Part shown: piece after piece, positions 1 to 38,273 of the stretch
How positions within the stretch are numbered: position 1 is the stretch's first letter
Layout of the letters: every line of letters starts with the position of its first letter
IMG/VR virus record: IMGVR_UViG_2639762987_000013
Span: 1-38,273 of that record
Reading direction: 5' to 3' (one strand)
Length of the DNA: 38,273 nucleotides
From: a virus
Lineage: Duplodnaviria; Heunggongvirae; Uroviricota; Caudoviricetes
Translations under genes and position numbers: made by a program
The notes under the pieces: model-generated
What the model saw: the letters and a program-made list of their open reading frames with translations, nothing else
Database searches by the model: none
What the model was told of the DNA's origin: nothing

Positions 1-192
1 TCAGGAACATTTCTGGTTAACGCCACCGTTAAGAATCCACCCTTCAACAGCTTCACGAAGGTATGATTTGGGGTGGGTTCTGACTGGCTTCGGAAATCCG
101 TGCCGTTTGGTATAGTTCCAGATTGTCTGACGTGATGAAACACCGAGCTTGTTCATCACTTCTTTCTCAGGAATCAGGCTGGTATCGGTCAT
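1..192 (-). CDS. xis: Excisionase-like small DNA-binding protein (Xis/AlpA-type HTH), 63 aa
   Basis: Complete ORF (stop at 1-3, ATG at 192) with GGAG RBS 8 nt upstream; basic HTH-like sequence; position at left edge of early-left operon where xis sits in lambdoid prophages. Family call from memory. Confidence 0.55.
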   Translation of the reverse strand: MTDTSLIPEKEVMNKLGVSSRQTIWNYTKRHGFPKPVRTHPKSYLREAVEGWILNGGVNQKCS

Positions 193-207
193 CTTAATTC
201 TCCAGGC

Positions 208-230
208 AAAAAGAAACCGCCATCAGGCGG
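208..230 (-). terminator. Intrinsic terminator (minus strand): CCGCC-TGAT-GGCGG stem-loop followed by TTTCTTTTT
   Basis: Read directly from sequence; lies between the 55-aa ORF stop and the xis RBS. Confidence 0.5.
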
Positions 231-390
231 CTTGGTGTTCTTTCATTTCTTCAATTCGAATATTGGTTACGTCTGCATGTGCTATCTGCGCCCATATCAT
301 CCAGTGGTCATAGCAGTCGTTGATGTTCTCGGCTTCGATAACTCTGTTGAATGGTTCTCCATTCCATTCACCTGTAACTCGGAAGTGCAT
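223..390 (-). CDS. Small hypothetical protein, 55 aa (MHFRVTGEWNGEPF...), not in ORF track
   Basis: ATG at 390 preceded by GGAG at 7-nt spacing; stop at 223-225 sits in the loop of the downstream terminator hairpin; flanked upstream by tandem terminators. Confidence 0.4.
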   Translation of the reverse strand: MHFRVTGEWNGEPFNRVIEAENINDCYDHWMIWAQIAHADVTNIRIEEMKEHQAA

Positions 391-399
391 TTATCATCT

Positions 400-458
400 C
401 CATAAAACAAAACTCGCCGTAGCGAGTTCAGATAAAAGAAATCCCCTCGAGTGCGAGG
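400..458 (-). terminator. Two tandem intrinsic terminator hairpins on minus strand (CCTCG-CACT-CGAGG + U-rich tract; CTCGC-TACG-GCGAG + TTTTGTTTT)
   Basis: Inverted repeats followed by T-tracts read from sequence, downstream of ORF 491..776. Confidence 0.45.
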
Positions 459-490
459 ATTGTTATTCACCTTTAACGGCAAGTTGCAGG

Positions 491-776
491 TTAGCCACGA
501 CCTTCCTCCTTTGGCTTGTGAATTTGTATCGTCATGCCGCTTTGAGTGGTGACTACAATGACAGAACCAGGCTGAAGGCTGTTAAGATTGAATGCTTCGT
601 AAAACGAATCCAATGCCAGTGCTTTTTTATTCTTTCGGTTCCACCAACGCCATCCCTTGCTACAGGCTACACTGACAATCCACTGTCCACTCCTGTAAGC
701 CATATAAAACCAGATGAGCAAAACCTGAAGGAATGCTATCCAGTCAATAATCGTATATTTCGCGAAGGAGTCCATC
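491..776 (-). CDS. Hypothetical small protein with one N-terminal hydrophobic segment, 94 aa
   Basis: ATG at 776 overlaps the TGA of the upstream gene; GAGG RBS; translational coupling to DUF551 gene. Confidence 0.4.
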
Positions 777-1530
777 ACTTCACCTCCTGCGGCGGCTCCG
801 GTAGCAGCATCCAGTGGGTTACACCGCCAATTGGCTCATCGTCGTCGTACTCCAATGCGGCTATATAGAACCCGTCACGACGAGAATAAGAAATCCCTGA
901 CATTACAATGCCATCCGAAACAACAATAATGTCACCCGTTTCTTCCGGCATTCGCTCACTACAGCTTATCCAACCATCCGGAGTTACCGGAGTTGGTCCA
1001 TCGAATTCGGGCATGTCAGGACCTTTTCTGATAGCTTTAGCCAGCTCCAGCGGGTCATCGTAAAGCCAGTCGCCAGTTTGTGGGTGATTTGCTTCTGCAA
1101 GCTGCGCAGCCCATTCAAGACCATCTTTTTGACCTTGGAGATAATCAAGCGGCAACTCTTCATGATTACTTGCAGGTTCGGCACTATGAAGCATGGCAGC
1201 GCGGCAGGCGTTCCAGCCTCTTACCTCTGCAATAGCGGCAACCGCATCAACCGCGTACATGCTAAGAGGATTAGGAATTGGTTTTTCTTCCGGTACTACT
1301 GGCGCTGGAGGGGTGGCGTAGAGTGGAACTCCTCCCCCTCCACCAGAAAATTCATTGCGAGCGTTATACTCACGACCATCTGCGTCATCACGCATCCACG
1401 CCACCGGCTCTGCTTCCAGCGATGCCAGTGCAATTTCATAAGCACGGCGCTCAATATTGTCTCGAACGTCCAGGCCGCCTATGCGCTCTTTGATTTCTTT
1501 AATCAGTTCTTTGTCGGTTAAAGTGGTCAT
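775..1530 (-). CDS. Phage protein with C-terminal DUF551-like domain, 251 aa
   Basis: C-terminal motif ...YIAALEYDDDEPIGGVTHWMLLPEPP resembles DUF551 of lambdoid early-left proteins (from memory). Confidence 0.6.
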   Translation of the reverse strand: MTTLTDKELIKEIKERIGGLDVRDNIERRAYEIALASLEAEPVAWMRDDADGREYNARNEFSGGGGGVPLYATPPAPVVPEEKPIPNPLSMYAVDAVAAIAEVRGWNACRAAMLHSAEPASNHEELPLDYLQGQKDGLEWAAQLAEANHPQTGDWLYDDPLELAKAIRKGPDMPEFDGPTPVTPDGWISCSERMPEETGDIIVVSDGIVMSGISYSRRDGFYIAALEYDDDEPIGGVTHWMLLPEPPQEVK

Positions 1531-1533
1531 GTG

Positions 1534-1683
1534 TTAGTCCTCTGTAGCAGGTGATACGCCGTAGTTGCATTCTTCATAGAATATGTCTCTGCCTATTTCT
1601 TCGGCATCCTCTGGCGTGTCTGCTTCAAACTCAACAACCTTGCAATCATTAAATCCTTCGATAGTCACGATATACTTAGCCAT
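1534..1683 (-). CDS. Small acidic hypothetical protein, 49 aa (MAKYIVTIEGFND...)
   Basis: Internal ATG at 1683 with AAGGAG RBS; the track ORF 1534..1764 probably starts too early because it overlaps the next gene. Confidence 0.4.
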   Translation of the reverse strand: MAKYIVTIEGFNDCKVVEFEADTPEDAEEIGRDIFYEECNYGVSPATED

Positions 1684-1684
1684 A

Positions 1685-2383
1685 TCACTCTCCTTTGATG
1701 CGAATGCCAGCGGCGCGTGGCACATTAACTTCCACGATGCGCACAGTTGGTTTGTACATCTCAATCGCTGTCAGCCAGTCAGCGCCAGTCATGCGCTTTT
1801 CTGCATCGCCATTAGTCCACTTAACCGGTACACCAATAGCCTTCATCGCGATTTCTATTTCCCCGGCAATGGCGCTTTTTCCGCAACCAGTAAAACCAGA
1901 AACAACGACAAGAACTTCACCTTTGGCTGGTTTTATTTCCCGTGCTTCCAGTTCAGCAATACGCTTACTCCCATCCGAGATAACACCTTCGTAATACTCG
2001 CGTTGCTCGTTGAGTTTTGATTTTGCTTCCTCAAGCTCAACACGCAGTTTCCCTACCGTTAGCGCAATATCCTCGTTCTCCTGGTCGCGGCGTTTGATGT
2101 ATTGCTGGTTTCTTTCCCGTTCATCCAGCAGCGTCAGCACAGTAGCCGGACTGGCTGCGGCGATGAATTCAGCATTGGCCTGCTGTTCCATTTGGAAATC
2201 TTCATCGAAACCGCTTTCAGGATGCGCTCCTTCAATTCTGCAAATGGGAATATATCCAGCAGCCTCGCGATGAATTAGGGCATCATCACCATCAAATCGG
2301 CTCTCTCCATATTCGAGCGACCACTCACCACACGTTGCTTTCTCTGCCTTGGCACGCAGTGCCTGATAGTCAATCTTGTTCAT
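1685..2383 (-). CDS. Ead/Ea22-like early-left protein, 232 aa
   Basis: Coiled-coil central region and overall resemblance to Ea22/Ead family (from memory); tightly packed in operon. Confidence 0.6.
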   Translation of the reverse strand: MNKIDYQALRAKAEKATCGEWSLEYGESRFDGDDALIHREAAGYIPICRIEGAHPESGFDEDFQMEQQANAEFIAAASPATVLTLLDERERNQQYIKRRDQENEDIALTVGKLRVELEEAKSKLNEQREYYEGVISDGSKRIAELEAREIKPAKGEVLVVVSGFTGCGKSAIAGEIEIAMKAIGVPVKWTNGDAEKRMTGADWLTAIEMYKPTVRIVEVNVPRAAGIRIKGE

Positions 2384-2384
2384 G

Positions 2385-2684
2385 TCACATCACCCTGAAT
2401 CCGTTGCATTTACGTAAGAAATCGCAGATATAGCCCTTCATTTTTTCATGCCAATCTCGATCATTCCCATTGCACCAACCATCAGGTGGAGTCCAGTTTT
2501 CTATCAGAGCAGCCATTTTCTTTGCTTTCGCCGGAGTAGCTGTTGCGGTATCGCAGTAATGACGAGTGTTAACCAACGCATCCATACCATCGATATCAAG
2601 TACGCAAAACCATGTGTGATTCGGCATTTCAACAGATGGTATTTGTTGCCCACGTCGACGTTTATCAATAAGACATACAGTCAT
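2385..2684 (-). CDS. Hypothetical Cys/Trp-rich protein, 99 aa
   Basis: ORF with ATG overlapping upstream stop (2681-2684). Confidence 0.45.
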   Translation of the reverse strand: MTVCLIDKRRRGQQIPSVEMPNHTWFCVLDIDGMDALVNTRHYCDTATATPAKAKKMAALIENWTPPDGWCNGNDRDWHEKMKGYICDFLRKCNGFRVM

Positions 2685-2884
2685 GGTTCCACCTTCTCTA
2701 TTTGCTTAAGACCGTCTCTCACTGCATTAAGTACGCGTTCCAGATACTGGTATTTCGGGTTTGGTGCCGTTGGCCAGTCGGCATACCACGGATCATCACC
2801 AAAGAGATTCAGCAGTTTGTTACCGACACCGAAACAACAGCAGCTTTCTTTTACGTCATCGGCGTTTTCCGCCTCGTCCCACAT
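2681..2884 (-). CDS. Hypothetical acidic protein, 67 aa; possibly the C-terminal part of a frameshifted longer gene continuing to 3050
   Basis: ORF 2856..3050 in another frame overlaps it across a GAAGAGAGAGAAA repeat; see findings. Confidence 0.35.
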   Translation of the reverse strand: MWDEAENADDVKESCCCFGVGNKLLNLFGDDPWYADWPTAPNPKYQYLERVLNAVRDGLKQIEKVEP

Positions 2885-3129
2885 TTCTCGAGCCTGTACC
2901 GCGTCGATTTCTCTCTCTTCGTAACTTTATGATTTCTGACTTCACGAAAAGCAGATTTGCATCGTTGTCATCGTCGACCGTGCTTCGCAGTTGAGGGTCG
3001 AAATAGCCGATTAGATACTCGTTGCTGACCCGCTTAATGAACGTCTGCACATCATCACTCGAACCGGATCTAGTCGCTCTGCACCGGTTATAACGAATGA
3101 CAACACATCAATCTTTTCAACCGTTACAC

Positions 3130-3762
3130 TCACTGGTTGCCTCCTTTGCGAAGCTGGTCGGCGAACAAACGTACACCAGACGCTTCACTGCGTAGAAACT
3201 TAACGGCATCATCAAAACCACCTCGTTCTGCGTCGTCTGCTCCGTTGTCGAGGTTATCTGCGTACATCTCTACCCCCTGCGCCCGTACTTCAGCCAGGAA
3301 AGCATCAGTGGTTGGCGTTTCAGGTATCTGTCTCCTCATCCGTTCTATTGCATGATTGAACCCGAAGTCTTCCGCGAGAGATACGTCATCCATATTGTCA
3401 TTGTCATCCTCAATATCCCGTGATTCTGGAATTGCAGACTTTATTCCCGCATTCTCCGCTGCCAGCGCCGCGCACTTGGCCTCCGCTTCAGCAAATTTAC
3501 GCACCAGATATTCAGCGTTTGTTTCGTTAACCTTTAAATCACTTGGGATGCATTTACCTTTCAGAAATCCATCCATCTCAATTAGTGTCATTTGTTTCAT
3601 TTCTTCCCACTCCGCCACATCGCATTCAGATATTTGTTTTGATTCACTGATGGAAAAAGAATTTCTCTTAAGCAATTCCTCTCTCGATGGCATTGGCTTT
3701 ACGCGCTGGCGAATAATCATTTCTGCCGGAAGAATGCCGGGATTGTATGCAAGTCCTCTCAT
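3130..3762 (-). CDS. Hypothetical acidic early-left protein, about 210 aa
   Basis: Start chosen at ATG 3762 (GAGGAA RBS overlapping upstream stop) rather than the track start at 3912, which would overlap the Abc2-like gene. Confidence 0.5.
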
Positions 3763-3772
3763 GGTAAATTCC

Positions 3773-4066
3773 TCAGTCATTACTGATAGCGCCATAGCGT
3801 GAGCGGTAATTACGCAGGCGCGGGTCAATTTCAGGGAAGTGGGTATATGTGGCTTTGCGGAATGGTCGGATTGATGTCTGGTAAATTCGCTCGCGTTCTT
3901 CTTTCTCTGCAAGCCATATACAGTGGCGAAATTCCTTTTCCTTTTTCGTTTCCTGCGGTAGAGACATTATCCGATCGTAGTTTTTTCTGAATTTATCCAG
4001 CACCTCCGATACGGAATTGCCGGAACAGCGGCGCGGGTCATCCGCACCATACAGAGGCGCTGGCAT
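3773..4066 (-). CDS. abc2: Abc2-like anti-RecBCD protein, about 97 aa
   Basis: Sequence [31 protein letters not shown]... recalled as P22 Abc2-like; AAGGA RBS before ATG 4066; adjacent to erf as in P22. Confidence 0.55.
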
Positions 4067-4089
4067 AATGGAATCCTTATTTTGCAAAT

Positions 4090-4473
4090 CTAGAAGGGAA
4101 TTGAATCGTCGTATTCAGGATGATTTTGATGATTGCTACTTTGCTGCTGTTGGCTGTTTCCTGAAGTTGCAAATCCAATCTTTGCATTCAGTAATTCAAG
4201 ATTGATTGATTGACCATTTTGCCCCTGATAAACATCAACTCTGATGTTTTCTCCGGTAATTTCTACAATTCCACCTTCAACAAGAACACTACGGTAGTAA
4301 TCCGCTTGCGCTCCCGGCTTGGCAAATACAACGGCGCTGTAGTTTGTCCATTCTTTCTTTTTTGTCTGGCGATCGTAATACTGAACGCCAGCACGGATGT
4401 TGAATCCGATATTTTCCCCGGCCTGAAACTCTCTTACGGGCTTGTTTAGTCTTACAGTAATCGAATGTGCCAT
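4090..4473 (-). CDS. ssb: Single-stranded DNA-binding protein (short phage SSB), 127 aa
   Basis: OB-fold-like pattern and C-terminal acidic tail ...EYDDSIPF (canonical SSB DDDIPF-type tail); start overlaps erf stop. Confidence 0.65.
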   Translation of the reverse strand: MAHSITVRLNKPVREFQAGENIGFNIRAGVQYYDRQTKKKEWTNYSAVVFAKPGAQADYYRSVLVEGGIVEITGENIRVDVYQGQNGQSINLELLNAKIGFATSGNSQQQQSSNHQNHPEYDDSIPF

Positions 4474-5078
4474 TAAGCAGCCGCTCCTTCTAATTCATTT
4501 CGTCTGATGTTGTAAACGTCCTGCGCTTTGTGCTGCTCCGGTGTGCCTTCGAGCATCTTCCACGCTTTGGCGAACGCCTGTTTAAGCTCTTCCACGTTGT
4601 TTTTCTGCATTGCTGCGTCAGTGAATGCTTTTAGAACCTGTTCAGGTGTAGGTGATGGTTTTGATTGCTTTGCTGCTGCGTTCTGCTGATGTTTATGCTC
4701 GTCTGTATCTGCATCTTTCGCATCATCAATGCCGAATAAACCATTGAGGCAATACTTGCGTGCATAAGAGCTTGTAGCTCCCGTAACTTGTGCAGAATCC
4801 ATTCCCTTCTTGCTTTCTTCCTCTCGTGCAAGAGCGGTTGCCGTATGACTGTTTTCGCCATCGGTAATAGTTGCCGTGGCTTTCACGTAATACCGATCAC
4901 CAATCAACACAACTTCATCGCTGATTGATAAAAACAGGCCATTCAGTAACGGCTTAACACCCTCAAGAATGTCTTCGCAGCTTCTGTATTTATATTTGCC
5001 GAATGAGTTGTATTGATTCTTTGGCGCGTTCAGATTCTCCTGAATAGCTGCCAGTCTTGCGTAAAATTCTTTGCTCAT
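4473..5078 (-). CDS. erf: Erf-family single-strand annealing recombinase, about 201 aa
   Basis: MSKEFYARLAAIQENLNAPKNQYNSFGKYKYRSCEDILEGVKPLL... closely matches recalled P22 Erf; ATG start at 5078 preferred over the track TTG start at 5108. Confidence 0.8.
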   Translation of the reverse strand: MSKEFYARLAAIQENLNAPKNQYNSFGKYKYRSCEDILEGVKPLLNGLFLSISDEVVLIGDRYYVKATATITDGENSHTATALAREEESKKGMDSAQVTGATSSYARKYCLNGLFGIDDAKDADTDEHKHQQNAAAKQSKPSPTPEQVLKAFTDAAMQKNNVEELKQAFAKAWKMLEGTPEQHKAQDVYNIRRNELEGAAA

Positions 5079-5179
5079 ATGATTGTTCTCAGAATGGACA
5101 TGGCCCAAGGAAATAACGCTGATTTAATACTTCGACTCGGGACAAGTTAAGGCATACCCGCATTCCTTCGCGGTCGCCA

Positions 5180-5338
5180 TTATGGCGATACCAGAGAGCT
5201 TTCTGCGTGTACATGCGTCTCTGTAACTTGCTCTCCTTCACTGTGGTTGCAAGTGACATGAATATCTCCTTCGTTACCGATTAAATCTTTCATCTGACGA
5301 ATGAATTCTTCGTCTGACCAGTTATCTGTAAAACTCAT
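5180..5338 (-). CDS. Small hypothetical protein, 52 aa (MSFTDNWSDEEFIRQMKDLIG...), not in ORF track
   Basis: ATG overlaps kil stop (ATGA); weak RBS. Confidence 0.3.
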   Translation of the reverse strand: MSFTDNWSDEEFIRQMKDLIGNEGDIHVTCNHSEGEQVTETHVHAESSLVSP

Positions 5339-5487
5339 TTCCTGCGATACCACGGAAGGTTGATAGCTGATTTCATCGCTTTATTTGCTTCAAGCCACAT
5401 TTTTGAATCACCAATAAATCTGGCTATTACTGCTTTGTTCTGTGCAGCACGAAGCATCTGGTGATTGATGGCTATTTCATTGCGCAT
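5335..5487 (-). CDS. kil: Kil-like host-killing/cell-division inhibitor small protein, 50 aa
   Basis: Not in ORF track (<60 aa). Motif ...ARFIGDSKMWLEANKAMKSAI resembles lambda Kil ...ATFIGDEKMF...; GAGG RBS; immediately downstream of cIII as in lambda. Confidence 0.5.
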   Translation of the reverse strand: MRNEIAINHQMLRAAQNKAVIARFIGDSKMWLEANKAMKSAINLPWYRRK

Positions 5488-5603
5488 AATAAGACCTCAA
5501 CTCTTTTCCATCCGTCACGTAATTTACGGGTGATTCGTTCAAGTAAAGATTCATTTAGTTGGAAGGCACCCATGCGAGCGCCTCCCGCGATTGCGTAAAT
5601 CAT
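5472..5603 (-). CDS. cIII: CIII-like protease (FtsH) inhibitor, 43 aa
   Basis: Not in ORF track. MIYAIAGG...ESLLERITRKLRDGWKR shares the conserved core of lambda CIII (ESLLERITRKLRDGWKR); AAGGAA RBS. Confidence 0.7.
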   Translation of the reverse strand: MIYAIAGGARMGAFQLNESLLERITRKLRDGWKRVEVLLCAMK

Positions 5604-5627
5604 GGGTGGTTCCTTATGTTGGTTTTA

Positions 5628-6596
5628 TTAGTAGGTTATTTTTGTTGCGAATACTTCGCCTTTTACGATGGCTGTTATGATATTTTTAGCAACATCTTCT
5701 GATGCACCAACCTTGATAAGGTCAGTAAGTATTTTGTTATTTACTTCTTTCCGGTGAGCTTTATCCTTTGCTCTACGCTCTTCTTCGTCCTTGATTCTTT
5801 TTTCTTCTGCTATTCTGGCTTGCTCTTTTGCTTCAGCCTCGCGACGGATTCGTTCAGCCTCCTCCTGTGCTTTTCTGCGTTCTGCTTCAATTGCCGCCTG
5901 CTTTTCTCTTTCAGCTCGTTCTGCTGCCTCTTTTGCTTCGCGCTGTGCTCGTTGCTCGGCTTCAATGCGTTCACGCTCTGCACGTTCCGCTGCGGCCTTA
6001 GCTTCTGCTTCTCGCCTTGCTGCTGCTTCAATTTCGGCTTTTGCCTTTGCTTCGGCTTCTGCTCTGGCTTTCTCTTCAGCTTCTCTTTTTAAGCGTTCTT
6101 CATGCTCTCGCTTTTCCTGCTCCGCTTTGAGTCTTGCCTCTTCTCTTTGGCGGTCAAATTCGCGATCCATCAAAATCGCTATTTCATGGTCAGACTCAAT
6201 TTGCTTTGCGAGAGCTTCAGCTGCTGCCTTAGCTTCTTCTTCGGCTTTAATCCGTGCCTGTTCCTCCTCATAATCAGTAAGAGGCTGGCGCGCCTTGGCT
6301 TTCAGTTCATCAAGGCGATCGCGCACTGTCTTGCGGTTGGCATCAATTAGCTTTGGAATTTCCTTCAGTTCAGCAACAAGGTCTTTGCCAAGACCATCGA
6401 GATATGTTTTCGTTTGCGCAACTTTATACGCCAGAGAAGCGATCTCCTTTCTGCCCTTTGCCGTTGTGATATCAGGCACAAAGGACATAACTTCACGTTC
6501 AACCTTTTGAAGGATTTCTTCAATCTGGTCGGCAGACTGAAATACAGTCATTGCATTTGCTTTTTCAATAACAACTAAATCTGTTACTTCACTCAT
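5628..6596 (-). CDS. Hypothetical protein with N-terminal globular domain and about 150-aa E/A/K/R-rich single-alpha-helix-like region, 322 aa
   Basis: Long ORF; extreme compositional bias (AEAKAKAEIEAAARREAEAK...) creating artefactual ORFs in other frames. Confidence 0.6.
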   Translation of the reverse strand: MSEVTDLVVIEKANAMTVFQSADQIEEILQKVEREVMSFVPDITTAKGRKEIASLAYKVAQTKTYLDGLGKDLVAELKEIPKLIDANRKTVRDRLDELKAKARQPLTDYEEEQARIKAEEEAKAAAEALAKQIESDHEIAILMDREFDRQREEARLKAEQEKREHEERLKREAEEKARAEAEAKAKAEIEAAARREAEAKAAAERAERERIEAEQRAQREAKEAAERAEREKQAAIEAERRKAQEEAERIRREAEAKEQARIAEEKRIKDEEERRAKDKAHRKEVNNKILTDLIKVGASEDVAKNIITAIVKGEVFATKITY

Positions 6597-6727
6597 ATAT
6601 CCTCCGTCAAAAAATTGCCCTCACACTGGAGGGCAAAGAAGATTTCCAATAATCAGAACAAGTCGGCTCCTGTTTAGTTACGAGCGACATTGCTCACATA
6701 GCAGACTCGCAAATCTGCTATAGGTGC

Positions 6728-6886
6728 TTATTCGCATCGCATGACAACATCAAATTTTTCGAGATTACTTTGTCGCAACAATCCCTCTTCTACGCGGTCA
6801 GCTTTTCTATAATTATCAAATTCGAAATGTTTAATTACTTCTTTCGTTTCTCGCTCTATAACTTCAACGATGTATTTCTTATTCAT
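6728..6886 (-). CDS. Small hypothetical protein, 52 aa (MNKKYIVEVIERETKEV...), not in ORF track
   Basis: ATG overlaps upstream stop as TAATG. Confidence 0.3.
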   Translation of the reverse strand: MNKKYIVEVIERETKEVIKHFEFDNYRKADRVEEGLLRQSNLEKFDVVMRCE

Positions 6887-7155
6887 TACTCATCACCTAT
6901 GGCTTTTTTGATAGCTTCGCGAGCCTTATTAACAGCTCCATACCATTCTGGATATGTTGTCGTTGTTCTATTTTCGGATTGCTTAAGTAATAACTGAAGT
7001 GCTTCAAGTAAATCCGGTGCAGCCATAGCTAATCTTCCATTTGCTACGGCCTCTTCTGTTTCTTTACCGGATAGGGCCATTCCCGGGTGTGAAAATAAAA
7101 TTAAGCCTGCAAAATTGGCTTCTCGCCAATTTTTCCTAGTACCTTTAAATTCCAT
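6886..7155 (-). CDS. Hypothetical protein, 89 aa, in the ral/sieB-equivalent slot
   Basis: ORF in pL operon downstream of N. Confidence 0.45.
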   Translation of the reverse strand: MEFKGTRKNWREANFAGLILFSHPGMALSGKETEEAVANGRLAMAAPDLLEALQLLLKQSENRTTTTYPEWYGAVNKAREAIKKAIGDE

Positions 7156-7194
7156 GTTAGCCTCTGTTGTTTATGCCAAAAATAAAGGCCACCA

Positions 7195-7446
7195 TCAGGC
7201 AGCCTTTTTGTAAATGTTGCAGGTATCAAGTAAGTAATTAGATGGAGCGCCATAAATTATGAATTCATCGTTTGTCGGGTCCATCTCCATCTCTTGGCCT
7301 ATTGCCATTCTTGCGTCAGTGTCATCAGAGGCGAAGCATAAAACAGCCCACGCACCCATTGTTTTAAAAAGAACTGCAATTGGCTGTGGTTTTACTGAAT
7401 TTGCGTTAGCGCGAAAATCATAAATCGCACTTTCATGAAATTCCAT
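7195..7446 (-). CDS. Hypothetical protein, 83 aa, immediately downstream of N
   Basis: ORF in pL operon. Confidence 0.45.
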   Translation of the reverse strand: MEFHESAIYDFRANANSVKPQPIAVLFKTMGAWAVLCFASDDTDARMAIGQEMEMDPTNDEFIIYGAPSNYLLDTCNIYKKAA

Positions 7447-7454
7447 ATATCACC

Positions 7455-7754
7455 TCAAATAAGTGGTTTGCTGCCTAATTTCATTTTCTGGCGACCAACA
7501 CAAGTCACACCCATTTCACTGCGTGGCTTGCGGTAGTAAATACGATTCTGTTTACTCTCGACTTCTTCTGTCTTCTTGCAGCGAAGGCTTCCGAGTGATG
7601 CTGCTTTATCTGCTCTGACGCAACCAGAGAGCTTTAGCGCAATCTTTCGCGCCAGTCGCTGCTCTTGCATTGCCTGTTCACGTTGAGCCTGTCTGCGTGC
7701 TCTGCGGCGATTTCTGGCGTTATCGTCAGCCAGATATGTAATGACTACTGCCAT
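7455..7754 (-). CDS. N: Antitermination protein N (phage-21-like arginine-rich motif), 99 aa
   Basis: N-terminal ARM NARNRRRARRQAQRE; C-terminal ...RIYYRKPRSEMGVTCVGRQK..KLGSKPLI matches lambdoid N proteins; GGAGG RBS; directly downstream of nutL. Confidence 0.8.
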   Translation of the reverse strand: MAVVITYLADDNARNRRRARRQAQREQAMQEQRLARKIALKLSGCVRADKAASLGSLRCKKTEEVESKQNRIYYRKPRSEMGVTCVGRQKMKLGSKPLI

Positions 7755-7860
7755 GTTGACCTCCGATGATTGACTTTGGCGGTGACGCGCCGGGTGCTTA
7801 TCTTCCGGTTGCTGTCGTGCAGCTGCACTTCACGTCACCCCAAAGCCAACTACTCTTTGG

Positions 7861-7903
7861 TTCCCGCATTTCGGCGGGACAATCCCATCAATGTTAAAGA
7901 GCC
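7861..7903 (-). promoter_or_regulatory. nutL: boxA (GGCTCTTTAACA) plus boxB hairpin (TCCCGC-CGAAAT-GCGGGA)
   Basis: boxA resembles consensus CGCTCTTTA; boxB hairpin has the same stem and loop as the nutR copy at 9557-9576. Confidence 0.7.
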
Positions 7904-7950
7904 TGCCAATCTGTTCCGTTTGGCTACCAGCGTCCTGCTGATGGCTAAAG

Positions 7951-8035
7951 AATACTGTAGGTATTTTATTGTGTAAATACCCAAGGTATTTATTTTTGGT
8001 GAAATAATGATAAGCAAATGAATACAAAGGATATT
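7951..8035. promoter_or_regulatory. OL/pL region: three AATAC-N5-GTATT-type operator half-site pairs (7951-7965, 7976-7990, 8021-8035)
   Basis: Dyad-symmetric 15-bp sites matching those upstream of cro; exact -10/-35 not assigned. Confidence 0.5.
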
Positions 8036-8121
8036 TATTTTTTCGGTGTCTGCTTGTTCAGTGCTTTTTATGCGGGATATGTGAAGTGGATCCCGATAGC
8101 TATTGCTGCCGGGATTATGAG

Positions 8122-8511
8122 TTAGTCAGCGAAGGTTAAGACGAGAATTACCTTAATGATGTCTGCTACAACAGACACGGCCATAGATAAACCAAAGACG
8201 ATCCAAGCCATAGAGATGTCTTCACTACCATCGTATAGAGTTCCGTAATCACTGGTGTAAGGCGTAAATGTCGCGCCTTGATACAACAGGTATAAGCTTG
8301 AACCATAGAGGATAAATGCAGATATCCCTTGTATTGCTATGATCACTAGAATCATGAAACGAGCTGATCTATGCGCCCAAGCCTGGCTTATTTTTTCTGA
8401 TAGAGATTTCGCAATAAAAGCATGCGCTAAGCCGTAAATTGTCGAGATTGCCAACATCCCAAAAAAGCTTGCTATAGCGGTTCCAACCATAATCGCCCCT
8501 TGCGTGATCAA
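8122..8511 (-). CDS. Polytopic (about 4 TM) membrane protein, 129 aa, translationally coupled to cI (rexAB-equivalent slot)
   Basis: ATG 8511-8509 overlaps cI stop 8510-8508; four hydrophobic segments; located between cI and OL/pL. Confidence 0.6.
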   Translation of the reverse strand: MITQGAIMVGTAIASFFGMLAISTIYGLAHAFIAKSLSEKISQAWAHRSARFMILVIIAIQGISAFILYGSSLYLLYQGATFTPYTSDYGTLYDGSEDISMAWIVFGLSMAVSVVADIIKVILVLTFAD

Positions 8512-9224
8512 ACCAGCCTTAGTTTTGTCTCAATTGCAACGCCTATAATCTTGCAGTTTCCATTGATTGGCACGAGAGGCCATGCAGGATTAAGTCCCTT
8601 GAGGTATTTATTTCCGCCGTCGATTATCAGCTTCTTGAATGTTGCTTCGTTAGAGTCAGAAAGTTTTGCTATGACCAAGCTGCCGTTGATCGCCTCCCTT
8701 CCGGTATCGAAAAGAACGAATGTTCCCTCTGGAATGCTTAACCCAACCGGTGCCGTCATTGAATCACCTTCCACTTTAAGCCAAAACGCATTACCTTGAA
8801 TATGCGCGTCAGACTCAAGCCAAACATCTATGTCTTTAATGGTGTATGGTTCGCATGCTTCACACCACGAGCCAGCCTGGATACTGCTTAACACCGGATA
8901 CCTCTTTCCTGCTCTGTATTCCCCTGCATACCTTACGTTGGCATCGCTCTTAAGGCTTTCTGCCTGTTCTGCAACCTTGGCAGCAATTGACTGGCTAAAA
9001 TCAGCAATTGAGACTTGCAACAATCGTGCAAAACCAGATGCAACCTCAACGTTTAGCGCGTTTCTGCCATTAAGATAATGCCCTACCGCTCCTTGGGTGA
9101 TACCCAGTTCATCAGCGATTGAGTATTGGGTTATTCCCAATTCTTTCTTTTTTGACTCATACAAAGCCTTAAGCCGCTTAGCGTCTTCGAGCTGTTCTGT
9201 CGTCAGTGATTTTTTATTTTCCAT
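8508..9224 (-). CDS. cI: CI-type repressor (N-terminal HTH, C-terminal S24 LexA-like autopeptidase), 238 aa
   Basis: HTH ...GITQYSIADELGITQGAVGHYLNG...; S24 motifs (GDSM, downstream Lys); divergent from cro with operators between. Confidence 0.9.
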   Translation of the reverse strand: MENKKSLTTEQLEDAKRLKALYESKKKELGITQYSIADELGITQGAVGHYLNGRNALNVEVASGFARLLQVSIADFSQSIAAKVAEQAESLKSDANVRYAGEYRAGKRYPVLSSIQAGSWCEACEPYTIKDIDVWLESDAHIQGNAFWLKVEGDSMTAPVGLSIPEGTFVLFDTGREAINGSLVIAKLSDSNEATFKKLIIDGGNKYLKGLNPAWPLVPINGNCKIIGVAIETKLRLV

Positions 9225-9235
9225 AGCTTAATTCT

Positions 9236-9299
9236 AATAGCTAAGGTACTTAAACTAAAAATACCCTGAGTATTGATTGTTTTGAATACCTGTAGTATT
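9236..9299. promoter_or_regulatory. OR region: three operator sites (9236-9250, 9260-9274, 9285-9299), consensus AATAC-N5-GTATT, about 25-bp spacing; pR/pRM
   Basis: Perfect dyad GAATAC-CTGTA-GTATTC at 9284-9300; third site 12 bp from cI ATG suggests short or leaderless cI mRNA. Confidence 0.55.
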
Positions 9300-9330
9300 C
9301 TTTATTCATGGTTAATAACGGAGAGTGCAT

Positions 9331-9525
9331 ATGATTCGAATGACACTTGCCGATTACGCCAAAATCCATGGACAGGCTAAAGCAGCCAGTGACTTTGGTG
9401 TAATCCAGTGCGCTATCAGCAAGGCCATTCTGGCAGGCCGTAACATCATGGTTACGGTAAAGCCTGATGGCAGTGTGATTGGAGAGGAAGTTCGTCCTTT
9501 CCCAAGCAACAAGAAAAACAAATAG
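9331..9525 (+). CDS. cro: Cro repressor, 64 aa
   Basis: [36 protein letters not shown]....DGSV..EEV.PFPSNKK parallels lambda Cro; GGAG RBS; ATG 9331 preferred over GTG 9325. Confidence 0.85.
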
Positions 9526-9531
9526 TAACAC

Positions 9532-9576
9532 CGCTCTTTAACAGTCATGGTCCTCATTCCCGCCGAAATGCGGGAA
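9532..9576 (+). promoter_or_regulatory. nutR: boxA (CGCTCTTTAACA) plus boxB hairpin (TTCCCGC-CGAAAT-GCGGGAA)
   Basis: Between cro and cII; same boxB as nutL. Confidence 0.7.
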
Positions 9577-9633
9577 TACAACGCGCATAAGTTGATGCGC
9601 ATAACTTCTTATTAGTTAAGGAAATACTTACAT

Positions 9634-9912
9634 ATGCAACTTACAAGTACTCGCAAGAAAGCGAATGCAATTACAAGCAACATCATGAATCGAATTGCTG
9701 TACGTGGTCAGCGAAAGGTTGCCGACGCGTTAGGGATTAATGAATCGCAAATTTCGCGATGGAAAGACAGCTTTATCCCAAAGATGGCCATGCTTCTGGC
9801 TGTTCTTGAATGGGGTGTTGAAGACGAGGAGTTGGCGGAACTGGCTAAGAAAGTAGCCAGAATGCTGACAAAAGAAAAAGCCCCGAAGAACGGCGAATTC
9901 TTCGAGGCCTGA
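9634..9912 (+). CDS. cII: CII transcriptional activator, 92 aa
   Basis: ...SQISRWKDSFIPKMAMLLAVLEWGVEDEELAELAKKVA... closely parallels lambda CII core. Confidence 0.85.
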   Translation: MQLTSTRKKANAITSNIMNRIAVRGQRKVADALGINESQISRWKDSFIPKMAMLLAVLEWGVEDEELAELAKKVARMLTKEKAPKNGEFFEA

Positions 9913-9946
9913 TGTAGAAAGACTGGATCAATCCACAGGAGTAATT

Positions 9947-10108
9947 ATGACAAAACGTCGTAAGAAATACCAGGAAAAAGAAGAGATTCGACACCCTGAT
10001 TCACCTGAGGGATTAGTGGTAGCCGCAGCAAATAACAGGGCGTTCGCAGAGCGCCTTGTTGGTGTTTACAGACTAGCCAAAGCAGGAGTGAAACATGGGC
10101 GTCGTTAA
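9947..10108 (+). CDS. Small basic hypothetical protein, 53 aa (MTKRRKKYQEKEEIRHPD...), not in ORF track
   Basis: ORF between cII and O, overlapping O start in another frame; no clear RBS. Confidence 0.25.
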   Translation: MTKRRKKYQEKEEIRHPDSPEGLVVAAANNRAFAERLVGVYRLAKAGVKHGRR

Positions 10109-10916
10109 GTTAGCTGATTACAGGCCTCAACTGGAGGTCGTGGAGCATCGCGTGGCAGATACCGAAGATGGTTTCATGCGCGTTGCTAACGAGATTACCG
10201 ACGGTCTGCTGATGGCTGATTTAACCGTCCGGCAGTTGAAGGTGATGCTCGCTATCATGCGCAAGACATACGGATTCAATAAGCCGATGGATCGACTCAC
10301 AAACACGCAGATAGCAGCCATGACAGGTATTCATCACACTCATGTTTGCGCTGCCAAGCGCCAGCTTATTGAGCGTAAATTCCTCATTGCTGATGGCGTG
10401 AAAATCGGAGTGAACAAGGTGGTTTCGCAGTGGATTAGCCAGGACAGCTTAACATTAGCTAAAACAGCTAATAAAACATTAGCCAAGTCGGCTAATGGGT
10501 ATAAGCCAAGTCAGCTAAACACAAAAGACAATATACAAAAGACAATAAATACAAATACCCCCTTACCCCCTAACGGGGGTGGCGATGGGCAGGTTAAACC
10601 TGAACGTCGCAAGGCGGAACGAATCGACTACGAATCCTTCCTGAACGCCTACAACACCGAAGTCGGTGACAGACTGCCACACGCTGTTGCGGTCAACGAG
10701 AAACGCAAACGCCGCCTGAAGAAAATCATCCCGCAACTGAAAACGCCAAACGTGGACGGTTTCAGAGCGTATGTCAGGGCGTTTGTGCATCAGGCCAAGC
10801 CGTTTTACTTCGGAGACAACGACACGGGCTGGACGGCTGATTTTGATTACCTGCTGAGAGAAGACTCGTTAACGGGAGTTCGGGAAGGGAAGTTTGCAGA
10901 CAGGGGGATTGCATGA
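10095..10916 (+). CDS. O: Replication initiator O-like protein (origin-binding), 273 aa
   Basis: N-terminal ...[36 protein letters not shown]... parallels lambda O N-terminus; contains iteron/AT-rich ori. Confidence 0.8.
10435..10582. repeat. Origin of replication inside O: four 17-bp dyad iterons (TTAGCY-N5-RGCTAA; starts 10435, 10455, 10479, 10502), AT-rich region with ACAAAAGACAATA direct repeat, then CCCCC-TAAC-GGGGG palindrome
   Basis: Read directly from sequence; architecture matches lambda ori (iterons + AT-rich region within O). Confidence 0.6.
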
Positions 10917-12289
10917 GACAGGATATCGAAGCGAGCGTTATCGGTGGCCTGCTGATTGGTGGATTAACTCCAACTGCCAGCGACGTTCTGGCAACGCTGG
11001 AGCCGGAAGCGTTTTCAATTCCGCTCTACAGGAAAGCCTTCGAGGTTATCCGCAAGCAGGCGAGAAACAGAAACCTAATCGATGCGCTGATGGTTGCCGA
11101 GGCGTGCGGAGAGGAGCATTTCACCTCAATCCTGATGACCAGCAAAAACTGCCCGAGTGCCGCAAACCTGAAGGGATATGCCGGAATGGTCGCGGATAAC
11201 TATCACCGCCGTCTGGTGCTGGAAATCATGGATGAAATGCGTGAACCAATTCAGAGCGGAACCATCGACGTATCGAGTCAGGCGATGGATGAACTTGTAA
11301 AGCGTCTTTCAGTCATCAGAAAGCCACGTGACGAGGTAAAACCTGTACGGTTAGGGGAAATCATCACCGACTACACTGACACGCTTGACAGGCGTCTGAG
11401 GAACGGAGAAGAGTCAGATACCCTGAAGACCGGAATCGAAGAACTTGATGCCATCACCGGAGGGATGAACGCAGAAGACCTGGTGATTATCGCCGCTCGT
11501 CCTGGTATGGGGAAAACCGAACTGGCGCTGAAGATTGCCGAAGGTGTGGCAAGCCGCGTTATTCCTGGTTCTGACGTCCGGCGCGGGGTATTGATTTTCT
11601 CAATGGAAATGAGCGCATTGCAGATTGCAGAGCGAAGCATTGCCAACGCCGGGAGGATGTCGGTTAGCGTACTGCGAAATCCTGCATCGATGGATGACGA
11701 GGGCTGGGCACGTGTTGCTAACGGCATGAGTCAGCTTGCAGATTTGGATGTATGGGTAGTCGATGCTTCGCGGTTATCGGTCGAAGAAATACGCTCAATC
11801 GCAGAACGGCATAAGCAGGAAAATCCAAACCTGTCACTCATCATGGCGGATTATCTTGGCCTGATTGAGAAGCCGAAAGCAGACCGCAACGACCTCGCAA
11901 TTGCTCACATCTCCAGAAGCCTGAAGGCGATGGCGAAAGACCTGAAAACACCGGTTATCTCCCTGAGTCAGCTTTCGCGCGATGTTGAGAAGCGACCAAA
12001 CAAACGCCCGACAAACGCAGATTTGCGTGATTCAGGAAGCATTGAACAGGACGCAGACTCAATCATCATGCTCTATCGGGAAGCGGTATATGATGAGAAC
12101 AGTAGCGCCGCGCCATTTGCTGAAATCATCGTGACGAAAAACCGTTTTGGCTCGCTTGGTACAGTTTACCAGCGGTTCTGCAACGGACACTTTGTTGCAT
12201 GTGACCAGGATGAAGCCAGACAGATTTGCACAGCATCAAATGCACCTGCTGCGCGTGGCAGACGATATGCACAAGGGGCTGACGTATGA
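10913..12289 (+). CDS. DnaB-family replicative DNA helicase (P22 gp12-type), 458 aa
   Basis: Walker [13 protein letters not shown], ...SMEMS..., ...[10 protein letters not shown]... helicase motifs; start overlaps O stop. Confidence 0.9.
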
Positions 12290-12314
12290 CCATCTACATC
12301 ACTGAGCTAATAAC

Positions 12315-12346
12315 AGGCCTGCTGGTAATCGCAGGCCTTTTTATTT
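12315..12346 (+). terminator. Intrinsic terminator (tR2-like): AGGCCTGC-loop-GCAGGCCT followed by TTTTATTT
   Basis: Perfect 8-bp stem plus T-tract between helicase and ninB. Confidence 0.6.
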
Positions 12347-12362
12347 GGGGGAGAGGGAAGTC

Positions 12363-12803
12363 ATGAAAAAACTAACCTTTGAAATTCGATCTCCAGCACA
12401 TCAGAAAAACGCTATTCACGCAGTACAGCAAATTCTTCCAGACCCAACCAAACCAATCGTAGTAACCATTCAGGAACGCAACCGCAGCTTAGACCAAAAC
12501 CGAAAGCTTTGGGCTTGCCTTGGTGACGTCTCTCGTCAGGTTGAATGGCATGGTCGCTGGCTGGATGCAGAAAGCTGGAAGTGTGTGTTTACCGCAGCAT
12601 TAAAGCAGCAGGACGTTGTTCCTAACCTTGCCGGGAATGGCTTTGTGGTAATAGGCCAGTCAACCAGCAGGATGCGTGTAAGCGAATTTGCGGAGCTATT
12701 AGAGCTTATACAGGCATTCGGTACAGAGCGTGGCGTTAAGTGGTCAGACGAAGCGCGACTGGCTCTGGAGTGGAAAGCGAGATGGGGAGACAGGGCTGCA
12801 TGA
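12363..12803 (+). CDS. ninB: NinB (Orf) recombination mediator, 146 aa
   Basis: MKKLTFEIRSPAHQKNAIHAVQQILPDPTKP... essentially matches recalled lambda NinB. Confidence 0.9.
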   Translation: MKKLTFEIRSPAHQKNAIHAVQQILPDPTKPIVVTIQERNRSLDQNRKLWACLGDVSRQVEWHGRWLDAESWKCVFTAALKQQDVVPNLAGNGFVVIGQSTSRMRVSEFAELLELIQAFGTERGVKWSDEARLALEWKARWGDRAA

Positions 12804-13672
12804 TAAATGTCGTTAGTTTCTCCGGTGGCAGGACGTCAGCATATTTGCTCTGGCTAATGGAGCAAAAGCGTCGGGCAGGTAAAGACGTGCATTACGTTTT
12901 CATGGATACAGGTTGTGAACATCCAATGACATATCGGTTTGTCAGGGAAGTTGTGAAGTTCTGGGATATACCGCTCACCGTATTGCAGGTTGATATCAAC
13001 CCGGAGCTTGGACAGCCAAATGGTTATACGGTATGGGAACCAAAGGATATTCAGACGCGAATGCCTGTTCTGAAGCCATTTATCGATATGGTAAAGAAAT
13101 ATGGCACTCCATACGTCGGCGGCGCGTTCTGCACTGACAGATTAAAACTCGTTCCCTTCACCAAATACTGTAATGACCATTTCGGGCGAGGGAATTACAC
13201 CACGTGGATTGGCATCAGAGCTGATGAACCGAAGCGGCTAAAGCCAAAGCCTGGAATCAGATATCTTGCTGAACTGTCAGACTTTGAGAAGGAAGATATC
13301 CTCGCATGGTGGAAGCAACAACCATTCGATTTGCAAATACCGGAACATCTCGGTAACTGCATATTCTGCATTAAAAAATCAACGCAAAAAATCGGACTTG
13401 CCTGCAAAGATGAGGAGGGATTGCAGCGTGTTTTTAATGAGGTCATCACGGGATCCCATGTGCGTGACGGACATCGGGAAACGCCAAAGGAGATTATGTA
13501 CCGAGGAAGAATGTCGCTGGACGGTATCGCGAAAATGTATTCAGAAAATGATTATCAAGCCCTGTATCAGGACATGGTACGAGCTAAAAGATTCGATACC
13601 GGCTCTTGTTCTGAGTCATGCGAAATATTTGGAGGGCAGCTTGATTTCGACTTCGGGAGGGAAGCTGCATGA
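12800..13672 (+). CDS. ninC: NinC (PAPS-reductase-like family protein), 290 aa
   Basis: [20 protein letters not shown]... matches recalled lambda NinC; ATGA overlap with ninB. Confidence 0.85.
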
Positions 13673-13920
13673 TGCGATGTTATCGGTGCGGTGAATGCAA
13701 AGAAGATAACCGCTTCCGACCAAATCAACCTTACTGGAATCGATGGTGTCTCCGGTGTGAAAGAACACCAACAGGGGTGTTACCACTACCGCAGGAAAAG
13801 GAGGACGTGTGGCGAGACAGCGACGAAGTTTCACCGACATCATCTGTGAAAACTGCAAATACCTTCCAACGAAACGCTCCAGAAATAAACGCAAGCCAAT
13901 CCCAAAAGAATCTGACGTAA
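13669..13920 (+). CDS. ninD: NinD-like Cys-rich (zinc-finger-like) protein, 83 aa; extended relative to lambda NinD and overlapping ninE
   Basis: [16 protein letters not shown]...CLRCE; ORF reads through the position where a stop is expected. Confidence 0.5.
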
Positions 13921-13985
13921 AAACCTTCAACTACACGGCTCACCTGTGGGATATCCGGTGGCTAAGACATCGTGCGAGGAAATGA
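13809..13985 (+). CDS. ninE: NinE, 58 aa, GTG start; not in ORF track
   Basis: Translation ...[56 protein letters not shown] matches recalled lambda NinE; AGGAGG RBS 4-5 nt upstream of GTG. Confidence 0.6.
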
Positions 13986-14329
13986 CAATGGATTATTCAC
14001 AGTTAAGTGATTTTGAAATTAACAGAATGGTAGGAGACATAATTTTTAAAGGACTTTGGGCATGTAAACCGGAAACGTCAGGGAATAACACCAACAAATG
14101 GTATTACGGAAATGCTGATACAACTTTTGAGCCATTAAATCATTTGCCTGACTACTGCAATGATCCGAGCGCTTCATGGCCGATTATTGAGAAATACAGG
14201 ATTTCTATCTTAGACCAGTTAACTGAATGGTGTGTGGATGCAAAAGGCGTAAGCCCAATATTTGATACCAGACCTCTCCGCGCCGCCATGATTGTCTTTC
14301 TCCTGATGCAGGAGGCCAATAATGCTTAG
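13982..14329 (+). CDS. Hypothetical nin-region protein, 115 aa
   Basis: ATG overlaps ninE stop; GAGGAA RBS. Confidence 0.5.
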
Positions 14330-14498
14330 CCCATCCCAATCCCTTCAATACCAGAAAGAAAGCGTCGAGCGGGCTTTAACGTGCGCTAACTGCGGTCAGA
14401 AGCTGCATGTGCTGGAAGTTCACATGTGTGAGCACTGCTGCGCAGAACTGATGAGCGATCCGAATAGCTCAATGCACGAGGAAGAAGACGATGAATGA
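14322..14498 (+). CDS. ninF: NinF, 58 aa; not in ORF track
   Basis: [58 protein letters not shown] matches recalled lambda NinF. Confidence 0.65.
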
Positions 14499-15213
14499 GT
14501 TAATAAATGGCAATGCCATCAAAATGACAAGCATTGAAATCGCTGAGTTGGTTGGTAAGCGTCATGACAATGTGAAACGTACCATCGAAACGCTGGCTAA
14601 AAATGGTGTTATCCGGCTTCCTCAAATTGAGGTTTCCGAAAGAATCAATAACTTAGGGTTCAATGTTCAGTACGAGCATTACGTTTTCGAAGGCGAACAA
14701 GGTAAGCGAGACAGTATTGTCGTTGTTGCCCAGTTGTCGCCGGAATTCACCGCTCGCCTTGTTGACCGCTGGCGAGAGCTTGAAGAAGCTGCGGTTAATA
14801 TCCCCAAAACGCTACCAGAAGCGTTGCGCCTTGCTGCTGATCTTGCTGAGCAGAAAATGCAACTGGAAAACCAGCTCGCAATTGCCGCACCTAAAGTTGA
14901 GTTTGCCGATCGCGTTGGCGAGGCCAGCGGAATTTTGATTGGAAACTTTGCAAAGGTTGTCGGTATTGGTCCAAACAAACTGTTTGCGTGGATGCGCGAT
15001 CACAAAATCCTTATTGCTTCAGGTTCCCGGCGCAATGTGCCAATGCAGGAATATATGGATCGCGGCTATTTCACAGTGAAAGAAACAGCGGTCAACACAA
15101 ATCACGGAATACAGATATCGTTCACCACAAAAATCACCGGGCGTGGTCAACAGTGGCTGACCAGAAAGCTGCTCGATAACGGAATGCTGAAAGTAACAGG
15201 TGAGGCTGCTTAA
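14491..15213 (+). CDS. Phage antirepressor-like protein (Rha-type N-terminal domain + KilAC/ANT C-terminal domain), 240 aa
   Basis: N-terminal ...MTSIEIAELVGKRHDNVKRTIETL... (Rha-like); C-terminal ...KLFAWMRDHKILIASGSRRNVPMQEYMDRGYFTVKE... (KilAC-like). From memory of Pfam families. Confidence 0.7.
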   Translation: MNELINGNAIKMTSIEIAELVGKRHDNVKRTIETLAKNGVIRLPQIEVSERINNLGFNVQYEHYVFEGEQGKRDSIVVVAQLSPEFTARLVDRWRELEEAAVNIPKTLPEALRLAADLAEQKMQLENQLAIAAPKVEFADRVGEASGILIGNFAKVVGIGPNKLFAWMRDHKILIASGSRRNVPMQEYMDRGYFTVKETAVNTNHGIQISFTTKITGRGQQWLTRKLLDNGMLKVTGEAA

Positions 15214-15503
15214 TGGCTAATCTACGCAAAGAAGCACGCGGCAGAGAATGCCAGGTACGTATTTACGGCGTATGCAATGGCAACCCTGAAACTACAGTTC
15301 TGGCACATTATCGGATGGCTGGAATTTGCGGAACGGGAATGAAGCCTGACGACCTGATCGGCGCATGGGCTTGTAGCGCGTGTCACGATGAAATCGACCG
15401 ACGCACCCATAATCTCGACAACAAAGACGCCAGACTTTACCACCTCGAAGGCGTGATCAGGACGCAGGCGATACTGCTGAAGGAGGGGAAGATTAAGTCA
15501 TGA
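15213..15503 (+). CDS. YbcO-like DUF1364 putative nuclease, 96 aa
   Basis: Cys/His-rich 96-aa protein in the position of DLP12 ybcO upstream of rusA. Confidence 0.6.
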   Translation: MANLRKEARGRECQVRIYGVCNGNPETTVLAHYRMAGICGTGMKPDDLIGAWACSACHDEIDRRTHNLDNKDARLYHLEGVIRTQAILLKEGKIKS

Positions 15504-15862
15504 ACGAATATCAGTTTGTGCTTCCATACCCGCCGTCGGTGAACACCTACTGGCGAAGACGGGGAAGCCAATACTACATCAGCGATAAAGGCCAGAAATA
15601 CCGAAAAGACGTTCAGCAAATCATCCGCCAACTCAAGTTAGACATTTTCACCAAATCACGACTCCGCATCAAAGTCATCGCAGACGTTCCAGACTCCCGC
15701 CGCCGCGACCTCGACAACATCCTGAAAGGTTTACTCGATTCCCTTATCCACGCCGGATTTGCGGAAGACGACGAGCAATTCGATGACATTCGCGTAATTC
15801 GTGGTGTGAAAGTACCAGGCGGACGGCTTGGAATAAAAATCACCGAACTGGAGAACGCATGA
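15500..15862 (+). CDS. rusA: RusA Holliday junction resolvase, 120 aa
   Basis: ...LPYPPSVNTYWRR...DVPDSRRRDLDNILKGLLDSL...GGRLGIKITE parallels E. coli RusA motifs. Confidence 0.85.
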   Translation: MNEYQFVLPYPPSVNTYWRRRGSQYYISDKGQKYRKDVQQIIRQLKLDIFTKSRLRIKVIADVPDSRRRDLDNILKGLLDSLIHAGFAEDDEQFDDIRVIRGVKVPGGRLGIKITELENA

Positions 15863-16047
15863 ACGCCACAATTCAAACGATACCAGAGCTTCTTATCCAG
15901 ACACGAGGCAATCAGACCGAAGTGGCAAGGATGCTTTCCTGCGCAAGAGGAACAGTGCTCAAGTACAACCGAGACAGCAAAGGCGAGCGTCACGCAATAG
16001 TTAACGGCGTCCTGATGGTCAAACAGGGCAAGAGGGGAAGACGATGA
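15859..16047 (+). CDS. Small putative HTH protein, 62 aa
   Basis: ATGA-coupled between rusA and Q; ...QTEVARMLSCARGTVLKY... HTH-like. Confidence 0.45.
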   Translation: MNATIQTIPELLIQTRGNQTEVARMLSCARGTVLKYNRDSKGERHAIVNGVLMVKQGKRGRR

Positions 16048-16667
16048 GACTCGAAAGCGTAGCTAAATTTCATTCGCCAAAAAGCCCAATGATGAGCGAC
16101 TCACCACGGGCTACGGCTTCTGACTCTCTTTCCGGTACTGATGTGATGGCTGCTATGGGGATGGCGCAATCACAAGCCGGATTCGGTATGGCTGCATTCT
16201 GTGGTAAGCACGAACTCAGCCAGAACGACAAACAAAAGGCTATCAACTATCTGAAGCAATTTGCACACAAGGTATCGGGGAAATACCGTGGTGTGGCAAA
16301 GCTCGAAGGAAATACTAAGGCAAAGGTACTGCAAGTGCTCGCAACATTCGCTTATGCGGATTATTGCCGTAGTGCCGCTACGCCGGGCGCAAGATGCAGA
16401 GATTGCCACGGTACAGGCCGTGCGGTTGATATAGCCAAAACAGAGCAGTGGGGGAGAGTTGTCGAGAAAGAGTGCGGAAGATGCAAAGGCGTCGGCTATT
16501 CAAGGATGCCAGCAAGCGCAGCATATCGCGCTGTGACGATGCTAATCCCAAACCTTACTCAACCCACCTGGTCACGCACTGTTAAGCCGCTGTATGACGC
16601 TCTGGTGGTGCAATGCCACAAAGAAGAGTCAATCGCAGACAGCATTTTGAATACGGTCACACGTTAG
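16044..16667 (+). CDS. Q: Late-gene antiterminator Q (lambda-type), 207 aa
   Basis: MRLESVAKFHSPKSPMMSDSPRATASDSLSGTDVMAAMGMAQSQAGFGMAAFCGKHE... matches recalled lambda Q almost throughout. Confidence 0.9.
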   Translation: MRLESVAKFHSPKSPMMSDSPRATASDSLSGTDVMAAMGMAQSQAGFGMAAFCGKHELSQNDKQKAINYLKQFAHKVSGKYRGVAKLEGNTKAKVLQVLATFAYADYCRSAATPGARCRDCHGTGRAVDIAKTEQWGRVVEKECGRCKGVGYSRMPASAAYRAVTMLIPNLTQPTWSRTVKPLYDALVVQCHKEESIADSILNTVTR

Positions 16668-16709
16668 CAGCATGATTGCCACGGATGGCAACATATTAAC
16701 GGCATGATA

Positions 16710-16738
16710 TTGACTTATTGAATAAAGTTGGGTAAATT
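16710..16738 (+). promoter_or_regulatory. Late promoter pR' (TTGACT -35, 17-bp spacer, TAAATT -10) with overlapping qut region
   Basis: Sequence TTGACTtattgaataaagttgggTAAATT mirrors lambda pR'. Confidence 0.6.
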
Positions 16739-16774
16739 TGACTCAACGATGGATAAATGCACTCGTTAAATAAA

Positions 16775-16810
16775 GCCCTGAGTTAATAGCTCGGGGCTTT
16801 TTGCGTTTTA
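16775..16810 (+). terminator. Intrinsic terminator about 30-60 nt downstream of pR' start (GCCCTGAG-loop-CTCGGGGC + TTTTTGCGTTTT)
   Basis: 8-bp stem with one G-U pair, 7-nt loop, U-tract; likely the Q-antiterminated tR' analogue. Confidence 0.55.
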
Positions 16811-16945
16811 AGCACGGCCTTTCTGAAAGCACATCAAACCAAATACCAGACAGACAAAAATAATCACCTTATCCGCTGTGGCTACGGTGCGGTGTGCTTT
16901 GCATAAAAGAAAACCAGCGCAATGGCTGGCTTCGTGAAAGCGGGT

Positions 16946-16980
16946 GGCAGGAGGTTGCACTAACAACCTCATGCCGTTTT
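16946..16980 (+). terminator. Second terminator-like hairpin (GGCAGGAGGTTG-loop-CAACCTCATGCC + GTTTTGCCCG), lambda-like sequence upstream of the holin gene
   Basis: 12-bp stem with one mismatch followed by T-rich tract. Confidence 0.45.
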
Positions 16981-17080
16981 GCCCGTGCATATCGGTCACG
17001 AACAAATCTGATTACTAAACACAGTAGCCTGGATTTGTTCTATCAGTAATCGACCTTATTCCTAATTAAATAGAGCAAAT

Positions 17081-17096
17081 CCCCTCAATGAAGGGG
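17081..17096 (+). promoter_or_regulatory. Stem-loop (CCCCT-CAATGA-AGGGG) sequestering the holin RBS, analogous to lambda sdi
   Basis: Hairpin immediately upstream of dual start codons MYRM. Confidence 0.4.
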
Positions 17097-17102
17097 TAGA
17101 GC

Positions 17103-17306
17103 ATGTACCGTATGGACAAAATCAGAGAATGGTTCAGTTACAGCTTCGGAGGACTGACTGCGATGGGTGGCATTCTCTCCCTGAATGACTGGGCTGTCAT
17201 CATTGGTATTCTTTGTACTGTCGGCACATTTGGCATCAACTGGTACTACAAGCGCAAAGAGCGCGAGGACAGATTGAATGGCAATGTCACCGGCACTACG
17301 AAATAG
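17103..17306 (+). CDS. Class II holin (pinholin-like, two TMDs) with dual start motif M-Y-R-M, 67 aa
   Basis: Two hydrophobic segments, charged C-terminus, immediately upstream of and overlapping SAR endolysin; Met1/Met4 separated by Arg as in S21 (MKSM). Confidence 0.7.
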
Positions 17307-17781
17307 CGTAATAGCGGCGATAAGTGGCGGGGCTATTGCTATAGCATCTGTGTTAATCACTGGGCCAAGTGGTAACGATGGTCTGGAAGGTGTCAGCTAC
17401 ATACCATACAAAGATATTGTTGGTGTATGGACTGTATGTCACGGACATACCGGAAAAGACATCGTGCTCGGTAAAACGTATACCGAAGAAGAATGCAAAG
17501 CCCTCCTGAATAAAGACCTTGCCACGGTCGCCAGACAAATTAACCCGTACATCAAAGTCGATATACCGGAAACAACGCGCGGCGCTCTTTATTCGTTCGT
17601 CTATAACGTGGGCGCAGGCAATTTCAGAACATCGACGCTTCTTCGCAAAATAAACCAGGGCGATATCAAAGGCGCATGTGATCAGCTACGGCGCTGGACA
17701 TACGCTGGCGGTAAGCAATGGAAAGGGCTGATGACTCGCCGTGAGATTGAGCGTGAAGTCTGTTTGTGGGGTCAGCAATGA
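17278..17781 (+). CDS. R: SAR endolysin (T4-lysozyme-like GH24 with N-terminal signal-anchor-release domain; phage 21 R-type), 167 aa
   Basis: N-terminal Gly/Ala-rich SAR ...[34 protein letters not shown]...; catalytic E-D-T region; matches recalled R21. Confidence 0.9.
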
Positions 17782-18245
17782 ACAGAGTAACCGCGATTAT
17801 CTCCGCTTTGGTTATCTGCATCATCGTCTGCCTGTCATGGGCTGTTAATCATTACCGTGATAACGCCATCGCCTACAAAGAACAGCGTGATAAAAAAGTC
17901 AGTGAGCTGAAGCAGGCGACCGCCACCATTACTGACATGCAGCAACGCCAGCGTGCTGCTGATGCACTCGATGCTAAATACACGAAGGAGTTAGCTGATG
18001 CGAAAGCTGAAAATGATGCTCTTCGGCGCAATCTTGATAATGGTGGCAGGGTGCTCGTCAAAGGAAAATGCCCTGTGCCATCCTCAGCCGAAACCTCCGG
18101 CGCCTCCGGCATGGGCAATGATGCCACCGTCGAACTCTCTCCAGTTGCTGGACGAAACGTTCTCGGTGTCCGGGACGGAATTATCCGCGACCAAACAGCA
18201 CTGAGAACGCTTCAGGAATATATCAGGACGCAATGCCTTCGATGA
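17778..18245 (+). CDS. Rz: Rz i-spanin, about 155 aa
   Basis: [37 protein letters not shown]... matches lambda Rz; ATGA overlap with endolysin. Confidence 0.85.
17998..18204 (+). CDS. Rz1: Rz1 o-spanin lipoprotein embedded in Rz (+1 frame), 68 aa
   Basis: Lipobox ...IMVAGCSS, Pro-rich mature region; embedded architecture typical of lambda Rz/Rz1. Confidence 0.7.
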
Positions 18246-18419
18246 TAGCGATAATTTTACTCATCATCCTTCACATCTGGCTCTGTAGACAGGGTGATGA
18301 TCACTTCTGGAGTGAATCCAGATTAAACATCTCATTGCTGATGCTTGATATTGAGCATTTTGCGCGCGGTAAGGGGCTGCGTTGAGATAAGAGCCAGTCA
18401 TTACAAATACCAGGATTTA

Positions 18420-18443
18420 GCCTCGCATTTGCGGGGCTTTTTT
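18420..18443 (+). terminator. Intrinsic terminator after lysis cassette (GCCTCGC-ATTT-GCGGGGC + TTTTTT)
   Basis: Read from sequence. Confidence 0.6.
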
Positions 18444-18591
18444 ACATCTGCAGTAAACCGCGCATCGCAGCGCGTAACAATCCCGAGTCTTTCAGAAAGC
18501 TGAGCCTGAGAATTGCCGTATATGGTGGCGACCATCTCGGGGACGGCTTTTCTGTGCGAACAGGCTCATCTTTCTAAAAGGTAAAGACGCA

Positions 18592-19134
18592 ATGAACTAC
18601 CCAACCGTTGTTAACGATATAGATTTCAGAGACCTAATTTTTGTAGCAAACAACGATCCGGTTACAGATTCTTTTATGGTGGCAAAAGCATTTGGAAAGC
18701 TGCCGAAGAACGTGGTTCGTGACATTGAACGAACCATAGAAGCTTGCCCTCCTGAGTTTGATACAAAGCTCAACTTTGAGCTTTGCTATAAAAACAATGA
18801 GTTACAGAATGGTAAGCCGCAAAAATTCTACCGTCTCCGCAAGGATGGGTTGATGCTTTTGGTTATGTCCTACACCAAAAAAGAAGCAATGCGTATCAAA
18901 ATTGCTTACATCAACGCATTCAACTGGATGTACGCCATGCTTCAGGTTGGTCATCGTCAATTTGAAGAAGAGAGAAATGCCGTAATGCTGGAGTACATGA
19001 AAGAGAAGGATGTTGCCAGCATGTCAGGTCGCCTGCTCAATCGCTGGGGAAAAATTAAGAAGCCTCAGCTACTGGCGAGAATTGAACGCCTTGAACAGCA
19101 CGGGCAAACCGTAATCCCCGGACTCACTAATTAA
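18592..19134 (+). CDS. rha: Rha-family phage regulatory protein, 180 aa
   Basis: N-terminal ...VTDSFMVAKAFGKLPKNVVRDIERTI... Rha-like; position after lysis genes as in P22 rha. Confidence 0.55.
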   Translation: MNYPTVVNDIDFRDLIFVANNDPVTDSFMVAKAFGKLPKNVVRDIERTIEACPPEFDTKLNFELCYKNNELQNGKPQKFYRLRKDGLMLLVMSYTKKEAMRIKIAYINAFNWMYAMLQVGHRQFEEERNAVMLEYMKEKDVASMSGRLLNRWGKIKKPQLLARIERLEQHGQTVIPGLTN

Positions 19135-19292
19135 CAGCAGTACCACGAAGCAACCCAAGCCAGTAAGTGGGGAAATAACACTGGCAGCCACTGAAAGATG
19201 AACCTCCAGCCTTATGGCAAAAAAGATTCTTTGTGGTGGCGGACTGATGGAAAGACATCCTAATCAAGCAACCACTCTACAGGGTCATAATT

Positions 19293-19664
19293 ATGAACGA
19301 CCAGCAAATCGAAAAAGAAATCGTTGAGAAAGGCAAAACGGCACCGCGCGTTACGCCAGACCATATCGAAGGCATTATTGCTCAGGAGGCATATTTCACA
19401 GCAGAAGATGGTGCCTTTGGCAAAGCCATAAAAGCGAAACATACTGGCGGAGAGGTAAACTACCAGCCGCACGAATCACTTTCTCTGCTGACGTTCTGCG
19501 TCCTGGTGCTGCGCAACGGCTTCACCGTCACCGGAGAAAGCGCCTGTGCAAGTCCGGAAAATTTTGATGCAGAAATTGGTCGGAAGATTGCCAGACAGAA
19601 TGCTGTAAACAAAATCTGGATGCTCGAAGGTTACTTGCTGAAGCAGAAGCTAAGCGAACAGTAG
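19293..19664 (+). CDS. Conserved hypothetical phage protein, 123 aa, upstream of terminase
   Basis: ORF only; family not confidently recognised. Confidence 0.45.
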   Translation: MNDQQIEKEIVEKGKTAPRVTPDHIEGIIAQEAYFTAEDGAFGKAIKAKHTGGEVNYQPHESLSLLTFCVLVLRNGFTVTGESACASPENFDAEIGRKIARQNAVNKIWMLEGYLLKQKLSEQ

Positions 19665-19767
19665 TTATTACAAAAGCCATTCCCTACAGAGTGGCTTTGA
19701 TAATGGCTTATACCCTACACGGGATAACTTAACTGATATCCCTTTTAACGGATAAACGGAGCCAACA

Positions 19768-20010
19768 ATGGCGGAGATTATTCCCATGACTGAAGAACAG
19801 AAATTCCAGTTAGAGATTTACAAGCTGGTCATGAACCAGAACGCAGCCGCAGAAGAAGCATTTCAATTCATTGGCACTGACGAGCTGAAGCTTGAGCTAT
19901 TCAAAATTCACTTCCAGTCAGGAGGCGCTAATTCAGATATCACGACCCGCACTATCGAAGCGGTGCGTAAATCGAAGGAAGCGTTAGACCTGTTCACCAC
20001 CGGAGCATGA
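19768..20010 (+). CDS. Hypothetical protein, 80 aa
   Basis: ORF with upstream GGAG. Confidence 0.4.
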   Translation: MAEIIPMTEEQKFQLEIYKLVMNQNAAAEEAFQFIGTDELKLELFKIHFQSGGANSDITTRTIEAVRKSKEALDLFTTGA

Positions 20011-20039
20011 TGCTCAACCTGAAATAACGATTAAGTGAG

Positions 20040-20534
20040 ATGAATATGGCAGCACCAAAGGGCAACCGATTCTGGGAGGCCCGCAGTAGTCATGGGCGAA
20101 ACCCTAAATTCGAATCGCCTGAGGCGCTGTGGGCTGCTTGTTGTGAATACTTCGAGTGGGCTGATGATAACCCGCTATGGGAGGGTAAGGTATTTTCATA
20201 TCAGGGAGAAATAATTAAGGCTAATGTCCCTAAGATGCGAGCCATGACTATTTCAGGATTGTGTACCTTCCTTGATATCACCAGGCAAACATGGGGAACC
20301 TTCCGGTCAATGGAAGGTTTTTCTGACGTCACATCACGAGCGGAAGACATCATCTACGACCAGAAATTCTCTGGCGCAGCCGCTGACCTTCTCAACGCTA
20401 ACATCATCGCCCGTGATTTGGGCCTCAAAGAGCAGTCGCAAGTTGAAGACGTGACACCTGATAAGGGAGATCGCGATAAGCGGCGCTCTCGTATCAAGGA
20501 GCTATTCAACCGTGGAACTGGACGCGATTCTTGA
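20040..20534 (+). CDS. Terminase small subunit (P22 gp3-type), 162-164 aa
   Basis: [38 protein letters not shown]... matches recalled P22 gp3; true start may be ATG 20046. Confidence 0.8.
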
Positions 20535-22011
20535 TAACCTGAGCGACGAAGAGCAAATCGAGTTGCTCGAGCTACTCGAAGAAGAAGAGAACTACCGGAA
20601 CACACACCTGCTATATGAATTTAAGCCATACAGCAAACAGCGTGAGTTCATCGACGCCGGGCATGACTATCCAGAGCGCTGTTTTATGGCTGGTAACCAG
20701 CTTGGTAAGTCATTTACCGGTGCTGCCGAAGTCGCGTTTCACCTTACAGGGCGTTATCCGGGCACAAAAGGCTATCCTGCTGATGGTAAATATGGCGGTG
20801 AGTGGAAAGGTAAGCGTTTCTATGAGCCTGTTGTCTTCTGGATTGGTGGCGAGACAAACGAGACTGTAACCAAAACGACTCAACGCATCCTGTGCGGTCG
20901 TATCGAAGAGAATGGTGAGCCAGGCTATGGTTCCATACCTAAAGAAGACATCATTAGCTGGAAGAAGTCTCCTTTCTTTCCGAACCTTGTTGATCATCTT
21001 CTGGTTAAGCATCACACGGCTGATGGCGTTGAAGATGGCATTTCAATCTGCTACTTCAAGCCATACTCGCAAGGCCGTGCTCGCTGGCAGGGTGACACAA
21101 TCCACGGCGTGTGGTTTGACGAAGAGCCACCATACAGCATTTATGGCGAAGGTCTTACCCGTACCAACAAATACGGGCAATTCTCAATTCTGACGTTTAC
21201 CCCGCTGATGGGGATGTCTGACGTTGTTACCAAGTTCCTGAAGAATCCAAGCAAGTCGCAGAAAGTGGTCAACATGACCATCTATGACGCTGAGCACTAC
21301 ACCGACGAGCAGAAAGAGCAAATCATCGCATCCTATCCTGAGCATGAGAGAGAGGCGCGTGCTCGCGGTATTCCTACGATGGGTAGCGGGCGAATCTTCC
21401 AGATACCGGAAGAGACGATTAAGTGTCAGCCGTTTGAGTGCCCTGATCACTTCTACGTAATTGGCGGGATGGATTTCGGATGGGATCACCCGCAGGCGCA
21501 GGTTCAGCTTTGGTGGGATAAGGACGCAGACACAATCTACGTTTCACGCGTGTGGAAGGCGAAAGAAAAGACAGCCGTTCAGGCGTGGGGAGCTGTTAAA
21601 TCATGGGCGCATAAAGTGCCAACCGCATGGCCTCATGACGGAAACCAGCATGAGAAGGGCGGTGGTGAGCAGCTCAAAGGGCAGTATGCAGACGCTGGAT
21701 TTATGATGTTGCAGGAGCATGCGACATGGCCTGATGGCGGTAATGCTGTTGAGCCTGGCATCACTGAATTGCGAGACATGATGCTCGATGGTCGCTTCAA
21801 AGTATTCAACACCTGTGAGCCATTCTTTGAGGAGTTCCGCCTCTATCACCGTGATGAAAACGGGAAGATCGTCAAGCTTAACGACGACGTGCTATCCGCC
21901 GTTCGCTATGCATACATGATGCGCCGCTTCGCAAAAATGATGCGCGACATCAAAAAACCAAAAGAGAAAAAGATACCAGCCCCAATCAGGCCCATCGCAC
22001 GGAGAACTTAA
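20512..22011 (+). CDS. Terminase large subunit (P22 gp2-type), 499 aa
   Basis: Length and sequence match recalled P22 gp2; overlaps small subunit gene. Confidence 0.9.
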
Positions 22012-24177
22012 ATGGCCGACGAAAACAGACTCAATTCCATTCTGTGTAAGTTTGACGCAGACTGGATGGCGAGCGATGAAGCCAGAACCGAGGCGACAAA
22101 TGACCTGTATTTTAGCCGAGTGTCGCAATGGGATGACTGGCTATCAAACTACACCACCCTGCAGTATCGCGGACAATTCGATGTTGTCCGCCCGGTTGTC
22201 AGGAAGTTGGTCGCAGAGATGCGCCGGAACCCTATCGACGTTCTCTTCCGACCAAAAGACGGTGCTAATCCTGATGCTGCCGATGTGCTGATGGGGATGT
22301 ATCGTACTGATATGCGCCATAACACGGCAAAAATTGCCGTTAACGTTGGCGTTCGTGAGCAGATAGAGTCCGGCGTTGGTGCATGGCGTCTGGTCACGCA
22401 GTACGAAGACAACGATCCAACAAGCAACAATCAGGTAATCCGACGCCTGCCAATCCATGAGGCCTGCTCACACGTCATATGGGACGCAAACAGCAAGCAG
22501 ATGGATAAGAGCGACGCTAAGCACTGCACGGTGATTAACGCTTTGTCACGCAATGGCTGGAAAGAGTTCGCAGAGGATTACGGTATTGATCCTGACACGC
22601 TGCCATCTTTCCAGAATCCGAACGATACATGGCTGTTTCCGTGGGTATCGAATGATGTCGTCTACGTCGCTGAGTATTACGAGGTCGAAGAGAAGAAAGA
22701 GAAGGTCTTCATCTACCGCGACCCGCTGACAGGTGAGCCGGTCAGCTATTACCAGCAAGATATCAAAGACGTCATCGACGACCTGGCTAATCGTGGATTC
22801 ATTAAGGTAGTAGAGCGCAAGGTGAAGCGTCGGCGTGTGTATAAGTCGATCATCACCTGCACGCAGATACTGAAAGACCGCGAGAAGATAGCCGGAGAGC
22901 ATATTCCAATCGTTCCAGTGTATGGCGAATGGTCATTCGCTGGTGACAAGGAGTGCTACGAAGGAGTGGTAAGGCTGACGAAAGACGGTCAGCGCCTTCG
23001 TAACATGATCATGTCATTCAACGCCGATATTGTTGCTCGTTCACCGAAGAAGAAACCGACCTTCTTCCCTGAGCAAATCGAAGGCTACGAATACATGTAC
23101 GGTGGAAATGATGACTATCCGTACTATCTGCAGAACAAGACCGATGAAAACGGTAACGACCTGCCGATTGGCCCAATCTCCTACATGGAAAACCCTGAAG
23201 TGCCGCAAGCCAACGCTTACATGCTTGAGGCTGCCACCAACGCAGTGAAAGAGGTGGCTAGTCTTGGTGTGGATGCGCAGGCAGCAAACTCTCAGGTCGC
23301 TTTCGATACCGTCAATCAACTGAACATGCGGGCAGACCTTGAGACATACGTGTTTCAGGATAACCTAGCTACCGCAATGCGACGTGATGGCGAGATTTAT
23401 GCCTCAATGGTCAACGATATTTATGACGTTCCTCGCCATGTAACGCTGACACTTGAAGATGGTAGCGAGAAAGACGTTCAACTCTACGCGCAAGTTGTCG
23501 ATTACCAGTCCGGCAATGTGGTCACACTCAACGACATTCGCGGTCGCTATGAGTGCTATACAGACGTTGGACCATCCTTCCAGAGTATGAAGGAACAGAA
23601 CCGCGCAGAGATTCAGGAGTTGCTCACCAAGGTTCCGCAAGGTACTCCAGAGTTCCAGATGCTGATGCTGCAATACTTCACGCTGCTTGACGGTAAAGGC
23701 GTCGAGATGATGCGAGAGTACGCGAACAAGCAACTGGTGATGATGGGGCTGAAGAAACCAGAAACACCTGAAGAGATGGAGATGGTACAGCAGGCTCAAC
23801 AGCAGCCGCAGCAGCCATCAGCAGAGCAAATTCAGGCGCAGGGTATCCTTCTGCAAGGTCAGGCTGAATTGCTCAAGGCAGAGAACCAACAGGCGCAGAT
23901 TCAGGTTGAAGCCGCCAAGGTTGAAGCCCAAAACCAACTCAACGCCGCGAAGATTGCAGAAATCTTCAACAATATGGACCTCGACAAGCAGGCAGAACTG
24001 CGTGAGTACCTCAAGCTCGTAGGTCAATTCCAGCAACAGCGCAGCAAAGATGCTCGTGCTAACGCTGAGCTGCTTCTTAAAGATGCAGACCAGACTCATT
24101 CACAACGCATGGATTTCGCGAATCTTATGCGTCAAGTTCAAATCCCCTCCGGCGGAGTAGCCGAGACACCTCAATAA
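22012..24177 (+). CDS. Portal protein (P22 gp1-type), 721 aa
   Basis: Size, position and sequence consistent with P22 portal including Gln-rich C-terminal barrel region. Confidence 0.9.
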
Positions 24178-24190
24178 GAGAGAGTTAACC

Positions 24191-25102
24191 ATGGACCAAA
24201 CCACCGACATTCAGGCTTCTGAAGAATTAACCCTGCCCGGCAATCATGCAGCGGCATCTGCTGATGGCTTAGTTGTCGATAATGCCAACGACAGTGCAGG
24301 TCAGGAAGAAGGCTTTGAGATTGTCCTGAAAGACGATGAGAAACCAAAACAAGACCCGGCAACTAATGCTGAATTTGCCCGTCGCCGCATCGAACGCAAA
24401 CGCCAGCGTGAGCTTGAGCAGCAGATGGAAGCGGTTAAGCGTGGAGAGTTGCCGGAGCACCTGCGGGTGAACCCTGAGTTACCAAAACAACCAGACCCTA
24501 ACGATTATCTTTCCGAAGATGCACTGGCTAAGTACGACTATGACCAGAGCCGCGCACTGGCTGCCTTCCAGCAGGCAAACAGTGAATGGCAGATCAAGGC
24601 TATGGACGCACGAAGCCAGGCTGTCGCCGAGCAGGGTCGCAAAACTCAGGAGTTCACCCAGCAATCAGCGCAATACGTCGAGGCAGCCCGTAAGCACTAC
24701 GACGCAGCGGAAAAGCTCAATATCCCTGACTATCAGGAGAAAGAGGATGCATTCATGCAACTGGTGCCGCCAGCAGTCGGTGCCGACATCATGCGCCTCT
24801 TCCCGGAGAAATCCGCTGCTCTCATGTATCACCTTGGTGCTAATCCTGAGAAAACACGCCAGTTGCTGGCGATGGACGGGCAATCCGCGCTGATTGAACT
24901 CACTCGACTGTCAGAACGTTTAACTCTCAAGCCTCGAGCAAAGCCTGTTTCAGAAGCCCCGTTACCTGATGAACCCATTCAGGGACACGCTGTTGCTGCA
25001 AATATCTCTGCGATTGAAAAGCAGATGGAAGCGGCAGCAAACAAAGGGGATGTAGAGACGTACCGCAAGCTTAAGGCGCAACTGAATAAAGGAATTCGAT
25101 AA
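24191..25102 (+). CDS. Scaffolding protein (P22 gp8-type), 303 aa
   Basis: Matches recalled P22 gp8 (…[69 protein letters not shown]…). Confidence 0.85.
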
Positions 25103-26397
25103 TGGCATTAAATGAAGGTCAACTGGTCACATATGCTCTGGATGAAATCATCGAAACCGTCCAGAACCTGACGCCAATGGCGTCCAAAGTGACAAAATAC
25201 ACCCCTCCGGCAGAATCAATGCAGCGTTCAAGCAACACCGTGTGGATGCCTGTTGAGCAGGAAGCGCCAACCCAGACTGGCTGGGATTTAACTGGCAACG
25301 CAACCGGGATTCTGGAACTCTCCGTGAAATGCAACATGGGCGATCCGGATAACGATTTCTTCGAGCTTCGTGCAGATGACCTGCGTGATGAGCGTTCTTA
25401 CCGTCGCCGCATCCAGGCATCCGCCAAAAAACTGGCGAATAACATTGAGTCAGCAATTGCCAAACAGGCAACTGAAATGGGCTCGCTTGTTGTTCACGAT
25501 ACCCGCGCAATTGGTCCATCTACTGGCCTGTCTGGATGGGATTTTGTGTCTGATGCAGAGCGACTGATGTTCTCCCGTGAGCTAAACCGCGATATGGGCA
25601 TCAGTTACTTCCTGAATCCTGACGATTACCGCAAAGCAGGCCGCAACCTGGTAGATGGTGACATCTTCGGTCGCGTTCCTGAAGAAGCGTATCGCAACGG
25701 TACTATTCAGCGTCAGATTGCTGGCTTTGATGAAATTCTTCGCTCACCGAAACTTCCGGCAGTTACCAAGTCAACCGCTACTGGTGTAACTGTGTCTGGA
25801 GCGCAGAAGTTTAAGCCGCAGGCATACACCCTTGATACCGATGGTAACAAGGAGAACGTCGACAACCGTGTTGCAACGGTGACCGTATCCTCCACCACCG
25901 GATTTAAGCGCGGCGACAAAATCAGCTTCACTGGTGTGAAATTCCTGTCTCAGATGGCGAAGAACGTGCTGACTGATGATGCGACTTTCTCAATCACCCG
26001 AGTGATCGATAGTACTCACATCGAAATCACGCCGAAGCCGATTGCGCTGGATGACGCGTCACTGACAAAAGAAGAGAAGGCTTACGCTAACGTAAACACC
26101 TCTCTTGCTAATACCACTCCGGTAAACGTTCTGAACGTGGCAACAACCACCGCTAACGTGTTCTGGGCTGATGACTCAATCCGCCTGCTGTCTCAGCCGA
26201 TTCCGGTAACCCATGAACTGTTTGCTGGCATGAAAACTTCTTCCTTCAGCATTCCAGGTATTGGTGTTAACGGCATCTTCGCAACGCAGGGTGATATCAA
26301 CACTCTGTCTGGTAAGTGCCGTATTGCTGTGTGGTATTCAGCATGTGCTGTACGACCAGAGGCAATTGGTGTTGGTCTGCCTAACCAGACTGCGTGA
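25102..26397 (+). CDS. Major capsid (coat) protein (P22 gp5-type), 431 aa
   Basis: MALNEGQ...[19 protein letters not shown]...[20 protein letters not shown].....[13 protein letters not shown] matches P22 coat. Confidence 0.9.
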
Positions 26398-26405
26398 TAA
26401 CCAGA

Positions 26406-26427
26406 GGGAGCTTCGGCTCCCTTTTTT
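26406..26427 (+). terminator. Intrinsic terminator just after coat gene (GGGAGC-TTCG-GCTCCC + TTTTTT)
   Basis: Perfect 6-bp stem, tetraloop, T6. Confidence 0.6.
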
Positions 26428-26441
26428 ATCTGGAGACAAGC

Positions 26442-26697
<256 letters not shown>

Positions 26698-26720
<23 letters not shown>

Positions 26721-27198
26721 TTTAGTTCTTGCGGCATTACGTAAGCTCGGTGTGGCATCAAATGCCACGTTAACCGATGTCGAACCGCAGTCTATGGAAG
26801 ACGGCGTCAACGACCTTGAAATGATGATGGCTGAATGGCTTGGCGGTGATGTGTCACCTGGTATCAACGTTGGCTACATTTTCGCTGATGCAGATGTCGC
26901 TCCAGATCCGGGCGATGAGCACGGTTTATCAAATAACGCTATCAATGCCGTCATTTTCAACCTTGCCTGCCGCATTGCTCCGGATTATGCGCTGGAAGCG
27001 TCTGCAAAACTTATAACCACTGCCAGATACGGGAAAGAGAGACTCGTCAAACTGTCTGCAATGGACAGAGCAAAAGCCGCTAAATGTAAGTCCGGTTATC
27101 CAAACCGTATGCCTGTTGGTAGTGGTAACCAGTTGGCGAAGTGTAACGGTTGGAATTACTTCCAGCGAAAGGAACCTTGCGATAACGGGAGCGAATAA
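26698..27198 (+). CDS. Tail accessory/head-completion protein (P22 gp4-type), 166 aa
   Basis: ...[37 protein letters not shown]... matches recalled P22 gp4; ATG 26698. Confidence 0.8.
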
Positions 27199-28616
27199 TG
27201 CCGATTCAGCAACTTCCGCTTATGAAAGGTGTCGGCAAAGACTTTCGAAACGCCGACTATATCGACTATCTGCCAGTGAATATGCTGGCAACCCCCAAAG
27301 AAATCCTCAACAGCAGTGGATATCTTCGCTCATTCCCTGGCATTGCCAAACGCTCTGATGTGAATGGTGTATCGCGCGGTGTCGAGTACAACATGGCGCA
27401 GAATGCTGTTTATCGCGTTTGCGGTGGCAAGTTGTATAAGGGCGAAAGCGAGGTCGGTGATGTTGCCGGAAGTGGTCGCGTATCAATGGCGCATGGTCGA
27501 ACATCTCAGGCGGTAGGCGTTAATGGTCAACTGGTCGAGTATCGCTATGATGGAACGGTTAAAACAGTCTCAAACTGGCCTACAGACAGCGGATTCACTC
27601 AGTATGAGTTAGGTTCGGTTCGCGACATTACGCGTTTACGTGGGCGTTATGCGTGGTCAAAAGACGGCACGGATTCATGGTTTATCACTGACCTTGAAGA
27701 CGAATCGCATCCTGACCGTTACAGCGCACAATATCGCGCAGAATCGCAGCCGGACGGTATCCTCGGCATCGGAACATGGCGAGACTTCATCGTCTGCTTT
27801 GGTTCATCGACGATTGAATATTTTTCCCTGACTGGGGCAACCACCGTTGGTGCCGCTTTGTATGTCGCACAGCCATCACTGATGGTGCAGAAAGGCATTG
27901 CCGGAACTTACTGCAAAACGCCGTTTGCTGATTCCTATGCGTTTATCAGCAATCCGGCAACAGGTGCTCCGTCTGTATACATCATCGGCTCCGGTCAGGT
28001 ATCACCAATCGCCAGCGCGAGCATTGAGAAAATCCTCCGCTCCTACACTGCTGATGAACTGGCTGATGGTGTGATGGAATCGTTGCGGTTTGATGCTCAT
28101 GAGTTGCTGATTATCCATCTTTCGCGTCACGTCCTTGTGTACGACGCATCTTCAAGCGCCAATGGTCCGCAATGGTGTGTGCTGAAAACAGGCCTGTATG
28201 ACGATGTGTACCGCGCTATCGACTTCATTTACGAAGGCAATCAGATAACGTGCGGCGATAAGCTGGAGTCCGTGACCGGAAAATTGCAGTTCGACATCAG
28301 CAGCCAGTATGGGCTACAGCAAGAACACCTGCTGTTTACTCCACTCTTCAAAGCAGATAACGCCAGATGCTTTGATCTGGAGGTGGAATCATCGACGGGG
28401 GTCGCTCAGTACGCCGACCGCCTGTTCCTCTCGGCAACCACTGATGGCATCAATTACGGTCGTGAGCAGATGATTGAGCAGAATGAACCGTTCGTTTACG
28501 ACAAGCGTGTTTTGTGGAAGCGAGTCGGGCGCATCAGGAAAAATGTCGGCTTCAAATTGCGCGTTATCACGAAGTCACCTGTCACTCTGTCTGGCTGCCA
28601 GATAAGGATCGAGTAA
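27198..28616 (+). CDS. Tail accessory protein (P22 gp10-type), 472 aa
   Basis: Size and position; TAATG overlap with gp4. Confidence 0.8.
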
Positions 28617-29569
28617 TGGCTGATTCGAATCTCAATGAGCCGGTAATCATTCAGGCTACACGACTCGACACATCAGTCCTTCCACGCAATATCTTCTCGC
28701 AGTCATATCTGCTGTACGTTATCGCACAGGGTACTGATGTTGGTAACGTGGCTAACAAGGCCAACGAAGCAGGGAAGGGAGCTTATGATGCACAGGTGAA
28801 GAATGATGAGCAGGATGTCACCCTTGCAGACCATGAATCCAGAATTGCTGCTGCTGAAGCAACTCTCGTCAATCATGAACATAGAATCGCAGCAGCGGAA
28901 AGCACTCTTGCAGATCATGAAACAAGGATTACGGCTGCCGAAACAGAGCTGGCTGATCACGAGACGCGAATTGCTGCCAATGAATCTGAGTTAGCAAACC
29001 ATGATGCGCGAATAACTCAGAATACAACCGATATCAACGCACTTGATACCAGGCTCACAGCGGCAGAGGGAAGTATTTCGACGCTACAAAGCACAGTTGG
29101 TGATCACTCAACAAGAATATCTGCGCTTGAGTATGCCACCACGCGCAAGAAATCAGAGGTTGTTTACTCAGGAGTATCGGTAACCATTCCAACAGCGCCG
29201 ACCAACCTTGTTAGCCTGCTGAAAACGCTCACGCCGTCATCCGGGACGTTGGCACCATTCTTCGATACTGATAACAACAAGATGGTTGTTTTCAACGAGA
29301 ACAAAACCCTGTTCTTCAAGCTGTCGATTGTCGGGACGTGGCCCAGCGGAACCGCAAACAGGTCAATGCAGCTAACCTTTTCCGGATCTGTTCCTGACAC
29401 ACTGGTAAGCAGTCGCAACTCGGCGACAACAACCGATAACATCCTGTTAGCTACGTTCTTCAGCGTGGATAAAGACGGCTTTCTTGCCACAAATGGCAGT
29501 ACGTTAACCATCCAGTCAAATGGGGCGGCGTTTACTGCCACAACCATCAAGATAATCGCGGAGCAGTGA
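28616..29569 (+). CDS. Tail needle (P22 gp26-type N-terminus and coiled-coil, with extended C-terminal domain), 317 aa
   Basis: N-terminus [43 protein letters not shown]... matches P22 gp26; 14-aa tandem repeats; C-terminal approximately 130 aa unlike P22. Confidence 0.8.
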
Positions 29570-30024
29570 TGATTCAGTTCAACCCAACGCGAAACATCGA
29601 CCTGATCGAAGCAGTCGGAAATCACCCTGACATTATTGCCGGGAGCAACAACGGTGATGGATACGACTACAAGCCTGAATGCCGTTACTTCGAGGTGAAC
29701 GTGCACGGGCAGTTCGGCGGCATTGTTTACTATCAGGAGATTCAGCCTTTGACCTTTGATTGCCACGCCATGTACCTGCCAGAGGTTCGTGGATTCAGCA
29801 AGGAAATCGGGCTGGCGTTCTGGCGATACATTCTGACTAACACCACTGTTCAGTGTGTCACATCGTTCGCTGCACGCAAATTCCGCCACGGGCAGATGTA
29901 CTGCGCAATGATTGGCCTTAATCGTGTAGGAACCATCAAGAAATACTTTAAAGGCGTGGATGACGTGACGTTTTACAGCGCCACACGCGAAGAACTAATC
30001 GACTTCCTGAATCACGGGAGATAG
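29566..30024 (+). CDS. gp14-position protein, 152 aa
   Basis: Gene order as in P22 (26-14-7-20-16); sequence family not verified. Confidence 0.5.
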
Positions 30025-30026
30025 CC

Positions 30027-30722
30027 ATGTTATATGCATTTAAGCTGGGCAGAAAACTGCGCGGCGAGGAACCTTATTGCCCTGAAAAAGGCGGGAAAGG
30101 TGGCAGTTCTGATAAAAGCGCAAAGTATGCAGCAGAAGCCCAGAAGTATGCTGCAGACCTGCAAAATCAGCAGCGGCAGACGATCATGAAAAACCTTGCT
30201 CCGTTCACGCCTCTTGCGGAGCAGTATGTTAACCAGCTTCAGAGCCTTTCCAGTTTAGAAGGTCAGGGGCAGGCACTTAATCAGTATTACAACTCTCAGC
30301 AGTATAAAGACCTTGCAGGGCAGGCTCGTTACCAGAGTCTTGCTGCTGCGGAGGCGACGGGTGGACTTGGTTCGACAGCCACAAGCAATCAACTGGCTAC
30401 GATCGCGCCGACACTCGGTCAGTCTTGGTTATCAAATCAGATGAGCAATTACAACAATCTGGCAAACGTTGGGCTTGGTGCTCTGCAAGGTCAGGCAAAC
30501 GCCGGGCAGACGTACGCCAACAACATGAGCAGCATTGCACAGCAAAGCGCAGCTCTTGCCGCTGCTAATGCCAATAAACCATCAGGCCTTCAGACAGCAA
30601 TTAGCGGAGGAGCTTCAGGGGCTATGACTGGCGCTGCTCTTGGCTCTATTGTTCCAGGACTTGGCACTGGATTAGGTGCGGCAATTGGCGGCGGACTTGG
30701 CCTGCTTGGATCGTTGTTTTAA
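30027..30722 (+). CDS. Ejection (internal virion) protein, gp7-type, 231 aa
   Basis: Position, Gln-rich central region and Gly-rich hydrophobic C-terminus typical of P22-like gp7. Confidence 0.7.
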   Translation: MLYAFKLGRKLRGEEPYCPEKGGKGGSSDKSAKYAAEAQKYAADLQNQQRQTIMKNLAPFTPLAEQYVNQLQSLSSLEGQGQALNQYYNSQQYKDLAGQARYQSLAAAEATGGLGSTATSNQLATIAPTLGQSWLSNQMSNYNNLANVGLGALQGQANAGQTYANNMSSIAQQSAALAAANANKPSGLQTAISGGASGAMTGAALGSIVPGLGTGLGAAIGGGLGLLGSLF

Positions 30723-30731
30723 GGGGTAATC

Positions 30732-32138
30732 ATGGCTACTTGGCAAGGAACAAATGGCGGATTGTTGGCTGGTATCGGTGGTGTCAACTCAAACGCTCCG
30801 AGCGTAAATGACATCGGCAACACGCTTCAGCTTATCAGGCAGAACAATGATATTGAGCGTTCAGGCTCTAACAATGTTGGGCTGACAGCTTTGCAAGGTC
30901 TTTCTGGTATTGCGGGGGTGTTTCAGCAGGAAAAGCAGGCTCAGCGGCAGAAAGAATTTCAGCAGGCGTACGCTAATGCTTATGCGTCTGGTGATCGCGG
31001 TGCTTTGCGTAAGTTGGCTACTCAATATCCAGACCAGATTGAATCCGTTCGTAAAGGCATGGGATTCATTGATGAAGAGCAGCGTAATTCTATCGGCACC
31101 TTAGCGGCTGGCGCACGCCTTGCGTCATCGTCTCCAGAAGCAATGCAATCATGGCTGCAAAACAACGCCAAGGAACTGACTCGCGTCGGTGTTGACCCTA
31201 ACAGCGTTGCTCAGATGTATCAGCAGAATCCTTCAGGATTTGGTGAGTTTGTTGATCACCTTGGAATGGCTGCTCTTGGTCCGATTGATTACTTCAATGT
31301 TCAGGACAAGATGGCTGGTCGTGAGATTGACCGAGGCGGGCTGGCAGAGACAATCCGCAGCAATCAGGCTGGTGAAGCACTTCAGGCGAGAGGGCAAAAC
31401 CTTTCCTATCAGTCAGCAATGACTGGGCACAATATCGCAGCACAACGCTTGGCTCTGGATCAGCAAGAGTTCGGGTTTAAGATGCAGCAAGCGCAGGAAA
31501 AGGCTCAGCAGTTGATTAGCGAAGCACCTAAGCTGTCAGTAAACATGGAAAAAGGCATCGAGACGGCTGTAAACAATGCCACAGCATCATCAAACTCAGC
31601 CAATTCCATGAGTGCGCTTGCTCAACAGTTCAGAGCAGAAAAACCAACGACCGGCTTGTTCGGTAACGCACAGAACATGTTCGCAAAACTTACCGGAAGC
31701 GATACGACATTGCGTGATTTGCGCATTCGCCAAAATGCCCTTGTTAACAGTCAGGTTCTTAAATTCCTACCTCCCGGCCCAGCAACGGATAAAGACGTTG
31801 AGATCGTTCGACAGGGTGCGCCAACTGACATGGATAACCCTGAGACGGTCGCAAGATGGCTTGATGCAATGGCAAACCTTGAGCGACGAAACGCGCAGTT
31901 TAATGAGTTTAAAGCTGAGTGGATGAGCGCGAATGGCAACCCTGGACAATCGCGTAATGGCGGTCAGATATTGGGGTTGGATGTTAAAAAAGGTGAATCA
32001 TTGGGGAGTGCCGTTAAGCGGTATATGTCAATGAATACTGACGCAGCGCCAGCACAAGATTCGACACCTTCAGGAGAACCACGGAATCAGGTTGGATCAT
32101 ATACCTCAAAATCAGGCATTCAATTTACGGTGGAATGA
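30732..32138 (+). CDS. Ejection protein, gp20-type, 468 aa
   Basis: Size and position in P22-like order. Confidence 0.7.
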
Positions 32139-33982
32139 TGAAAGTAACTGCAAACGGTAAGACATTTACCTTTCCTGATGGTACGAGCACCGAAGATATT
32201 GGCACCGCCATTGATGAGTATTTTGCTGGTCAGGCTGTTCAGCAACAAACAGTTAATCAGGCCAATAATGCACCAACACGGGAAGAACCATCATTGATGC
32301 AACAAGCTGGCGATTGGCTCACTGGTGGTCAAAGTGCAGGGCAAATTGCGGAACAGGCTGGTCGTGGTCTGGTAAACATACCATTTGACGTATTGCAGGG
32401 CGGCGCAAGTCTGATTAATGCAATCAGCCAGGGGCTTGGTGGCCCCAAGGTTTTGGACGATGTCTATCGTCCAGTCGATCGACCAACAGACCCTTATGCG
32501 CAAGCTGGAGAAACAATTGGCGGGTATTTAGTTCCAGGAGTTGGAACGGCAGGAAGCATGGCTATTGGATCACTGGCAGAGGCCGCAAATCAGAAAGGCG
32601 ATTTCGCACAAAATGCAGCTAAAAATGCCGGAGTTAACCTTGCCGCTCAGGGGGTTCTTTCCGCAGCAGCAAAGGGAATAGGGCGTGGAATAACGGCTAT
32701 AAAAGGTGATATTGCGCCAGAAGTGGCGAAGAAAATTGCCACATCAGAATCGATGGGCGTGACACCAATGACATCTGATGTTATCCCGCCGAAAAATGCT
32801 TTCACTCGCGGCCTAACTCAGGATGCCGAGGGGGCTTTGCTCGGGACAGGCTCAAAGCGAGCGGAGCAATATGCAACGCGTAGTAAGCTGGTAAGTAATT
32901 ATTTTGACCGTTTTGGTGAGTACAACCCTGATGATGTGGTGAAATCTCTTACCACCACGTTAAGGGGGCGGAAGGATGCCGCTGGCGCTGTTATCAATGA
33001 CGTCACCAATAAAATGGGTAATGCCGCAGTTGATACCACAAATACCATGAATGCTCTGAATACAGCGATCGCAAGACAGGAACGGCTTGGGACGTCTGCC
33101 AATCAAAGCCTGCTTACATCCTTGCGTAACCTACGTGAAGAATTAGCAAACCCTGCAACTGATTTGGATGTTACGTTTGATCTCTTGCGTCAGCACAGAA
33201 CAGCATTTAGATCTAATGTTCAGGGAGATGCTATGGTCTTCCCAAACCAGGCAAAAGCAGCTACCAATATGGTAGAGAATGCAATGTCAAAAGATCTTCG
33301 TAACGCAGTTGCAAAAAACCTCGGTGCATCAGACGCAGCAAAATACCTTAAAGCAAATTCCGATTATGCAAACGTTTATAATAAGGTGCTTAATAAAAAC
33401 ATTGCTAACAAGCTCAACAAGGCAAGCAGTGAAGCCAGTCCTGAACTTATAAATACCGTTGTATTAAGCAGAAAACCATCTGACGTGAAACGAATCTGGA
33501 GCGCATTGGATAATAAAGGGAAAGATGCTATGCGTGCAGCTTATGTCAGCAAAATAGCGGAAAAGGCCGGTGACTCTCCAGCCAAGTTCATCACTGAAGT
33601 TAATAAGCTGAAATCTCAGTCAGGCGGTGAAATTTACAACACTATTTTTTCTGGAAAGCACATGAAAGAGCTTGATTCTCTTCATGAAGTTCTACAGCAA
33701 ACAGCAAGGTCAGACACCGCAAATGTAGTAACTCAGACGGGGCAATCGCAAGCCAACAGGATAAGGACGATTGGCGCAACTGCGACTCTTGGCGTATCAA
33801 TGGGGCTTGAGGCTGGTTTCGGTGCAATGATGCGCTTGTATGAGTCAAAAGCAGCAAGGAATGCTCTCTTACGTTTGGCAAACACCAAAGCAGGAACACC
33901 AGCCTATGAAAGAGCGCTAAATAATGCTGCAAATGCGATACGCCCTATACTTTCAAGCCAAATTACAGCAGAACAGCAATAA
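32135..33982 (+). CDS. Ejection protein, gp16-type, 615 aa
   Basis: Size and position in P22-like order; ATGA overlap with gp20. Confidence 0.7.
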
Positions 33983-33995
33983 AAATAAGATATAA

Positions 33996-34481
33996 CTATC
34001 TGATATTACTGCTACTGTTGCATGTTACCGTGTTTCCAAATCCTGAATTGCAGTTTGTATATGTGTCAACGCGTGTTGGGTAAGGTTGAGTTATAACAGG
34101 CTGGCGCGCTTTTTGCTCGATCGCTTGCATTGTGTTTACAGCCTGATAATTCAATAAAGCCTGCTGGAATGCTTGGCTTTGTGCTATTTGTTGTGCTTGT
34201 TCTTGGCTTTGTAATTGAACATAAAGATTCTGAAGTTCAAGTCTTGCCTGTGTGTCACTTATCTTGCCTTCATCGACACCTTGCCCGAGCATCTTCGCAG
34301 CAAGGACATACAGCTTAGGTGTTGGTGCTGATGCCATGCGAGAGTCGTTCTTCAAGCTGGCATCAAGGCAATTAGCCATATCGCTAAGCTTTGGATAGCG
34401 TTGCTCGCAACTTGCCTGATAGTCGCTTACTTTTGCGCACCCAGCCAGCAGAAGCGGGATAATTAACAGTGATTTTTTCAT
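33996..34481 (-). CDS. Predicted lipoprotein (signal peptide MKKSLLIIPLLLAGC, lipobox LAGC; Gln-rich helical region; Cys-containing C-terminus), 161 aa
   Basis: ATG 34481 with AAGGAG RBS; lipobox read from sequence; antisense to the late operon, in the sieA/immI slot. Confidence 0.6.
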   Translation of the reverse strand: MKKSLLIIPLLLAGCAKVSDYQASCEQRYPKLSDMANCLDASLKNDSRMASAPTPKLYVLAAKMLGQGVDEGKISDTQARLELQNLYVQLQSQEQAQQIAQSQAFQQALLNYQAVNTMQAIEQKARQPVITQPYPTRVDTYTNCNSGFGNTVTCNSSSNIR

Positions 34482-34515
34482 ATAATTAACTCTCCTTAGT
34501 TTTGCGCAGGATACC

Positions 34516-34881
34516 ATGAAAAAAGTTAACATTGGAAACGTACCAAAGATGCTCGTTCCGCTCTTTGAGAGCGGTACAATTGTGTTTTGTAGAGACTTTC
34601 CAGAATGGCAACGCCTGCATCAAAAACTTGGCGTTGACGTGCATGACTCGGACGCCAACGGAGCGTCTCATACAATGAGTAGCGAGAATGGTGTTTTGCA
34701 TGTGATAGGCGTGTTCAATGGCAAACTATCTACTATTGCCCATGAGTGCGCTCACATGGCATTCGATATCTGCTCAAGGGTAGGTGTTGATGTTGAACCA
34801 GGAAGAGCCAACGAGACTTACTGCTACTTAATGAGCAGGCTTGTTGAGTTCTGCGAGCGACATATCAAAAAGCCGGAGTGA
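34516..34881 (+). CDS. Small HExxH-motif protein (IAHECAHMAFDI), possible minimal zinc metallopeptidase, 121 aa
   Basis: HEXXH motif read from translation; stop lies in a bidirectional terminator hairpin (34871-34888). Confidence 0.5.
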   Translation: MKKVNIGNVPKMLVPLFESGTIVFCRDFPEWQRLHQKLGVDVHDSDANGASHTMSSENGVLHVIGVFNGKLSTIAHECAHMAFDICSRVGVDVEPGRANETYCYLMSRLVEFCERHIKKPE

Positions 34882-34888
34882 CCCGGCT
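34871..34888. terminator. Bidirectional intrinsic terminator between convergent genes (AGCCGG-loop-CCGGCT with T-tracts on both strands)
   Basis: Read from sequence. Confidence 0.55.
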
Positions 34889-34894
34889 TGATTA

Positions 34895-35074
34895 TTACTT
34901 TTTGCTGTCTGGAGTTCGCTTATCCAATACCCAGCCATGACCTGGCTTTGTTGTTGGTGGAAGCCTTTCGTTGTCCTTGACGGTTGCAAAATTGTCTTTC
35001 TTACCGCCGCGTGGGCCAACTTCTTGGTATATTCCGCCGTTTTTTCCTGTGTTTTCACCTGGTTTTTTCGCCAT
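34895..35074 (-). CDS. YjzC-like small protein, 59 aa (MAKKPGENTGKNGGIYQEVGPRGG...LPPTTKPGHGW...)
   Basis: Pattern KPGE...G.Y.E.G..G.......V..GE.LPPTT...W resembles YjzC-like family (from memory); GAGG RBS before ATG 35074; candidate sigma70 promoter (TTGACT/17 bp/AATATT) at 35111-35139 on minus strand. Confidence 0.45.
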   Translation of the reverse strand: MAKKPGENTGKNGGIYQEVGPRGGKKDNFATVKDNERLPPTTKPGHGWVLDKRTPDSKK

Positions 35075-35147
35075 GATATACCTCAACATACACCCGTTAT
35101 TGGGCGATTAAATATTGATCTCATTTTATAAGTAGTCAATATGGCCC

Positions 35148-35172
35148 AGGTAAATGCAAAAATTAACCCACC
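35148..35172. terminator. Hairpin terminator downstream of mnt (AACCCACC-TTCA-GGTGGGTT + T-tract)
   Basis: Read from sequence. Confidence 0.5.
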
Positions 35173-35173
35173 T

Positions 35174-35425
35174 TCAGGTGGGTTTTTTGTACAAATCCTT
35201 CAGCGTATCAAACACCATCTTCTTAACAAGCTCTGACTGCTCATCAGCGATGCGTTCCGCATCGTCTCGATAGCCTGAAATTTTGGATGGCTTTGATACA
35301 GCATCAGTCACTATCTGAACTAATTCTGAATTAAGAGAGCGGCCATTGGATTTGGCTCGCTGTTTTAGTTTTTCCTTTAATTCGTAAGGTAGCCGCAGAT
35401 TAAATTGCGGGTCATCTCTTCCCAT
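35174..35425 (-). CDS. mnt: Mnt repressor (Arc/MetJ ribbon-helix-helix), 83 aa
   Basis: MGRDDPQFNLRLPYELKEKLK.RA..NGRS.NSEL.QIV.DA.SKPS...GYR.DAERIADEQSELVKKMVFDTLKDLYKK matches recalled P22 Mnt. Confidence 0.85.
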   Translation of the reverse strand: MGRDDPQFNLRLPYELKEKLKQRAKSNGRSLNSELVQIVTDAVSKPSKISGYRDDAERIADEQSELVKKMVFDTLKDLYKKPT

Positions 35426-35489
35426 TCTTGATGCCTCGCTTTTGTGAGTGGATCGGCATCTTATTATCTGCTGATTGCATCCTCAATAA

Positions 35490-35502
35490 GACCACGGTGG
35501 TC
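35490..35502. promoter_or_regulatory. O_mnt-like operator (GACCACGGTGGTC) within Pant-equivalent region upstream of tailspike
   Basis: Near-palindrome with the same CACGGTG core as the P22 mnt operator (recalled as TCCACGGTGGA). Confidence 0.5.
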
Positions 35503-35572
35503 GTATTTTTTTGATTAATAATGCATCACTGCGGCAATGCTGCGGCGATTCCTTGTATCTGGAGCAAATTAA

Positions 35573-37564
35573 ATGACAGACATTACAGCCAATGTTGTAG
35601 TGAGCATGCCTTCGCAACTCTTCACTATGGCGCGTTCTTTTAAAGCCGTAGCTAATGGCAAAATTTATATCGGTAAAATTGACACTGACCCGGTAAATCC
35701 TGATAACCAGATTCAGGTCTATGTTGAGAACGAAGATGGTTCTCACGTTCCTGTTGCACAGCCAATCGTCATCAATGCCGCTGGGTATCCAGTATATAAC
35801 GGACAGATTGCCAAATTCGTAACTGTGCAAGGCCATTCTATGGCTGTTTATGATGCATGTGGTGCGCAGCAGTTCTATTTTCCAAATGTGCTGAAGTATG
35901 ACCCGGATCAGTTAAGGCAGGAGTTAGCAAGTTCAGGTGATGATCTTGGAGATGCATTAATAGCAGTAAAACAACCATTCACCTTGTCAATAAGAAGGAC
36001 GCAGCATCAAAAAAATGCCGAGCACATTAGTGTTAGTGATTTTGGTGCAAAAGGAGACGGCATAACAGATGATACTGTAGCAATTCAAAATGCTATTAAT
36101 GCAGTACCAGAAGGGGCTATACTTGGATTTTATGGTGGTGAATTTGTTTTTGATAAGGTTGAATTGCTTAAGCCAATAACATTGGTTGGTGATGCAACGT
36201 TAATTCACAACGGATTTAGAATAAAATCTAGCAGAATACGATCACTTTTATCTGGTGTTCAGAAATGCAAGGATTACTCCGAGTCTTCAAGAGCATTTTA
36301 TTGCTATGCAAATGAAGACCAAAGAGATTATGACGATATTCAGATTTTGTTTAATAGATTTGAAGGTTTCTTTTACTCTACGGCATTTGTTGCAAAAAAC
36401 TATTATTTGGAGAATGACCCTAATTCAAGAACTGTCAAAAATACAAAAGTAATAGGATGTACATCAGTTGCTCCTGATTCTGTAAATGCCGGTCATTTTC
36501 AACATATAGGCGTTACAAATGCTGAAACATCACATAACTCAACTTATGGCGGACAAAATGCAACATCATACAACTTCATTAACCAGAATGGATTTGTAAG
36601 GATTATAGGAAATTATGACCATAACAATAGCTATGGTTCATGTGAGCTTGAGAACTCAATGGTGAGTAACTCAGTCATATCATGTAATACGTTTTCGTCA
36701 TATTTATGGGTGGATGATACAAGTAATGTTACTATTTCTGGAAATACAGTTTCATCAAGGATCAAAGTAACATCGCAAACTGACGATGTTCATAATATAA
36801 CCATATCAGCAAATACCACAAAACGGATTACTATAGAGCAATTTGGAGAATCTCCGACAGGTCTGGTATATGGTGCATTAATTTCCTGTAACACTATTAC
36901 TGGCGACAGTGATGGAAGTTCAGACATTTTATGTACGTCACTTGTTACAGGTGAAATTTCATCAAATTATTGTCATGGATCAGAAAAAAATATATCAATT
37001 GTCCGCCTGGATTCTTCTGATATAACTGTTAGAAACAATAAAGGAAACAAAGGATTACTTACAATAAGTAACGATGGTGGGAGGATAATTGAATATGGCA
37101 ATGATTCTATGGTTCTGTCTGGAAGCATAGATAGCAGACATATACATAATTTATTACAACCAGACACATCGTATTTAGATCTACCGGGGAAATATCTGCA
37201 CGGAACTAAATATACTGGCAGTATCCCCCCCGGTTCCACAGGAACTGTATCACTTCAAATACCATCAGGGGCAAGCCTTGTTTTCAGGGGTGTTTCTATA
37301 TGGGTTCTAATTAGAGATGTTAGCAATAACAATATATCGTCATTCAGAATTGATGGTTCATATAGAGTTGTTGGTGGAAGTGTTGGTCTTAGTTTTGCTG
37401 ATGCTTATTCGAAACTCGGGGTGGATGCAAACTCTATAACAGTGTCAAACAATAACAGCACTTCTGACAATATCAGCATAGCAATTAAAAACACAGATTC
37501 ATCAAAAACCCTTCAGGTTACTGTTATGCCGGAGGTTTCAAGCAGGTTAGGTATTGAGGAATAG
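35573..37564 (+). CDS. Tailspike: P22-type N-terminal head-binding domain fused to a distinct right-handed beta-helix (pectate-lyase-like) receptor-binding domain, 663 aa
   Basis: First ~110 aa ([11 protein letters not shown]...[33 protein letters not shown]......INAAG..VYNGQ......VQGHSMA.YDA.G.Q.....NVLKYDPDQ) match P22 gp9; remainder starts with beta-helix motif [22 protein letters not shown] and is Asn/Ser/Thr-rich. Confidence 0.9.
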
Positions 37565-37592
37565 CATCATATATAATTATTTTAATGTTAAT

Positions 37593-37620
37593 GCCGCCTT
37601 CTTGTTGGCGGCTTATTTGT
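37593..37620 (+). terminator. Intrinsic terminator after tailspike (GCCGCC-loop-GGCGGC + TTATTTGTG)
   Basis: Read from sequence. Confidence 0.6.
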
Positions 37621-37640
37621 GAAAATCGAATGAGTTATTT

Positions 37641-37943
37641 ATGATGAATATAGAAGTTGATATAACACCAATTCTTCACGCACTTTGCGCTGTTGTCGCA
37701 CAAGTTCTGGTTGGTCTTTTTACCGGAAACTGGGCTTACGGTGCGATAGCCGGTTGTACGTTCTTCATTGCGCGTGAACACACCCAGGCAGAATATCGCT
37801 GGATTGAAATGTTCGGGCATGGCAAGCGTATGAATATGCCGTGGTGGGGTGGTTTTGATCCACGCGTGTGGGATGTAGGAAGCCTTATGGATTTTTCTTT
37901 CCCAATTATCGGATGCTTATTGGTATGGATTCTTGCATCGTAG
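37641..37943 (+). CDS. Small two-TM membrane protein, 100 aa, terminator-flanked
   Basis: Two hydrophobic segments; Trp-rich loop; terminators on both sides (37593-37620 and 38032-38055). Confidence 0.5.
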   Translation: MMNIEVDITPILHALCAVVAQVLVGLFTGNWAYGAIAGCTFFIAREHTQAEYRWIEMFGHGKRMNMPWWGGFDPRVWDVGSLMDFSFPIIGCLLVWILAS

Positions 37944-38031
37944 CGAACACATAATTACCGATGAAACAAAACTGAGACACACAAAGCTTTGCACTGGATT
38001 GCAAGGCTTTGTGATCTTCGATAGTGGTTAA

Positions 38032-38055
38032 GGTGGATCACTCCACCTTTTCATC
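38032..38055 (+). terminator. Intrinsic terminator (GGTGGA-TCAC-TCCACC + TTTTCATC)
   Basis: Read from sequence. Confidence 0.45.
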
Positions 38056-38165
38056 AAGCCAATCCGCCCACCACTGCATCATTTCTCTGCGCTTAACGTA
38101 GTTGATGCATCACTATCACCCTGTAATGGCTTATTACTGGTTTGCAGACAGGTAGGCATGAACAT

Positions 38166-38273
38166 ATGCCTGCGCATGAAGATGGAACTAGTCCGGATGC
38201 GATATTTTTGGTGATCACGTACATCATCAACGAAGTGCGTTATGGTGAGTTTGATGACTACCCGCTGAAGTGA
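38166..38273 (+). CDS. Short ORF, 35 aa, ending at the window edge; could be a host or prophage-boundary gene
   Basis: ATG to TGA ORF only; no RBS support. Confidence 0.15.
   Translation: MPAHEDGTSPDAIFLVITYIINEVRYGEFDDYPLK

Follow-up and report, generated by a model that had tools for sequence, protein, structure and literature searches.

HkaS, a predicted three-pass membrane protein encoded behind the cI repressor of HK620-type phages, and its tentative role in superinfection exclusion

What is the gene that lies directly behind the cI repressor gene of this phage, and what might its product do for a lysogen? The interval between cI and N is a hotspot of mosaicism, occupied by rexAB in lambda, hex in 434, stk in 933W, bstA in BTP1 and genes 44/45 in epsilon34, and the literature agrees with a first-pass annotation of the present sequence that this slot hosts lysogen-expressed exclusion or defence cargo in other lambdoid phages (PMC3564112; 10.1101/2020.07.13.199331; PMC2629481). 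The features in and around the slot are given below, from cro leftward to N, in coordinates of the window, which is the whole stretch of DNA that was analysed (38,273 nucleotides).

9325 to 9525: Cro, lambda-type, neighbour of cI.
9225 to 9324, no strand assigned: OR operators with the divergent pRM/pR promoters between cI and cro (HK620 annotation, offset +109).
8508 to 9224, minus strand: cI repressor, 238 aa, with HTH_3 and Peptidase_S24, first gene of the operon (Pfam, HK620 annotation).
8491 to 8511, minus strand: upstream in-frame extension from TTG 8511, outside the gene, holding the cI stop TGA (8510-8508) and the hkaS ribosome-binding region.
8496 to 8501, minus strand: hkaS Shine-Dalgarno AAGGGG, 5 nt ahead of the ATG (read from the sequence).
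8122 to 8490, minus strand: hkaS coding sequence, 122 aa, stop TAA at 8124-8122, predicted three-pass inner-membrane protein (PHROG 6534, HK620 AAK28867, hydropathy, AlphaFold2, dN/dS).
8090 to 8115, minus strand: stem-loop AUCCCGG...UCGGGAU, 6 nt past the hkaS stop and without a U-tract, a likely 3'-end or terminator element (RNA folding).
8020 to 8036, minus strand: operator-like palindrome AAATATCCTTTGTATTC, a probable third OL site within the tIMM interval of HK620 (sequence match).
7950 to 7991, minus strand: OL1 (7950-7966) and OL2 (7975-7991), overlapping pL (-35 at 7977, -10 ending at 7949; HK620 annotation, promoter scan, exact operator sequences).
7455 to 7754, minus strand: N-like antiterminator, first gene of the pL operon and left boundary of the slot (PHROG 271, E 2.6e-36; weak Pfam N_peptide match).

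The list of open reading frames gives a minus-strand frame at 8122..8511 that encodes 129 aa from a mechanically assigned TTG start and abuts cI. The first-pass annotation had accordingly described a protein of 129 aa whose ATG overlaps the cI stop codon, and both details need correction. The overlapping codon is a TTG (in TTGA, with the cI TGA at 8510-8508), and the true protein has 122 aa, beginning at ATG 8490-8488, about 17-18 nt past the cI stop and behind its own Shine-Dalgarno sequence (junction on the coding strand: GGT TTG ATC ACG CAA GGG GCG ATT ATG). This start is assigned because hkaS matches PHROG 6534, a family of unknown function, over its full length (E 3.6e-79, profile 1-122 of 122) with an alignment that begins at residue 8 of the 129-aa frame (aligned residues 8-129), because HK620 and RefSeq both annotate the product as 122 aa, and because an in-frame TAA immediately 5' of the ATG closes the upstream extension in the Salmonella lineage. 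All four lineages compared have an AAGG(A/G) Shine-Dalgarno sequence, placed 5-8 nt ahead of the ATG.

The same gene is present in phage HK620, with a 122-aa product 97.5% identical to that of the window (AAK28867; few, conservative substitutions) and the same place between cI and tIMM/OL. The HK620 record has carried the gene name hkaS, with the product given as 'unknown', since that genome was deposited, and the arrangement is of a familiar kind. The remainder of the window is a different mosaic from HK620: at most 62% of its first 25 kb is covered by any one phage record, its coat and ejection proteins share about 72-74% identity with their P22 counterparts, and it has an endolysin homologue at 17386-17766. 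The GC content of hkaS is 42%, compared with 47.5% for the window, a mildly moron-like value that is not counted as evidence here.

hkaS is a genuine, conserved and uncharacterised phage gene. The alternative, that a non-functional or spurious frame is trapped between cI and OL, can draw on frameshifted alleles in phage HF4s (a 1-nt deletion) and in one IMG/VR contig, and also on a constraint weaker than that on cI: variable codons comprise 7 non-synonymous and 9 synonymous cases in hkaS, against 1 and 10 in cI. Yet among the 80 IMG/VR loci, 79 can be assessed and 78 of these are intact, the other one being the frameshifted copy, and in complete E. coli genomes each of the 147 copies is chromosomal and, judged from the DNA, of full length (three fetched copies were examined for their reading frame). 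Homologues down to 52% identity keep exactly 122 codons throughout, so that the frame has stayed open across lineages with saturated synonymous sites. Furthermore, the Shine-Dalgarno sequence is conserved, 36 alignment columns are invariant and include whole motifs, the AlphaFold2 model is confident, and dN/dS-type ratios lie between 0.13 and 0.29. The lower of these comes from a comparison with an 83%-identical lineage (dN/dS 0.13 at dS 0.72) and the higher is the πN/πS over the 78 intact loci. By this pattern of substitution, hkaS is evidently under purifying selection. The conservation data thus effectively refute a spurious frame, which we consider extremely improbable, and they uphold the first-pass view that the frame directly downstream of cI is a real gene, as do the matches to PHROG 6534 and to HK620 HkaS.

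In the same pair of lineages, cI has a dN/dS of 0.03 at a dS of 0.74. The equal dS values of the two genes indicate that they are of the same age and were inherited together, and dN is about four times higher for HkaS than for cI (0.094 vs 0.022). In deeper pairs dS is saturated, with identities of 52-61% for HkaS and 86-89% for cI.

How would such a gene be expressed? Over 1.6 kb, the window shares 98.8-99.2% identity with the immunity regions of HK620, HF4s, mEpX2, HK140 and HK630, and equally with those of two EHEC phages and two Stx2c-converting phages. The alignment with HK620 is gap-free, window coordinates being HK620 coordinates +109, and the annotated order in HK620 is cI, hkaS, tIMM, OL3-OL1/pL, nutL and N, its authors having placed tIMM 3' of hkaS. 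The operator-like palindrome at 8020-8036 is kept at the same position in divergent loci. Thus, the location between cI and OL/pL, where lambda carries rexAB, holds by both the map of open frames and the HK620 annotation. Neither the gap that separates cI from hkaS nor the one from hkaS to OL has room for an open frame, and tblastn found no homologue of RexA, RexB, SieA, SieB or gene 17 in the window, which agrees with the earlier statement that a RexA-like partner is lacking.

The gap between cI and hkaS measures 17-20 nt across lineages, and the Shine-Dalgarno sequence is conserved in all of them. A promoter scan found no promoter-like site upstream of hkaS on its strand, the only site reported being pL (7977-7949). 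No canonical intrinsic terminator was found past hkaS by a terminator scan, and a hairpin of lineage-specific sequence occupies the same place after the stop codon in L003, L005, L007 and L009. Because the hairpin of the window (8090-8115) has no U-tract, we infer its terminator or RNA-stabilising role from position and folding. A search with Rfam over 7400-9700 returned no credible RNA family. The short gap, the missing promoter and the hairpin that follows the stop in all lineages fit the earlier proposal of co-transcription with cI from pRM; read in this way from its architecture, and with the HK620 annotation in agreement, a cI-hkaS operon transcribed from pRM is well supported. Translational coupling, which had also been proposed, is possible given the close spacing, although strict overlap of the two genes is absent and RNA folding of the junction reveals no structure occluding the Shine-Dalgarno sequence that is conserved across lineages. 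Since hkaS lies between cI and OL, HkaS should accompany cI production, driven by pRM in lysogens and by pRE during establishment.

The association of hkaS with this repressor is complete in the genomes surveyed. hkaS occurs in 146 of 5,426 complete E. coli genomes (147 places), and the same cI type is found in 146 genomes (147 places). A phage collection holds exactly 16 records with hkaS by tblastn and exactly 16 with cI at 99% identity or more; all 16 hkaS records are of the HK620 immunity type. In every context retrieved, hkaS lies 3' of an HK620-type cI and 5' of N. The order of hkaS after cI is seen in the window, in nine contexts from metagenomes or genomes, in three E. coli prophages (whose cI is identical to that of the window, WP_000428318) and in 79 of the 80 IMG/VR loci, with one locus ending at cI. 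The IMG/VR loci include 31 HkaS variants and 1 cI variant, a biased comparison in that these loci were picked as best cI matches, and the E. coli counts are used instead.

Around the cI-hkaS pair, the N type, the recombination genes and the replication genes vary, and podoviruses, siphoviruses and Stx phages all carry the immunity module. In phages whose cI has another specificity, the slot has other contents: a 134-aa signal-peptide protein overlapping the cI stop in Huey, two unrelated open frames in ENT1, and nothing in mEp213. The perfect linkage of hkaS to its cI can be explained by the enclosure of hkaS between the OL and OR operators that cI must recognise, and linkage alone therefore implies no functional tie between the two.

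The predicted anatomy of the protein narrows the choice of functions. Hydropathy analysis gives three hydrophobic segments, and an AlphaFold2 model computed from an alignment of 8 sequences (pLDDT 89.6, pTM 0.76) has long helices at residues 2-29, 41-73 and 89-121. In this model a short helix spans 31-38, and the 74-88 loop folds into a small beta-hairpin. The first-pass annotation had counted about four transmembrane helices, one more than these two methods support. The 28-44 loop is basic (K28, K33, R41, R44), and the 74-92 loop is acidic (D81, D87, E90, D91) and has no basic residue. By the positive-inside rule, this charge distribution implies a periplasmic N-terminus and a cytoplasmic C-terminus. 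HkaS is thus very probably a three-pass, N-out/C-in membrane protein of 122 aa, encoded by the last of two genes in the cI operon, with a cytoplasmic loop that is modelled as positively charged and bearing a short amphipathic helix, and with a periplasmic loop modelled as an acidic, tyrosine-rich beta-hairpin. It has no soluble domain and ends one residue past helix 3, leaving about 19 residues exposed to the periplasm and about 25 facing the cytoplasm. Residues S102, S106, D110 and K113 share one face of helix 3.

Conservation is distributed unevenly over this structure. Among five divergent homologues, the cytoplasmic loop has a mean identity of 77% with 9 of 15 positions invariant, and it carries the motif LSxKIxQxWxHxxARF, which is conserved in the family. 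The C-terminal ILVLTFAD is invariant in the same homologues, and the periplasmic loop is the least conserved part (51%, 4 of 19 positions invariant). Invariant polar residues within the helices include Q54, S65, S106, D110 and K113. Recent changes in the E. coli population are conservative and fall mostly in helix 1 or the other helices rather than in the periplasmic loop, and they therefore carry no signal of an arms race. Diversifying selection was sought specifically in the periplasmic loop, and none was seen in recent polymorphism among the IMG/VR loci.

Searches for relatives with an established role were negative. A word-indexed search recovered 12 HkaS clusters in E. coli, Hafnia and Salmonella, reaching down to 52% identity and with members from Enterobacter as well. 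When 1.84 billion representative proteins were searched exhaustively with an HMMER profile, members of the family, from Escherichia, Salmonella, Enterobacter and Hafnia, and one 44-aa fragment were the only hits. No usable match was obtained in Pfam or NCBIfam; the one Pfam hit, to TssN (E 0.044), scored 13.6 bits where the cut-off is 30.3 and was dismissed as noise. The PADLOC-DB v2 defence models gave no match at E values up to 1, a profile search of PDB sequences gave nothing, and Foldseek comparison of the model with PDB and BFVD gave best E-values of 0.36-0.55, with no fold relative.

Direct profile comparisons with candidate relatives were similarly unproductive. With hhalign, the probabilities of a relationship were 0.6% for lambda RexB, 0.3% for P22 SieA and 0.1% for P22 SieB, and the comparison with the P22 holin gp13 also stayed below 1%. 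P22 SieA was the member of its group compared directly, and no relation to SieA types B/C emerged from the exhaustive profile search. The profile and structure comparisons suggested by the first-pass annotation therefore yield no match to RexB or SieB (hhalign below 1%, Foldseek best E 0.36-0.55), and neither hhalign nor tblastn of the window uncovered a RexB match or a missed rexA. That annotation had found the sequence unlike RexB, SieB or any named family; its separation from RexB and SieB is borne out by profile comparison, but the gene is not nameless, since the HK620 record has hkaS. By these searches, HkaS is a sequence orphan. We found no functional study of hkaS in the literature, including under HK620, mEpX2, HK630 and HK140, and the gene name is shared with a fungal herbarium code. 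In a paper on the Tai defence, HK620 appears merely as a test phage.

Several phages protect their hosts by exclusion proteins that interfere with genome entry, among them P22 SieA, T4 Imm and HK97 gp15. We tentatively favour such a role for HkaS, as a stand-alone inner-membrane superinfection-exclusion protein that would block genome entry of heterologous phages. It would act alone at the inner membrane, much as SieA does, and hinder the incoming genome there. Lambdoid cargo cotranscribed with the repressor is typically anti-phage, as exemplified by RexAB, Stk and Hex (PMC3564112) and by BstA (10.1101/2020.07.13.199331). The closest parallel in design is P22 SieA, a three-helix inner-membrane protein of 162 aa that is enough on its own to block DNA injection and whose best-conserved motif is predicted to face the cytoplasm (PMC10461980). 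HkaS would resemble SieA in being a small, stand-alone protein with three predicted helices and with its best-conserved motif on the cytoplasmic side near the C-terminus (PMC10461980). The two differ in length (162-164 aa for SieA) and in genetic setting, sieA having a promoter of its own in the ant moron behind gene 16 and hkaS lying in the cI operon.

Counted in favour of exclusion are the pattern of conservation, which resembles that of SieA in that the cytoplasmic parts are the most strongly kept, and the lack of any sieA, sieB, rexA, rexB or gene 17 homologue in the window. Counted against it are the missing PADLOC match together with the lack of a sequence or fold tie to any exclusion protein, the small periplasm-exposed surface of just about 19 residues, and the lack of any sign of an arms race. 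Also, the spread of the module over podoviruses, siphoviruses and Stx phages means that no consistent target of HkaS can be deduced. Strong conservation of the cytoplasmic face would be expected just as much if its partner were a conserved host protein or cI.

A comparison with RexB bears on a second explanation. Lambda RexB has four transmembrane helices. Like HkaS, it is a polytopic inner-membrane protein encoded by the last gene of a cI operon before OL, with expression expected in lysogens. The first-pass annotation had gone further and attributed to the product a size and topology like those of RexB, a likeness that does not survive closer comparison: RexB has 144 aa (lambda record), as against 122 aa and three helices for HkaS, the two are unrelated in sequence (hhalign probability 0.6%), and no RexA is encoded near hkaS. 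HkaS might still be an abortive-infection effector that forms a RexB-like oligomeric channel and depolarises or permeabilises the lysogen on a phage trigger, with the trigger perceived either directly within the membrane or through a factor encoded at another locus. It occupies the rexB slot, and the invariant buried polar residues Q54, S65, S106, D110 and K113 and the polar face of helix 3 would suit an oligomeric pore. The predicted three-helix, N-out/C-in topology is that of a class I holin.

Class I holins, such as lambda S105 and P22 gp13, have three helices, an N-out/C-in orientation and about 105-120 aa, and they thus share the predicted helix count and topology of HkaS. The resemblance ends there, for HkaS has no charged C-terminal tail of the kind usual in holins, no dual start and no homology to P22 gp13. 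Moreover, hkaS lies outside the lysis cassette, the endolysin homologue being located at 17386-17766, and HkaS is expected in lysogens, where a true holin would not be tolerated. The same slot does hold established abortive-infection systems in RexAB, Stk and BstA (PMC3564112; 10.1101/2020.07.13.199331). Set against an abortive-infection effector are the absence of any partner gene, RexA-like or otherwise, the failure to find homology with RexB or the P22 holin, the missing PADLOC match and a cytoplasmic portion of about 25 residues, which leaves little capacity for sensing cytoplasmic cues of infection. On balance, this role is unlikely. In particular, the sensor-plus-effector design of RexAB is hard to reconcile with a protein that has neither a soluble domain nor a partner gene, and so a two-part RexAB-like role is less likely than stand-alone exclusion.

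The other occupants of the slot supply further comparisons. Hex of 434, Stk of 933W, BstA of BTP1 and gp44/45 of epsilon34 share with HkaS the location and, as shown or inferred from case to case, a transcript with the repressor. They are proteins unrelated to HkaS: Stk is a kinase, the action of BstA is abortive infection, and none of these cargos has been described as a small polytopic membrane protein. Hex, the product of a 158-aa open frame 3' of cI on the pRM mRNA, has been purified as an MBP fusion (PMC3564112). This description sets it apart from HkaS, and tblastn with HkaS matched HK620-type phages only.

Hex also points to a function other than defence, since it protects the repressor of its own type from RecA-stimulated cleavage and so stabilises 434 lysogens (PMC3564112), and an influence of RexA and RexB on the lysogenic-to-lytic transition has been reported (10.1101/2021.04.19.439022). 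By analogy, HkaS may be a modulator of lysogeny or host physiology that binds a conserved partner, such as cI, FtsH/HflKC, a transporter or a sensor kinase, through its cytoplasmic face and that would tune prophage stability, induction or host fitness. The cytoplasmic motif LSxKIxQxWxHxxARF and the C-terminal ILVLTFAD are the most conserved parts of the protein, as such a partner would lead one to expect, and hkaS is confined to one repressor lineage. However, the location of hkaS between OL and OR already accounts for its linkage to cI, HkaS exposes hardly any soluble surface, in contrast to Hex, and no homology to known regulators was detected in Pfam, NCBIfam or the exhaustive search. The roughly fourfold higher dN of HkaS relative to a near-invariant cI (0.094 vs 0.022) is likewise a poor fit to a tight cI-HkaS interface. 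We consider a modulator of this kind rather doubtful.

It is quite improbable, though conceivable, that HkaS is a membrane regulator matched to its own repressor, one that links conditions in the inner membrane with the stability of cI or with the cII/FtsH axis. The cytoplasmic loop and ILVLTFAD would then form a relay through which envelope stress or foreign injection machinery could shift the switch between lysis and lysogeny. A single 122-aa protein would in that case perform from the membrane a role similar to that of Hex or RexA.

HkaS could also be an immunity protein against a membrane-acting toxin, be it a pore-forming colicin, a microcin or a toxic membrane protein of the phage itself. 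Its 122 aa and three helices resemble the immunity proteins of E1- and Ia-type colicins and of microcins, and the position of the gene leads one to expect constitutive expression in lysogens, as such protection would demand. Nevertheless, Pfam, NCBIfam and the exhaustive search revealed no sequence tie to such families, no toxin gene adjoins hkaS, and no known occupant of the slot has a role of this type. An immunity function is accordingly very unlikely.

The consequences of these readings differ. If HkaS is an exclusion protein, it would represent a new sequence-orphan family of one-gene phage barriers at the membrane level and would extend the rule that defence cargo resides in the repressor operon. 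It would also bear on the prediction of host range for phage therapy and on the ecology of prophages in STEC. If HkaS instead tunes induction, it would bear on the stability of Stx phages. The cI-hkaS module is present in 2.7% of complete E. coli genomes and on phages of three virion types, Stx2c-converting ones included. Among the phages that carry hkaS are mEpX2, HK630 and HK140, and one mEpX2 record (PV340544) gives E. coli K-12 MG1655 as the host. The exact HkaS protein sequence occurs on at least 1,000 public contigs, where it is always labelled 'hypothetical protein'.

The cI–hkaS module occurs at 147 places in 146 complete E. coli genomes, one of which carries two copies. Within this set the nucleotide sequence of hkaS varies more than that of cI, with at least 99% identity to the window found for cI in 144 of the 146 genomes versus only 34 for hkaS. 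Two natural frameshift alleles of hkaS were also encountered, one in phage HF4s and the other in an IMG/VR locus (L078). The HF4s copy has lost one nucleotide at the site corresponding to window position 8396, and its annotation gives a fragment of 77 aa. Because the adjoining cI is intact in both instances, either at least some phages tolerate the loss of hkaS or both frameshifts are sequencing errors.

Two elements lie on the 3' side of hkaS, the first recognized by RNA folding and the second from the sequence.

8090-8115, minus strand: stable hairpin directly 3' of the hkaS stop codon
8020-8036, minus strand: well-formed operator-like palindrome, AAATATCCTTTGTATTC, within the tIMM interval of the HK620 record

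The hairpin is present in every lineage examined, namely the window and four loci of divergent hkaS lineages (L003, L005, L007 and L009). Each has its own hairpin sequence, and thus it is position and structure, not sequence, that are conserved. No clear U-tract was found in any of them. Locus comparison shows that the palindrome is kept at the same position in Salmonella-type and Hafnia-type loci. The site annotated as OL3 in HK620 corresponds to window 7997-8013, TTATCATTATTTCACCA, and is not palindromic. Judged by sequence, the third OL operator may be wrongly placed in the HK620 record.

Among phages with related cI genes of other specificities, the cargo carried between cI and N differs. 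The slot is empty of any cargo gene in mEp213, and the other two phages carry the following.

Huey (locus L097, 2409-2813): 134-aa protein with a signal peptide, its start overlapping the stop codon of cI; doubtfully annotated as PagP
ENT1 (locus L099, about 2470-3180): two ORFs, one Cys-rich (about 127 aa) and one coiled-coil (about 110 aa) with a membrane anchor at its C-terminal end

Two further genes of the window match PHROG families of unknown function.

33996-34484, minus strand: predicted 162-aa lipoprotein, MKKSLLIIPLLLAGC..., between the gene-16 homologue and mnt
5628-6596, minus strand: highly charged 322-aa coiled-coil protein with abundant E, A, K and R

The lipoprotein matches PHROG 6067, had no match in Pfam, and occupies the interval that holds sieA in P22. 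It is another candidate for an envelope protein expressed in lysogens. The coiled-coil protein matches PHROG 1376, and for its homologue the HF4s record gives 'similar to phage phi80 Agt; Gam antitoxin'.

The window as a whole is a mosaic genome. Coverage of its first 25 kb by phage records never exceeds 62%, its immunity region is of the HK620 type (99%), and it shares about 72-74% identity with P22 in its coat and gene-16 proteins.

Follow-up and report, generated by a model that had tools for sequence, protein, structure and literature searches.

The three small genes that lie between gp16 and mnt in this 38,273-nucleotide stretch of DNA of a P22-like prophage (the window) are, on comparison with related genomes, separately exchangeable and independently shuffled modules of a known variable region and not one system. 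As judged by sequence, the two right-hand genes, encoding an HExxH protein and a protein of 59 codons, are the hkcC and orf59a/hkcD genes of phages P22 and HK620, and the left-hand gene encodes a lipoprotein.

The interval between gp16 and mnt

The interval is bordered on the left by gp16 (32135-33982, + strand) and on the right by mnt (35174-35425, - strand), and its three ORFs encode the lipoprotein of 161 amino acids (33996-34481, - strand), the HkcC homologue of 121 amino acids (34516-34881, + strand) and the Orf59a homologue of 59 amino acids (34895-35074, - strand). These coordinates bear out the alternating orientation reported in a first-pass annotation of this DNA. Its observation that each gene has its own ribosome binding site also holds, a Shine-Dalgarno-like sequence preceding each of the three ORFs (AAGGAG at 34497-34492 on the - strand, AGGA before 34516 and GAGG before 35074). 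No GC anomaly or other compositional deviation was found in the island. The region has eight terminator-like sites, where shuffled sequences lead one to expect 2.4. Of the two hairpins described earlier the bidirectional one, between hkcC and orf59a, is real; it was identified at 34870-34889 on both strands by folding, annotation and conservation (-12.1 kcal/mol on the + strand, -14.5 on the - strand, z about -3.2 to -3.7) and is the 'tORF59A' of HK620, labelled 't mnt' in P22-pbi. The other had been placed at 35148-35172 and is instead a hairpin at 35165-35184, which overlaps the mnt stop codon, is found by folding on both strands (-16.8 and -14.8 kcal/mol), has a strong T-run on the + strand and is annotated in HK620 as 'tMNT'.

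The mnt product is a repressor of the Arc/Mnt family (Pfam Arc, E=2.8e-22; Repressor_Mnt, E=2.2e-18) that aligns to P22 Mnt. It is the only member of the immI set mnt-arc-sar-ant present in the window, and no arc or ant ORF was found in positions 35426-35572, between mnt and the tailspike gene to its right (35573-37564; with a P22 head-binding domain). With arc, sar and ant absent, mnt directly adjoins the tailspike gene, a reduced form of immI that also occurs in ST160, SE1 and Gally.

Megablast matched the region to P22, HK620 and ST160, and positions 34488-35272, which contain hkcC and orf59a, are 97% identical to P22 (97.3% nucleotide identity). The genome of E. coli IR53017 agrees fully with positions 33900-35500 (100% identity). 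The interval between genes 16 and 9 of P22-like phages has been termed the "ant moron" and includes hkcC and 59a in P22 (PMC2629481); it is very variable among these phages (PMC8022706). The gene order is sieA-hkcC-orf59a-mnt-arc-ant in P22 and hkcB-hkcC-hkcD in HK620 (Villafane et al. 2008, PMC2629481). The interval in the window occupies the same place, between homologues of genes 16 and 9, and its hkcC, orf59a, bidirectional terminator and mnt are 97% identical to those of P22 and 97-99% identical to those of HK620, but an unrelated lipoprotein gene stands where sieA or hkcB would be and arc, sar and ant are missing. It had been proposed that the three genes together stand where P22 carries sieA and that their combination could not be assigned to a described system. 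Neither proposal survives: P22 has hkcC and orf59a beside sieA, so that the lipoprotein gene alone replaces sieA, and the combination consists of parts of the published variable region. The organisation was correctly called moron-like, but it had already been published as the ant moron and hkcC is co-oriented with the late operon. As first described, the finding mostly restates what was already known of this variable region.

The comparative-genomics check of whether the three genes form a co-inherited unit was run on 5426 complete E. coli genomes. Of these, 186 had the lipoprotein gene, 132 had hkcC/orf59a and only 18 had the lipoprotein gene beside hkcC, and in Yersinia the lipoprotein gene is the sole gene between gp16 and the tailspike gene. 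Since lipoprotein gene, hkcC and orf59a assort independently, the idea of a three-gene unit fails, being ruled out by the E. coli and IMG/VR counts together with the lone Yersinia lipoprotein. A single three-component accessory system (e.g. for defence or a toxin) replacing sieA is accordingly very improbable. In its favour, the genes are adjacent and compact, 15-18 E. coli genomes contain the trio, and a Morganella prophage (L017) has it once more in a form that is about 60% divergent. Against such a system, two of the three genes adjoin sieA in P22 itself, hkcC is the neighbour of the lipoprotein gene in no more than 18 of the latter's 186 genomes, the lipoprotein gene keeps different company in EHEC, O104:H4 and phage Gally and stands alone in Yersinia, and neighbouring Morganella prophages (L016, L018) carry other genes in the same slot. 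Nor do the products share a compartment, the lipoprotein being exported and the other two proteins lacking a signal peptide. None of the three proteins matched a family among the defence models of PADLOC-DB 2.0 at E<=1.

The sieA slot and its lipoprotein gene

Genome comparison shows the sieA position to be a slot, in which the upstream region and Shine-Dalgarno sequence are conserved and the leftward gene that follows them is exchanged; the same site precedes sieA in P22. Alignment with P22 places the conserved expression region at 34482-34546 on the - strand of the window, comprising the Shine-Dalgarno sequence and the equivalent of the putative promoter PsieA, and the sequence upstream of the slot is identical to P22 up to the Shine-Dalgarno sequence except for one base. 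The annotated putative PsieA of P22-pbi (13861-13891) corresponds to 34516-34546 of the window and overlaps the 5' end of hkcC. It is a poor match to the consensus that was missed by the promoter scan of the region, and it is graded only "putative" in the literature. A sieA fragment with 85 bp of upstream sequence is enough for exclusion (PMC10883804), and a BTP1 lysogen shows strong transcription at the gene 16/9 junction (PMC7067206).

A survey of 80 IMG/VR loci with an hkcC at least 98% identical revealed at least 12 unrelated families of upstream leftward slot genes, the lipoprotein occurring in 17 loci and SieA in 10. An N-terminal signal or transmembrane segment was found in 11 of 12 slot families. 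Breakpoints in the 77 loci compared fell after AAGGAG for the lipoprotein cassette and after the GTG start codon for all other cassettes. A second IMG/VR scan, with a divergent-first alignment, brought back the same E. coli and Salmonella loci and nothing further. Phages are not necessarily the target of every slot gene, as one cassette found elsewhere encodes an immunity protein of the Rap1a family (56 bits).

The lipoprotein has the N-terminus MKKSLLIIPLLLAGC, a signal peptide ending in a lipobox of the form [LVI][ASTVI][GAS]C (LLAG|C15), which gives MKKSLLIIPLLLAG|C15 at the cleavage site; its cysteines include the pairs 25/38 and 143/154. Across 29 homologues neither G14 nor C15 varies, and four cysteines are likewise conserved. 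Alanine at position +2 leads to outer-membrane sorting under the E. coli Lol rule, and the residue is Ala at +2 here, so the protein would be sorted to the outer membrane. All 90 homologues found are in Enterobacterales. The gene is always convergent with a gp16-family gene of P22 type and, irrespective of its other neighbour, follows immediately on gp16 in E. coli, Morganella, Serratia, Yersinia and Providencia. The family corresponds to phrog_6067, which carries no functional annotation in PHROG. Assignment to any known family of lipoproteins, exclusion proteins or defence proteins was rejected, as searches of Pfam, NCBIfam and PADLOC gave no match and no relative was detectable among solved structures and known exclusion proteins. 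The structure model is of low confidence (pLDDT 61.6).

SieA is expressed from the prophage, acts on gp16/gp20 and carries the motif FxRYPxEAxxFNK (PMC10883804). The lipoprotein was rejected as a SieA homologue, having neither this motif nor a transmembrane helix after the signal peptide, nor any similarity to the sieA region of P22. It resembles P22 SieA (Leavitt et al. 2024, PMC10883804) in using the same slot, upstream region and Shine-Dalgarno sequence, in being convergent with gp16, in being confined to P22-like prophages and in its predicted envelope location. The two proteins share no sequence similarity, however, and whereas SieA is a polytopic inner-membrane protein the window protein is a lipobox lipoprotein without a transmembrane helix and with a predicted outer-membrane anchor. 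Lipoproteins with roles in phage exclusion or conversion include Llp of T5, Cor of phi80 and N15, Bor of lambda and Streptococcus Ltp. The window protein is like these in being a small phage- or prophage-encoded lipoprotein whose position suggests protection of the host cell, but it matches no family in Pfam, PADLOC or the annotated part of PHROG. Llp and Cor block FhuA for siphoviruses while P22-like phages use the O-antigen and an ejection-protein conduit, and therefore the target of the lipoprotein would differ.

The hkcC and orf59a genes

The HExxH protein is 99% identical in amino acid sequence to HkcC of HK620 and the corresponding P22 ORFs. It is a cytoplasmic protein of 121 amino acids without a signal peptide and has both the HExxH and the downstream Glu expected as third ligand of a zincin/gluzincin (H76-E77-x-x-H80 and E100); apart from these four residues, no column in the alignment of 99 relatives (25-43% identity) is invariant. 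HkcC-family clusters number 517 (about 500 at 50% identity). By these comparisons HkcC is a member of a large unclassified family of ~120-amino-acid proteins with HExxH and a Glu 20 residues on, which is a new point. The Glu 20 residues after the second His corresponds to the spacing of thermolysin-type enzymes.

The AlphaFold2 model of HkcC has a pLDDT of 89 and the order beta-beta-alpha-beta-beta-alpha(HExxH)-alpha(E100). The HExxH and the Glu 20 residues after the second His are shared with minimal zincins (SprT-like PF10263, thermolysin-type gluzincins and the astacin-like myroilysin), and the predicted beta-sheet, active-site helix and second helix may correspond to theirs, but HkcC has only 121 amino acids and no extra domain. 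SprT-like and Metalloprotease occur among the entry names of weak fold matches in BFVD, myroilysin and astacins were matched weakly by profile, and no significant match to solved zincins was found. The window protein matched no model in Pfam or NCBIfam. Assignment to the SprT-like family (PF10263) was rejected, the window protein giving no match at E<=1 and only 3 of the 99 relatives giving a weak one (best E=1e-4). The family is co-oriented with late genes in ST64T, siphovirus-type prophages and Xenorhabdus, and hkcC of the window is co-oriented with the late operon, so it is probably a late-expressed gene rather than a prophage-expressed one. A second hkcC copy of the kind present in ST160 and SE1 was not found in the window.

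Orf59a is basic and Gly-rich, has 98% identity to P22 orf59a and belongs to phrog_3202. It is of the same size as YjzC-family proteins (PF14168), shares their Gly-rich N-terminal half and is joined to PF14168-annotated proteins by a chain of homologues, the distant ones (E 1e-6 to 5e-4) carrying PF14168 and the close ones being named 'YjzC family' in UniRef, but its own score of 19.4 bits (E=0.0013) is under the gathering cut-off of 25 bits. The literature search found no functional study of hkcC/orf59a or of YjzC.

The candidate sigma70 promoter of the first-pass annotation was recovered at 35111-35139 on the - strand, both as a scan match and from conserved hexamers (TTGACT-17-AATATT; -35 at 35139-35134, -10 at 35116-35111). 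As a count such sites are not above chance, with 1 found in the region and 3.5 expected. Both hexamers are nevertheless conserved, with spacer and flanks diverged, in P22-like, siphovirus-type and metagenomic contexts, and the promoter and the hairpin terminator are kept in five divergent contexts, including one between siphovirus tail genes. That orf59a has its own conserved predicted promoter is a second new point, made by this comparison. The gene is flanked by this predicted promoter and the conserved hairpin terminator, in the manner of a moron, which is a unit of promoter, gene and terminator inserted in a late operon that does not need it. A stem-loop in the orf59a 5' leader was no better than in shuffled sequence (z = -0.95).

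Genome comparison further shows, as another new point, that hkcC and orf59a travel between unrelated phage types as a convergent two-gene cassette. Both were present in 113 of the 132 E. coli genomes and in 69 of the 80 IMG/VR loci; in the other 11 loci hkcC is without orf59a and a 74-amino-acid membrane protein is in its place. S. bongori has orf59a without the zincin, and P22, HK620 and siphovirus-type prophages have the pair without the lipoprotein. A toxin-antitoxin pair was considered and rejected because the two genes are convergent, not co-transcribed, and each also occurs alone.

Proposed roles and alternatives

It is likely that the lipoprotein excludes superinfecting phage, that HkcC is a late metallopeptidase and that Orf59a is a prophage-expressed moron; the three-module explanation as a whole is held with moderate confidence. 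The lipoprotein would be made in the lysogen, sorted to the outer membrane and block superinfecting P22-like phages at the DNA-delivery step on the periplasmic side, as a functional analogue of SieA and not a homologue. HkcC, on the evidence of its motif, may be a small zinc metallopeptidase of lytic growth, transcribed when antiterminated late transcription runs through to the tailspike gene. Orf59a would be the product of an autonomous moron that is active in the prophage and is shut off by late transcription from the opposite direction.

The lipoprotein might instead be a lysogenic-conversion factor unrelated to phage exclusion, conferring for example serum or complement resistance (as lambda Bor does), adhesion, or immunity to a colicin or T6SS effector that acts in the periplasm. 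The bona fide Rap1a-family immunity protein in the same slot speaks for this, as do the lack of similarity to any known exclusion protein and the effect on host fitness of prophage outer-membrane lipoproteins such as Bor (cited in PMC7067206). A general fitness factor would, however, be expected across many phage types, whereas this family, in six genera, is found only directly after gp16 of P22-like prophages and is a precise replacement of sieA at the same expression signals, so that a conversion factor seems rather unlikely. A little less doubtful, though still tentative, is the suggestion that hkcC and orf59a form a coupled module with two states, in which Orf59a acts in the lysogen and the late zincin cleaves or neutralises it or its target, reciprocal expression being enforced by convergent transcription. 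The convergent pair and its shared terminator persist, with HkcC 57-63% and Orf59a 76-86% identical, in three unrelated settings: immI of P22-like phages, siphovirus-type prophages, where the pair separates the tail-tube gene from the tape-measure gene, and Xenorhabdus, where it follows the lysis genes. The near-unrecognisable Xenorhabdus zincin retains HECVH...ANQE, and linkage is 86% in both the E. coli genomes and the IMG/VR loci. On the other hand either gene is found without the other, and a 560-bp cassette may stay linked through proximity alone. That hkcC is non-functional here, its ORF a by-product of the slot-gene promoter region or a non-catalytic remnant, is hardly credible. The annotated PsieA of P22 does fall within the first 31 nucleotides of the ORF, and several P22 records leave the ORF unannotated, but it is kept at full length down to 25-43% identity across 517 clusters with the four motif residues alone invariant, its structure model is confident, and homologues are present where no sieA-type promoter exists.

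Two things in the region could be new, though this is rather unlikely: a plug-in slot with a new lipoprotein class of block, and a mobile two-state hkcC/orf59a module. Such a site would consist of a fixed upstream region, a Shine-Dalgarno sequence and often a start codon, at which at least 12 unrelated envelope proteins are swapped. The outer-membrane lipoprotein would represent a new mechanistic class, obstructing the conduit of P22-type ejection proteins at the outer membrane or from the periplasm, and the YjzC-like protein would act in the lysogen until the late minimal zincin removed or counteracted it on the lytic switch. To our knowledge SieA is the only exclusion system acting on such DNA delivery studied so far, and the lipoprotein, if it excludes phages, would provide a second, structurally different block to DNA delivery by short-tailed phages. 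The dozen cassettes of the slot would then supply a set of candidate factors for exclusion at the envelope, drawn from prophages of E. coli and Salmonella and of relevance to host range in phage therapy. The HkcC family is predicted to be a widespread, unannotated phage zincin, and its named active-site motif offers a direct experimental handle.

Gene order and co-occurrence in the gp16-mnt interval

The whole window is the genome of a P22-like prophage type, and a prophage of E. coli IR53017 was 100% identical to it over 33900-35500. Three small ORFs in alternating orientation, each preceded by a Shine-Dalgarno-like sequence, lie between gp16 (32135-33982, + strand) and mnt (35174-35425, - strand), as the first-pass annotation had reported. 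They are a lipoprotein gene (33996-34481, -) whose 161-aa product has the N-terminus MKKSLLIIPLLLAG followed by the lipobox Cys, a gene for a 121-aa protein with the motif AHECAH (34516-34881, +) and a gene for a 59-aa basic, Gly-rich protein (34895-35074, -). Folding energies (-12 to -17 kcal/mol, z -3.2 to -4.0) supported both hairpins proposed for the region; one, at 34870-34889, is a terminator between the second and third genes, whereas the other sits at 35165-35184, ~15 nt from the originally reported 35148-35172.

Megablast gave 97.3% nucleotide identity between P22 and 34488-35272. The order in P22 is 16 - sieA(-) - [ORF = hkcC](+) - terminator - orf59a(-) - mnt(-) and in HK620 16 - hkcB(-) - hkcC(+) - tORF59A - hkcD(-), which identifies the HExxH gene as hkcC and the gene described as YjzC-like as orf59a/hkcD. 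The view that all three genes stand where P22 carries sieA was not upheld, as P22 itself holds hkcC and orf59a beside sieA; the sieA/hkcB position is taken by the lipoprotein alone. The gene 16-gene 9 interval has already been named the "ant moron" (PMC2629481), and the region is a new combination inside a known, published variable locus. The observation of three genes stands in part, but not its interpretation as a novel three-gene island.

Among 5426 complete E. coli genomes the lipoprotein gene was found in 186 and some part of the hkcC/orf59a block in 132 (both genes in 113), whereas the lipoprotein gene adjoined hkcC in only 18, and all three genes with mnt occurred in 15. In EHEC the lipoprotein gene directly adjoins an Arc-family gene. 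Its neighbours elsewhere are a 104-aa gene plus mnt-arc-ant (O104:H4), a second, + strand lipoprotein gene (phage Gally and E. coli LF82), a Bro-N gene (Serratia) and mnt (Providencia), and in Yersinia ruckeri it stands alone between gp16 and the tailspike gene. A Morganella prophage has the trio at ~60% divergence, while its sister prophages hold other slot genes. The three genes therefore occur independently and are not the single unit that had been proposed, the outcome that the first-pass annotation had itself named as counting against its reading. The second lipoprotein of Gally (locus L002, 3120-3539) and LF82 is a 139-aa protein (MKRIIGVVAGAILLSGC) that replaces hkcC and orf59a, has a weak PEGA-domain match and is unrelated to the window lipoprotein.

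The sieA slot and its lipoprotein

From inside hkcC to the TAAGGAG Shine-Dalgarno of the leftward gene the window differs from P22 by one base, and similarity ends after that sequence, before the start codon. The annotated putative PsieA of P22 (13861-13891) corresponds to 34516-34546, within the 5' end of hkcC. A survey of 80 IMG/VR loci (L024-L103) with hkcC at least 98% identical found at least 12 unrelated families in the leftward position, led by the 161-aa lipoprotein (17 loci), a 129-aa secreted protein (12), SieA (10), an HkcB type (9) and a 75-aa membrane protein (8); the other 24 loci comprised seven more families and a single locus without a called ORF. A signal peptide or transmembrane segment is present at the N-terminus in 11 of the 12 families. 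All of the non-lipoprotein cassettes (at least 11, unrelated) share an identical ACTAAGGAGGTTGGTGTG and diverge right after the GTG, so the recombination joint coincides with the start codon; the lipoprotein cassette has its own ATG, with divergence directly after AAGGAG. These junctions fall at the equivalent of 34482-34500. In its cassette families, N-terminal signals and junctions the slot behaves as one fixed site of expression into which different envelope proteins are exchanged, and this plug-in nature is a worthwhile lead.

All 90 homologues of the lipoprotein were from Enterobacterales and none had a functional name; the family is phrog_6067 (unknown function), and searches of Pfam, NCBIfam and PADLOC gave no match. 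Residues invariant in the alignment include the lipobox G14-C15 and C25/C38, with C154 and, in the window variant, C143 forming a second Cys pair; these pairs fit an oxidising, exported location. By the Lol rule, Ala at +2 predicts sorting to the outer membrane. AlphaFold2 gave a weak model (pLDDT 61.6), with only a helical domain (residues 18-94) reaching ~80. Family members share a conserved N-terminal domain and then a Gln-rich helix, and end in one of two alternative tails, each with a Cys pair, ...PYPTRVDTxTNCNSGFGNTVTCNSSSNIR or ...PPVQLQNNNVTTNCTTYGNQTRCQSY (window 33996-34100), which may represent a swapped specificity module.

In every genus examined a gene of the P22 gp16 family comes immediately before the lipoprotein gene, the two being convergent. 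For the gp16 genes of other genera the precomputed family is PF26808 (Phage_P22_gp16), the window gp16 had no significant match in a Pfam scan, and the gp16 genes beside lipoprotein genes have two or more different 3' ends. SieA, whose site the lipoprotein gene shares, is prophage-expressed, restricted to P22-like prophages and works through gp16/gp20 (PMC10883804). The likeliest role of the lipoprotein is for these reasons to block superinfecting phages at the stage of DNA delivery, from either the outer membrane or the periplasmic side, a reading drawn solely from position and topology to which we would give an even chance or slightly less. Its main rival is a conversion or immunity factor unrelated to phages. 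In a related metagenomic P22-like locus (L015, 209-562) the slot is occupied by a member of the Rap1a family (PF18602, 56 bits), which Pfam describes as immunity proteins, and slot cargo may include immunity to bacterial effectors besides phage exclusion. The lipoprotein is worth pursuing as a candidate for a new exclusion factor.

HkcC and its convergent partner

Close HkcC homologues are found in Enterobacterales prophages. Searching 1.84 billion representative proteins with a profile (E<=1e-3) returned 517 clusters, nearly all of 110-140 aa. Alignment of 99 relatives, 25-43% identical, left just four columns invariant, H76, E77, H80 and E100, that is HExxH followed 20 residues on by Glu, the gluzincin pattern. 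Structure prediction gave a confident model (pLDDT 89.4) with the order beta-beta-alpha-beta-beta-alpha(HExxH)-alpha(E100). In a fold search of BFVD, E<=1e-3 was reached by 26 phage proteins, among them a few with the names SprT-like or Metalloprotease. Of the 99 relatives, 3 match the Pfam SprT-like model, and weakly. HkcC is on this evidence a predicted, unclassified minimal zincin; membership of SprT-like is not established.

Three other settings carry paralogues that are 32-40% identical. In ST64T, L and epsilon34 the paralogue gene lies between those for Rz and the small terminase, in lambdoid mEp phages it comes after the lysis genes, and the third setting is a virulent N4-like Pseudomonas phage. 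Orf129 of ST64T (L007, 2501-2890; also in L, epsilon34 and ST104) is 38-40% identical. ST160/SE1 carry both types, the second copy being the Rz-terminase paralogue; the window has one hkcC only. In every temperate-phage context examined hkcC is co-oriented with the late operon, and late transcription in P22 must cross the ant moron region to reach gene 9 (PMC2629481), so HkcC is probably made during lytic growth.

The convergent hkcC/orf59a pair was found in P22-like prophages of E. coli, Salmonella, Morganella and one metagenome, and in siphovirus-type prophages of Rosenbergiella, Klebsiella oxytoca and one metagenome, there between tail-tube/YdaY genes and the tape-measure gene. In Xenorhabdus it follows the lysis genes, and the partner of orf59a is a very divergent HkcC family member (HECVH...ANQE, hhalign probability 61%). 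In 11 of the 80 IMG/VR loci (L026, L028, L061 and eight more) orf59a is swapped for the gene of a 74-aa hydrophobic membrane protein (MISAILSVLLASLF...), convergent with hkcC and ~20-240 nt after it, the break coming right after the terminator hairpin, and S. bongori has orf59a without the zincin. The two genes are strongly, though not obligately, linked, and a dependency of the toxin-antitoxin type is thereby ruled out; some looser functional coupling is conceivable, if rather unlikely.

Orf59a scored 19.4 bits against Pfam YjzC (cut-off 25 bits), its homologues grade into PF14168-annotated proteins, and a literature search gave no function for YjzC. Upstream of orf59a the hexamers TTGAC(T)-17 nt-(C)AATATT (-35 at 35139-35134, -10 at 35116-35111, - strand), the sole promoter-like site reported by a scan of the region, are kept in five contexts with differing flanks, as is the terminator hairpin. 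With this predicted promoter, orf59a makes a textbook moron of promoter, gene and terminator, running antisense to late transcription. The HkcC zincin family and its mobile partner are a further worthwhile lead.

Mnt operator and tailspike

At the place of the P22 Mnt operator, AGGTCCACGGTGGACCT, the window has the palindrome AAGACCACGGTGGTCGT (35488-35504), a symmetric change of T4->A and A14->T; a terminator scan listed its core as a hairpin. The window Mnt has Gln at mature residue 6, the residue that sets operator specificity, where P22 has His. The two changes look like natural co-variation of repressor and operator and, with ant absent, transcription that enters the tailspike gene may be under Mnt control. 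The tailspike has a P22-like head-binding domain and the remainder matches a pectate-lyase-like domain; the receptor-binding part is a putative horizontally exchanged module. GC over this part (35950-37000) is 0.34, against 0.45-0.51 in neighbouring structural genes.

Follow-up and report, generated by a model that had tools for sequence, protein, structure and literature searches.

A small gene for a predicted lipoprotein lies antisense to the ejection-protein operon of a P22-like phage genome, directly beyond gene 16, and the locus raises the question of what such a protein does there. The stretch of DNA analyzed here (38,273 nucleotides, hereafter the window) represents a nearly complete genome of the P22-like (Lederbergvirus) type, in which the genes for terminase, portal, coat, gp4, gp10 and gp26 are followed by the ejection genes 7, 20 and 16 and then by mnt and the tailspike gene. 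A sequence-only reading had likened the product to the phage lipoproteins Cor, Llp and Bor, and had suggested a receptor-blocking exclusion factor or a virulence factor. Here, we examine the gene and its start site, the junction at which it is inserted, the predicted protein, its relatives and their genomic contexts, and weigh the functions that these observations suggest.

The lipoprotein gene is real and converges on gene 16

The open reading frame at 33996..34481 on the minus strand (161 codons plus a stop codon at 33996..33998) is borne out as a real gene, and its product is a member of phrog_6067. The program-made list of open reading frames runs it out to an ATG at 34532 (178 aa); the true start is at 34481, because all 29 aligned homologues begin at the Met (MKK) of this position, because an AAGGAG Shine-Dalgarno sequence lies nine nt upstream at 34492..34497, and because the signal peptide starts here. 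Comparison with seven homologues (from other genera, and one Proteus phage) gave pS values that are saturated (0.76-0.95) while pN is low (0.13-0.32), which confirms that the gene is real and under purifying selection; for six of the seven pairs, pN in the N-terminal domain was below that of the C-terminal half. Base composition gave no signal of a foreign origin (44.7% GC, compared with 47.5% for the window).

The convergent neighbor, at 32135..33982 on the plus strand, is a homologue of gene 16 (phrog_770, E = 7.5e-280), which encodes an ejection (DNA-transfer) protein. Both the antisense placement relative to the ejection-protein operon and the 13-bp gap described previously are therefore correct, as gene 16 ends at 33982 and the stop codon of the lipoprotein gene begins at 33996, leaving a spacer of 13 bp between the two genes (33983..33995) in which a scan found no terminator-like hairpin. 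We reject any special meaning of this abutment: the gap to gene 16 among related loci is 2, 9, 13, 14, 17-22 or 90 bp, near-identical lipoprotein genes have gaps from 2 to 90 bp, and that of P22 sieA is 22 bp.

The lipoprotein gene replaces sieA at the ribosome-binding site

In P22 (NC_002371), sieA follows directly after gene 16 on the opposite strand and converges on it, and the P22 annotation places the promoter PsieA 31-61 nt upstream of the sieA start, followed by orf59a and mnt. The lipoprotein gene takes the place that sieA has in P22-like prophages: it lies between genes 16 and 9, runs towards gene 16 and is preceded by the equivalent of PsieA. A block at 34492..35425 matches P22 13837..14770 with 91.8% identity; it holds the PsieA region, an open reading frame that lacks an annotation in P22, orf59a and mnt, and constitutes the upstream (mnt-side) flank of the swapped cassette. 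Closest to the gene, the alignment of the window with P22 shows one mismatch in 128 nt (PsieA included) ending with CTAAGGAG, and the two sequences are unrelated directly after it, P22 entering sieA and the window entering AGTTAATTAT-ATG and then the lipoprotein. As the divergence falls right at the Shine-Dalgarno sequence, the sieA reading frame has been replaced by that of the lipoprotein exactly at the ribosome-binding site.

The leader and Shine-Dalgarno sequence at this cassette junction, CAAAACTAAGGAG (34492..34504, minus strand), also precedes P22 sieA and the type-B sieA of the E. coli prophage HS1 (L112:30463-31101), which converges on gene 16 with a 21-bp gap. A leader common to P22 sieA, HS1 sieA and the lipoprotein gene means that three unrelated reading frames are found at one junction. 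Among 95 lipoprotein loci, the leader AAAACTAAGGAG is present in 55. In other P22-like phages, the slot also houses genes that do not serve exclusion, such as orf59a and the immI genes.

Upstream of the leader, the P22 annotation, coordinate mapping and alignment together define a predicted promoter region at 34508..34546 (minus strand), within which 34516..34546 is the equivalent of the annotated PsieA. The region includes the extended -10-like element TGGTATCCT (34508..34516, minus strand), which is kept even where the sequence farther upstream differs; an element of the form TGnTAT[C/G]CT was found in 52 of the 95 loci, including loci with unrelated upstream sequence. From the TGnTATCCT element and the 99% identity to the P22 PsieA region, we infer promoter activity upstream of the lipoprotein gene. 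A consensus promoter scan called no sigma-70 site upstream of the gene (the PsieA equivalent included) and no downstream terminator, and PsieA itself is described only as putative in the literature. In P22, a single chromosomal copy of sieA with 85 bp of upstream sequence is enough for exclusion (Leavitt et al. 2024; PMC10883804), and sieA transcription is low in the lysogen and up-regulated on induction (PMC10883804). Because the sieA promoter region is shared and sieA is transcribed in the lysogen, expression of the lipoprotein in the lysogen is, by analogy, a well-founded expectation.

The protein is predicted to be a three-part, periplasm-facing lipoprotein

The lipobox LLAGC that had been read from the sequence was confirmed. 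The N-terminus, MKKSLLIIPLLLAGC, combines a positive n-region, a hydrophobic h-region and the lipobox L12-A13-G14-C15, as sought with the pattern [LVI][ASTVI][GAS]C within approximately the first 35 residues, so that the protein is a predicted substrate of signal peptidase II. The signal peptide (residues 1-14) and the putatively lipid-modified Cys15 are encoded at 34437..34481, with the L-A-G-C of the lipobox at 34437..34448 (minus strand). Cys15 is invariant in the 30 sequences of alignment A1, and Gly14 and Leu12 are each present in at least 90% of them. A six-frame scan of the window for lipoboxes in reading frames of at least 60 aa returned just two, the Rz1 spanin (17998..18204) and the present gene. 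The expectation of a lipoprotein of about 140 aa after processing thus holds for the class of protein, at the level of sequence, while the mature length of 147 aa is slightly above the estimate. In Enterobacterales, Asp at position +2 keeps a lipoprotein off the outer membrane. The +2 residue here is Ala (CAKV), replaced by Val in the Morganella and Providencia forms (CVAKV), and there is no Lol-avoidance Asp; Ala at +2 therefore leads us to expect sorting to the outer membrane by Lol. The cleavable signal peptide is the sole hydrophobic stretch of the protein, the remainder being polar and Gln-rich.

The structure was predicted with AlphaFold2 from a 30-sequence alignment, with a mean pLDDT of 64, and comprises a confident helical domain (residues 18-96, pLDDT 80-90) followed by two elements of low confidence, a Gln-rich helix (residues 101-124) and a C-terminal beta-hairpin (residues 137-159). 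Accordingly, we divide the mature protein into three parts, all on the minus strand. The N-terminal helical domain (residues 16-97; 34191..34436) is the most conserved part, with most of the invariant columns, pLDDT values of 80-90 (residues 21-90) and two cysteines, C25 and C38. It is followed by the Gln-rich helix and a Pro-containing linker (residues 98-135; 34077..34190), the length of which varies across the wider family, and then by a C-terminal Cys-X9-Cys hairpin module (residues 136-161; 33999..34076) that is defined by the alignment and the AlphaFold2 model and bears C144 and C154. The Gln-rich helical segment noticed at first sight is present, in that nine of the 20 Gln residues fall in residues 98-127 and a helix is predicted there, and the C-terminal domain does contain cysteines, in what is modeled as a hairpin. 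The five Cys residues are at positions 15, 25, 38, 144 and 154. Alignment A1 shows C25, C38 and C154 without exception, and the position of the fourth Cys is kept in the wider family; C25 and C38 probably form a disulfide within the N-terminal domain. The C-terminal hairpin exists in two alternative forms, which swap independently of the N-terminal domain.

The protein shows no similarity to known exclusion lipoproteins or to SieA

The only PHROG to match was phrog_6067 (PHROGs v4), which has no assigned function and matches over the full length (residues 1-161 of 161, E = 2.9e-109). A Pfam scan gave no family at E <= 1, Lambda_Bor (PF06291) included; NCBIfam and PADLOC scans gave no matches; a sequence-profile search of the PDB returned noise only (E about 0.9); and no structural match was found in the PDB or BFVD. 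A literature search found no paper on the gene. As no relative was found in Pfam, NCBIfam, PADLOC, the PDB or BFVD, the protein is not a Cor, Llp, Bor or SieA. The comparison with Cor, Llp and Bor proposed from the sequence likewise receives no support from the PHROG assignment or from the tblastn search of phage records described below.

A divergent SieA was rejected, as BLASTP against P22 SieA gave no alignment at E <= 100 and the FxRYPxEAxxFNK motif is absent, and a SieA-like multi-pass inner-membrane protein is incompatible with a sequence that has no hydrophobic segment beyond the signal. A spanin was also rejected: the window has its own Rz1, and the lipoprotein is 147 aa long when mature, distant from the lysis genes and devoid of a C-terminal transmembrane segment.

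Close relatives occupy the same slot in P22-like genomes

A tblastn search of 50,697 phage records returned five matches, all P22-like (Gally, vB_EcoP-720R6, VSe13, MS2 LVA and Proteus phage Brookers), a search of IMG/VR identified 124 relatives, and the protein database yielded 90 clusters, from E. coli, Citrobacter, Serratia, Klebsiella aerogenes, Cronobacter, Yersinia, Pectobacterium, Morganella, Providencia and Tatumella. A large convergent gene-16-type reading frame ends between -8 and +93 bp from the lipoprotein stop codon in 90 of 95 loci, which come from at least eight enterobacterial genera. A P22-like context surrounds the gene in each of Serratia, Morganella, Yersinia, Klebsiella, Providencia, Tatumella and Proteus; in the first four the gene order is gp7, gp20, gp16, lipoprotein, tailspike, and in Morganella and Yersinia no other gene separates gene 16 from that of the tailspike. 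The lipoprotein gene lies 17-30 bp after mnt in Proteus phage Brookers (17 bp) and a Serratia locus (L097), an adjacency that suggests a lysogen-expressed operon. An intact copy was also found in a decayed Serratia prophage. The close family was found in P22-like genomes only, as is the case for SieA.

The approximately 100 lipoprotein loci contained no type-A or type-B SieA; in the loci examined, the lipoprotein and SieA are mutually exclusive. A linkage of the lipoprotein to a particular gp16 or type of ejection protein was rejected, as lipoproteins that are 97-100% identical stand beside gp16 proteins of 32-100% identity, some of them only 32-45% identical.

Counts were also made across 5,426 complete E. 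coli genomes. The lipoprotein gene is present in 186 of them, in 189 places, all chromosomal and all annotated as 'hypothetical protein', whereas the P22-type sieA (type A) is present in 35 and the HS1-type sieA (type B) in 21, which gives the lipoprotein gene a threefold higher frequency than the two SieA types taken together. The P22-like gp10 marker was found in ~923 of the genomes, and the lipoprotein fills the slot in ~20% of their P22-like prophages (~189 of ~970 places); no known occupant of the slot is more common in E. coli. Three genomes carry two copies, the gene of E. coli Ecol_881 is 100% identical to that of the window, and the carriers include clinical and animal E. coli, among them one ST131 strain. 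Together, these data describe an ordinary prophage accessory gene in a mosaic hot spot.

The wider family includes chromosomal members

A profile search of 1.84 billion cluster representatives returned 239 at E <= 1e-3. The members of this wider family have no Pfam family and share the whole architecture: a lipobox, an N-terminal domain with two invariant Cys residues, a linker of variable length and a C-terminal hairpin of the form T-x-C-x3-G-x4-C. A profile of the distant relatives matched no viral contigs; it matched 14 metagenome loci instead, and the two that were inspected in detail are both chromosomal and from environmental Proteobacteria, one with the relative between aat/ate and a TolC-RND pump (L100), the other, from a high-GC genome, with the relative adjoining gltX (L108). 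As distant relatives occur in such ordinary chromosomal neighborhoods, the ancestral role of the family is not phage-specific.

Serratia sp. 14-2641, by contrast, carries a relative of ~27% identity within a P22-like prophage, where it directly follows mnt and converges on gene 16. Its signal is of the SPase-I type, without the lipobox Cys. The occurrence of a slot-resident relative that lacks the lipobox points to the periplasm as the site of action, and suggests that function depends on the periplasm and not on the lipid anchor.

A proposed function in periplasmic superinfection exclusion

By analogy with the gene that it replaces, we propose, tentatively and at slightly less than an even chance, that the lipoprotein is a superinfection exclusion factor acting in the periplasm at the DNA-delivery step. 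On the same analogy, it is probably a non-homologous replacement for the anti-phage function of SieA. Leftward transcription from the PsieA promoter, through the shared leader, would yield the product in the lysogen; it would be exported by Sec, processed by signal peptidase II and, with Ala at +2, delivered by Lol to the outer membrane, on the side that faces the periplasm. There, a helical domain with a disulfide would be joined through a flexible Gln/Pro-rich linker to a small, disulfide-stapled C-terminal hairpin. Incoming phages, chiefly P22-like ones, would be stopped after adsorption, by interference either with the trans-envelope DNA conduit that gp7, gp20 and gp16 form as ejection proteins or with the docking of this conduit at the outer membrane, and the lipoprotein would thus provide an outer-membrane-side counterpart to what SieA does at the inner membrane. 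Lipidation, outer-membrane location, lysogen expression, exclusion activity and target are, in this scheme, what we infer.

Several lines of evidence argue for the exclusion reading. The gene is in a P22-like genome and shares the slot, orientation, promoter and ribosome-binding site of sieA; no SieA of either type occurs with it, and its close family shares the confinement of SieA to P22-like genomes. Its convergence on gene 16 is nearly constant, and it is the most frequent known slot occupant in E. coli. The intact copy in a decayed prophage is what is expected of a gene that benefits the host, and the presence of near-identical lipoproteins beside divergent types of gp16 fits a factor of broad specificity, as SieA is known to be (PMC10883804). 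Counting against it are the lack of homology or fold similarity to any exclusion protein found, the chromosomal distant relatives, the non-exclusion genes that also occupy the slot, and a promoter that the consensus scan did not call as sigma-70 and for which the P22 equivalent is putative. The presence of two copies in three E. coli genomes means that any homotypic exclusion is not absolute. Overall, the replacement of a sieA cassette strengthens the original idea of an exclusion or conversion factor, separately from the comparators Cor, Llp and Bor, which are unsupported.

A more specific form of the exclusion reading, which we consider possible but somewhat doubtful, is that the family is a second, non-homologous class of P22-type exclusion factor that acts from the outer-membrane side on the ejection conduit or its docking site and predominates over SieA in E. 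coli, with the CAAAACTAAGGAG leader as a cassette-exchange junction, through which P22-like phages could trade unrelated exclusion modules under a single promoter, and the interchangeable C-terminal Cys hairpin as the determinant of specificity.

The alternative that survives best, although we hold it to be unlikely, is that the product is an envelope lipoprotein of lysogenic conversion that has no part in phage exclusion and changes properties of the outer membrane or periplasm (resistance to serum or complement, tolerance of envelope stress, adhesion), similar to Bor, Iss and TraT in effect but not in ancestry. The chromosomal, non-phage members of the wider family, with the same N-terminal domain and C-terminal hairpin, would be readily accommodated, as would retention in a decayed prophage, wide occurrence in clinical and animal E. 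coli (the ST131 strain among them) and the strong conservation of the N-terminal domain across genera, which is expected if it has a conserved host partner. General virulence morons, bor among them, are not known to be confined to a single type of phage, whereas the members examined here, down to ~50% identity and including one at ~27%, occur only in P22-like genomes at the sieA position. The exact replacement of sieA behind its promoter and ribosome-binding site and the mutual exclusivity with SieA also speak against a role in host physiology, as does the absence of a match to Lambda_Bor or any other Pfam family.

A second alternative is receptor masking of the Cor/Llp type, in which the protein would bind the periplasmic side of an outer-membrane receptor and block adsorption or triggering, possibly of heterologous phages. 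The predicted topology is that of T5 Llp, a periplasm-facing outer-membrane lipoprotein with disulfide(s); the C-terminal hairpin is variable and swapped between relatives, as expected of a specificity determinant; and Sf6, which is P22-like, uses OmpA and OmpC as secondary receptors. We nevertheless regard this mechanism as improbable. Searches by sequence and by fold revealed no resemblance to Cor, to Llp or to any viral structure, whether solved or predicted, and the slot-resident relative in Serratia sp. 14-2641 lacks the lipid anchor. The primary receptor of P22-like phages is the O-antigen, and OmpA and OmpC would probably be too abundant for stoichiometric masking by a product of a weak promoter. 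Neither is there a tie to tailspike type, as the N-terminus of the tailspike is conserved and tailspikes differ among the loci. Receptor blocking, as originally suggested, is one possible mechanism, set against the fact that the positional analogue, SieA, blocks DNA delivery after adsorption (PMC10883804).

Finally, a role in the lytic cycle of the phage itself (protection of the infected cell or of progeny, by preventing their re-adsorption or ejection into debris, modulation of lysis or help to its own ejection proteins) would agree with the up-regulation of P22 sieA on induction (PMC10883804) from a promoter region that is shared, and with a gene that adjoins the ejection-protein operon in nearly all loci, but is very improbable for a gene that is antisense to the late operon, is dispensable because it is missing from most P22-like phages (~189 of ~970 E. 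coli places; five phage records), shares the window with an Rz/Rz1 spanin pair, shows no link to a particular type of gp16 or gp20 and is retained in a prophage remnant incapable of lytic growth.

Significance

Among exclusion systems directed against the ejection-protein conduit of short-tailed phages, SieA alone has been characterized, and only approximately a third of sequenced P22-like phages carry it (PMC10883804). The lipoprotein family, itself uncharacterized, is the main alternative to SieA in E. coli. If it does exclude phages, it offers a soluble or outer-membrane-anchored and genetically tractable means of studying the passage of gp7, gp20 and gp16 through the periplasm. In that case it would also account in part for why E. 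coli lysogens resist P22-like phages, a point of relevance to phage typing and therapy, and would be a clear example of a function being taken over by a non-homologous gene at a defined recombination junction. Otherwise, it is still a prophage-borne protein that is very common in clinical E. coli, with a predicted location in the envelope.

Comparison with known systems

The closest parallel to the lipoprotein gene is P22 sieA, with which it shares the slot between genes 16 and 9, the orientation, the promoter region and the CAAAACTAAGGAG leader. The SieA proteins of P22-like prophages fall into three types, A, B and C. The products are of similar size (161 aa, compared with 164 and 212 aa for SieA) and both are confined to P22-like genomes of Enterobacterales (PMC10883804). 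They differ in that SieA spans the inner membrane several times and has its FxRYPxEAxxFNK motif on the cytoplasmic side, whereas the lipoprotein has one cleavable signal and is predicted to be in the outer membrane or periplasm.

T5 Llp and the Cor proteins of phi80, N15 and HK022 are, like the window lipoprotein by prediction, small phage lipoproteins that are located at the outer membrane and face the periplasm. A disulfide is present in Llp, and Llp and Cor are prophage- or early-expressed exclusion lipoproteins that inactivate FhuA. The window lipoprotein is two to three times larger, with a three-part architecture, and comes from O-antigen-specific podophages, whereas Llp and Cor come from FhuA-dependent siphophages; Cor is cited as an exclusion factor in PMC11436027. 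Lambda Bor/Iss and TraT are similar as outer-membrane lipoprotein morons of prophages and plasmids that are expressed in the carrier state, but are genes for serum resistance or surface exclusion that are not tied to one phage type, and no Pfam match connects them to the present protein.

Ltp of the Streptococcus phage TP-J34 is a lipoprotein that binds the tape-measure protein and thereby prevents the injection of DNA (PMC3952083; cited in PMC10883804). It differs from the window lipoprotein in its Gram-positive host, its repeated helix-turn-helix-like domains, its siphophage tape-measure target and its lack of homology, but provides the functional model for what we propose here: a prophage-expressed, anchored lipoprotein that would intercept a DNA-delivery protein outside the cytoplasm.

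C-terminal forms and wider family of the lipoprotein

The last ~30 residues of the lipoprotein occur in two alternative forms in alignment A1 (the lipoprotein and its homologues, 30 sequences), one ending ...NCNSGFGNTVTCNSSSNIR and the other ...TTNCTTYGNQTRCQSY (window 33999..34076, − strand), and the two forms swap independently of the N-terminal domain (residues 16-97). The Serratia fonticola P0025 protein illustrates the exchange, being window-like to about residue 127 and then continuing in the other C-terminal form. This exchange amounts to intragenic mosaicism, and the C-terminal module may act as a specificity module.

A more distant relative (~27% identity; locus L097, 8001..8465) in Serratia sp. 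14-2641 occupies the same slot, the place held by sieA in P22; its gene follows mnt by 30 bp and converges on gene 16. In this relative the lipobox is replaced by a signal of the SPase-I type (ASA|TS), and the predicted product is therefore a soluble form of the protein in the periplasm. Two distant members sharing the architecture of the lipoprotein are found on metagenome contigs in ordinary chromosomal surroundings, one (L100, 6992..7378) with aat/ate and adjoining a TolC-RND pump, and the other (L108, 6683..7165) adjoining gltX. The wider family has no Pfam entry, despite 239 representative clusters matching at E ≤ 1e-3.

Lipoprotein loci in other hosts

Serratia marcescens loci L008-L010 carry an intact lipoprotein gene (8001..8486) within a decayed P22-like prophage, in which gene 16 is truncated or missing and gp7/gp20 are absent, with a DNA polymerase A gene alongside; a Bro-N gene and the tailspike gene are also retained. 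This arrangement recurs, with 24 contigs read for the lipoprotein sequence. The Morganella prophages (L011 and L002) lack mnt, yet upstream of their lipoprotein start (45 nt) they have kept GCTATATAATGATAAAAAATAAACAATTGTGAGGT, a sequence that in Proteus phage Brookers makes up the 3' end of mnt and that includes a perfect TATAAT. The gp16 proteins encoded beside the lipoprotein differ in length across loci, from 529 aa up to the 906 aa of the Klebsiella aerogenes homologue (L016, 8480..11200), in which the gp16 domain is fused with an SLT lytic-transglycosylase domain.

The lipoprotein gene occurs twice in 3 of the 186 complete E. coli genomes that carry it (for example, NZ_CP076285.1), implying that a single cell can harbour two P22-like prophages or prophage remnants. 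These genomes bear on how tight any exclusion by the lipoprotein could be.

Genes surrounding the lipoprotein in the window

The tailspike gene (35573..37564, + strand) starts 147 nt from the start of mnt (35174..35425, − strand; Arc and Repressor_Mnt domains in Pfam), so that the Mnt-controlled divergent promoter region directly faces the tailspike gene. Neither arc nor ant is present in the window, although mnt is. Just 3' of the tailspike gene, a 100-aa predicted membrane protein (37641..37943, + strand) matched no family in a Pfam search; its position is the usual site of O-antigen-modification or conversion genes.

Between mnt and a 121-aa ORF lies a 64-aa orf59a homologue (34895..35089, − strand), flanked on each side by one GC-rich hairpin with T-runs on both strands (34870..34889 and 35165..35184); both hairpins look like bidirectional terminators. 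The 121-aa ORF itself (34516..34881, + strand) contains an HExxH motif (HECAH) and matches phrog_1365, a family of unknown function. Its start lies on the opposite strand at a distance of 34 nt from that of the lipoprotein gene, and the ORF overlaps the region of PsieA, the putative sieA promoter. Its P22 counterpart (NC_002371, 13861..14223) is 99% identical and carries no annotation there; because all six nucleotide differences between the window and P22 versions fall at third codon positions, the ORF probably represents a genuine gene, encoded on the same strand as the late operon.

Follow-up and report, generated by a model that had tools for sequence, protein, structure and literature searches.

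The gene at positions 34516 to 34881 of the analysed stretch of DNA (38,273 nucleotides, hereafter the window) is hkcC, a name first given in phage HK620, and its product of 121 amino acids belongs to a family within the zincin superfamily that is, by the tests run, neither of the M78 nor of the SprT-like type. HkcC is an uncharacterised variant inside a known enzyme superfamily, with an unexpected conserved partner: in at least eight lineages hkcC forms a convergent pair with orf59a, a gene of the YjzC family, across a common terminator hairpin, an arrangement that is new. Based on sequence and predicted structure, we tentatively propose, at a probability of roughly 45%, that HkcC is an accessory cytoplasmic gluzincin peptidase that would act during lytic growth and would be functionally tied to the lysogen-expressed YjzC protein.

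The window represents a mosaic E. coli P22-like (Lederbergvirus) prophage whose kin include HZ41, CUS-3, IME10 and HK620. The same protein, 98–99% identical overall and 99% identical in HK620 and P22, is encoded by HK620 (HkcC), SE1 (gp64), ST160, UAB_Phi20 and P22. Genome papers list the product as 'unknown function' (PMC2629481, PMC4837284), and the gene is unannotated in the curated P22 record BK000583. On the other strand, this record has the sieA promoter annotated at the first 31 nucleotides of the hkcC ORF and the terminator of the mnt operon at its last codons; in this part of P22 (BK000583, 13861–14234), the ORF takes up exactly the space from the mapped sieA promoter to the mnt terminator. 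One stretch of 366 nucleotides is both a protein gene and the carrier of two regulatory signals for leftward genes.

HkcC matches PHROG 1365 over its full length (E=1.7e-39, residues 1–121 on profile positions 3–120 of 127), and a profile search of 1.84 billion representatives yielded 546 clusters at 50% identity (E≤0.001), nearly all of them stand-alone proteins of 110–140 amino acids. Moreover, comparisons between genera indicate purifying selection on hkcC, with pN values of 0.25–0.45 and saturated pS values of 0.68–0.97. Hence, hkcC is a real gene under purifying selection, and a chance ORF or an antisense artefact of the region between the sieA promoter and the mnt terminator was ruled out by the deep protein family together with the selection signal. 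Of 5,426 complete E. coli genomes, 132 contain the block comprising hkcC and orf59a, and PGAP annotates both genes there as hypothetical. At ≥95% identity, 52 GenBank phage records match hkcC and 52 match orf59a, and the two lists overlap heavily. The locus search by closer alignment comprised only near-identical P22-like copies from viral contigs.

In the window, hkcC (34516..34881, plus strand; ORF list and phrog_1365) starts with ATG and is preceded, at a gap of 4 nucleotides, by the Shine–Dalgarno sequence AGGA (34508..34511, plus strand), which was read from the sequence and is kept in P22 and HK620. The block conserved in P22, HK620 and the window starts only about 25 nucleotides 5′ of the ATG, and this short stretch holds the Shine–Dalgarno sequence of the leftward cargo gene, be it sieA, hkcB or the lipoprotein gene. 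By homology, the first 31 nucleotides of hkcC (34516..34546, minus strand) contain the equivalent of the P22 promoter PsieA, which BK000583 annotates at the homologous position; the window, P22 and HK620 do not differ in this sequence, and in the window this promoter would drive the upstream cargo gene. The latter encodes a predicted lipoprotein of 161 amino acids (33996..34481, minus strand; phrog_6067, E=2.9e-109; lipobox LLAGC) that has no Pfam match. The slot, whose content varies among loci, holds sieA in P22 and hkcB in HK620, and the lipoprotein gene, as variable cargo, is outside the zincin cassette proper. Since this gene occupies the slot of the P22 superinfection-exclusion gene sieA and is apparently under control of the conserved promoter inside hkcC, it represents a candidate exclusion or surface-modifying moron.

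The terminator scan revealed a bidirectional hairpin at the other end of hkcC (34867..34889, both strands), common to hkcC and orf59a and annotated as mnt terminator in P22 and as bidirectional tORF59A in HK620. The stem contains the codons for K-K-P-E at the C-terminus of HkcC as well as the stop codon, and the 'KKP' C-terminus conserved in this clade is therefore probably kept because its codons form the stem of the terminator. Convergent to hkcC lies orf59a, also termed hkcD (59 amino acids; 34895..35074, minus strand; phrog_3202 and Pfam YjzC). A sigma-70-like promoter candidate for this gene, TTGACT-17-AATATT (35111..35139, minus strand), is based on a consensus match only; it is the sole promoter-like site within positions 33800–35700, and P22 and HK620 have kept its sequence. 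The gene for the ribbon-helix-helix repressor Mnt (35174..35425, minus strand) lies upstream of orf59a in the same orientation and was identified by the Pfam models Arc (2.8e-22) and Repressor_Mnt (2.2e-18); a hairpin (35165–35184) follows its stop codon. The initial annotation had placed hkcC next to the Mnt repressor gene; the latter is indeed real and lies 293 nucleotides from hkcC, but orf59a is located in between. It had also stated that arc and ant are absent, in agreement with our finding that there is no such ORF between mnt and the tailspike gene (35573..37564; ORF list). In this phage, Mnt is consequently left without an antirepressor gene to repress. The mnt gene is kept without arc or ant, at a spacing of 147 nucleotides (35426–35572) from the tailspike gene, and an ORF for a hydrophobic protein of 100 amino acids (37641–37943, plus strand) directly follows 3′ of the latter. 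We found no second copy of hkcC in the window.

The motif IAHECAHMAFDI (HExxH) comprises residues 74–85 of HkcC. In an alignment of 107 diverse family members, which are 21–45% identical to HkcC of the window, no columns other than H76, E77, H80 and E100 are invariant (107 of 107), and the first three of these residues are likewise invariant in 18 of 18 close relatives. These results bear out the initial annotation, which had recognised an HExxH motif in a stand-alone protein of 121 amino acids and had named the conservation of this motif as a check. G49 (106/107) and Y104 (104/107) are nearly invariant, C103 (88/107) and N99 (79/107) are further conserved positions, and the hkcC clade additionally keeps C25, C78 and C86. 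In 98 of the 107 members, H80 and E100 are separated by 18 or 19 residues. We estimate the chance of a single HExxH in a His-rich protein of 121 amino acids at about 3%, which is not rare; a chance occurrence is excluded here because H76, E77, H80 and E100 are the sole invariant columns among 107 relatives.

The HExxH-plus-Glu pattern constitutes a predicted active site of the gluzincin type, and the putative active-site codons for H76, E77, H80, E100 and Y104, deduced from the family alignment and the model, are located at 34741..34827 (plus strand). The AlphaFold2 model of HkcC (pLDDT 89, pTM 0.83) shows the order beta-beta-alpha-beta-beta-alpha-alpha, in which the first of the two final helices (residues 71–88) carries HExxH and the second (residues 100–116) begins at E100. 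This predicted order of elements fits a minimal zincin core and, together with the conserved third-ligand candidate E100, supports the zincin-type site that had been proposed initially. HkcC is devoid of a transmembrane segment and of a signal peptide and has a pI of 6.4. The zincin reading is thus well supported by the sequence and moderately by the predicted structure.

Scans of HkcC against the curated models of Pfam, NCBIfam and PADLOC yielded only spurious lantibiotic matches or nothing. Among the predicted viral structures in BFVD, 26 small phage proteins share the fold (E≤0.001); most of them are unnamed, and the few named ones are labelled SprT-like or metalloprotease. The weak sequence matches of the family are zincins only, namely SprT-like proteins, myroilysin, astacins and M78. 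In the Foldseek search of the PDB the best protease match was SPRTN with a probability of 0.51, and no solved protease matched the model significantly.

With respect to its ligand arrangement, HkcC resembles the thermolysin-type gluzincins (MEROPS M4; 1kei, 1npc), in which the third ligand likewise is the Glu of an N-E motif, located on the helix after that of HExxH and 20 positions past the second His. A phmmer comparison of thermolysin with HkcC places HExxH and N-E in register, although this match is non-significant (E 0.09–0.7). Y104 of HkcC stands at what we take to be the position of thermolysin Asp170. In contrast to HkcC, the thermolysin-type enzymes are secreted two-domain proteins of about 316 amino acids. 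Like HkcC, the minigluzincins (proabylysin, 4JIU, and projannalysin) are stand-alone soluble zincin cores, of about 105–110 residues, with a sheet, the active-site helix and a 'glutamate helix' (cited in PMC4559962).

The initial annotation had offered the ImmA/IrrE-type peptidases and the SprT-like domains as possible assignments, and neither withstood the searches. The M78 proteins (ImmA/IrrE, COG2856) are, like HkcC, small cytoplasmic HExxH-plus-Glu zincins on mobile elements. However, PF06114 gave no match for HkcC at E≤10 and none for any of the 107 relatives at E≤0.1. An hhalign comparison of the family profile with a purpose-built M78 profile reached a probability of 70% over 26 columns only, comprising a strand and the HExxH helix. 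The third-ligand Glu follows after about 32 residues in M78 (H82...E115) versus 19 residues in HkcC (H80...E100). Moreover, M78 proteins have 167–292 amino acids and are co-transcribed with an XRE repressor; in the case of hkcC there is no XRE repressor in the operon, and its neighbours, the lipoprotein gene and orf59a, as well as the mnt gene are all on the opposite strand. Membership in M78 was therefore rejected on the grounds of the absent PF06114 match, the short alignment and the lack of an operonic XRE repressor.

The SprT-like or WLM zincins (SPRTN 6mdx, Wss1; PF10263) share with HkcC a very small zincin core that is widespread in phages. The third ligand of SPRTN is a His (H111/H115/H130), in contrast to the invariant Glu of HkcC; in the alignment of 107 members there is no conserved His after H80. 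PF10263 does not match HkcC, and the matches in 14 of the 107 relatives are all under the gathering score (best E=1e-4; 15.7 bits versus a cut-off of 25.6 for the one inspected in detail). The hhalign comparison with SPRTN, whose query sequence was checked against 6mdw, aligned 17 columns of the HExxH helix at a probability of 19%. Consequently, we rejected the SprT-like assignment as well, since HkcC itself is not matched, the third His is missing and the alignment is confined to the HExxH helix. SprT-like and WLM zincins have themselves been described as minigluzincin-like (PMC4559962).

The partner Orf59a matches phrog_3202 with E=7e-31, and Pfam YjzC (PF14168) with E=0.0013 and 19.4 bits, which is below the cut-off of 25. 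Its homologues with 69–79% identity are named 'YjzC family protein' in NCBI or UniRef, and one of them carries PF14168; homologues with 64–80% identity occur across Alpha- and Gammaproteobacteria. By prediction, Orf59a is a small and basic beta protein, with three strands in the model (pLDDT 77). With pN values of 0.04–0.31 at saturated pS, orf59a is better conserved than hkcC. The two genes occur together in 69 of 80 P22-like viral contigs; in the other 11 loci a gene for a predicted membrane protein of 74 amino acids is located directly downstream of hkcC instead. In these loci, different Mnt/Arc-like and Ant-like genes then follow. Cassettes with homologues that are only 43–63% identical were found in Klebsiella, Rosenbergiella, Xenorhabdus, Proteus, a Pasteurellaceae genome and one further lineage, and several of these diverged cassettes reside in prophages of the siphovirus type whose flanks are unrelated. 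The spacing of the two genes is 14–39 nucleotides throughout, around a GCCGG...CCGGC hairpin. The other zincin clades are not accompanied by orf59a.

Genes of the YjzC family also occur in other surroundings. In P22, orf59a is part of the mnt transcription unit, which the lysogen expresses; in a Clostridium phage and in prophages of Yersinia, the YjzC gene is a lone reverse-strand moron inside late operons, and the YjzC genes of Firmicutes have no adjacent zincin. On the chromosomes of Sphingopyxis and Maricaulis, the YjzC gene is divergent from an operon encoding an XRE repressor and Peptidase_M78. In a metagenome sample of 77 loci with a recognisable YjzC ORF, an HkcC-type zincin is located convergently downstream at 31 loci, and an M78 gene lies nearby at 11 loci. 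The latter show at least four architectures, one of them with a fused XRE-M78 gene directly upstream. Neither type of zincin was present at the other 35 loci, some of which have only a divergent repressor gene of the XRE or Arc/Mnt type. Taken together, zincin genes of both the HkcC type and the M78 type are neighbours of YjzC genes, which links YjzC to zincins of two unrelated families. The adjacency of YjzC and XRE/M78 is seen in Alphaproteobacteria and in environmental contigs, in divergent orientation or directly downstream. Our literature search retrieved no paper on YjzC and no mention of YjzC beside XRE/M78 modules.

In P22-like phages, hkcC resides in the variable 'ant moron' from gene 16 to gene 9 and is co-directional with the late operon. 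In ST64T, L and epsilon34, the stretch from the lysis genes to dec/terminase contains a paralogue, orf129 (129 amino acids, 38–40% identical), immediately 5′ of dec, the decoration gene. SE1, ST160, UAB_Phi20 and Phi75 have two matching places per genome and may carry two copies. Distant members occupy the slot between lysis and terminase genes at 10 of the 11 loci examined, next to three unrelated families of the large terminase. Further members are present in early-gene clusters of N4-like phages, between the helicase and DNA polymerase genes of a KP34-like phage, and after ParB-like, AAA-ATPase and DnaT genes. One distant member overlaps the stop codon of a Tad2-like gene (PF11195, anti-Thoeris family), in a cluster with ParB_N, AAA-ATPase and thioredoxin genes. 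Among plasmids, only eight records match, most of them prophage-like, and there is no ArdC-like conjugative context; the idea of an anti-restriction function on plasmids was dropped for this reason.

At all loci examined, the family gene is co-oriented with the surrounding lytic operon. The promoter scan of the window did not reveal a plus-strand promoter near hkcC and, given the late-operon direction of the gene, hkcC is probably transcribed by read-through of lytic transcripts, as judged from the sequence. In addition, hkcC is an accessory gene outside the Mnt/Arc/Ant switch. The initial annotation had implied that the gene stands in place of arc and ant. This premise is wrong: P22 and UAB_Phi20 carry hkcC in addition to mnt, arc and ant (PMC4837284). 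Relatives are also found in N4-like and KP34-like phages, which are lytic and lack an immunity region. A role as replacement antirepressor is disfavoured by the occurrence in strictly lytic phages and by the presence of hkcC alongside arc and ant in P22.

According to the mechanism that we propose, one Zn2+ ion would be held by H76 and H80 of the active-site helix and by E100 at the start of the next helix, E77 would activate the catalytic water, and Y104, one turn past E100, might help to polarise the site. The beta-strand formed by residues 59–66, just before the HExxH helix, would bind the substrate peptide in an extended form. hkcC, having no detectable promoter of its own, would be expressed by read-through during lytic growth, and orf59a, having its own promoter candidate and by analogy to the mnt unit of P22, would be expressed in the lysogen. 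The lytic-phase protease and the lysogen-phase YjzC protein would then, most plausibly, act in one pathway, in which HkcC may remove or process YjzC or its effect, or YjzC may gate HkcC. For HkcC, we infer metal binding, catalysis, the timing of expression and the physical or functional link to YjzC.

The main rival to this link is that HkcC acts alone on a host protein. As a stand-alone, host-directed protease serving anti-defence or take-over, it would have no need of Orf59a, and the adjacency would reflect two morons that share a terminator and move together, which we regard as rather unlikely. The wider family occurs without YjzC in the N4-like early clusters, the replication modules and the lysis-terminase slot; one member directly follows the Tad2-like anti-defence gene, and the P22-like loci without orf59a likewise argue for independence. 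However, neither a PADLOC match nor a known anti-defence homologue was found, and the adjacency to orf59a outlasts saturated synonymous divergence in both podovirus- and siphovirus-type prophages, which exceeds usual hitch-hiking. Moreover, placement in the late direction in temperate phages would be odd for a counter-defence function that is needed early. Our literature search did not yield any paper on hkcC function or on small phage zincins as counter-defence.

Alternatively, HkcC could be a DNA-dependent protease akin to SprT, Wss1 and SPRTN that frees phage DNA of bound or cross-linked proteins ahead of replication or packaging. The weak SprT-like matches, SPRTN as the best protease in the structural search and the SprT-like labels in BFVD point in this direction, as does the frequent location beside terminase, helicase/polymerase, DnaT and ParB-like genes. 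Some longer members end in charged coiled-coil-like segments and Lys-rich basic C-terminal tails, e.g. KPKKASKPKAKPIKEE...RYKRG, suggestive of nucleic-acid binding or of a targeting signal; these members contain charged tails only and no second known domain. HkcC, with 121 amino acids and its slightly acidic pI, has neither such a basic tail nor a zinc ribbon or other DNA-binding module. Together with the invariant Glu in place of the third His, the sub-threshold Pfam matches and the alignment restricted to the HExxH helix, this makes an SprT-like DNA-dependent role quite improbable.

A further alternative holds that the fold is zincin-derived and binds metal without protease activity, as a structural zinc protein, binder or regulator. 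C103, one helical turn past E100, could serve as a fourth ligand, and this reading is consistent with the Cys residues kept in the hkcC clade and with the absence of a significant match to a solved protease. However, the catalytic base E77, needless for a purely structural site, is invariant throughout the family, which makes a non-catalytic role in metal binding very improbable. Moreover, a Cys switch conferring latency is also known among genuine zincin proteases, for instance in Wss1 (PMC4559962).

The least probable of the readings considered is the one favoured by the initial annotation, an ImmA/IrrE-type antirepressor protease cleaving Mnt or the C2/CI repressor: despite the M78-like site type, the proximity of mnt, the hhalign probability and the presence of YjzC genes beside true XRE/M78 pairs elsewhere, the tests for an ImmA-like protein fail, the distribution and orientation of hkcC do not fit, most cassette lineages outside the P22 group have no nearby repressor, P22 possesses Ant for this task and hkcC as well, and no promoter that would allow expression in the lysogen was found. 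A looser form of the antirepressor-circuit idea is favoured by the fact that, in other bacteria, YjzC-family genes adjoin true XRE/M78 modules. XRE/COG2856 pairs are known protease-repressor switches, as exemplified by IrrE/DdrO and ImmA/ImmR (PMC6868357, PMC2701414, PMC10538038). A zincin and YjzC might thus form a recurrent two-part switch, with HkcC and YjzC in prophages of Gammaproteobacteria and YjzC with XRE/M78 elsewhere, though in our estimate this is distinctly unlikely. If it were true, zincin-controlled circuits of stress or induction would have YjzC as their conserved substrate, inhibitor or output, and HkcC would represent an unrecognised protease family that switches a prophage function off or on at lytic growth.

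Although few phages have been studied as thoroughly as P22 and HK620, hkcC is missing from the curated P22 annotation. The family of stand-alone mini-zincins founded by hkcC is large, with 546 clusters in many phage types, and a 'hypothetical' protein becomes a predicted enzyme with four obvious residues to mutate. The pairing of YjzC with HkcC as well as with XRE/M78 provides two uncharacterised families with a shared, testable context, which suggests Orf59a as the first candidate substrate, followed by Mnt and C2. Should HkcC indeed serve in counter-defence or in a switch from lysogeny to lysis, it would constitute a new class of phage accessory function; otherwise, the results provide a useful annotation.

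What the first reader, a model, noticed from the sequence alone, without database searches (positions are those of the whole stretch)
34895..35172. YjzC-like small protein as an independently transcribed moron
The 59-aa ORF shows the pattern KPGE..G.Y.E.G..G....V..GE.LPPTT..G..W that I associate with YjzC-like proteins of unknown function. It has a GAGG RBS, a candidate promoter (TTGACT, 17-bp spacer, AATATT) about 30 nt upstream and a bidirectional terminator downstream, i.e. a complete promoter-gene-terminator cassette inside a prophage.
Basis: partly seen in the sequence, partly recalled or inferred. Interest (0 to 1): 0.45.

Follow-up and report, generated by a model that had tools for sequence, protein, structure and literature searches.

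The report
P22 orf59a small-protein moron cassette
This is the long-annotated but uncharacterised gene orf59a of phage P22, a real 59-residue protein gene with its own conserved promoter and terminators inside an E. coli P22-like prophage. Its relatives elsewhere sit next to DNA-damage switches and anti-phage systems, which hints at a role in phage-host conflict.

Summary
A 59-aa ORF lies on the minus strand (35074..34895). It has a GAGG ribosome-binding site, a TTGACT-17-AATATT promoter (35139..35111), a bidirectional terminator downstream (34870-34889) and a second one upstream (35165-35184). It is not new: it is 98% identical to P22 orf59a and HK620 'HkcD', and the HK620 record already annotates both terminators. 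YjzC membership is remote but real: Pfam gives 19.4 bits against a cut-off of 25, while profile-profile comparison gives 99% probability. Coding is certain (synonymous sites saturated, pN 0.12-0.22). The promoter is supported by a phylogenetic footprint: both hexamers are invariant in five lineages whose flanks are at random-level identity. No transcript data were found. The mobile unit is a ~650-bp two-gene module, orf59a plus the convergent HExxH protein 'hkcC-like' (34516-34881), which is unannotated in P22 reference records. In 42 of 80 species, close chromosomal homologues sit beside protease genes: CapH/CapP-like XRE+M78 DNA-damage switches, IetA/IetS, or hkcC-like genes. This suggests a small binding protein of the stress and phage-conflict gene pool. 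The function remains inferred.

The parts
35165..35184 (.). Upstream bidirectional intrinsic terminator, directly after the mnt stop codon. HK620 labels it 'tMNT'. It insulates the cassette from mnt transcription.
   Evidence: 8-bp stem, 5 GC pairs, scored on both strands.: -14.4 kcal/mol on the minus strand (tail AAUUUUUG) and -16.8 kcal/mol on the plus strand. HK620 annotation.
35111..35139 (-). Sigma-70-type promoter TTGACT-17 nt-AATATT of the 59-aa gene.
   Evidence: 9/12 match; both hexamers invariant and the spacer length fixed in window, Proteus (L004), Xenorhabdus (L007) and two IMG/VR prophages (L156, L157), while spacer and flanks are randomised; the hexamers never vary among about 25 close variants.
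35092..35105 (-). Short palindrome or 5'-terminal hairpin GCCCAATAACGGGT at the predicted transcript start. It could be an mRNA 5' stem-loop or an operator. Support is weak.
   Evidence: same position in diverged loci (GCTCAATAACGAGC in enterics, CTGCAATGTTGCAG in Pasteurellaceae). The fold is not unusual (-7.3 kcal/mol, z -0.86), and several close variants break a pair.
35081..35084 (-). Ribosome-binding site GAGG, 6 nt before the ATG.
   Evidence: GGAG or GAGG is at the same place in diverged loci.
34895..35074 (-). 59-aa basic protein gene (pI 9.9, 6.4 kDa, no Cys). Homologue of P22 orf59a, PHROG 3202, remote YjzC (PF14168) relative.
34870..34889 (.). Downstream bidirectional terminator shared with the convergent hkcC-like gene. 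HK620 labels it 'tORF59A'; P22 records label it 't mnt'.
   Evidence: The hairpin is conserved with compensatory changes in L004, L043, L156 and L157.
34516..34881 (+). Convergent partner gene, hkcC-like, 121 aa. It has invariant HE[CA]xH plus N-E-T motifs and lies on the same strand as late genes 16 and 9. It is always linked to the 59-aa gene in P22-like phages.
   Evidence: (phrog_1365). AF2 model pLDDT 83.5. Metallopeptidase assignment inconclusive.

Best explanation
The feature is the E. coli-prophage copy of phage P22 gene orf59a. It is a genuine gene for a 59-residue, basic, cysteine-free, all-beta protein of the wider YjzC family.

It forms an autonomous transcription unit: upstream terminator, sigma-70 promoter, short leader, GAGG, ORF, bidirectional terminator. 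The unit lies antisense to the late operon, in the accessory hot spot between ejection gene 16 and tailspike gene 9.

The likely mode of expression is inferred, not shown. Host RNA polymerase transcribes the gene from its own promoter while the prophage is repressed. Late-operon read-through in the opposite direction during lytic growth opposes that transcription.

The gene does not travel alone. A ~650-bp block carries it together with the convergent hkcC-like gene, a small protein with an invariant HExxH...NE signature. This block is at least 97.6% identical across the Salmonella and E. coli P22-like phage records that cover it, while both flanks vary.

Function is inferred from guilt by association. 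The protein is a small non-enzymatic binding module belonging to the DNA-damage and phage-conflict gene pool. In bacterial chromosomes its close homologues are the cargo of XRE+M78 (CapH/CapP-like) or LexA-like damage-responsive switches, or the third gene of IetA/IetS operons. In the prophage it most plausibly acts as a lysogen-expressed accessory factor affecting superinfection or stress. The hkcC-like protein is a possible late-expressed antagonist or processor.
For: Identity: 98.3% aa to P22 orf59a and HK620 HkcD; phrog_3202 E=7e-31.

Coding: pS 0.78-1.0 against pN 0.12-0.22 in eight comparisons. 110 protein clusters were found in the 5.8-billion-sequence library, and 148 representatives at 50% identity.

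Family: hhalign 99% probability, E 9.5e-18, to PF14168-labelled proteins.

Promoter and terminators.

Independence from mnt: 13 P22-like loci lack mnt but keep the cassette. HK620 keeps the promoter, both terminators and an orf59a copy carrying a nonsense codon, with only a remnant of mnt.

Dispensability: HK620 has a nonsense codon at position 18. L158 and L159 have a 1-nt deletion.

Two-gene module: the hkcC-like gene is next to the ORF in essentially all of about 81 P22-like loci, with variable outer flanks. 52 phage records cover at least 80% of the 654-bp block; those listed in full are 97.6-98.3% identical. An intact, unannotated copy is present in P22.

Chromosomal context, 80 species: separate M78+XRE in 24, fused HTH-M78 in 7, IetA+IetS in 7, hkcC-like in 4. 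Pfam confirms Peptidase_M78, HTH and DUF3892. PADLOC gives capP 1e-58, IetS E=0 and IetA 8e-127. Palindromic operators lie in the intergenic regions. Further neighbours are TIR, LexA-like S24, an E1 plus multiubiquitin pair, and SLATT.

CapH/CapP are published DNA-damage-responsive regulators of immune operons, including DUF3892 operons (bioRxiv 10.1101/2022.04.27.489752).

Moron-like reverse orientation recurs in three Firmicute phages.
Against: No transcript, 5'-end or protein data were found for this gene in any lysogen. The P22 RNA-seq supplements that are held do not list it. BTP1 and Kapi1 lack the module.

The promoter match by itself is within chance expectation.

P22 reference records call the downstream hairpin 't mnt', which implies an mnt-orf59a co-transcript. 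The upstream hairpin has an interrupted U-tract on that strand.

The window itself contains no XRE/M78 or Iet genes next to the ORF, so the functional inference is transferred from homologues that are 56-81% identical.

There is no PADLOC or NCBIfam hit for the 59-aa protein, and no structural analogue.

SieA exclusion does not need orf59a (PMC10883804).
Confidence: 0.6

Rival explanations
1. orf59a is simply the distal gene of an mnt-orf59a operon transcribed from Pmnt. The hairpin after mnt is leaky and the real terminator is the one after orf59a (the 't mnt' of the P22 records). The 'promoter' is incidental.
For: P22-pbi, BK000583 and NC_002371 label the hairpin downstream of orf59a as the mnt terminator. 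mnt and the ORF are on the same strand, 99 nt apart. The upstream hairpin's tail on that strand is AAUUUUUG, an interrupted U-run. The promoter match alone is not above chance.
Against: The hexamers and the 17-nt spacing are invariant across five lineages with randomised flanks. 13 loci, including HK620, keep the cassette without mnt. The Xenorhabdus copy (L007) has no mnt upstream but the same promoter. HK620's annotators placed tMNT before the ORF. Read-through and an own promoter are not mutually exclusive.
Confidence: 0.2
2. orf59a and the hkcC-like gene form an antagonistic pair with opposite timing. Orf59a is made in the lysogen and blocks something needed by incoming or induced phages, as a defence or growth brake. 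The HExxH protein, made with the late operon, cleaves or neutralises Orf59a so that the resident phage can grow. This would be a prophage defence with cognate self-immunity.
For: The pair is obligately linked, with convergent orientation and a shared terminator, in about 80 loci. The hkcC-like gene is co-oriented with late genes 16 and 9. HE[CA]xH and N-E-T are invariant, and the predicted b-b-a-b-b-a-a topology is compatible with a minimal zincin. Homologues of the small protein repeatedly sit beside proteases of three unrelated classes (M78, S8 IetS, AAA-M41).
Against: The peptidase fold is not confirmed. No interaction data exist. With CapH/CapP, the protease's known substrate is CapH, not the cargo, so the protease link may be incidental. 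HK620 keeps hkcC although its orf59a is broken.
Confidence: 0.15
3. The phage copy is an anti-defence decoy. It mimics a host YjzC-like component of damage-induced immune operons, and so interferes with host CapP- or Iet-type systems to protect the prophage or its progeny.
For: Host homologues lie inside CapH/CapP-regulated and IetAS loci. There is very high cross-phylum conservation, 56-81% identity across alpha-, beta- and gamma-proteobacteria, which suggests a conserved target. Phage carriage recurs in Gram-negative and Gram-positive temperate phages.
Against: No known anti-defence family was matched. The orientation and the promoter suggest lysogenic rather than early-lytic expression. The copy is dispensable in HK620.
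Confidence: 0.08
4. The functional product is the RNA. The transcript would act as an antisense regulator of late-operon read-through between genes 16 and 9, like STnc6030 of BTP1 or sar of P22, and the ORF would be secondary.
For: The transcript would be fully antisense to late read-through. BTP1 has a highly expressed exclusion asRNA at the equivalent 16/tailspike junction (PMC7067206).
Against: There is strong purifying selection on the protein with saturated synonymous sites. The protein family extends far beyond phages. There is no Rfam match. An added antisense effect is not excluded.
Confidence: 0.04

Closest known systems
Phage P22 orf59a (AAM81399.1; BK000583/NC_002371) and HK620 'HkcD' with tMNT / tORF59A
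   Same: Same gene: 98.3% aa identity. Same position, between mnt and the gene-16 side of the immI region. Same flanking hairpins, already annotated as terminators in HK620.
   Different: The host is E. coli. The neighbours differ: a lipoprotein-like gene instead of sieA or hkcB, mnt without arc/ant, and a different tailspike. The HK620 copy is a pseudogene (TAA at codon 18). No function has ever been assigned.
Pfam PF14168, YjzC-like protein (Bacillus subtilis YjzC)
   Same: Same length class (55-65 aa) and shared core KPG..G.YQEVGPRGG....V..G..LPPT..G..W. Profile-profile probability 99%.
   Different: Below the Pfam gathering score. It forms a distinct proteobacterial and phage subfamily with a conserved RTPDSKR tail. 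YjzC itself is uncharacterised, so membership gives no function.
Classical phage morons (promoter-gene-terminator inserts such as HK97 gp15; concept of Juhala/Hendrix, recalled from memory)
   Same: Own promoter and terminator, opposite orientation to the surrounding late operon, variable presence, dispensable.
   Different: No GC anomaly. It moves as a two-gene convergent block. Lysogenic expression and any host benefit are untested.
CapH/CapP-regulated operons (Lau et al. 2022, bioRxiv 10.1101/2022.04.27.489752), including 'DUF3892 systems' and ubiquitin-like systems
   Same: Homologues of the 59-aa protein are the sole or last gene transcribed divergently from XRE+M78 pairs. The 292-aa M78 type matches PADLOC capP at 1e-58. 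In 9 species the gene follows a DUF3892 gene.
   Different: The window has no capH/capP. The regulator upstream here is Mnt, a ribbon-helix-helix protein. The YjzC-like gene is not named in that paper. A search for 'YjzC' across the paper library found nothing relevant.
IetA/IetS (AAA ATPase + S8 protease defence/stability system)
   Same: In 7 species a YjzC-like gene lies next to IetS. In six it follows IetS on the same strand, at 12-39 nt in four and 209-226 nt in two.
   Different: No Iet genes are in the window, and a third Iet gene is not part of the published two-gene definition (recalled from memory).
BTP1 STnc6030 (antisense exclusion RNA at the gene-16/tailspike junction)
   Same: Same genomic slot, and a lysogen-expressed transcript antisense to late genes (PMC7067206).
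   Different: STnc6030 is non-coding and unrelated in sequence. Here the product is a conserved protein.

Membership tests
Pfam PF14168 YjzC-like | Score at or above the curated gathering threshold (25 bits) | tested here: not met
   19.4 bits, E=0.0013. 23 of 67 clade members hit the family at E<0.01, with a best E-value of 1.8e-4.
Pfam PF14168 YjzC-like | Homology to bona fide members by profile-profile comparison and through intermediates | tested here: met
   hhalign 99.0% probability, E 9.5e-18, 51 aligned columns. P0082 is 68% identical to the query and carries PF14168.
Pfam PF14168 YjzC-like | Small single-domain protein with the core KPG..G.Y.E.G..G....V..G..LPPT..G..W | tested here: met
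   Alignments A1 and A2. Invariant residues are G6, G14, G20, G23, P39 and W48.
P22 orf59a / PHROG 3202 | Sequence identity and conserved position in the immI / gene 16-gene 9 region of P22-like phages | tested here: met
   98.3% aa identity; phrog_3202 E=7e-31; synteny.
Phage moron | Own promoter | tested here: met
   Consensus match plus phylogenetic footprint: 12/12 hexamer positions invariant, 1/17 spacer positions, 0/30 upstream positions. This evidence is computational only.
Phage moron | Own factor-independent terminator | tested here: met
   Hairpin at 34870-34889, -12.6 kcal/mol, U-tail. It is conserved with compensatory changes.
Phage moron | Inserted between genes that are adjacent in related phages; variable presence | tested here: met
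   Flanks vary among about 81 loci. The module is absent from epsilon34 (only the first 41 bp match). BTP1's STnc6030 lies over the end of the DNA-injection gene and the start of the tailspike gene, so those two genes appear adjacent there (PMC7067206).
Phage moron | Base composition different from the surrounding genome | tested here: not met
   GC 46.7% for the ORF against 47.5% for the window.
Phage moron | Transcribed from the repressed prophage | not testable with these tools
   No expression data for this gene were found in the held papers or supplements.
CapH/CapP-regulated cargo | Divergently transcribed XRE repressor + M78 peptidase immediately upstream | tested here: not met
   In the window the upstream gene is mnt (Arc plus Repressor_Mnt domains), and no XRE or M78 gene is present. 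The feature is met in homologous loci: 24 separate pairs plus 7 fused genes out of 80.
Zincin metallopeptidase (for the partner hkcC-like protein) | HExxH plus a third ligand, and a zincin fold | tested here: inconclusive

The most novel reading that the evidence does not exclude
The YjzC/Orf59a family is an unrecognised, widely mobile small effector or regulator of bacterial immunity. In this reading it is induced by DNA damage through CapH/CapP-type or LexA-type switches, or co-expressed with IetAS. P22-like prophages would carry it as a lysogen-expressed defence, paired with a late-expressed HExxH antagonist (hkcC-like) that gives the resident phage self-immunity.
Probability: 0.2. Interest if true: 0.7.

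Novelty: already known. Interest (0 to 1): 0.4.

Why it matters
As submitted, the finding re-discovers an ORF that has been in the P22 annotation for over twenty years, so it is not new. Three points could still be useful.

1. There is now comparative evidence that this orphan P22 gene is a real, selected protein gene with its own promoter.

2. Its constant partner, an HExxH protein, is intact but unannotated in the P22 reference records.

3. Its close homologues (56-81% identical across alpha-, beta- and gamma-proteobacteria) are repeatedly the cargo of DNA-damage-responsive XRE/M78 (CapH/CapP-like) switches, or are appended to IetAS. I found no paper that mentions this association.

The third point gives a concrete, cheap hypothesis for a family of unknown function, in one of the best genetic systems available (P22 and Salmonella).

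Tried and rejected
- NCBIfam and PADLOC scans of the 59-aa protein gave nothing.
- A PDB sequence-profile search gave nothing.
- A perfect 7-bp inverted repeat, ATATTGA-N17-TCAATAT, overlaps the window's promoter. It is not conserved in diverged loci and was dropped.
- The palindrome at the transcript start as a regulon operator: matches elsewhere in the window are within chance (6 against 2.5 expected; 5 of 100 shuffles reach 6). As an RNA hairpin it is not unusually stable, and close variants break pairs. It is kept only as a weak feature.
- Rfam gave no family.
- Compositional anomaly: none.
- Literature search for expression data. 'orf59a' appears in one relevant paper, and only as part of a plasmid insert. 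The supplements held for the P22 RNA-seq paper do not list it. BTP1 and Kapi1 transcriptome papers concern phages without this module. Hofer 1995 and Vander Byl 2000 are not held.
- 'YjzC' in the paper library returned only irrelevant hits.
- Orf59a as a cofactor of SieA exclusion is rejected: sieA alone with 85 bp of upstream DNA is sufficient (PMC10883804).

Full report
**What is there.**
The 59-aa ORF is on the minus strand, with its ATG at 35074 and its stop codon ending at 34895. GAGG sits 6 nt before the ATG. The consensus scan finds exactly one promoter-like site in the surrounding 1.8 kb: TTGACT, a 17-nt spacer, AATATT, at 35139..35111 on the ORF's strand. A hairpin at 34870-34889 scores as a terminator on both strands. 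On the ORF's strand it folds at -12.6 kcal/mol and is followed by UUUUU. A second bidirectional hairpin at 35165-35184 lies between the stop codon of the upstream gene and the promoter. Only the strand and the upstream terminator were left unstated.

**Surroundings.**
- The upstream gene on the same strand (35174-35425) is Mnt, with Pfam Arc and Repressor_Mnt domains.
- Further on is a tailspike gene (35573-37564, plus strand).
- On the other side lie a convergent 121-aa ORF (34516-34881, plus strand), a lipoprotein-like ORF on the minus strand (33996-34481/34532), and ejection gene 16 (32135-33982, plus strand).
- The stretch is 100% identical to the chromosome of E. coli IR53017, where RefSeq calls the ORF a 59-aa hypothetical protein.
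- This is the immI / 16-9 accessory region of a P22-like prophage that lacks arc and ant.

**It is a known gene.**
The protein is 98.3% identical to P22 orf59a. It also matches the HK620 feature 'may encode hypothetical protein HkcD'. The HK620 record annotates the upstream hairpin as tMNT and the downstream one as a bidirectional terminator, tORF59A. P22 records instead label the downstream hairpin 't mnt'. The only relevant paper in the library that mentions orf59a names it as part of a plasmid insert. That paper shows that sieA alone is sufficient for exclusion (PMC10883804). No function has been assigned.

**Is it a real protein gene?**
Yes. Against homologues with 64-81% aa identity, synonymous sites are saturated (pS 0.78-1.0) while pN is 0.12-0.22. 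The family has 110 clusters in the large protein library and 148 representatives at 50% identity.

**Family.**
The Pfam YjzC hit is below threshold (19.4 bits against 25). However, the orf59a clade (alignment A1) matches PF14168-labelled proteins (A2) at 99% probability, E 9.5e-18. Membership of the wider YjzC family is therefore supported, as a distinct subfamily with a conserved RTPDSKR tail.

The AF2 model (pLDDT 85) is a three-stranded beta unit with no significant PDB neighbour. The protein is basic (pI 9.9) and has no cysteines. The module also occurs as tandem repeats and in membrane-anchored multi-repeat proteins. That fits a binding module rather than an enzyme.

**Is the promoter real?**
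One 9/12 match is not above chance. Comparison settles the question as far as computation can. Five lineages were compared: the window, Proteus L004, Xenorhabdus L007, and the IMG/VR prophages L156 and L157.
- Both hexamers are identical in all five, and the spacer is always 17 nt.
- Only 1 of 17 spacer positions is invariant.
- None of the 30 upstream positions is invariant; pairwise identity there is 0.26.
- Among about 25 close variants the hexamers never change.
- The terminator hairpin is also kept, with compensatory changes.

A short palindrome at the predicted transcript start (35105..35092) is conserved in position. It is weak as a structure.

**Independence from mnt and dispensability.**
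Thirteen P22-like loci, including HK620, carry the cassette without mnt. HK620's copy has a TAA at codon 18. Two IMG/VR copies have a 1-nt deletion in an A-run. The other 78 of 80 are intact. The cassette is present in 116 of 5426 complete E. coli genomes. Its GC content is not anomalous.

**The unit that moves has two genes.**
In essentially every P22-like locus, the ORF is paired with the convergent hkcC-like gene across the shared terminator. What lies beyond the pair varies: gene 16 directly, or sieA, hkcB or a lipoprotein-like gene on one side; mnt with or without arc/ant, or the tailspike gene directly, on the other.

The 654-bp block 34492-35145 is covered at 80% or more in 52 phage records. 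Those listed in full are 97.6-98.3% identical. Between the window, P22 and HK620 the identity ends abruptly just upstream of the hkcC ribosome-binding site.

P22 has an intact hkcC-like ORF that its reference records do not annotate. The annotated PsieA lies inside it.

The hkcC-like protein has invariant HE[CA]xH and N-E-T motifs and a b-b-a-b-b-a-a predicted topology. Neither profile comparison with M78 peptidases nor structure searches confirm a peptidase fold. It is on the same strand as late genes 16 and 9, so it would be read with the late operon. orf59a, mnt and the lipoprotein-like gene are antisense to that operon.

**Context of homologues elsewhere.**
A scan of one genome per species found 105 relatives, and I examined 80 loci. 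Proteobacterial copies are 56-81% identical to the prophage protein. Profiles built from neighbour clusters gave the following:

| Neighbour type | Loci (of 80) |
|---|---|
| Separate M78 peptidase, mostly with an XRE repressor | 24 |
| Fused HTH-M78 gene | 7 |
| IetA + IetS | 7 |
| hkcC-like | 4 |

- Pfam confirms Peptidase_M78, HTH and DUF3892.
- PADLOC assigns the 292-aa M78 type to capP (1e-58), and the ATPase/protease pair to IetA (8e-127) and IetS (E=0).
- In five alphaproteobacteria, the YjzC-like gene is the only gene transcribed divergently from the XRE-M78 pair.
- In nine beta- and gamma-proteobacteria, it follows a DUF3892 gene by 11-32 nt.
- Conserved palindromes (ATGTTTG..CAAACAT; TGACGAATTCGTCA) lie in the intergenic regions next to sigma-70-like promoters.
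- In four Iet loci it starts 12-39 nt after IetS.
- Other neighbours include a divergent LexA-like S24 repressor, TIR, AAA-M41, SLATT_4, and an E1 plus multiubiquitin pair.

CapH/CapP are published DNA-damage-activated regulators of immune operons, DUF3892 operons among them (bioRxiv 10.1101/2022.04.27.489752). The YjzC-like gene is not named there. A search for 'YjzC' across the paper library returned nothing relevant.

In three Firmicute phages the YjzC-like ORF lies in reverse orientation to the surrounding lytic genes. This is moron-like placement again.

**Interpretation.**
- Shown: the identity with orf59a; the coding constraint; the remote YjzC homology; the conserved promoter and terminator elements; the two-gene module; the genomic associations.
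- Inferred: transcription from the repressed prophage; opposite timing of orf59a and hkcC-like expression; and a role as a small binding protein in DNA-damage or phage-conflict responses.

The window has no capH/capP or Iet genes, so the functional inference is transferred from homologues and is no more than a lead. Co-transcription with mnt may occur in addition to transcription from the ORF's own promoter.

**Verdict.**
The gene itself is already known. Interest is moderate. It rests on the unreported association with DNA-damage switches and defence loci, and on the constant, partly unannotated HExxH partner.

Noticed in passing
window 34516-34881 (+); L001 (P22-pbi) 2694-3059/3071 (-): The hkcC-like 121-aa ORF has an invariant HE[CA]xH...N-E-T signature. 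It is intact in P22 but not annotated in AF527608, BK000583 or NC_002371, where 'PsieA' is drawn inside its 5' end. It is co-oriented with late genes 16 and 9.
   Followed up: yes
window 33996-34481 (or start at 34532), minus strand: A lipoprotein-like ORF (MKKSLLIIPLLLAGC lipobox, phrog_6067 E=4e-109, no Pfam hit) occupies the slot where P22 has sieA and HK620 has hkcB. It is a candidate alternative superinfection-exclusion or conversion gene.
   Followed up: partly
window 35488-35504, between mnt and the tailspike gene: The palindrome GACCACCGTGGTC resembles the P22 Mnt operator AGGTCCACCGTGGACCT but has changed half-sites. mnt is present although arc and ant are absent, so what Mnt represses here is unclear.
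   Followed up: partly
L002 (HK620) 2501-2680: The HK620 copy of orf59a ('HkcD') has GAA changed to TAA at codon 18. IMG/VR loci L158 and L159 have a 1-nt deletion in the A-run GGAAAAAACGG. These are occasional pseudogenes in otherwise 98%-identical modules.
   Followed up: yes
window 35573-37564 (+): The tailspike gene has much lower GC (37.6%) than the window (47.5%) and than the genes to its left, which suggests a recently exchanged receptor-binding module.
   Followed up: no
L061, L062, L076, L081 (and L025, L034, L054): IetA-IetS loci in Planctomycetota, Acidimicrobiales and proteobacteria carry a YjzC-like gene. In six it follows IetS on the same strand, at 12-39 nt in four and 209-226 nt in two. 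This would be a possible third component of a system described as having two genes.
   Followed up: partly
L018, L027, L033, L038, L039, L042, L047, L051, L055, about 300-520 nt upstream of the YjzC-like gene: In capP-capH | DUF3892-YjzC units the intergenic region has a conserved 14-bp palindrome, TGACGAATTCGTCA, and further ATGACG half-sites overlapping TTGACT...TATAGT promoters. There is also a GC hairpin with a T-run between two promoter-like sites. These are likely CapH operators, and possibly an attenuator or small RNA.
   Followed up: partly
P0165, P0199, P0201, P0129, P0192; L075 and L079: The YjzC-like module occurs as 2-4 tandem repeats, in proteins with N-terminal transmembrane segments, and fused after an unrelated N-terminal region that resembles DUF2442 (by eye, not scanned). 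This suggests an autonomous binding domain.
   Followed up: no

Follow-up and report, generated by a model that had tools for sequence, protein, structure and literature searches.

The second immunity region (immI) of phage P22 is annotated in the order mnt (read leftward), O_arc, O_mnt, arc, sar, ant, a terminator and gene 9, the tailspike gene. Mnt-only versions of this region, termed ant morons, have been published for ST64T, ST104 and Para1 (Villafane 2008, PMC2629481) and the same layout has been published for phage L (Zaworski 2020, PMC8022706), while the records of ST160, SE1, Gally and vB_EcoP-720R6 also carry mnt alone. We note that mnt without arc or ant has been described in P22-like phages since the ST64T and epsilon34 genome papers. 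Only for Gally, a prophage of E. coli LF82 (OV696608), have expression and knockout data been reported among these relatives (Misson 2023, PMC9928086). Here we analysed a P22-like E. coli prophage represented by 38,273 nucleotides of IMG/VR record IMGVR_UViG_2639762987_000013 (the window), in which mnt and the tailspike gene are divergent neighbours. The Mnt-only layout as observed in the window is already known, given the published ant morons, the phage records and the E. coli genomes that share it. As far as we have found, the operator class, the evidence for selection and the loss of the promoter Pant described below have apparently not been spelled out before, and they are modest refinements of this earlier work.

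The mnt-tailspike locus and its relatives

The mnt gene of the window (35174..35425, minus strand) encodes an 83-residue ribbon-helix-helix repressor with a C-terminal tetramerisation domain, an assignment supported by Pfam, PDB, alignment and dN/dS. Its N-terminal domain matches Pfam Arc (PF03869, 2.8e-22, residues 3-50), its C-terminal coiled-coil tetramerisation domain matches Repressor_Mnt (PF11423, 2.2e-18, residues 53-80), and the protein matches solved structures of P22 Mnt (PDB 1mnt, 2.8e-34; PDB 1qey, 3.1e-12). By alignment it is 76% identical to Mnt of P22, 92% to that of ST160 and 100% to that of Gally. The plus-strand ORF at 35573..37564 (663 codons) is the tailspike gene, since it encodes a complete N-terminal P22-type head-binding domain (Pfam Head_binding, 4.4e-66, full domain); the remainder is a low-GC, pectate-lyase-like receptor-binding part, with Pect-lyase_RHGA_epim also matched and a GC content of 0.33-0.39 across 36000-37600. 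Between the two start codons lies a spacer of 147 bp (35426-35572, ATG to ATG). An earlier note on this DNA had described the same order of mnt, a near-palindrome in the spacer and the tailspike gene, and the ORFs, Pfam and PDB searches bear it out in full. It had also reported that arc and ant are missing, in agreement with tblastn searches with the P22 Arc and Ant proteins, which across the whole window matched only the ribbon-helix-helix domain of Mnt itself, and that a KilAC-type protein is encoded at 14491-15213, where we find Phage_pRha and KilAC (ANT) domains (PHROG 63) in a protein equal in length to the product of the Gally gene annotated as 'anti-repressor protein Roi'.

The locus thus contains mnt and a candidate operator with no arc or ant, adjoins the tailspike gene and lies between the gp16 gene and gene 9, and by its sequence it is a reduced immI region of the mnt-only ant moron type. 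Like P22 immI it is flanked by the gp16 ejection-protein gene and the tailspike gene, and the two have in common a homologous Mnt, the 17-bp palindromic operator architecture, the geometry of operator and Pmnt, and the gene-9 leader. Five elements of P22 are missing from the window, namely arc, sar, ant, the terminator of ant and a working Pant, and P22 pairs the half-site GTCCAC with His6 of Mnt where the window pairs GACCAC with Gln6. Alignment with P22 immI, which the earlier note had proposed as a check, matched both the O_mnt segment and the gene-9 leader, and because both ends of the spacer align to P22 in this way, ~1.3 kb of P22-equivalent DNA comprising arc, sar, ant and t_ant is missing between them.

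The phages of the ST64T, ST104, Para1, L, SE1 and ST160 type share with the window a tailspike start 135-147 bp past mnt, the Gln6 N-terminus, the operator arms and a decayed Pant, and their spacers are ~86% identical to that of the window at the nucleotide level. The window differs from the ST64T/L/ST160 type in its T-run and ~12 extra bp after the operator, in the receptor-binding part of its tailspike and in its E. coli host. Gally is closer still, with an identical Mnt and 96% identity from mnt across the spacer as far as the start of the tailspike gene, differing in the operator centre base (A, against G in the window), in the gene upstream of mnt and in the tailspike body. HK620 shares the hkcC-like and orf59a-like flanking genes and the tailspike leader in its gp16-gene 9 interval, but retains only terminator-bearing remnants of mnt and ant, without an mnt ORF and without the operator.

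In total 97 mnt loci were compared, drawn from phage records, E. coli genomes, one-per-species genomes and IMG/VR; the one-genome-per-species scan yielded 9 loci and was useful mainly for those of Pluralibacter, Pectobacterium and Phlomobacter. The 97 loci fall cleanly into two types by the N-terminus of Mnt. All 70 loci encoding a Gln6 Mnt with the N-terminus of the window, MGRDDPQFNLRLP (MGRDDPQ), lack arc and ant and have a tailspike start downstream, and these are referred to here as orphan loci; every Mnt of the His6 type (MARDDPHFNFRMP, P22 type) has arc downstream, and ant too wherever the contig extends far enough. The distance from mnt to the tailspike gene is 135-148 bp in most of the 70 orphans and 419-431 bp in about a dozen in which the 5' end of the tailspike gene is replaced, with a single IS1-disrupted locus at 922 bp. 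These long-spacer variants were considered as a clue to rightward transcription and set aside, the 922-bp case being an IS1 in the tailspike gene and those of ~424 bp replacements of the tailspike module. The junction of mnt, spacer and tailspike (at least 80% covered) occurs in ~112 of 5,426 complete E. coli genomes, that of LD67-1 being 100% identical.

The mnt gene has a dN/dS of 0.095 between the window and ST160, both orphans, with 21 synonymous and 9 non-synonymous changes, and of 0.078 between the window and a second locus (L076). It is intact in 68 of the 70 orphans, the other two copies stopping at codon 53. On this comparison, and on that of the operator arms given below, both the gene and the arms are under purifying selection. 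A more distant group of orphans (IME10, Sf101 and VSe13; 50-59% identity) also has mnt beside the tailspike gene, and both its palindrome (TACC-N7-GGTA) and its reading strand differ from those of the window type. A dN/dS of ~0.1, intact mnt in nearly all orphans and the existence of this distant group make an inert remnant unlikely. The earlier suggestion of a deletion remnant therefore holds for the deletion itself and fails for inertness, in view of this dN/dS and the conserved operator arms. We note separately that both of the mnt genes stopping at codon 53 have an altered Pro13, and that one of these loci (L083) adds a mutation in an operator arm.

The operator and residue 6 of Mnt

The palindrome GACCACGGTGGTC lies at 35490-35502 within the spacer and forms the core of a predicted 17-bp Mnt operator, AAGACCACGGTGGTCGT (35488..35504, on neither strand in particular), a prediction that draws on P22 homology, conservation and covariation. 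It is the single match in the 38-kb window, also when 2-3 mismatches are allowed, against a chance expectation of ~1 at 2-3 mismatches (from shuffles) and ~0.005 for an exact match (2 x 38273 / 4^12). Positional homology is the stronger argument for an operator than such rarity: positions 35479-35507 of the window (ATCCTCAATAAGACCACGGTGGTC--GTATT) align with the annotated mnt operator of P22, ATTCTCAATAGGTCCACGGTGGACCTGTATT, in keeping with the resemblance pointed out in the earlier note. The palindrome aligns base for base with P22 O_mnt, and as judged from this homology it appears to be a real Mnt operator. Compared with P22 AGGTCCACGGTGGACCT, AAGACCACGGTGGTCGT differs mainly by a single symmetric substitution, in which T becomes A in the left arm and A becomes T in the right arm; the half-site reads GACCAC here and GTCCAC in P22. 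The operator centre (35496) lies 71 bp from the mnt ATG, compared with 66 bp in P22 (4546 to 4612). As is characteristic of immI, mnt is read away from a 17-bp palindromic operator that lies ~60-70 bp before its start codon, and the flanks are homologous.

Among 34 orphan spacer haplotypes, mean pairwise diversity is 0.029 at the twelve arm positions, 0.747 at the centre base and 0.166 in the rest of the spacer. Both arms are intact in 28 of the 34 and the remaining 6 have one single-arm change each, all arm changes being singletons, and the centre base is G in 12, T in 10, A in 7 and C in 5. Invariant arms around a free centre are the signature of a protein-binding site of two half-sites. The presence of the arms throughout these relatives also means that the idea of an operator survives the test by which the earlier note would have abandoned it, namely absence of the palindrome from related phages that keep mnt. 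The Gln6 Mnt is predicted to bind AAGACCACNGTGGTCT as a tetramer. No second Mnt operator was found in the window at up to 3 mismatches, for instance upstream of the Rha/KilAC (Roi-like) gene. A search for a second operator in related phages likewise gave no candidate worth keeping, since exact-pattern matches in IMG/VR, sorted as immI-homologous or not by their flanking sequence, fell at the immI position, or else in unrelated contigs, mostly of high GC, where they look like chance.

The DNA-reading beta-strand of the window Mnt is PQFNLR, with Gln6 in place of P22 His6, which makes this strand identical to that of Arc. The base-contacting residues of P22 Mnt are reportedly Arg2, His6, Asn8 and Arg10 (Knight and Sauer 1989); Arg2, Asn8 and Arg10 are kept in the window, and His6 is changed to Gln with the operator altered in step. 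The symmetric change from GTCCAC to GACCAC always accompanies the change from His6 to Gln, in at least five lineages. In independent contexts, Gln6 is found with A at this, the fourth, half-site position: in all orphans (GACCAC) from E. coli and Salmonella phages, in MS2 LVA and the Phlomobacter locus (ATCAC or GACCAC), and in the more distant Mnt-like proteins of two further loci (L131 and L160). His6 is found with GTCCAC in P22, epsilon34, UPF_BP1, an E. coli prophage, Pluralibacter and Pectobacterium. Gln6 is likewise paired with A in three IMG/VR contigs (L105, L158 and L169), which carry a complete immI made up of a Gln6 Mnt-like protein, the operator AATAAGACCACGGTGGTCTCAT, arc and ant, with an intact Pant (TTGACA-17-CATTAT or CATCAT).

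This covariation is in agreement with published work on P22 Mnt, for which the optimum half-site is GTGGACC (PMC2726951; the half-sites of the window in that orientation are GTGGTCG or GTGGTCT), residue 6 has been called the 'master residue' (PMC1184061), and substitution of one residue moves preference at two adjacent operator positions (PMC2726951, PMC1184061). The natural pairs resemble the laboratory variants of residue 6 in that the same 'master' residue is changed and the same operator positions are changed alongside; they differ in that Gln6/GACCAC is a putative protein-operator pair that is natural, fixed and symmetric, rather than a laboratory mutant. Engineered altered-specificity variants of Mnt residue 6 and Arc/Mnt hybrids are reportedly the subject of Youderian 1983, Raumann 1995, Silbaq 2002 and Man 2004. 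The preference expected of Gln6 is presumably the one seen in such residue-6 studies, as judged from the citations in PMC1184061. Taken together, the covariation is strong, if indirect, evidence that the window Mnt and this site are cognate, and that Gln6/GACCAC forms a specificity class occurring in nature. The predicted Gln6-class operator AAGACCACGGTGGTCTT and the P22-class operator AGGTCCACGGTGGACCT would then belong to two specificity classes of Mnt.

Promoters and other elements of the spacer

A predicted Pmnt lies at 35458..35486 on the minus strand (-35 TTGAGG at 35486-35481, 17 bp, -10 TAAGAT at 35463-35458; predicted start ~35451). Its position weight matrix (PWM) score of 11.0, a consensus-based prediction, exceeds that of roughly 99% of random 167-nt windows drawn from this phage. 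All orphan loci have the promoter at this position (as TTGTGG-17-TATGAT in ST160 and L), and it is homologous to the annotated P22 Pmnt (TTGAGA-17-TATCAT). The operator centre lies at about -45 of Pmnt, matching the P22 geometry exactly (4612 against ~4567); relative to the former Pant it lies at about +8.

The segment equivalent to Pant, at 35453..35481 on the plus strand, has decayed, reading TCGGCA (35453-35458), 17 bp and TGCATC (35476-35481) where P22 has TTGACA-17-TATATT. Both hexamers are lost, including both key -10 bases (A-11 and T-7), and among the orphans the -10 equivalent is TGCATC, TGTATC or TATATC, with T at -7 in none. In a sigma-70 PWM scan of the spacer the best rightward match scored 5.2, below the median of 6.8 for random windows and compared with 16.0 for P22 Pant, and the Pant equivalent was absent from the three best rightward matches; a separate promoter scan likewise found none there. 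Applied to P22, this simple consensus matrix picks out both annotated promoters, with scores of 16.0 for Pant and 13.6 for Pmnt, and its one good site in the window's spacer is the leftward Pmnt. The strong rightward Pant overlapping the operators that belongs to an immI region is accordingly missing from the window, and the proposal in the earlier note of an Mnt-controlled promoter feeding the tailspike gene is weak, the spacer giving it no sequence support. Since complete Gln6 cassettes with an intact Pant exist, Pant would have decayed or been inactivated after the loss of arc and ant.

Other elements flank these sites. A bidirectional intrinsic terminator identified by a terminator scan (AACCCACCTTCAGGTGGGTT with T-runs on both strands, 35165..35184) overlaps the mnt stop codon and is the equivalent of the annotated tMNT of HK620, and the scan placed a second bidirectional terminator at 34870-34889. 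An inverted repeat, GATGCC...GGCATC (35430..35460), encloses a short inner stem, has a predicted energy of -13.9 kcal/mol on the plus strand, and overlaps both the mnt Shine-Dalgarno sequence (GAGG, complement of 35434-35437) and the -10/discriminator region of Pmnt; it is almost invariant in the 34 haplotypes and also present in the IME10/Sf101 group, and is not found in P22. The gene-9 leader (35526..35572, plus strand), defined by alignment and consensus fold, contains a hairpin at 35529-35545 and the ribosome-binding site GGAG at 35561-35564, and its 47 nt align locally to P22 (L004, 5933-5979) and HK620 (L003, 2894-2940). A search of the spacer for known RNA families such as sar gave no Rfam match that reached the gathering score; at E<1 there was nothing beyond terminator-like noise. 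A run of seven T follows the operator (35506..35512, plus strand), is specific to the sub-lineage of the window and would form a weak terminator-like hairpin with the palindrome, which the terminator scan flagged (5-bp stem, 3-nt loop, seven T). This hairpin has an energy of only -6.3 kcal/mol and the T-run is missing from the spacers of ST160, L and the E189 type, which keep the palindrome, so that the stable GC-rich hairpin and conserved U-run of an intrinsic terminator are not found here. The palindrome and T-run may be at most a weak added barrier in the sub-lineage of the window, beside the two bidirectional terminators and the -13.9 kcal/mol hairpin.

Possible roles of the retained repressor

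The question of why such Mnt-only phages retain mnt, raised in the phage L genome paper (PMC8022706), is narrowed by the present analysis to a selected gene and operator of a distinct class, a natural counterpart of the engineered Mnt mutants, from which the promoter controlled in P22 is gone. Selection, a distinct class and promoter loss make the orphan Mnt a small and tractable case of a repressor outliving its target, and for Gally an mnt knockout and RNA-seq already exist. We consider it probable, though by no means assured, that what survives in the spacer is the stump of an immI control region of the P22 type, within an mnt-only ant moron, with Mnt acting in cis on its own promoter region. 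The sequence shows that arc, sar, ant and the ant terminator are missing, that DNA a few bases past O_mnt is joined to the 47-nt leader of gene 9, and that Pmnt and the 17-bp operator keep their P22 geometry while both Pant hexamers are lost. Mnt would bind the operator as a tetramer, and its effect in cis would be autoregulation of Pmnt, of either sign, and/or a block to residual rightward initiation or read-through. In the P22 literature, stimulation of Pmnt by Mnt is treated as relief of competition from Pant, a mechanism that would not apply here if Pant is dead. The tailspike would be made mostly by antiterminated read-through of the late operon and not from an Mnt-gated promoter, as in the view of P22 summarised by Villafane 2008 (PMC2629481). 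An additional role in trans may be to silence Pant in incoming phages whose operator belongs to the same class. We note two observations that stand against the explanation as a whole. No benefit named here accounts for retention of the operator in cis if Pant is dead, and Gally prophages produce tailspike RNA while the late genes are silent, with mnt at background in lysogens grown in LB.

The Gally data bear on all of these readings. The mnt RNA was reported at log2 ~3.7 in LB (prophage background), ~7.0 in DMEM and ~9 in macrophages, an increase of ~40-fold, and tailspike RNA at log2 3.9, then 5.65, then 6.7 to 7.8 (~14-fold in macrophages), while the upstream late genes (the gp16-like gene and other injection-protein genes) remained at background in macrophages (PMC9928086). 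Small flanking genes on both strands were also induced, among them a strongly induced plus-strand gene just upstream (PMC9928086). As tailspike RNA increases with the late genes silent, rightward transcription must enter gene 9 from within this region or from just upstream, and prophages can therefore make tailspike RNA independently of the late operon, so that part of the idea put forward in the earlier note stays alive. In the same study a delta-mnt lysogen of Gally made by recombineering survived in macrophages like the wild type (PMC9928086), and such viability without a reported phenotype fits the lack of any antirepressor held down by Mnt, the Roi-like KilAC protein included.

In a rival reading along the lines of the earlier note, a residual Pant-type promoter would fire rightward into the tailspike gene and be repressed by Mnt at +8, which would gate tailspike synthesis in the prophage state or early in infection. 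The operator is placed exactly to block a start at the former Pant and is kept by selection, and the rise of Gally tailspike RNA from background to log2 7.8 in macrophages, with the upstream late genes at background, would follow. We nevertheless regard this as doubtful, because the hexamers TCGGCA and TGCATC lack A-11 and T-7 and the best rightward PWM score falls below the random median, because the -10 equivalent drifts among lineages, and because read-through from the induced plus-strand gene that lies just upstream in Gally could be the source of these transcripts. Moreover, mnt and tailspike RNAs go up together in Gally, whereas a repressor and its target would be expected to vary inversely.

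It is quite unlikely, in our judgement, that the role of the orphan Mnt is chiefly one of immunity in trans, in which it would silence Pant of superinfecting phages with a Gln6/GACCAC immI and so shield the prophage from antirepressor-driven induction, the operator in cis being only autoregulatory. The full Gln6 cassettes of L105, L158 and L169, with the same operator, intact Pant, arc and ant, are suitable targets for such a system, antirepressors do cross-induce other prophages (PMC7380047), and mnt is under purifying selection. However, complete immI regions of the Gln6 type were not found in the 5,426 E. coli genomes or in phage isolates, the nearest relative being an Erwinia phage, Gally mnt RNA is at background in LB-grown lysogens, and the tight conservation of the operator arms in cis would be left unexplained.

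Improbable to a similar degree is a reading in which Mnt and O_mnt form an active switch that responds to the environment, being off in LB and strongly on in DMEM and in macrophages, and that gates prophage expression of the tailspike depolymerase and neighbouring moron genes independently of the late operon, with a second Mnt class insulated from P22-type immI. If this were true, a virion enzyme would gain a role in the prophage state, and Mnt would do more than hold down an antirepressor.

It is very improbable that the palindrome and T-run are an intrinsic terminator barring non-antiterminated rightward transcripts from the tailspike gene rather than a protein site: the flag of the terminator scan, the two bidirectional terminators and another plus-strand hairpin nearby, and the three annotated terminators of the HK620 gp16-gene 9 interval are outweighed by the weak hairpin and the non-conserved T-run, and by arms that are conserved in sequence, covary with Mnt residue 6 and carry one-sided mutations that are uncompensated. 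Similarly, there is very little to recommend a non-functional remnant of a degrading immI, which is among the possibilities given for phage L (PMC8022706) and would suit the loss of arc, sar, ant and Pant and the wild-type behaviour of Gally delta-mnt in macrophage survival, the one assay reported (PMC9928086), given the low dN/dS across 21 synonymous changes, the near-universal integrity of the orphan mnt ORFs, operator arms conserved around a free centre base, and a protein and operator that have co-evolved in the distant orphans IME10, Sf101 and VSe13.

Mnt reading strand and immI cassettes

With glutamine at residue 6, the DNA-reading strand of the window's Mnt (mature residues 5-10; gene at 35174-35425, minus strand) becomes PQFNLR, which is the strand of the Arc repressor, and the operator half-site acquires AGA, resembling the TAGA boxes of Arc. 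In this pairing of a Gln6 strand with an AGA half-site, nature offers a counterpart to the experiments with Arc/Mnt hybrids. Complete immI regions of the same Gln6/GACCAC class are found on three IMG/VR contigs, L105 (60-1400), L158 (2100-3710) and L169 (6926-8531), to which the closest isolate is Erwinia phage Midgardsormr38. The Mnt-like protein of L158 and L169 is 128-137 aa long, depending on the choice of in-frame start, and its C-terminal part is unlike that of P22 Mnt. A composite arrangement is found in loci L089-L092, where a His6-type mnt is followed, within the mnt-tailspike spacer, by a second and different ribbon-helix-helix gene (85 aa, on the mnt strand); beyond this lie a short ORF resembling arc, a Cys-rich ORF of 67 aa and an ant. 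This is an unrelated second immI-like cassette inserted beside mnt.

Operator centre and inverted repeats

The central base of the operator, 35496, is the most variable position of the spacer (column 70 in the alignment of 34 distinct orphan-type haplotypes), with G in 12, T in 10, A in 7 and C in 5 of the 34. As this base differs even between haplotypes that are otherwise without any difference, the pattern suggests recurrent mutation at the centre of the palindrome, beyond a mere absence of constraint there. An inverted repeat at 35430-35460 (GATGCC...GGCATC, with an inner stem) is almost invariant, and overlaps both the -10 region of Pmnt, the leftward mnt promoter, and the ribosome-binding site of mnt. 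It is present in the IME10/Sf101 group of orphan-mnt phages, but not in P22. Two differences separate the window type of this repeat from that of phage ST160, and pairing is kept only as plus-strand G-U. The repeat could be a plus-strand RNA hairpin or a site bound by a regulator. A small hairpin in the tailspike leader, at 35529-35545, is kept in P22, HK620, ST160 and the LF82 prophage Gally; differences in its arms are one-sided, with pairing preserved by wobble.

Tailspike modules and their probable exchange

The head-binding part of the tailspike shares 94-96% identity with those of Gally and HK620, an identity which does not extend to the remainder. The receptor-binding part (36000-37600) has a GC content of 33-39%, compared to 43-51% upstream, and this low GC together with the receptor-binding divergence fits a recent swap of the depolymerase module. 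In loci with spacers of 419-431 bp (L023, L042, L053, L070-L074, L079, L083 and L088), the former tailspike gene persists as its start codon plus a few codons (ATGACAGATATTA...), followed 3' by approximately 280 bp of AT-rich DNA and then by another tailspike gene, which has a leader of its own. This retention of the old start places the recombination breakpoint just within the head-binding domain.

Neighbouring genes and expression in Gally

Two genes lie head-to-head with a 17-bp overlap: one at 33996-34532 (minus strand), encoding a 178-aa protein of unknown function (PHROG 6067) with the lipoprotein-type signal LLAGC, and an hkcC-like gene (PHROG 1365) at 34516-34881 (plus strand). Gally matches window positions 33997-34505 by blastn, and the corresponding gene there, GALLYPH_13 (minus strand), is among the Gally genes with the strongest macrophage induction (PMC9928086 S1 Table). 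Stronger still is the induction of its plus-strand neighbour GALLYPH_14 (PMC9928086 S1 Table), which is a different gene from the hkcC-like gene of the window. All five Gally tailspike-end genes rise together in DMEM and in macrophages, irrespective of strand (PMC9928086 S1 Table). This co-induction has the look of regional silencing being relieved, and less that of a single promoter at work.
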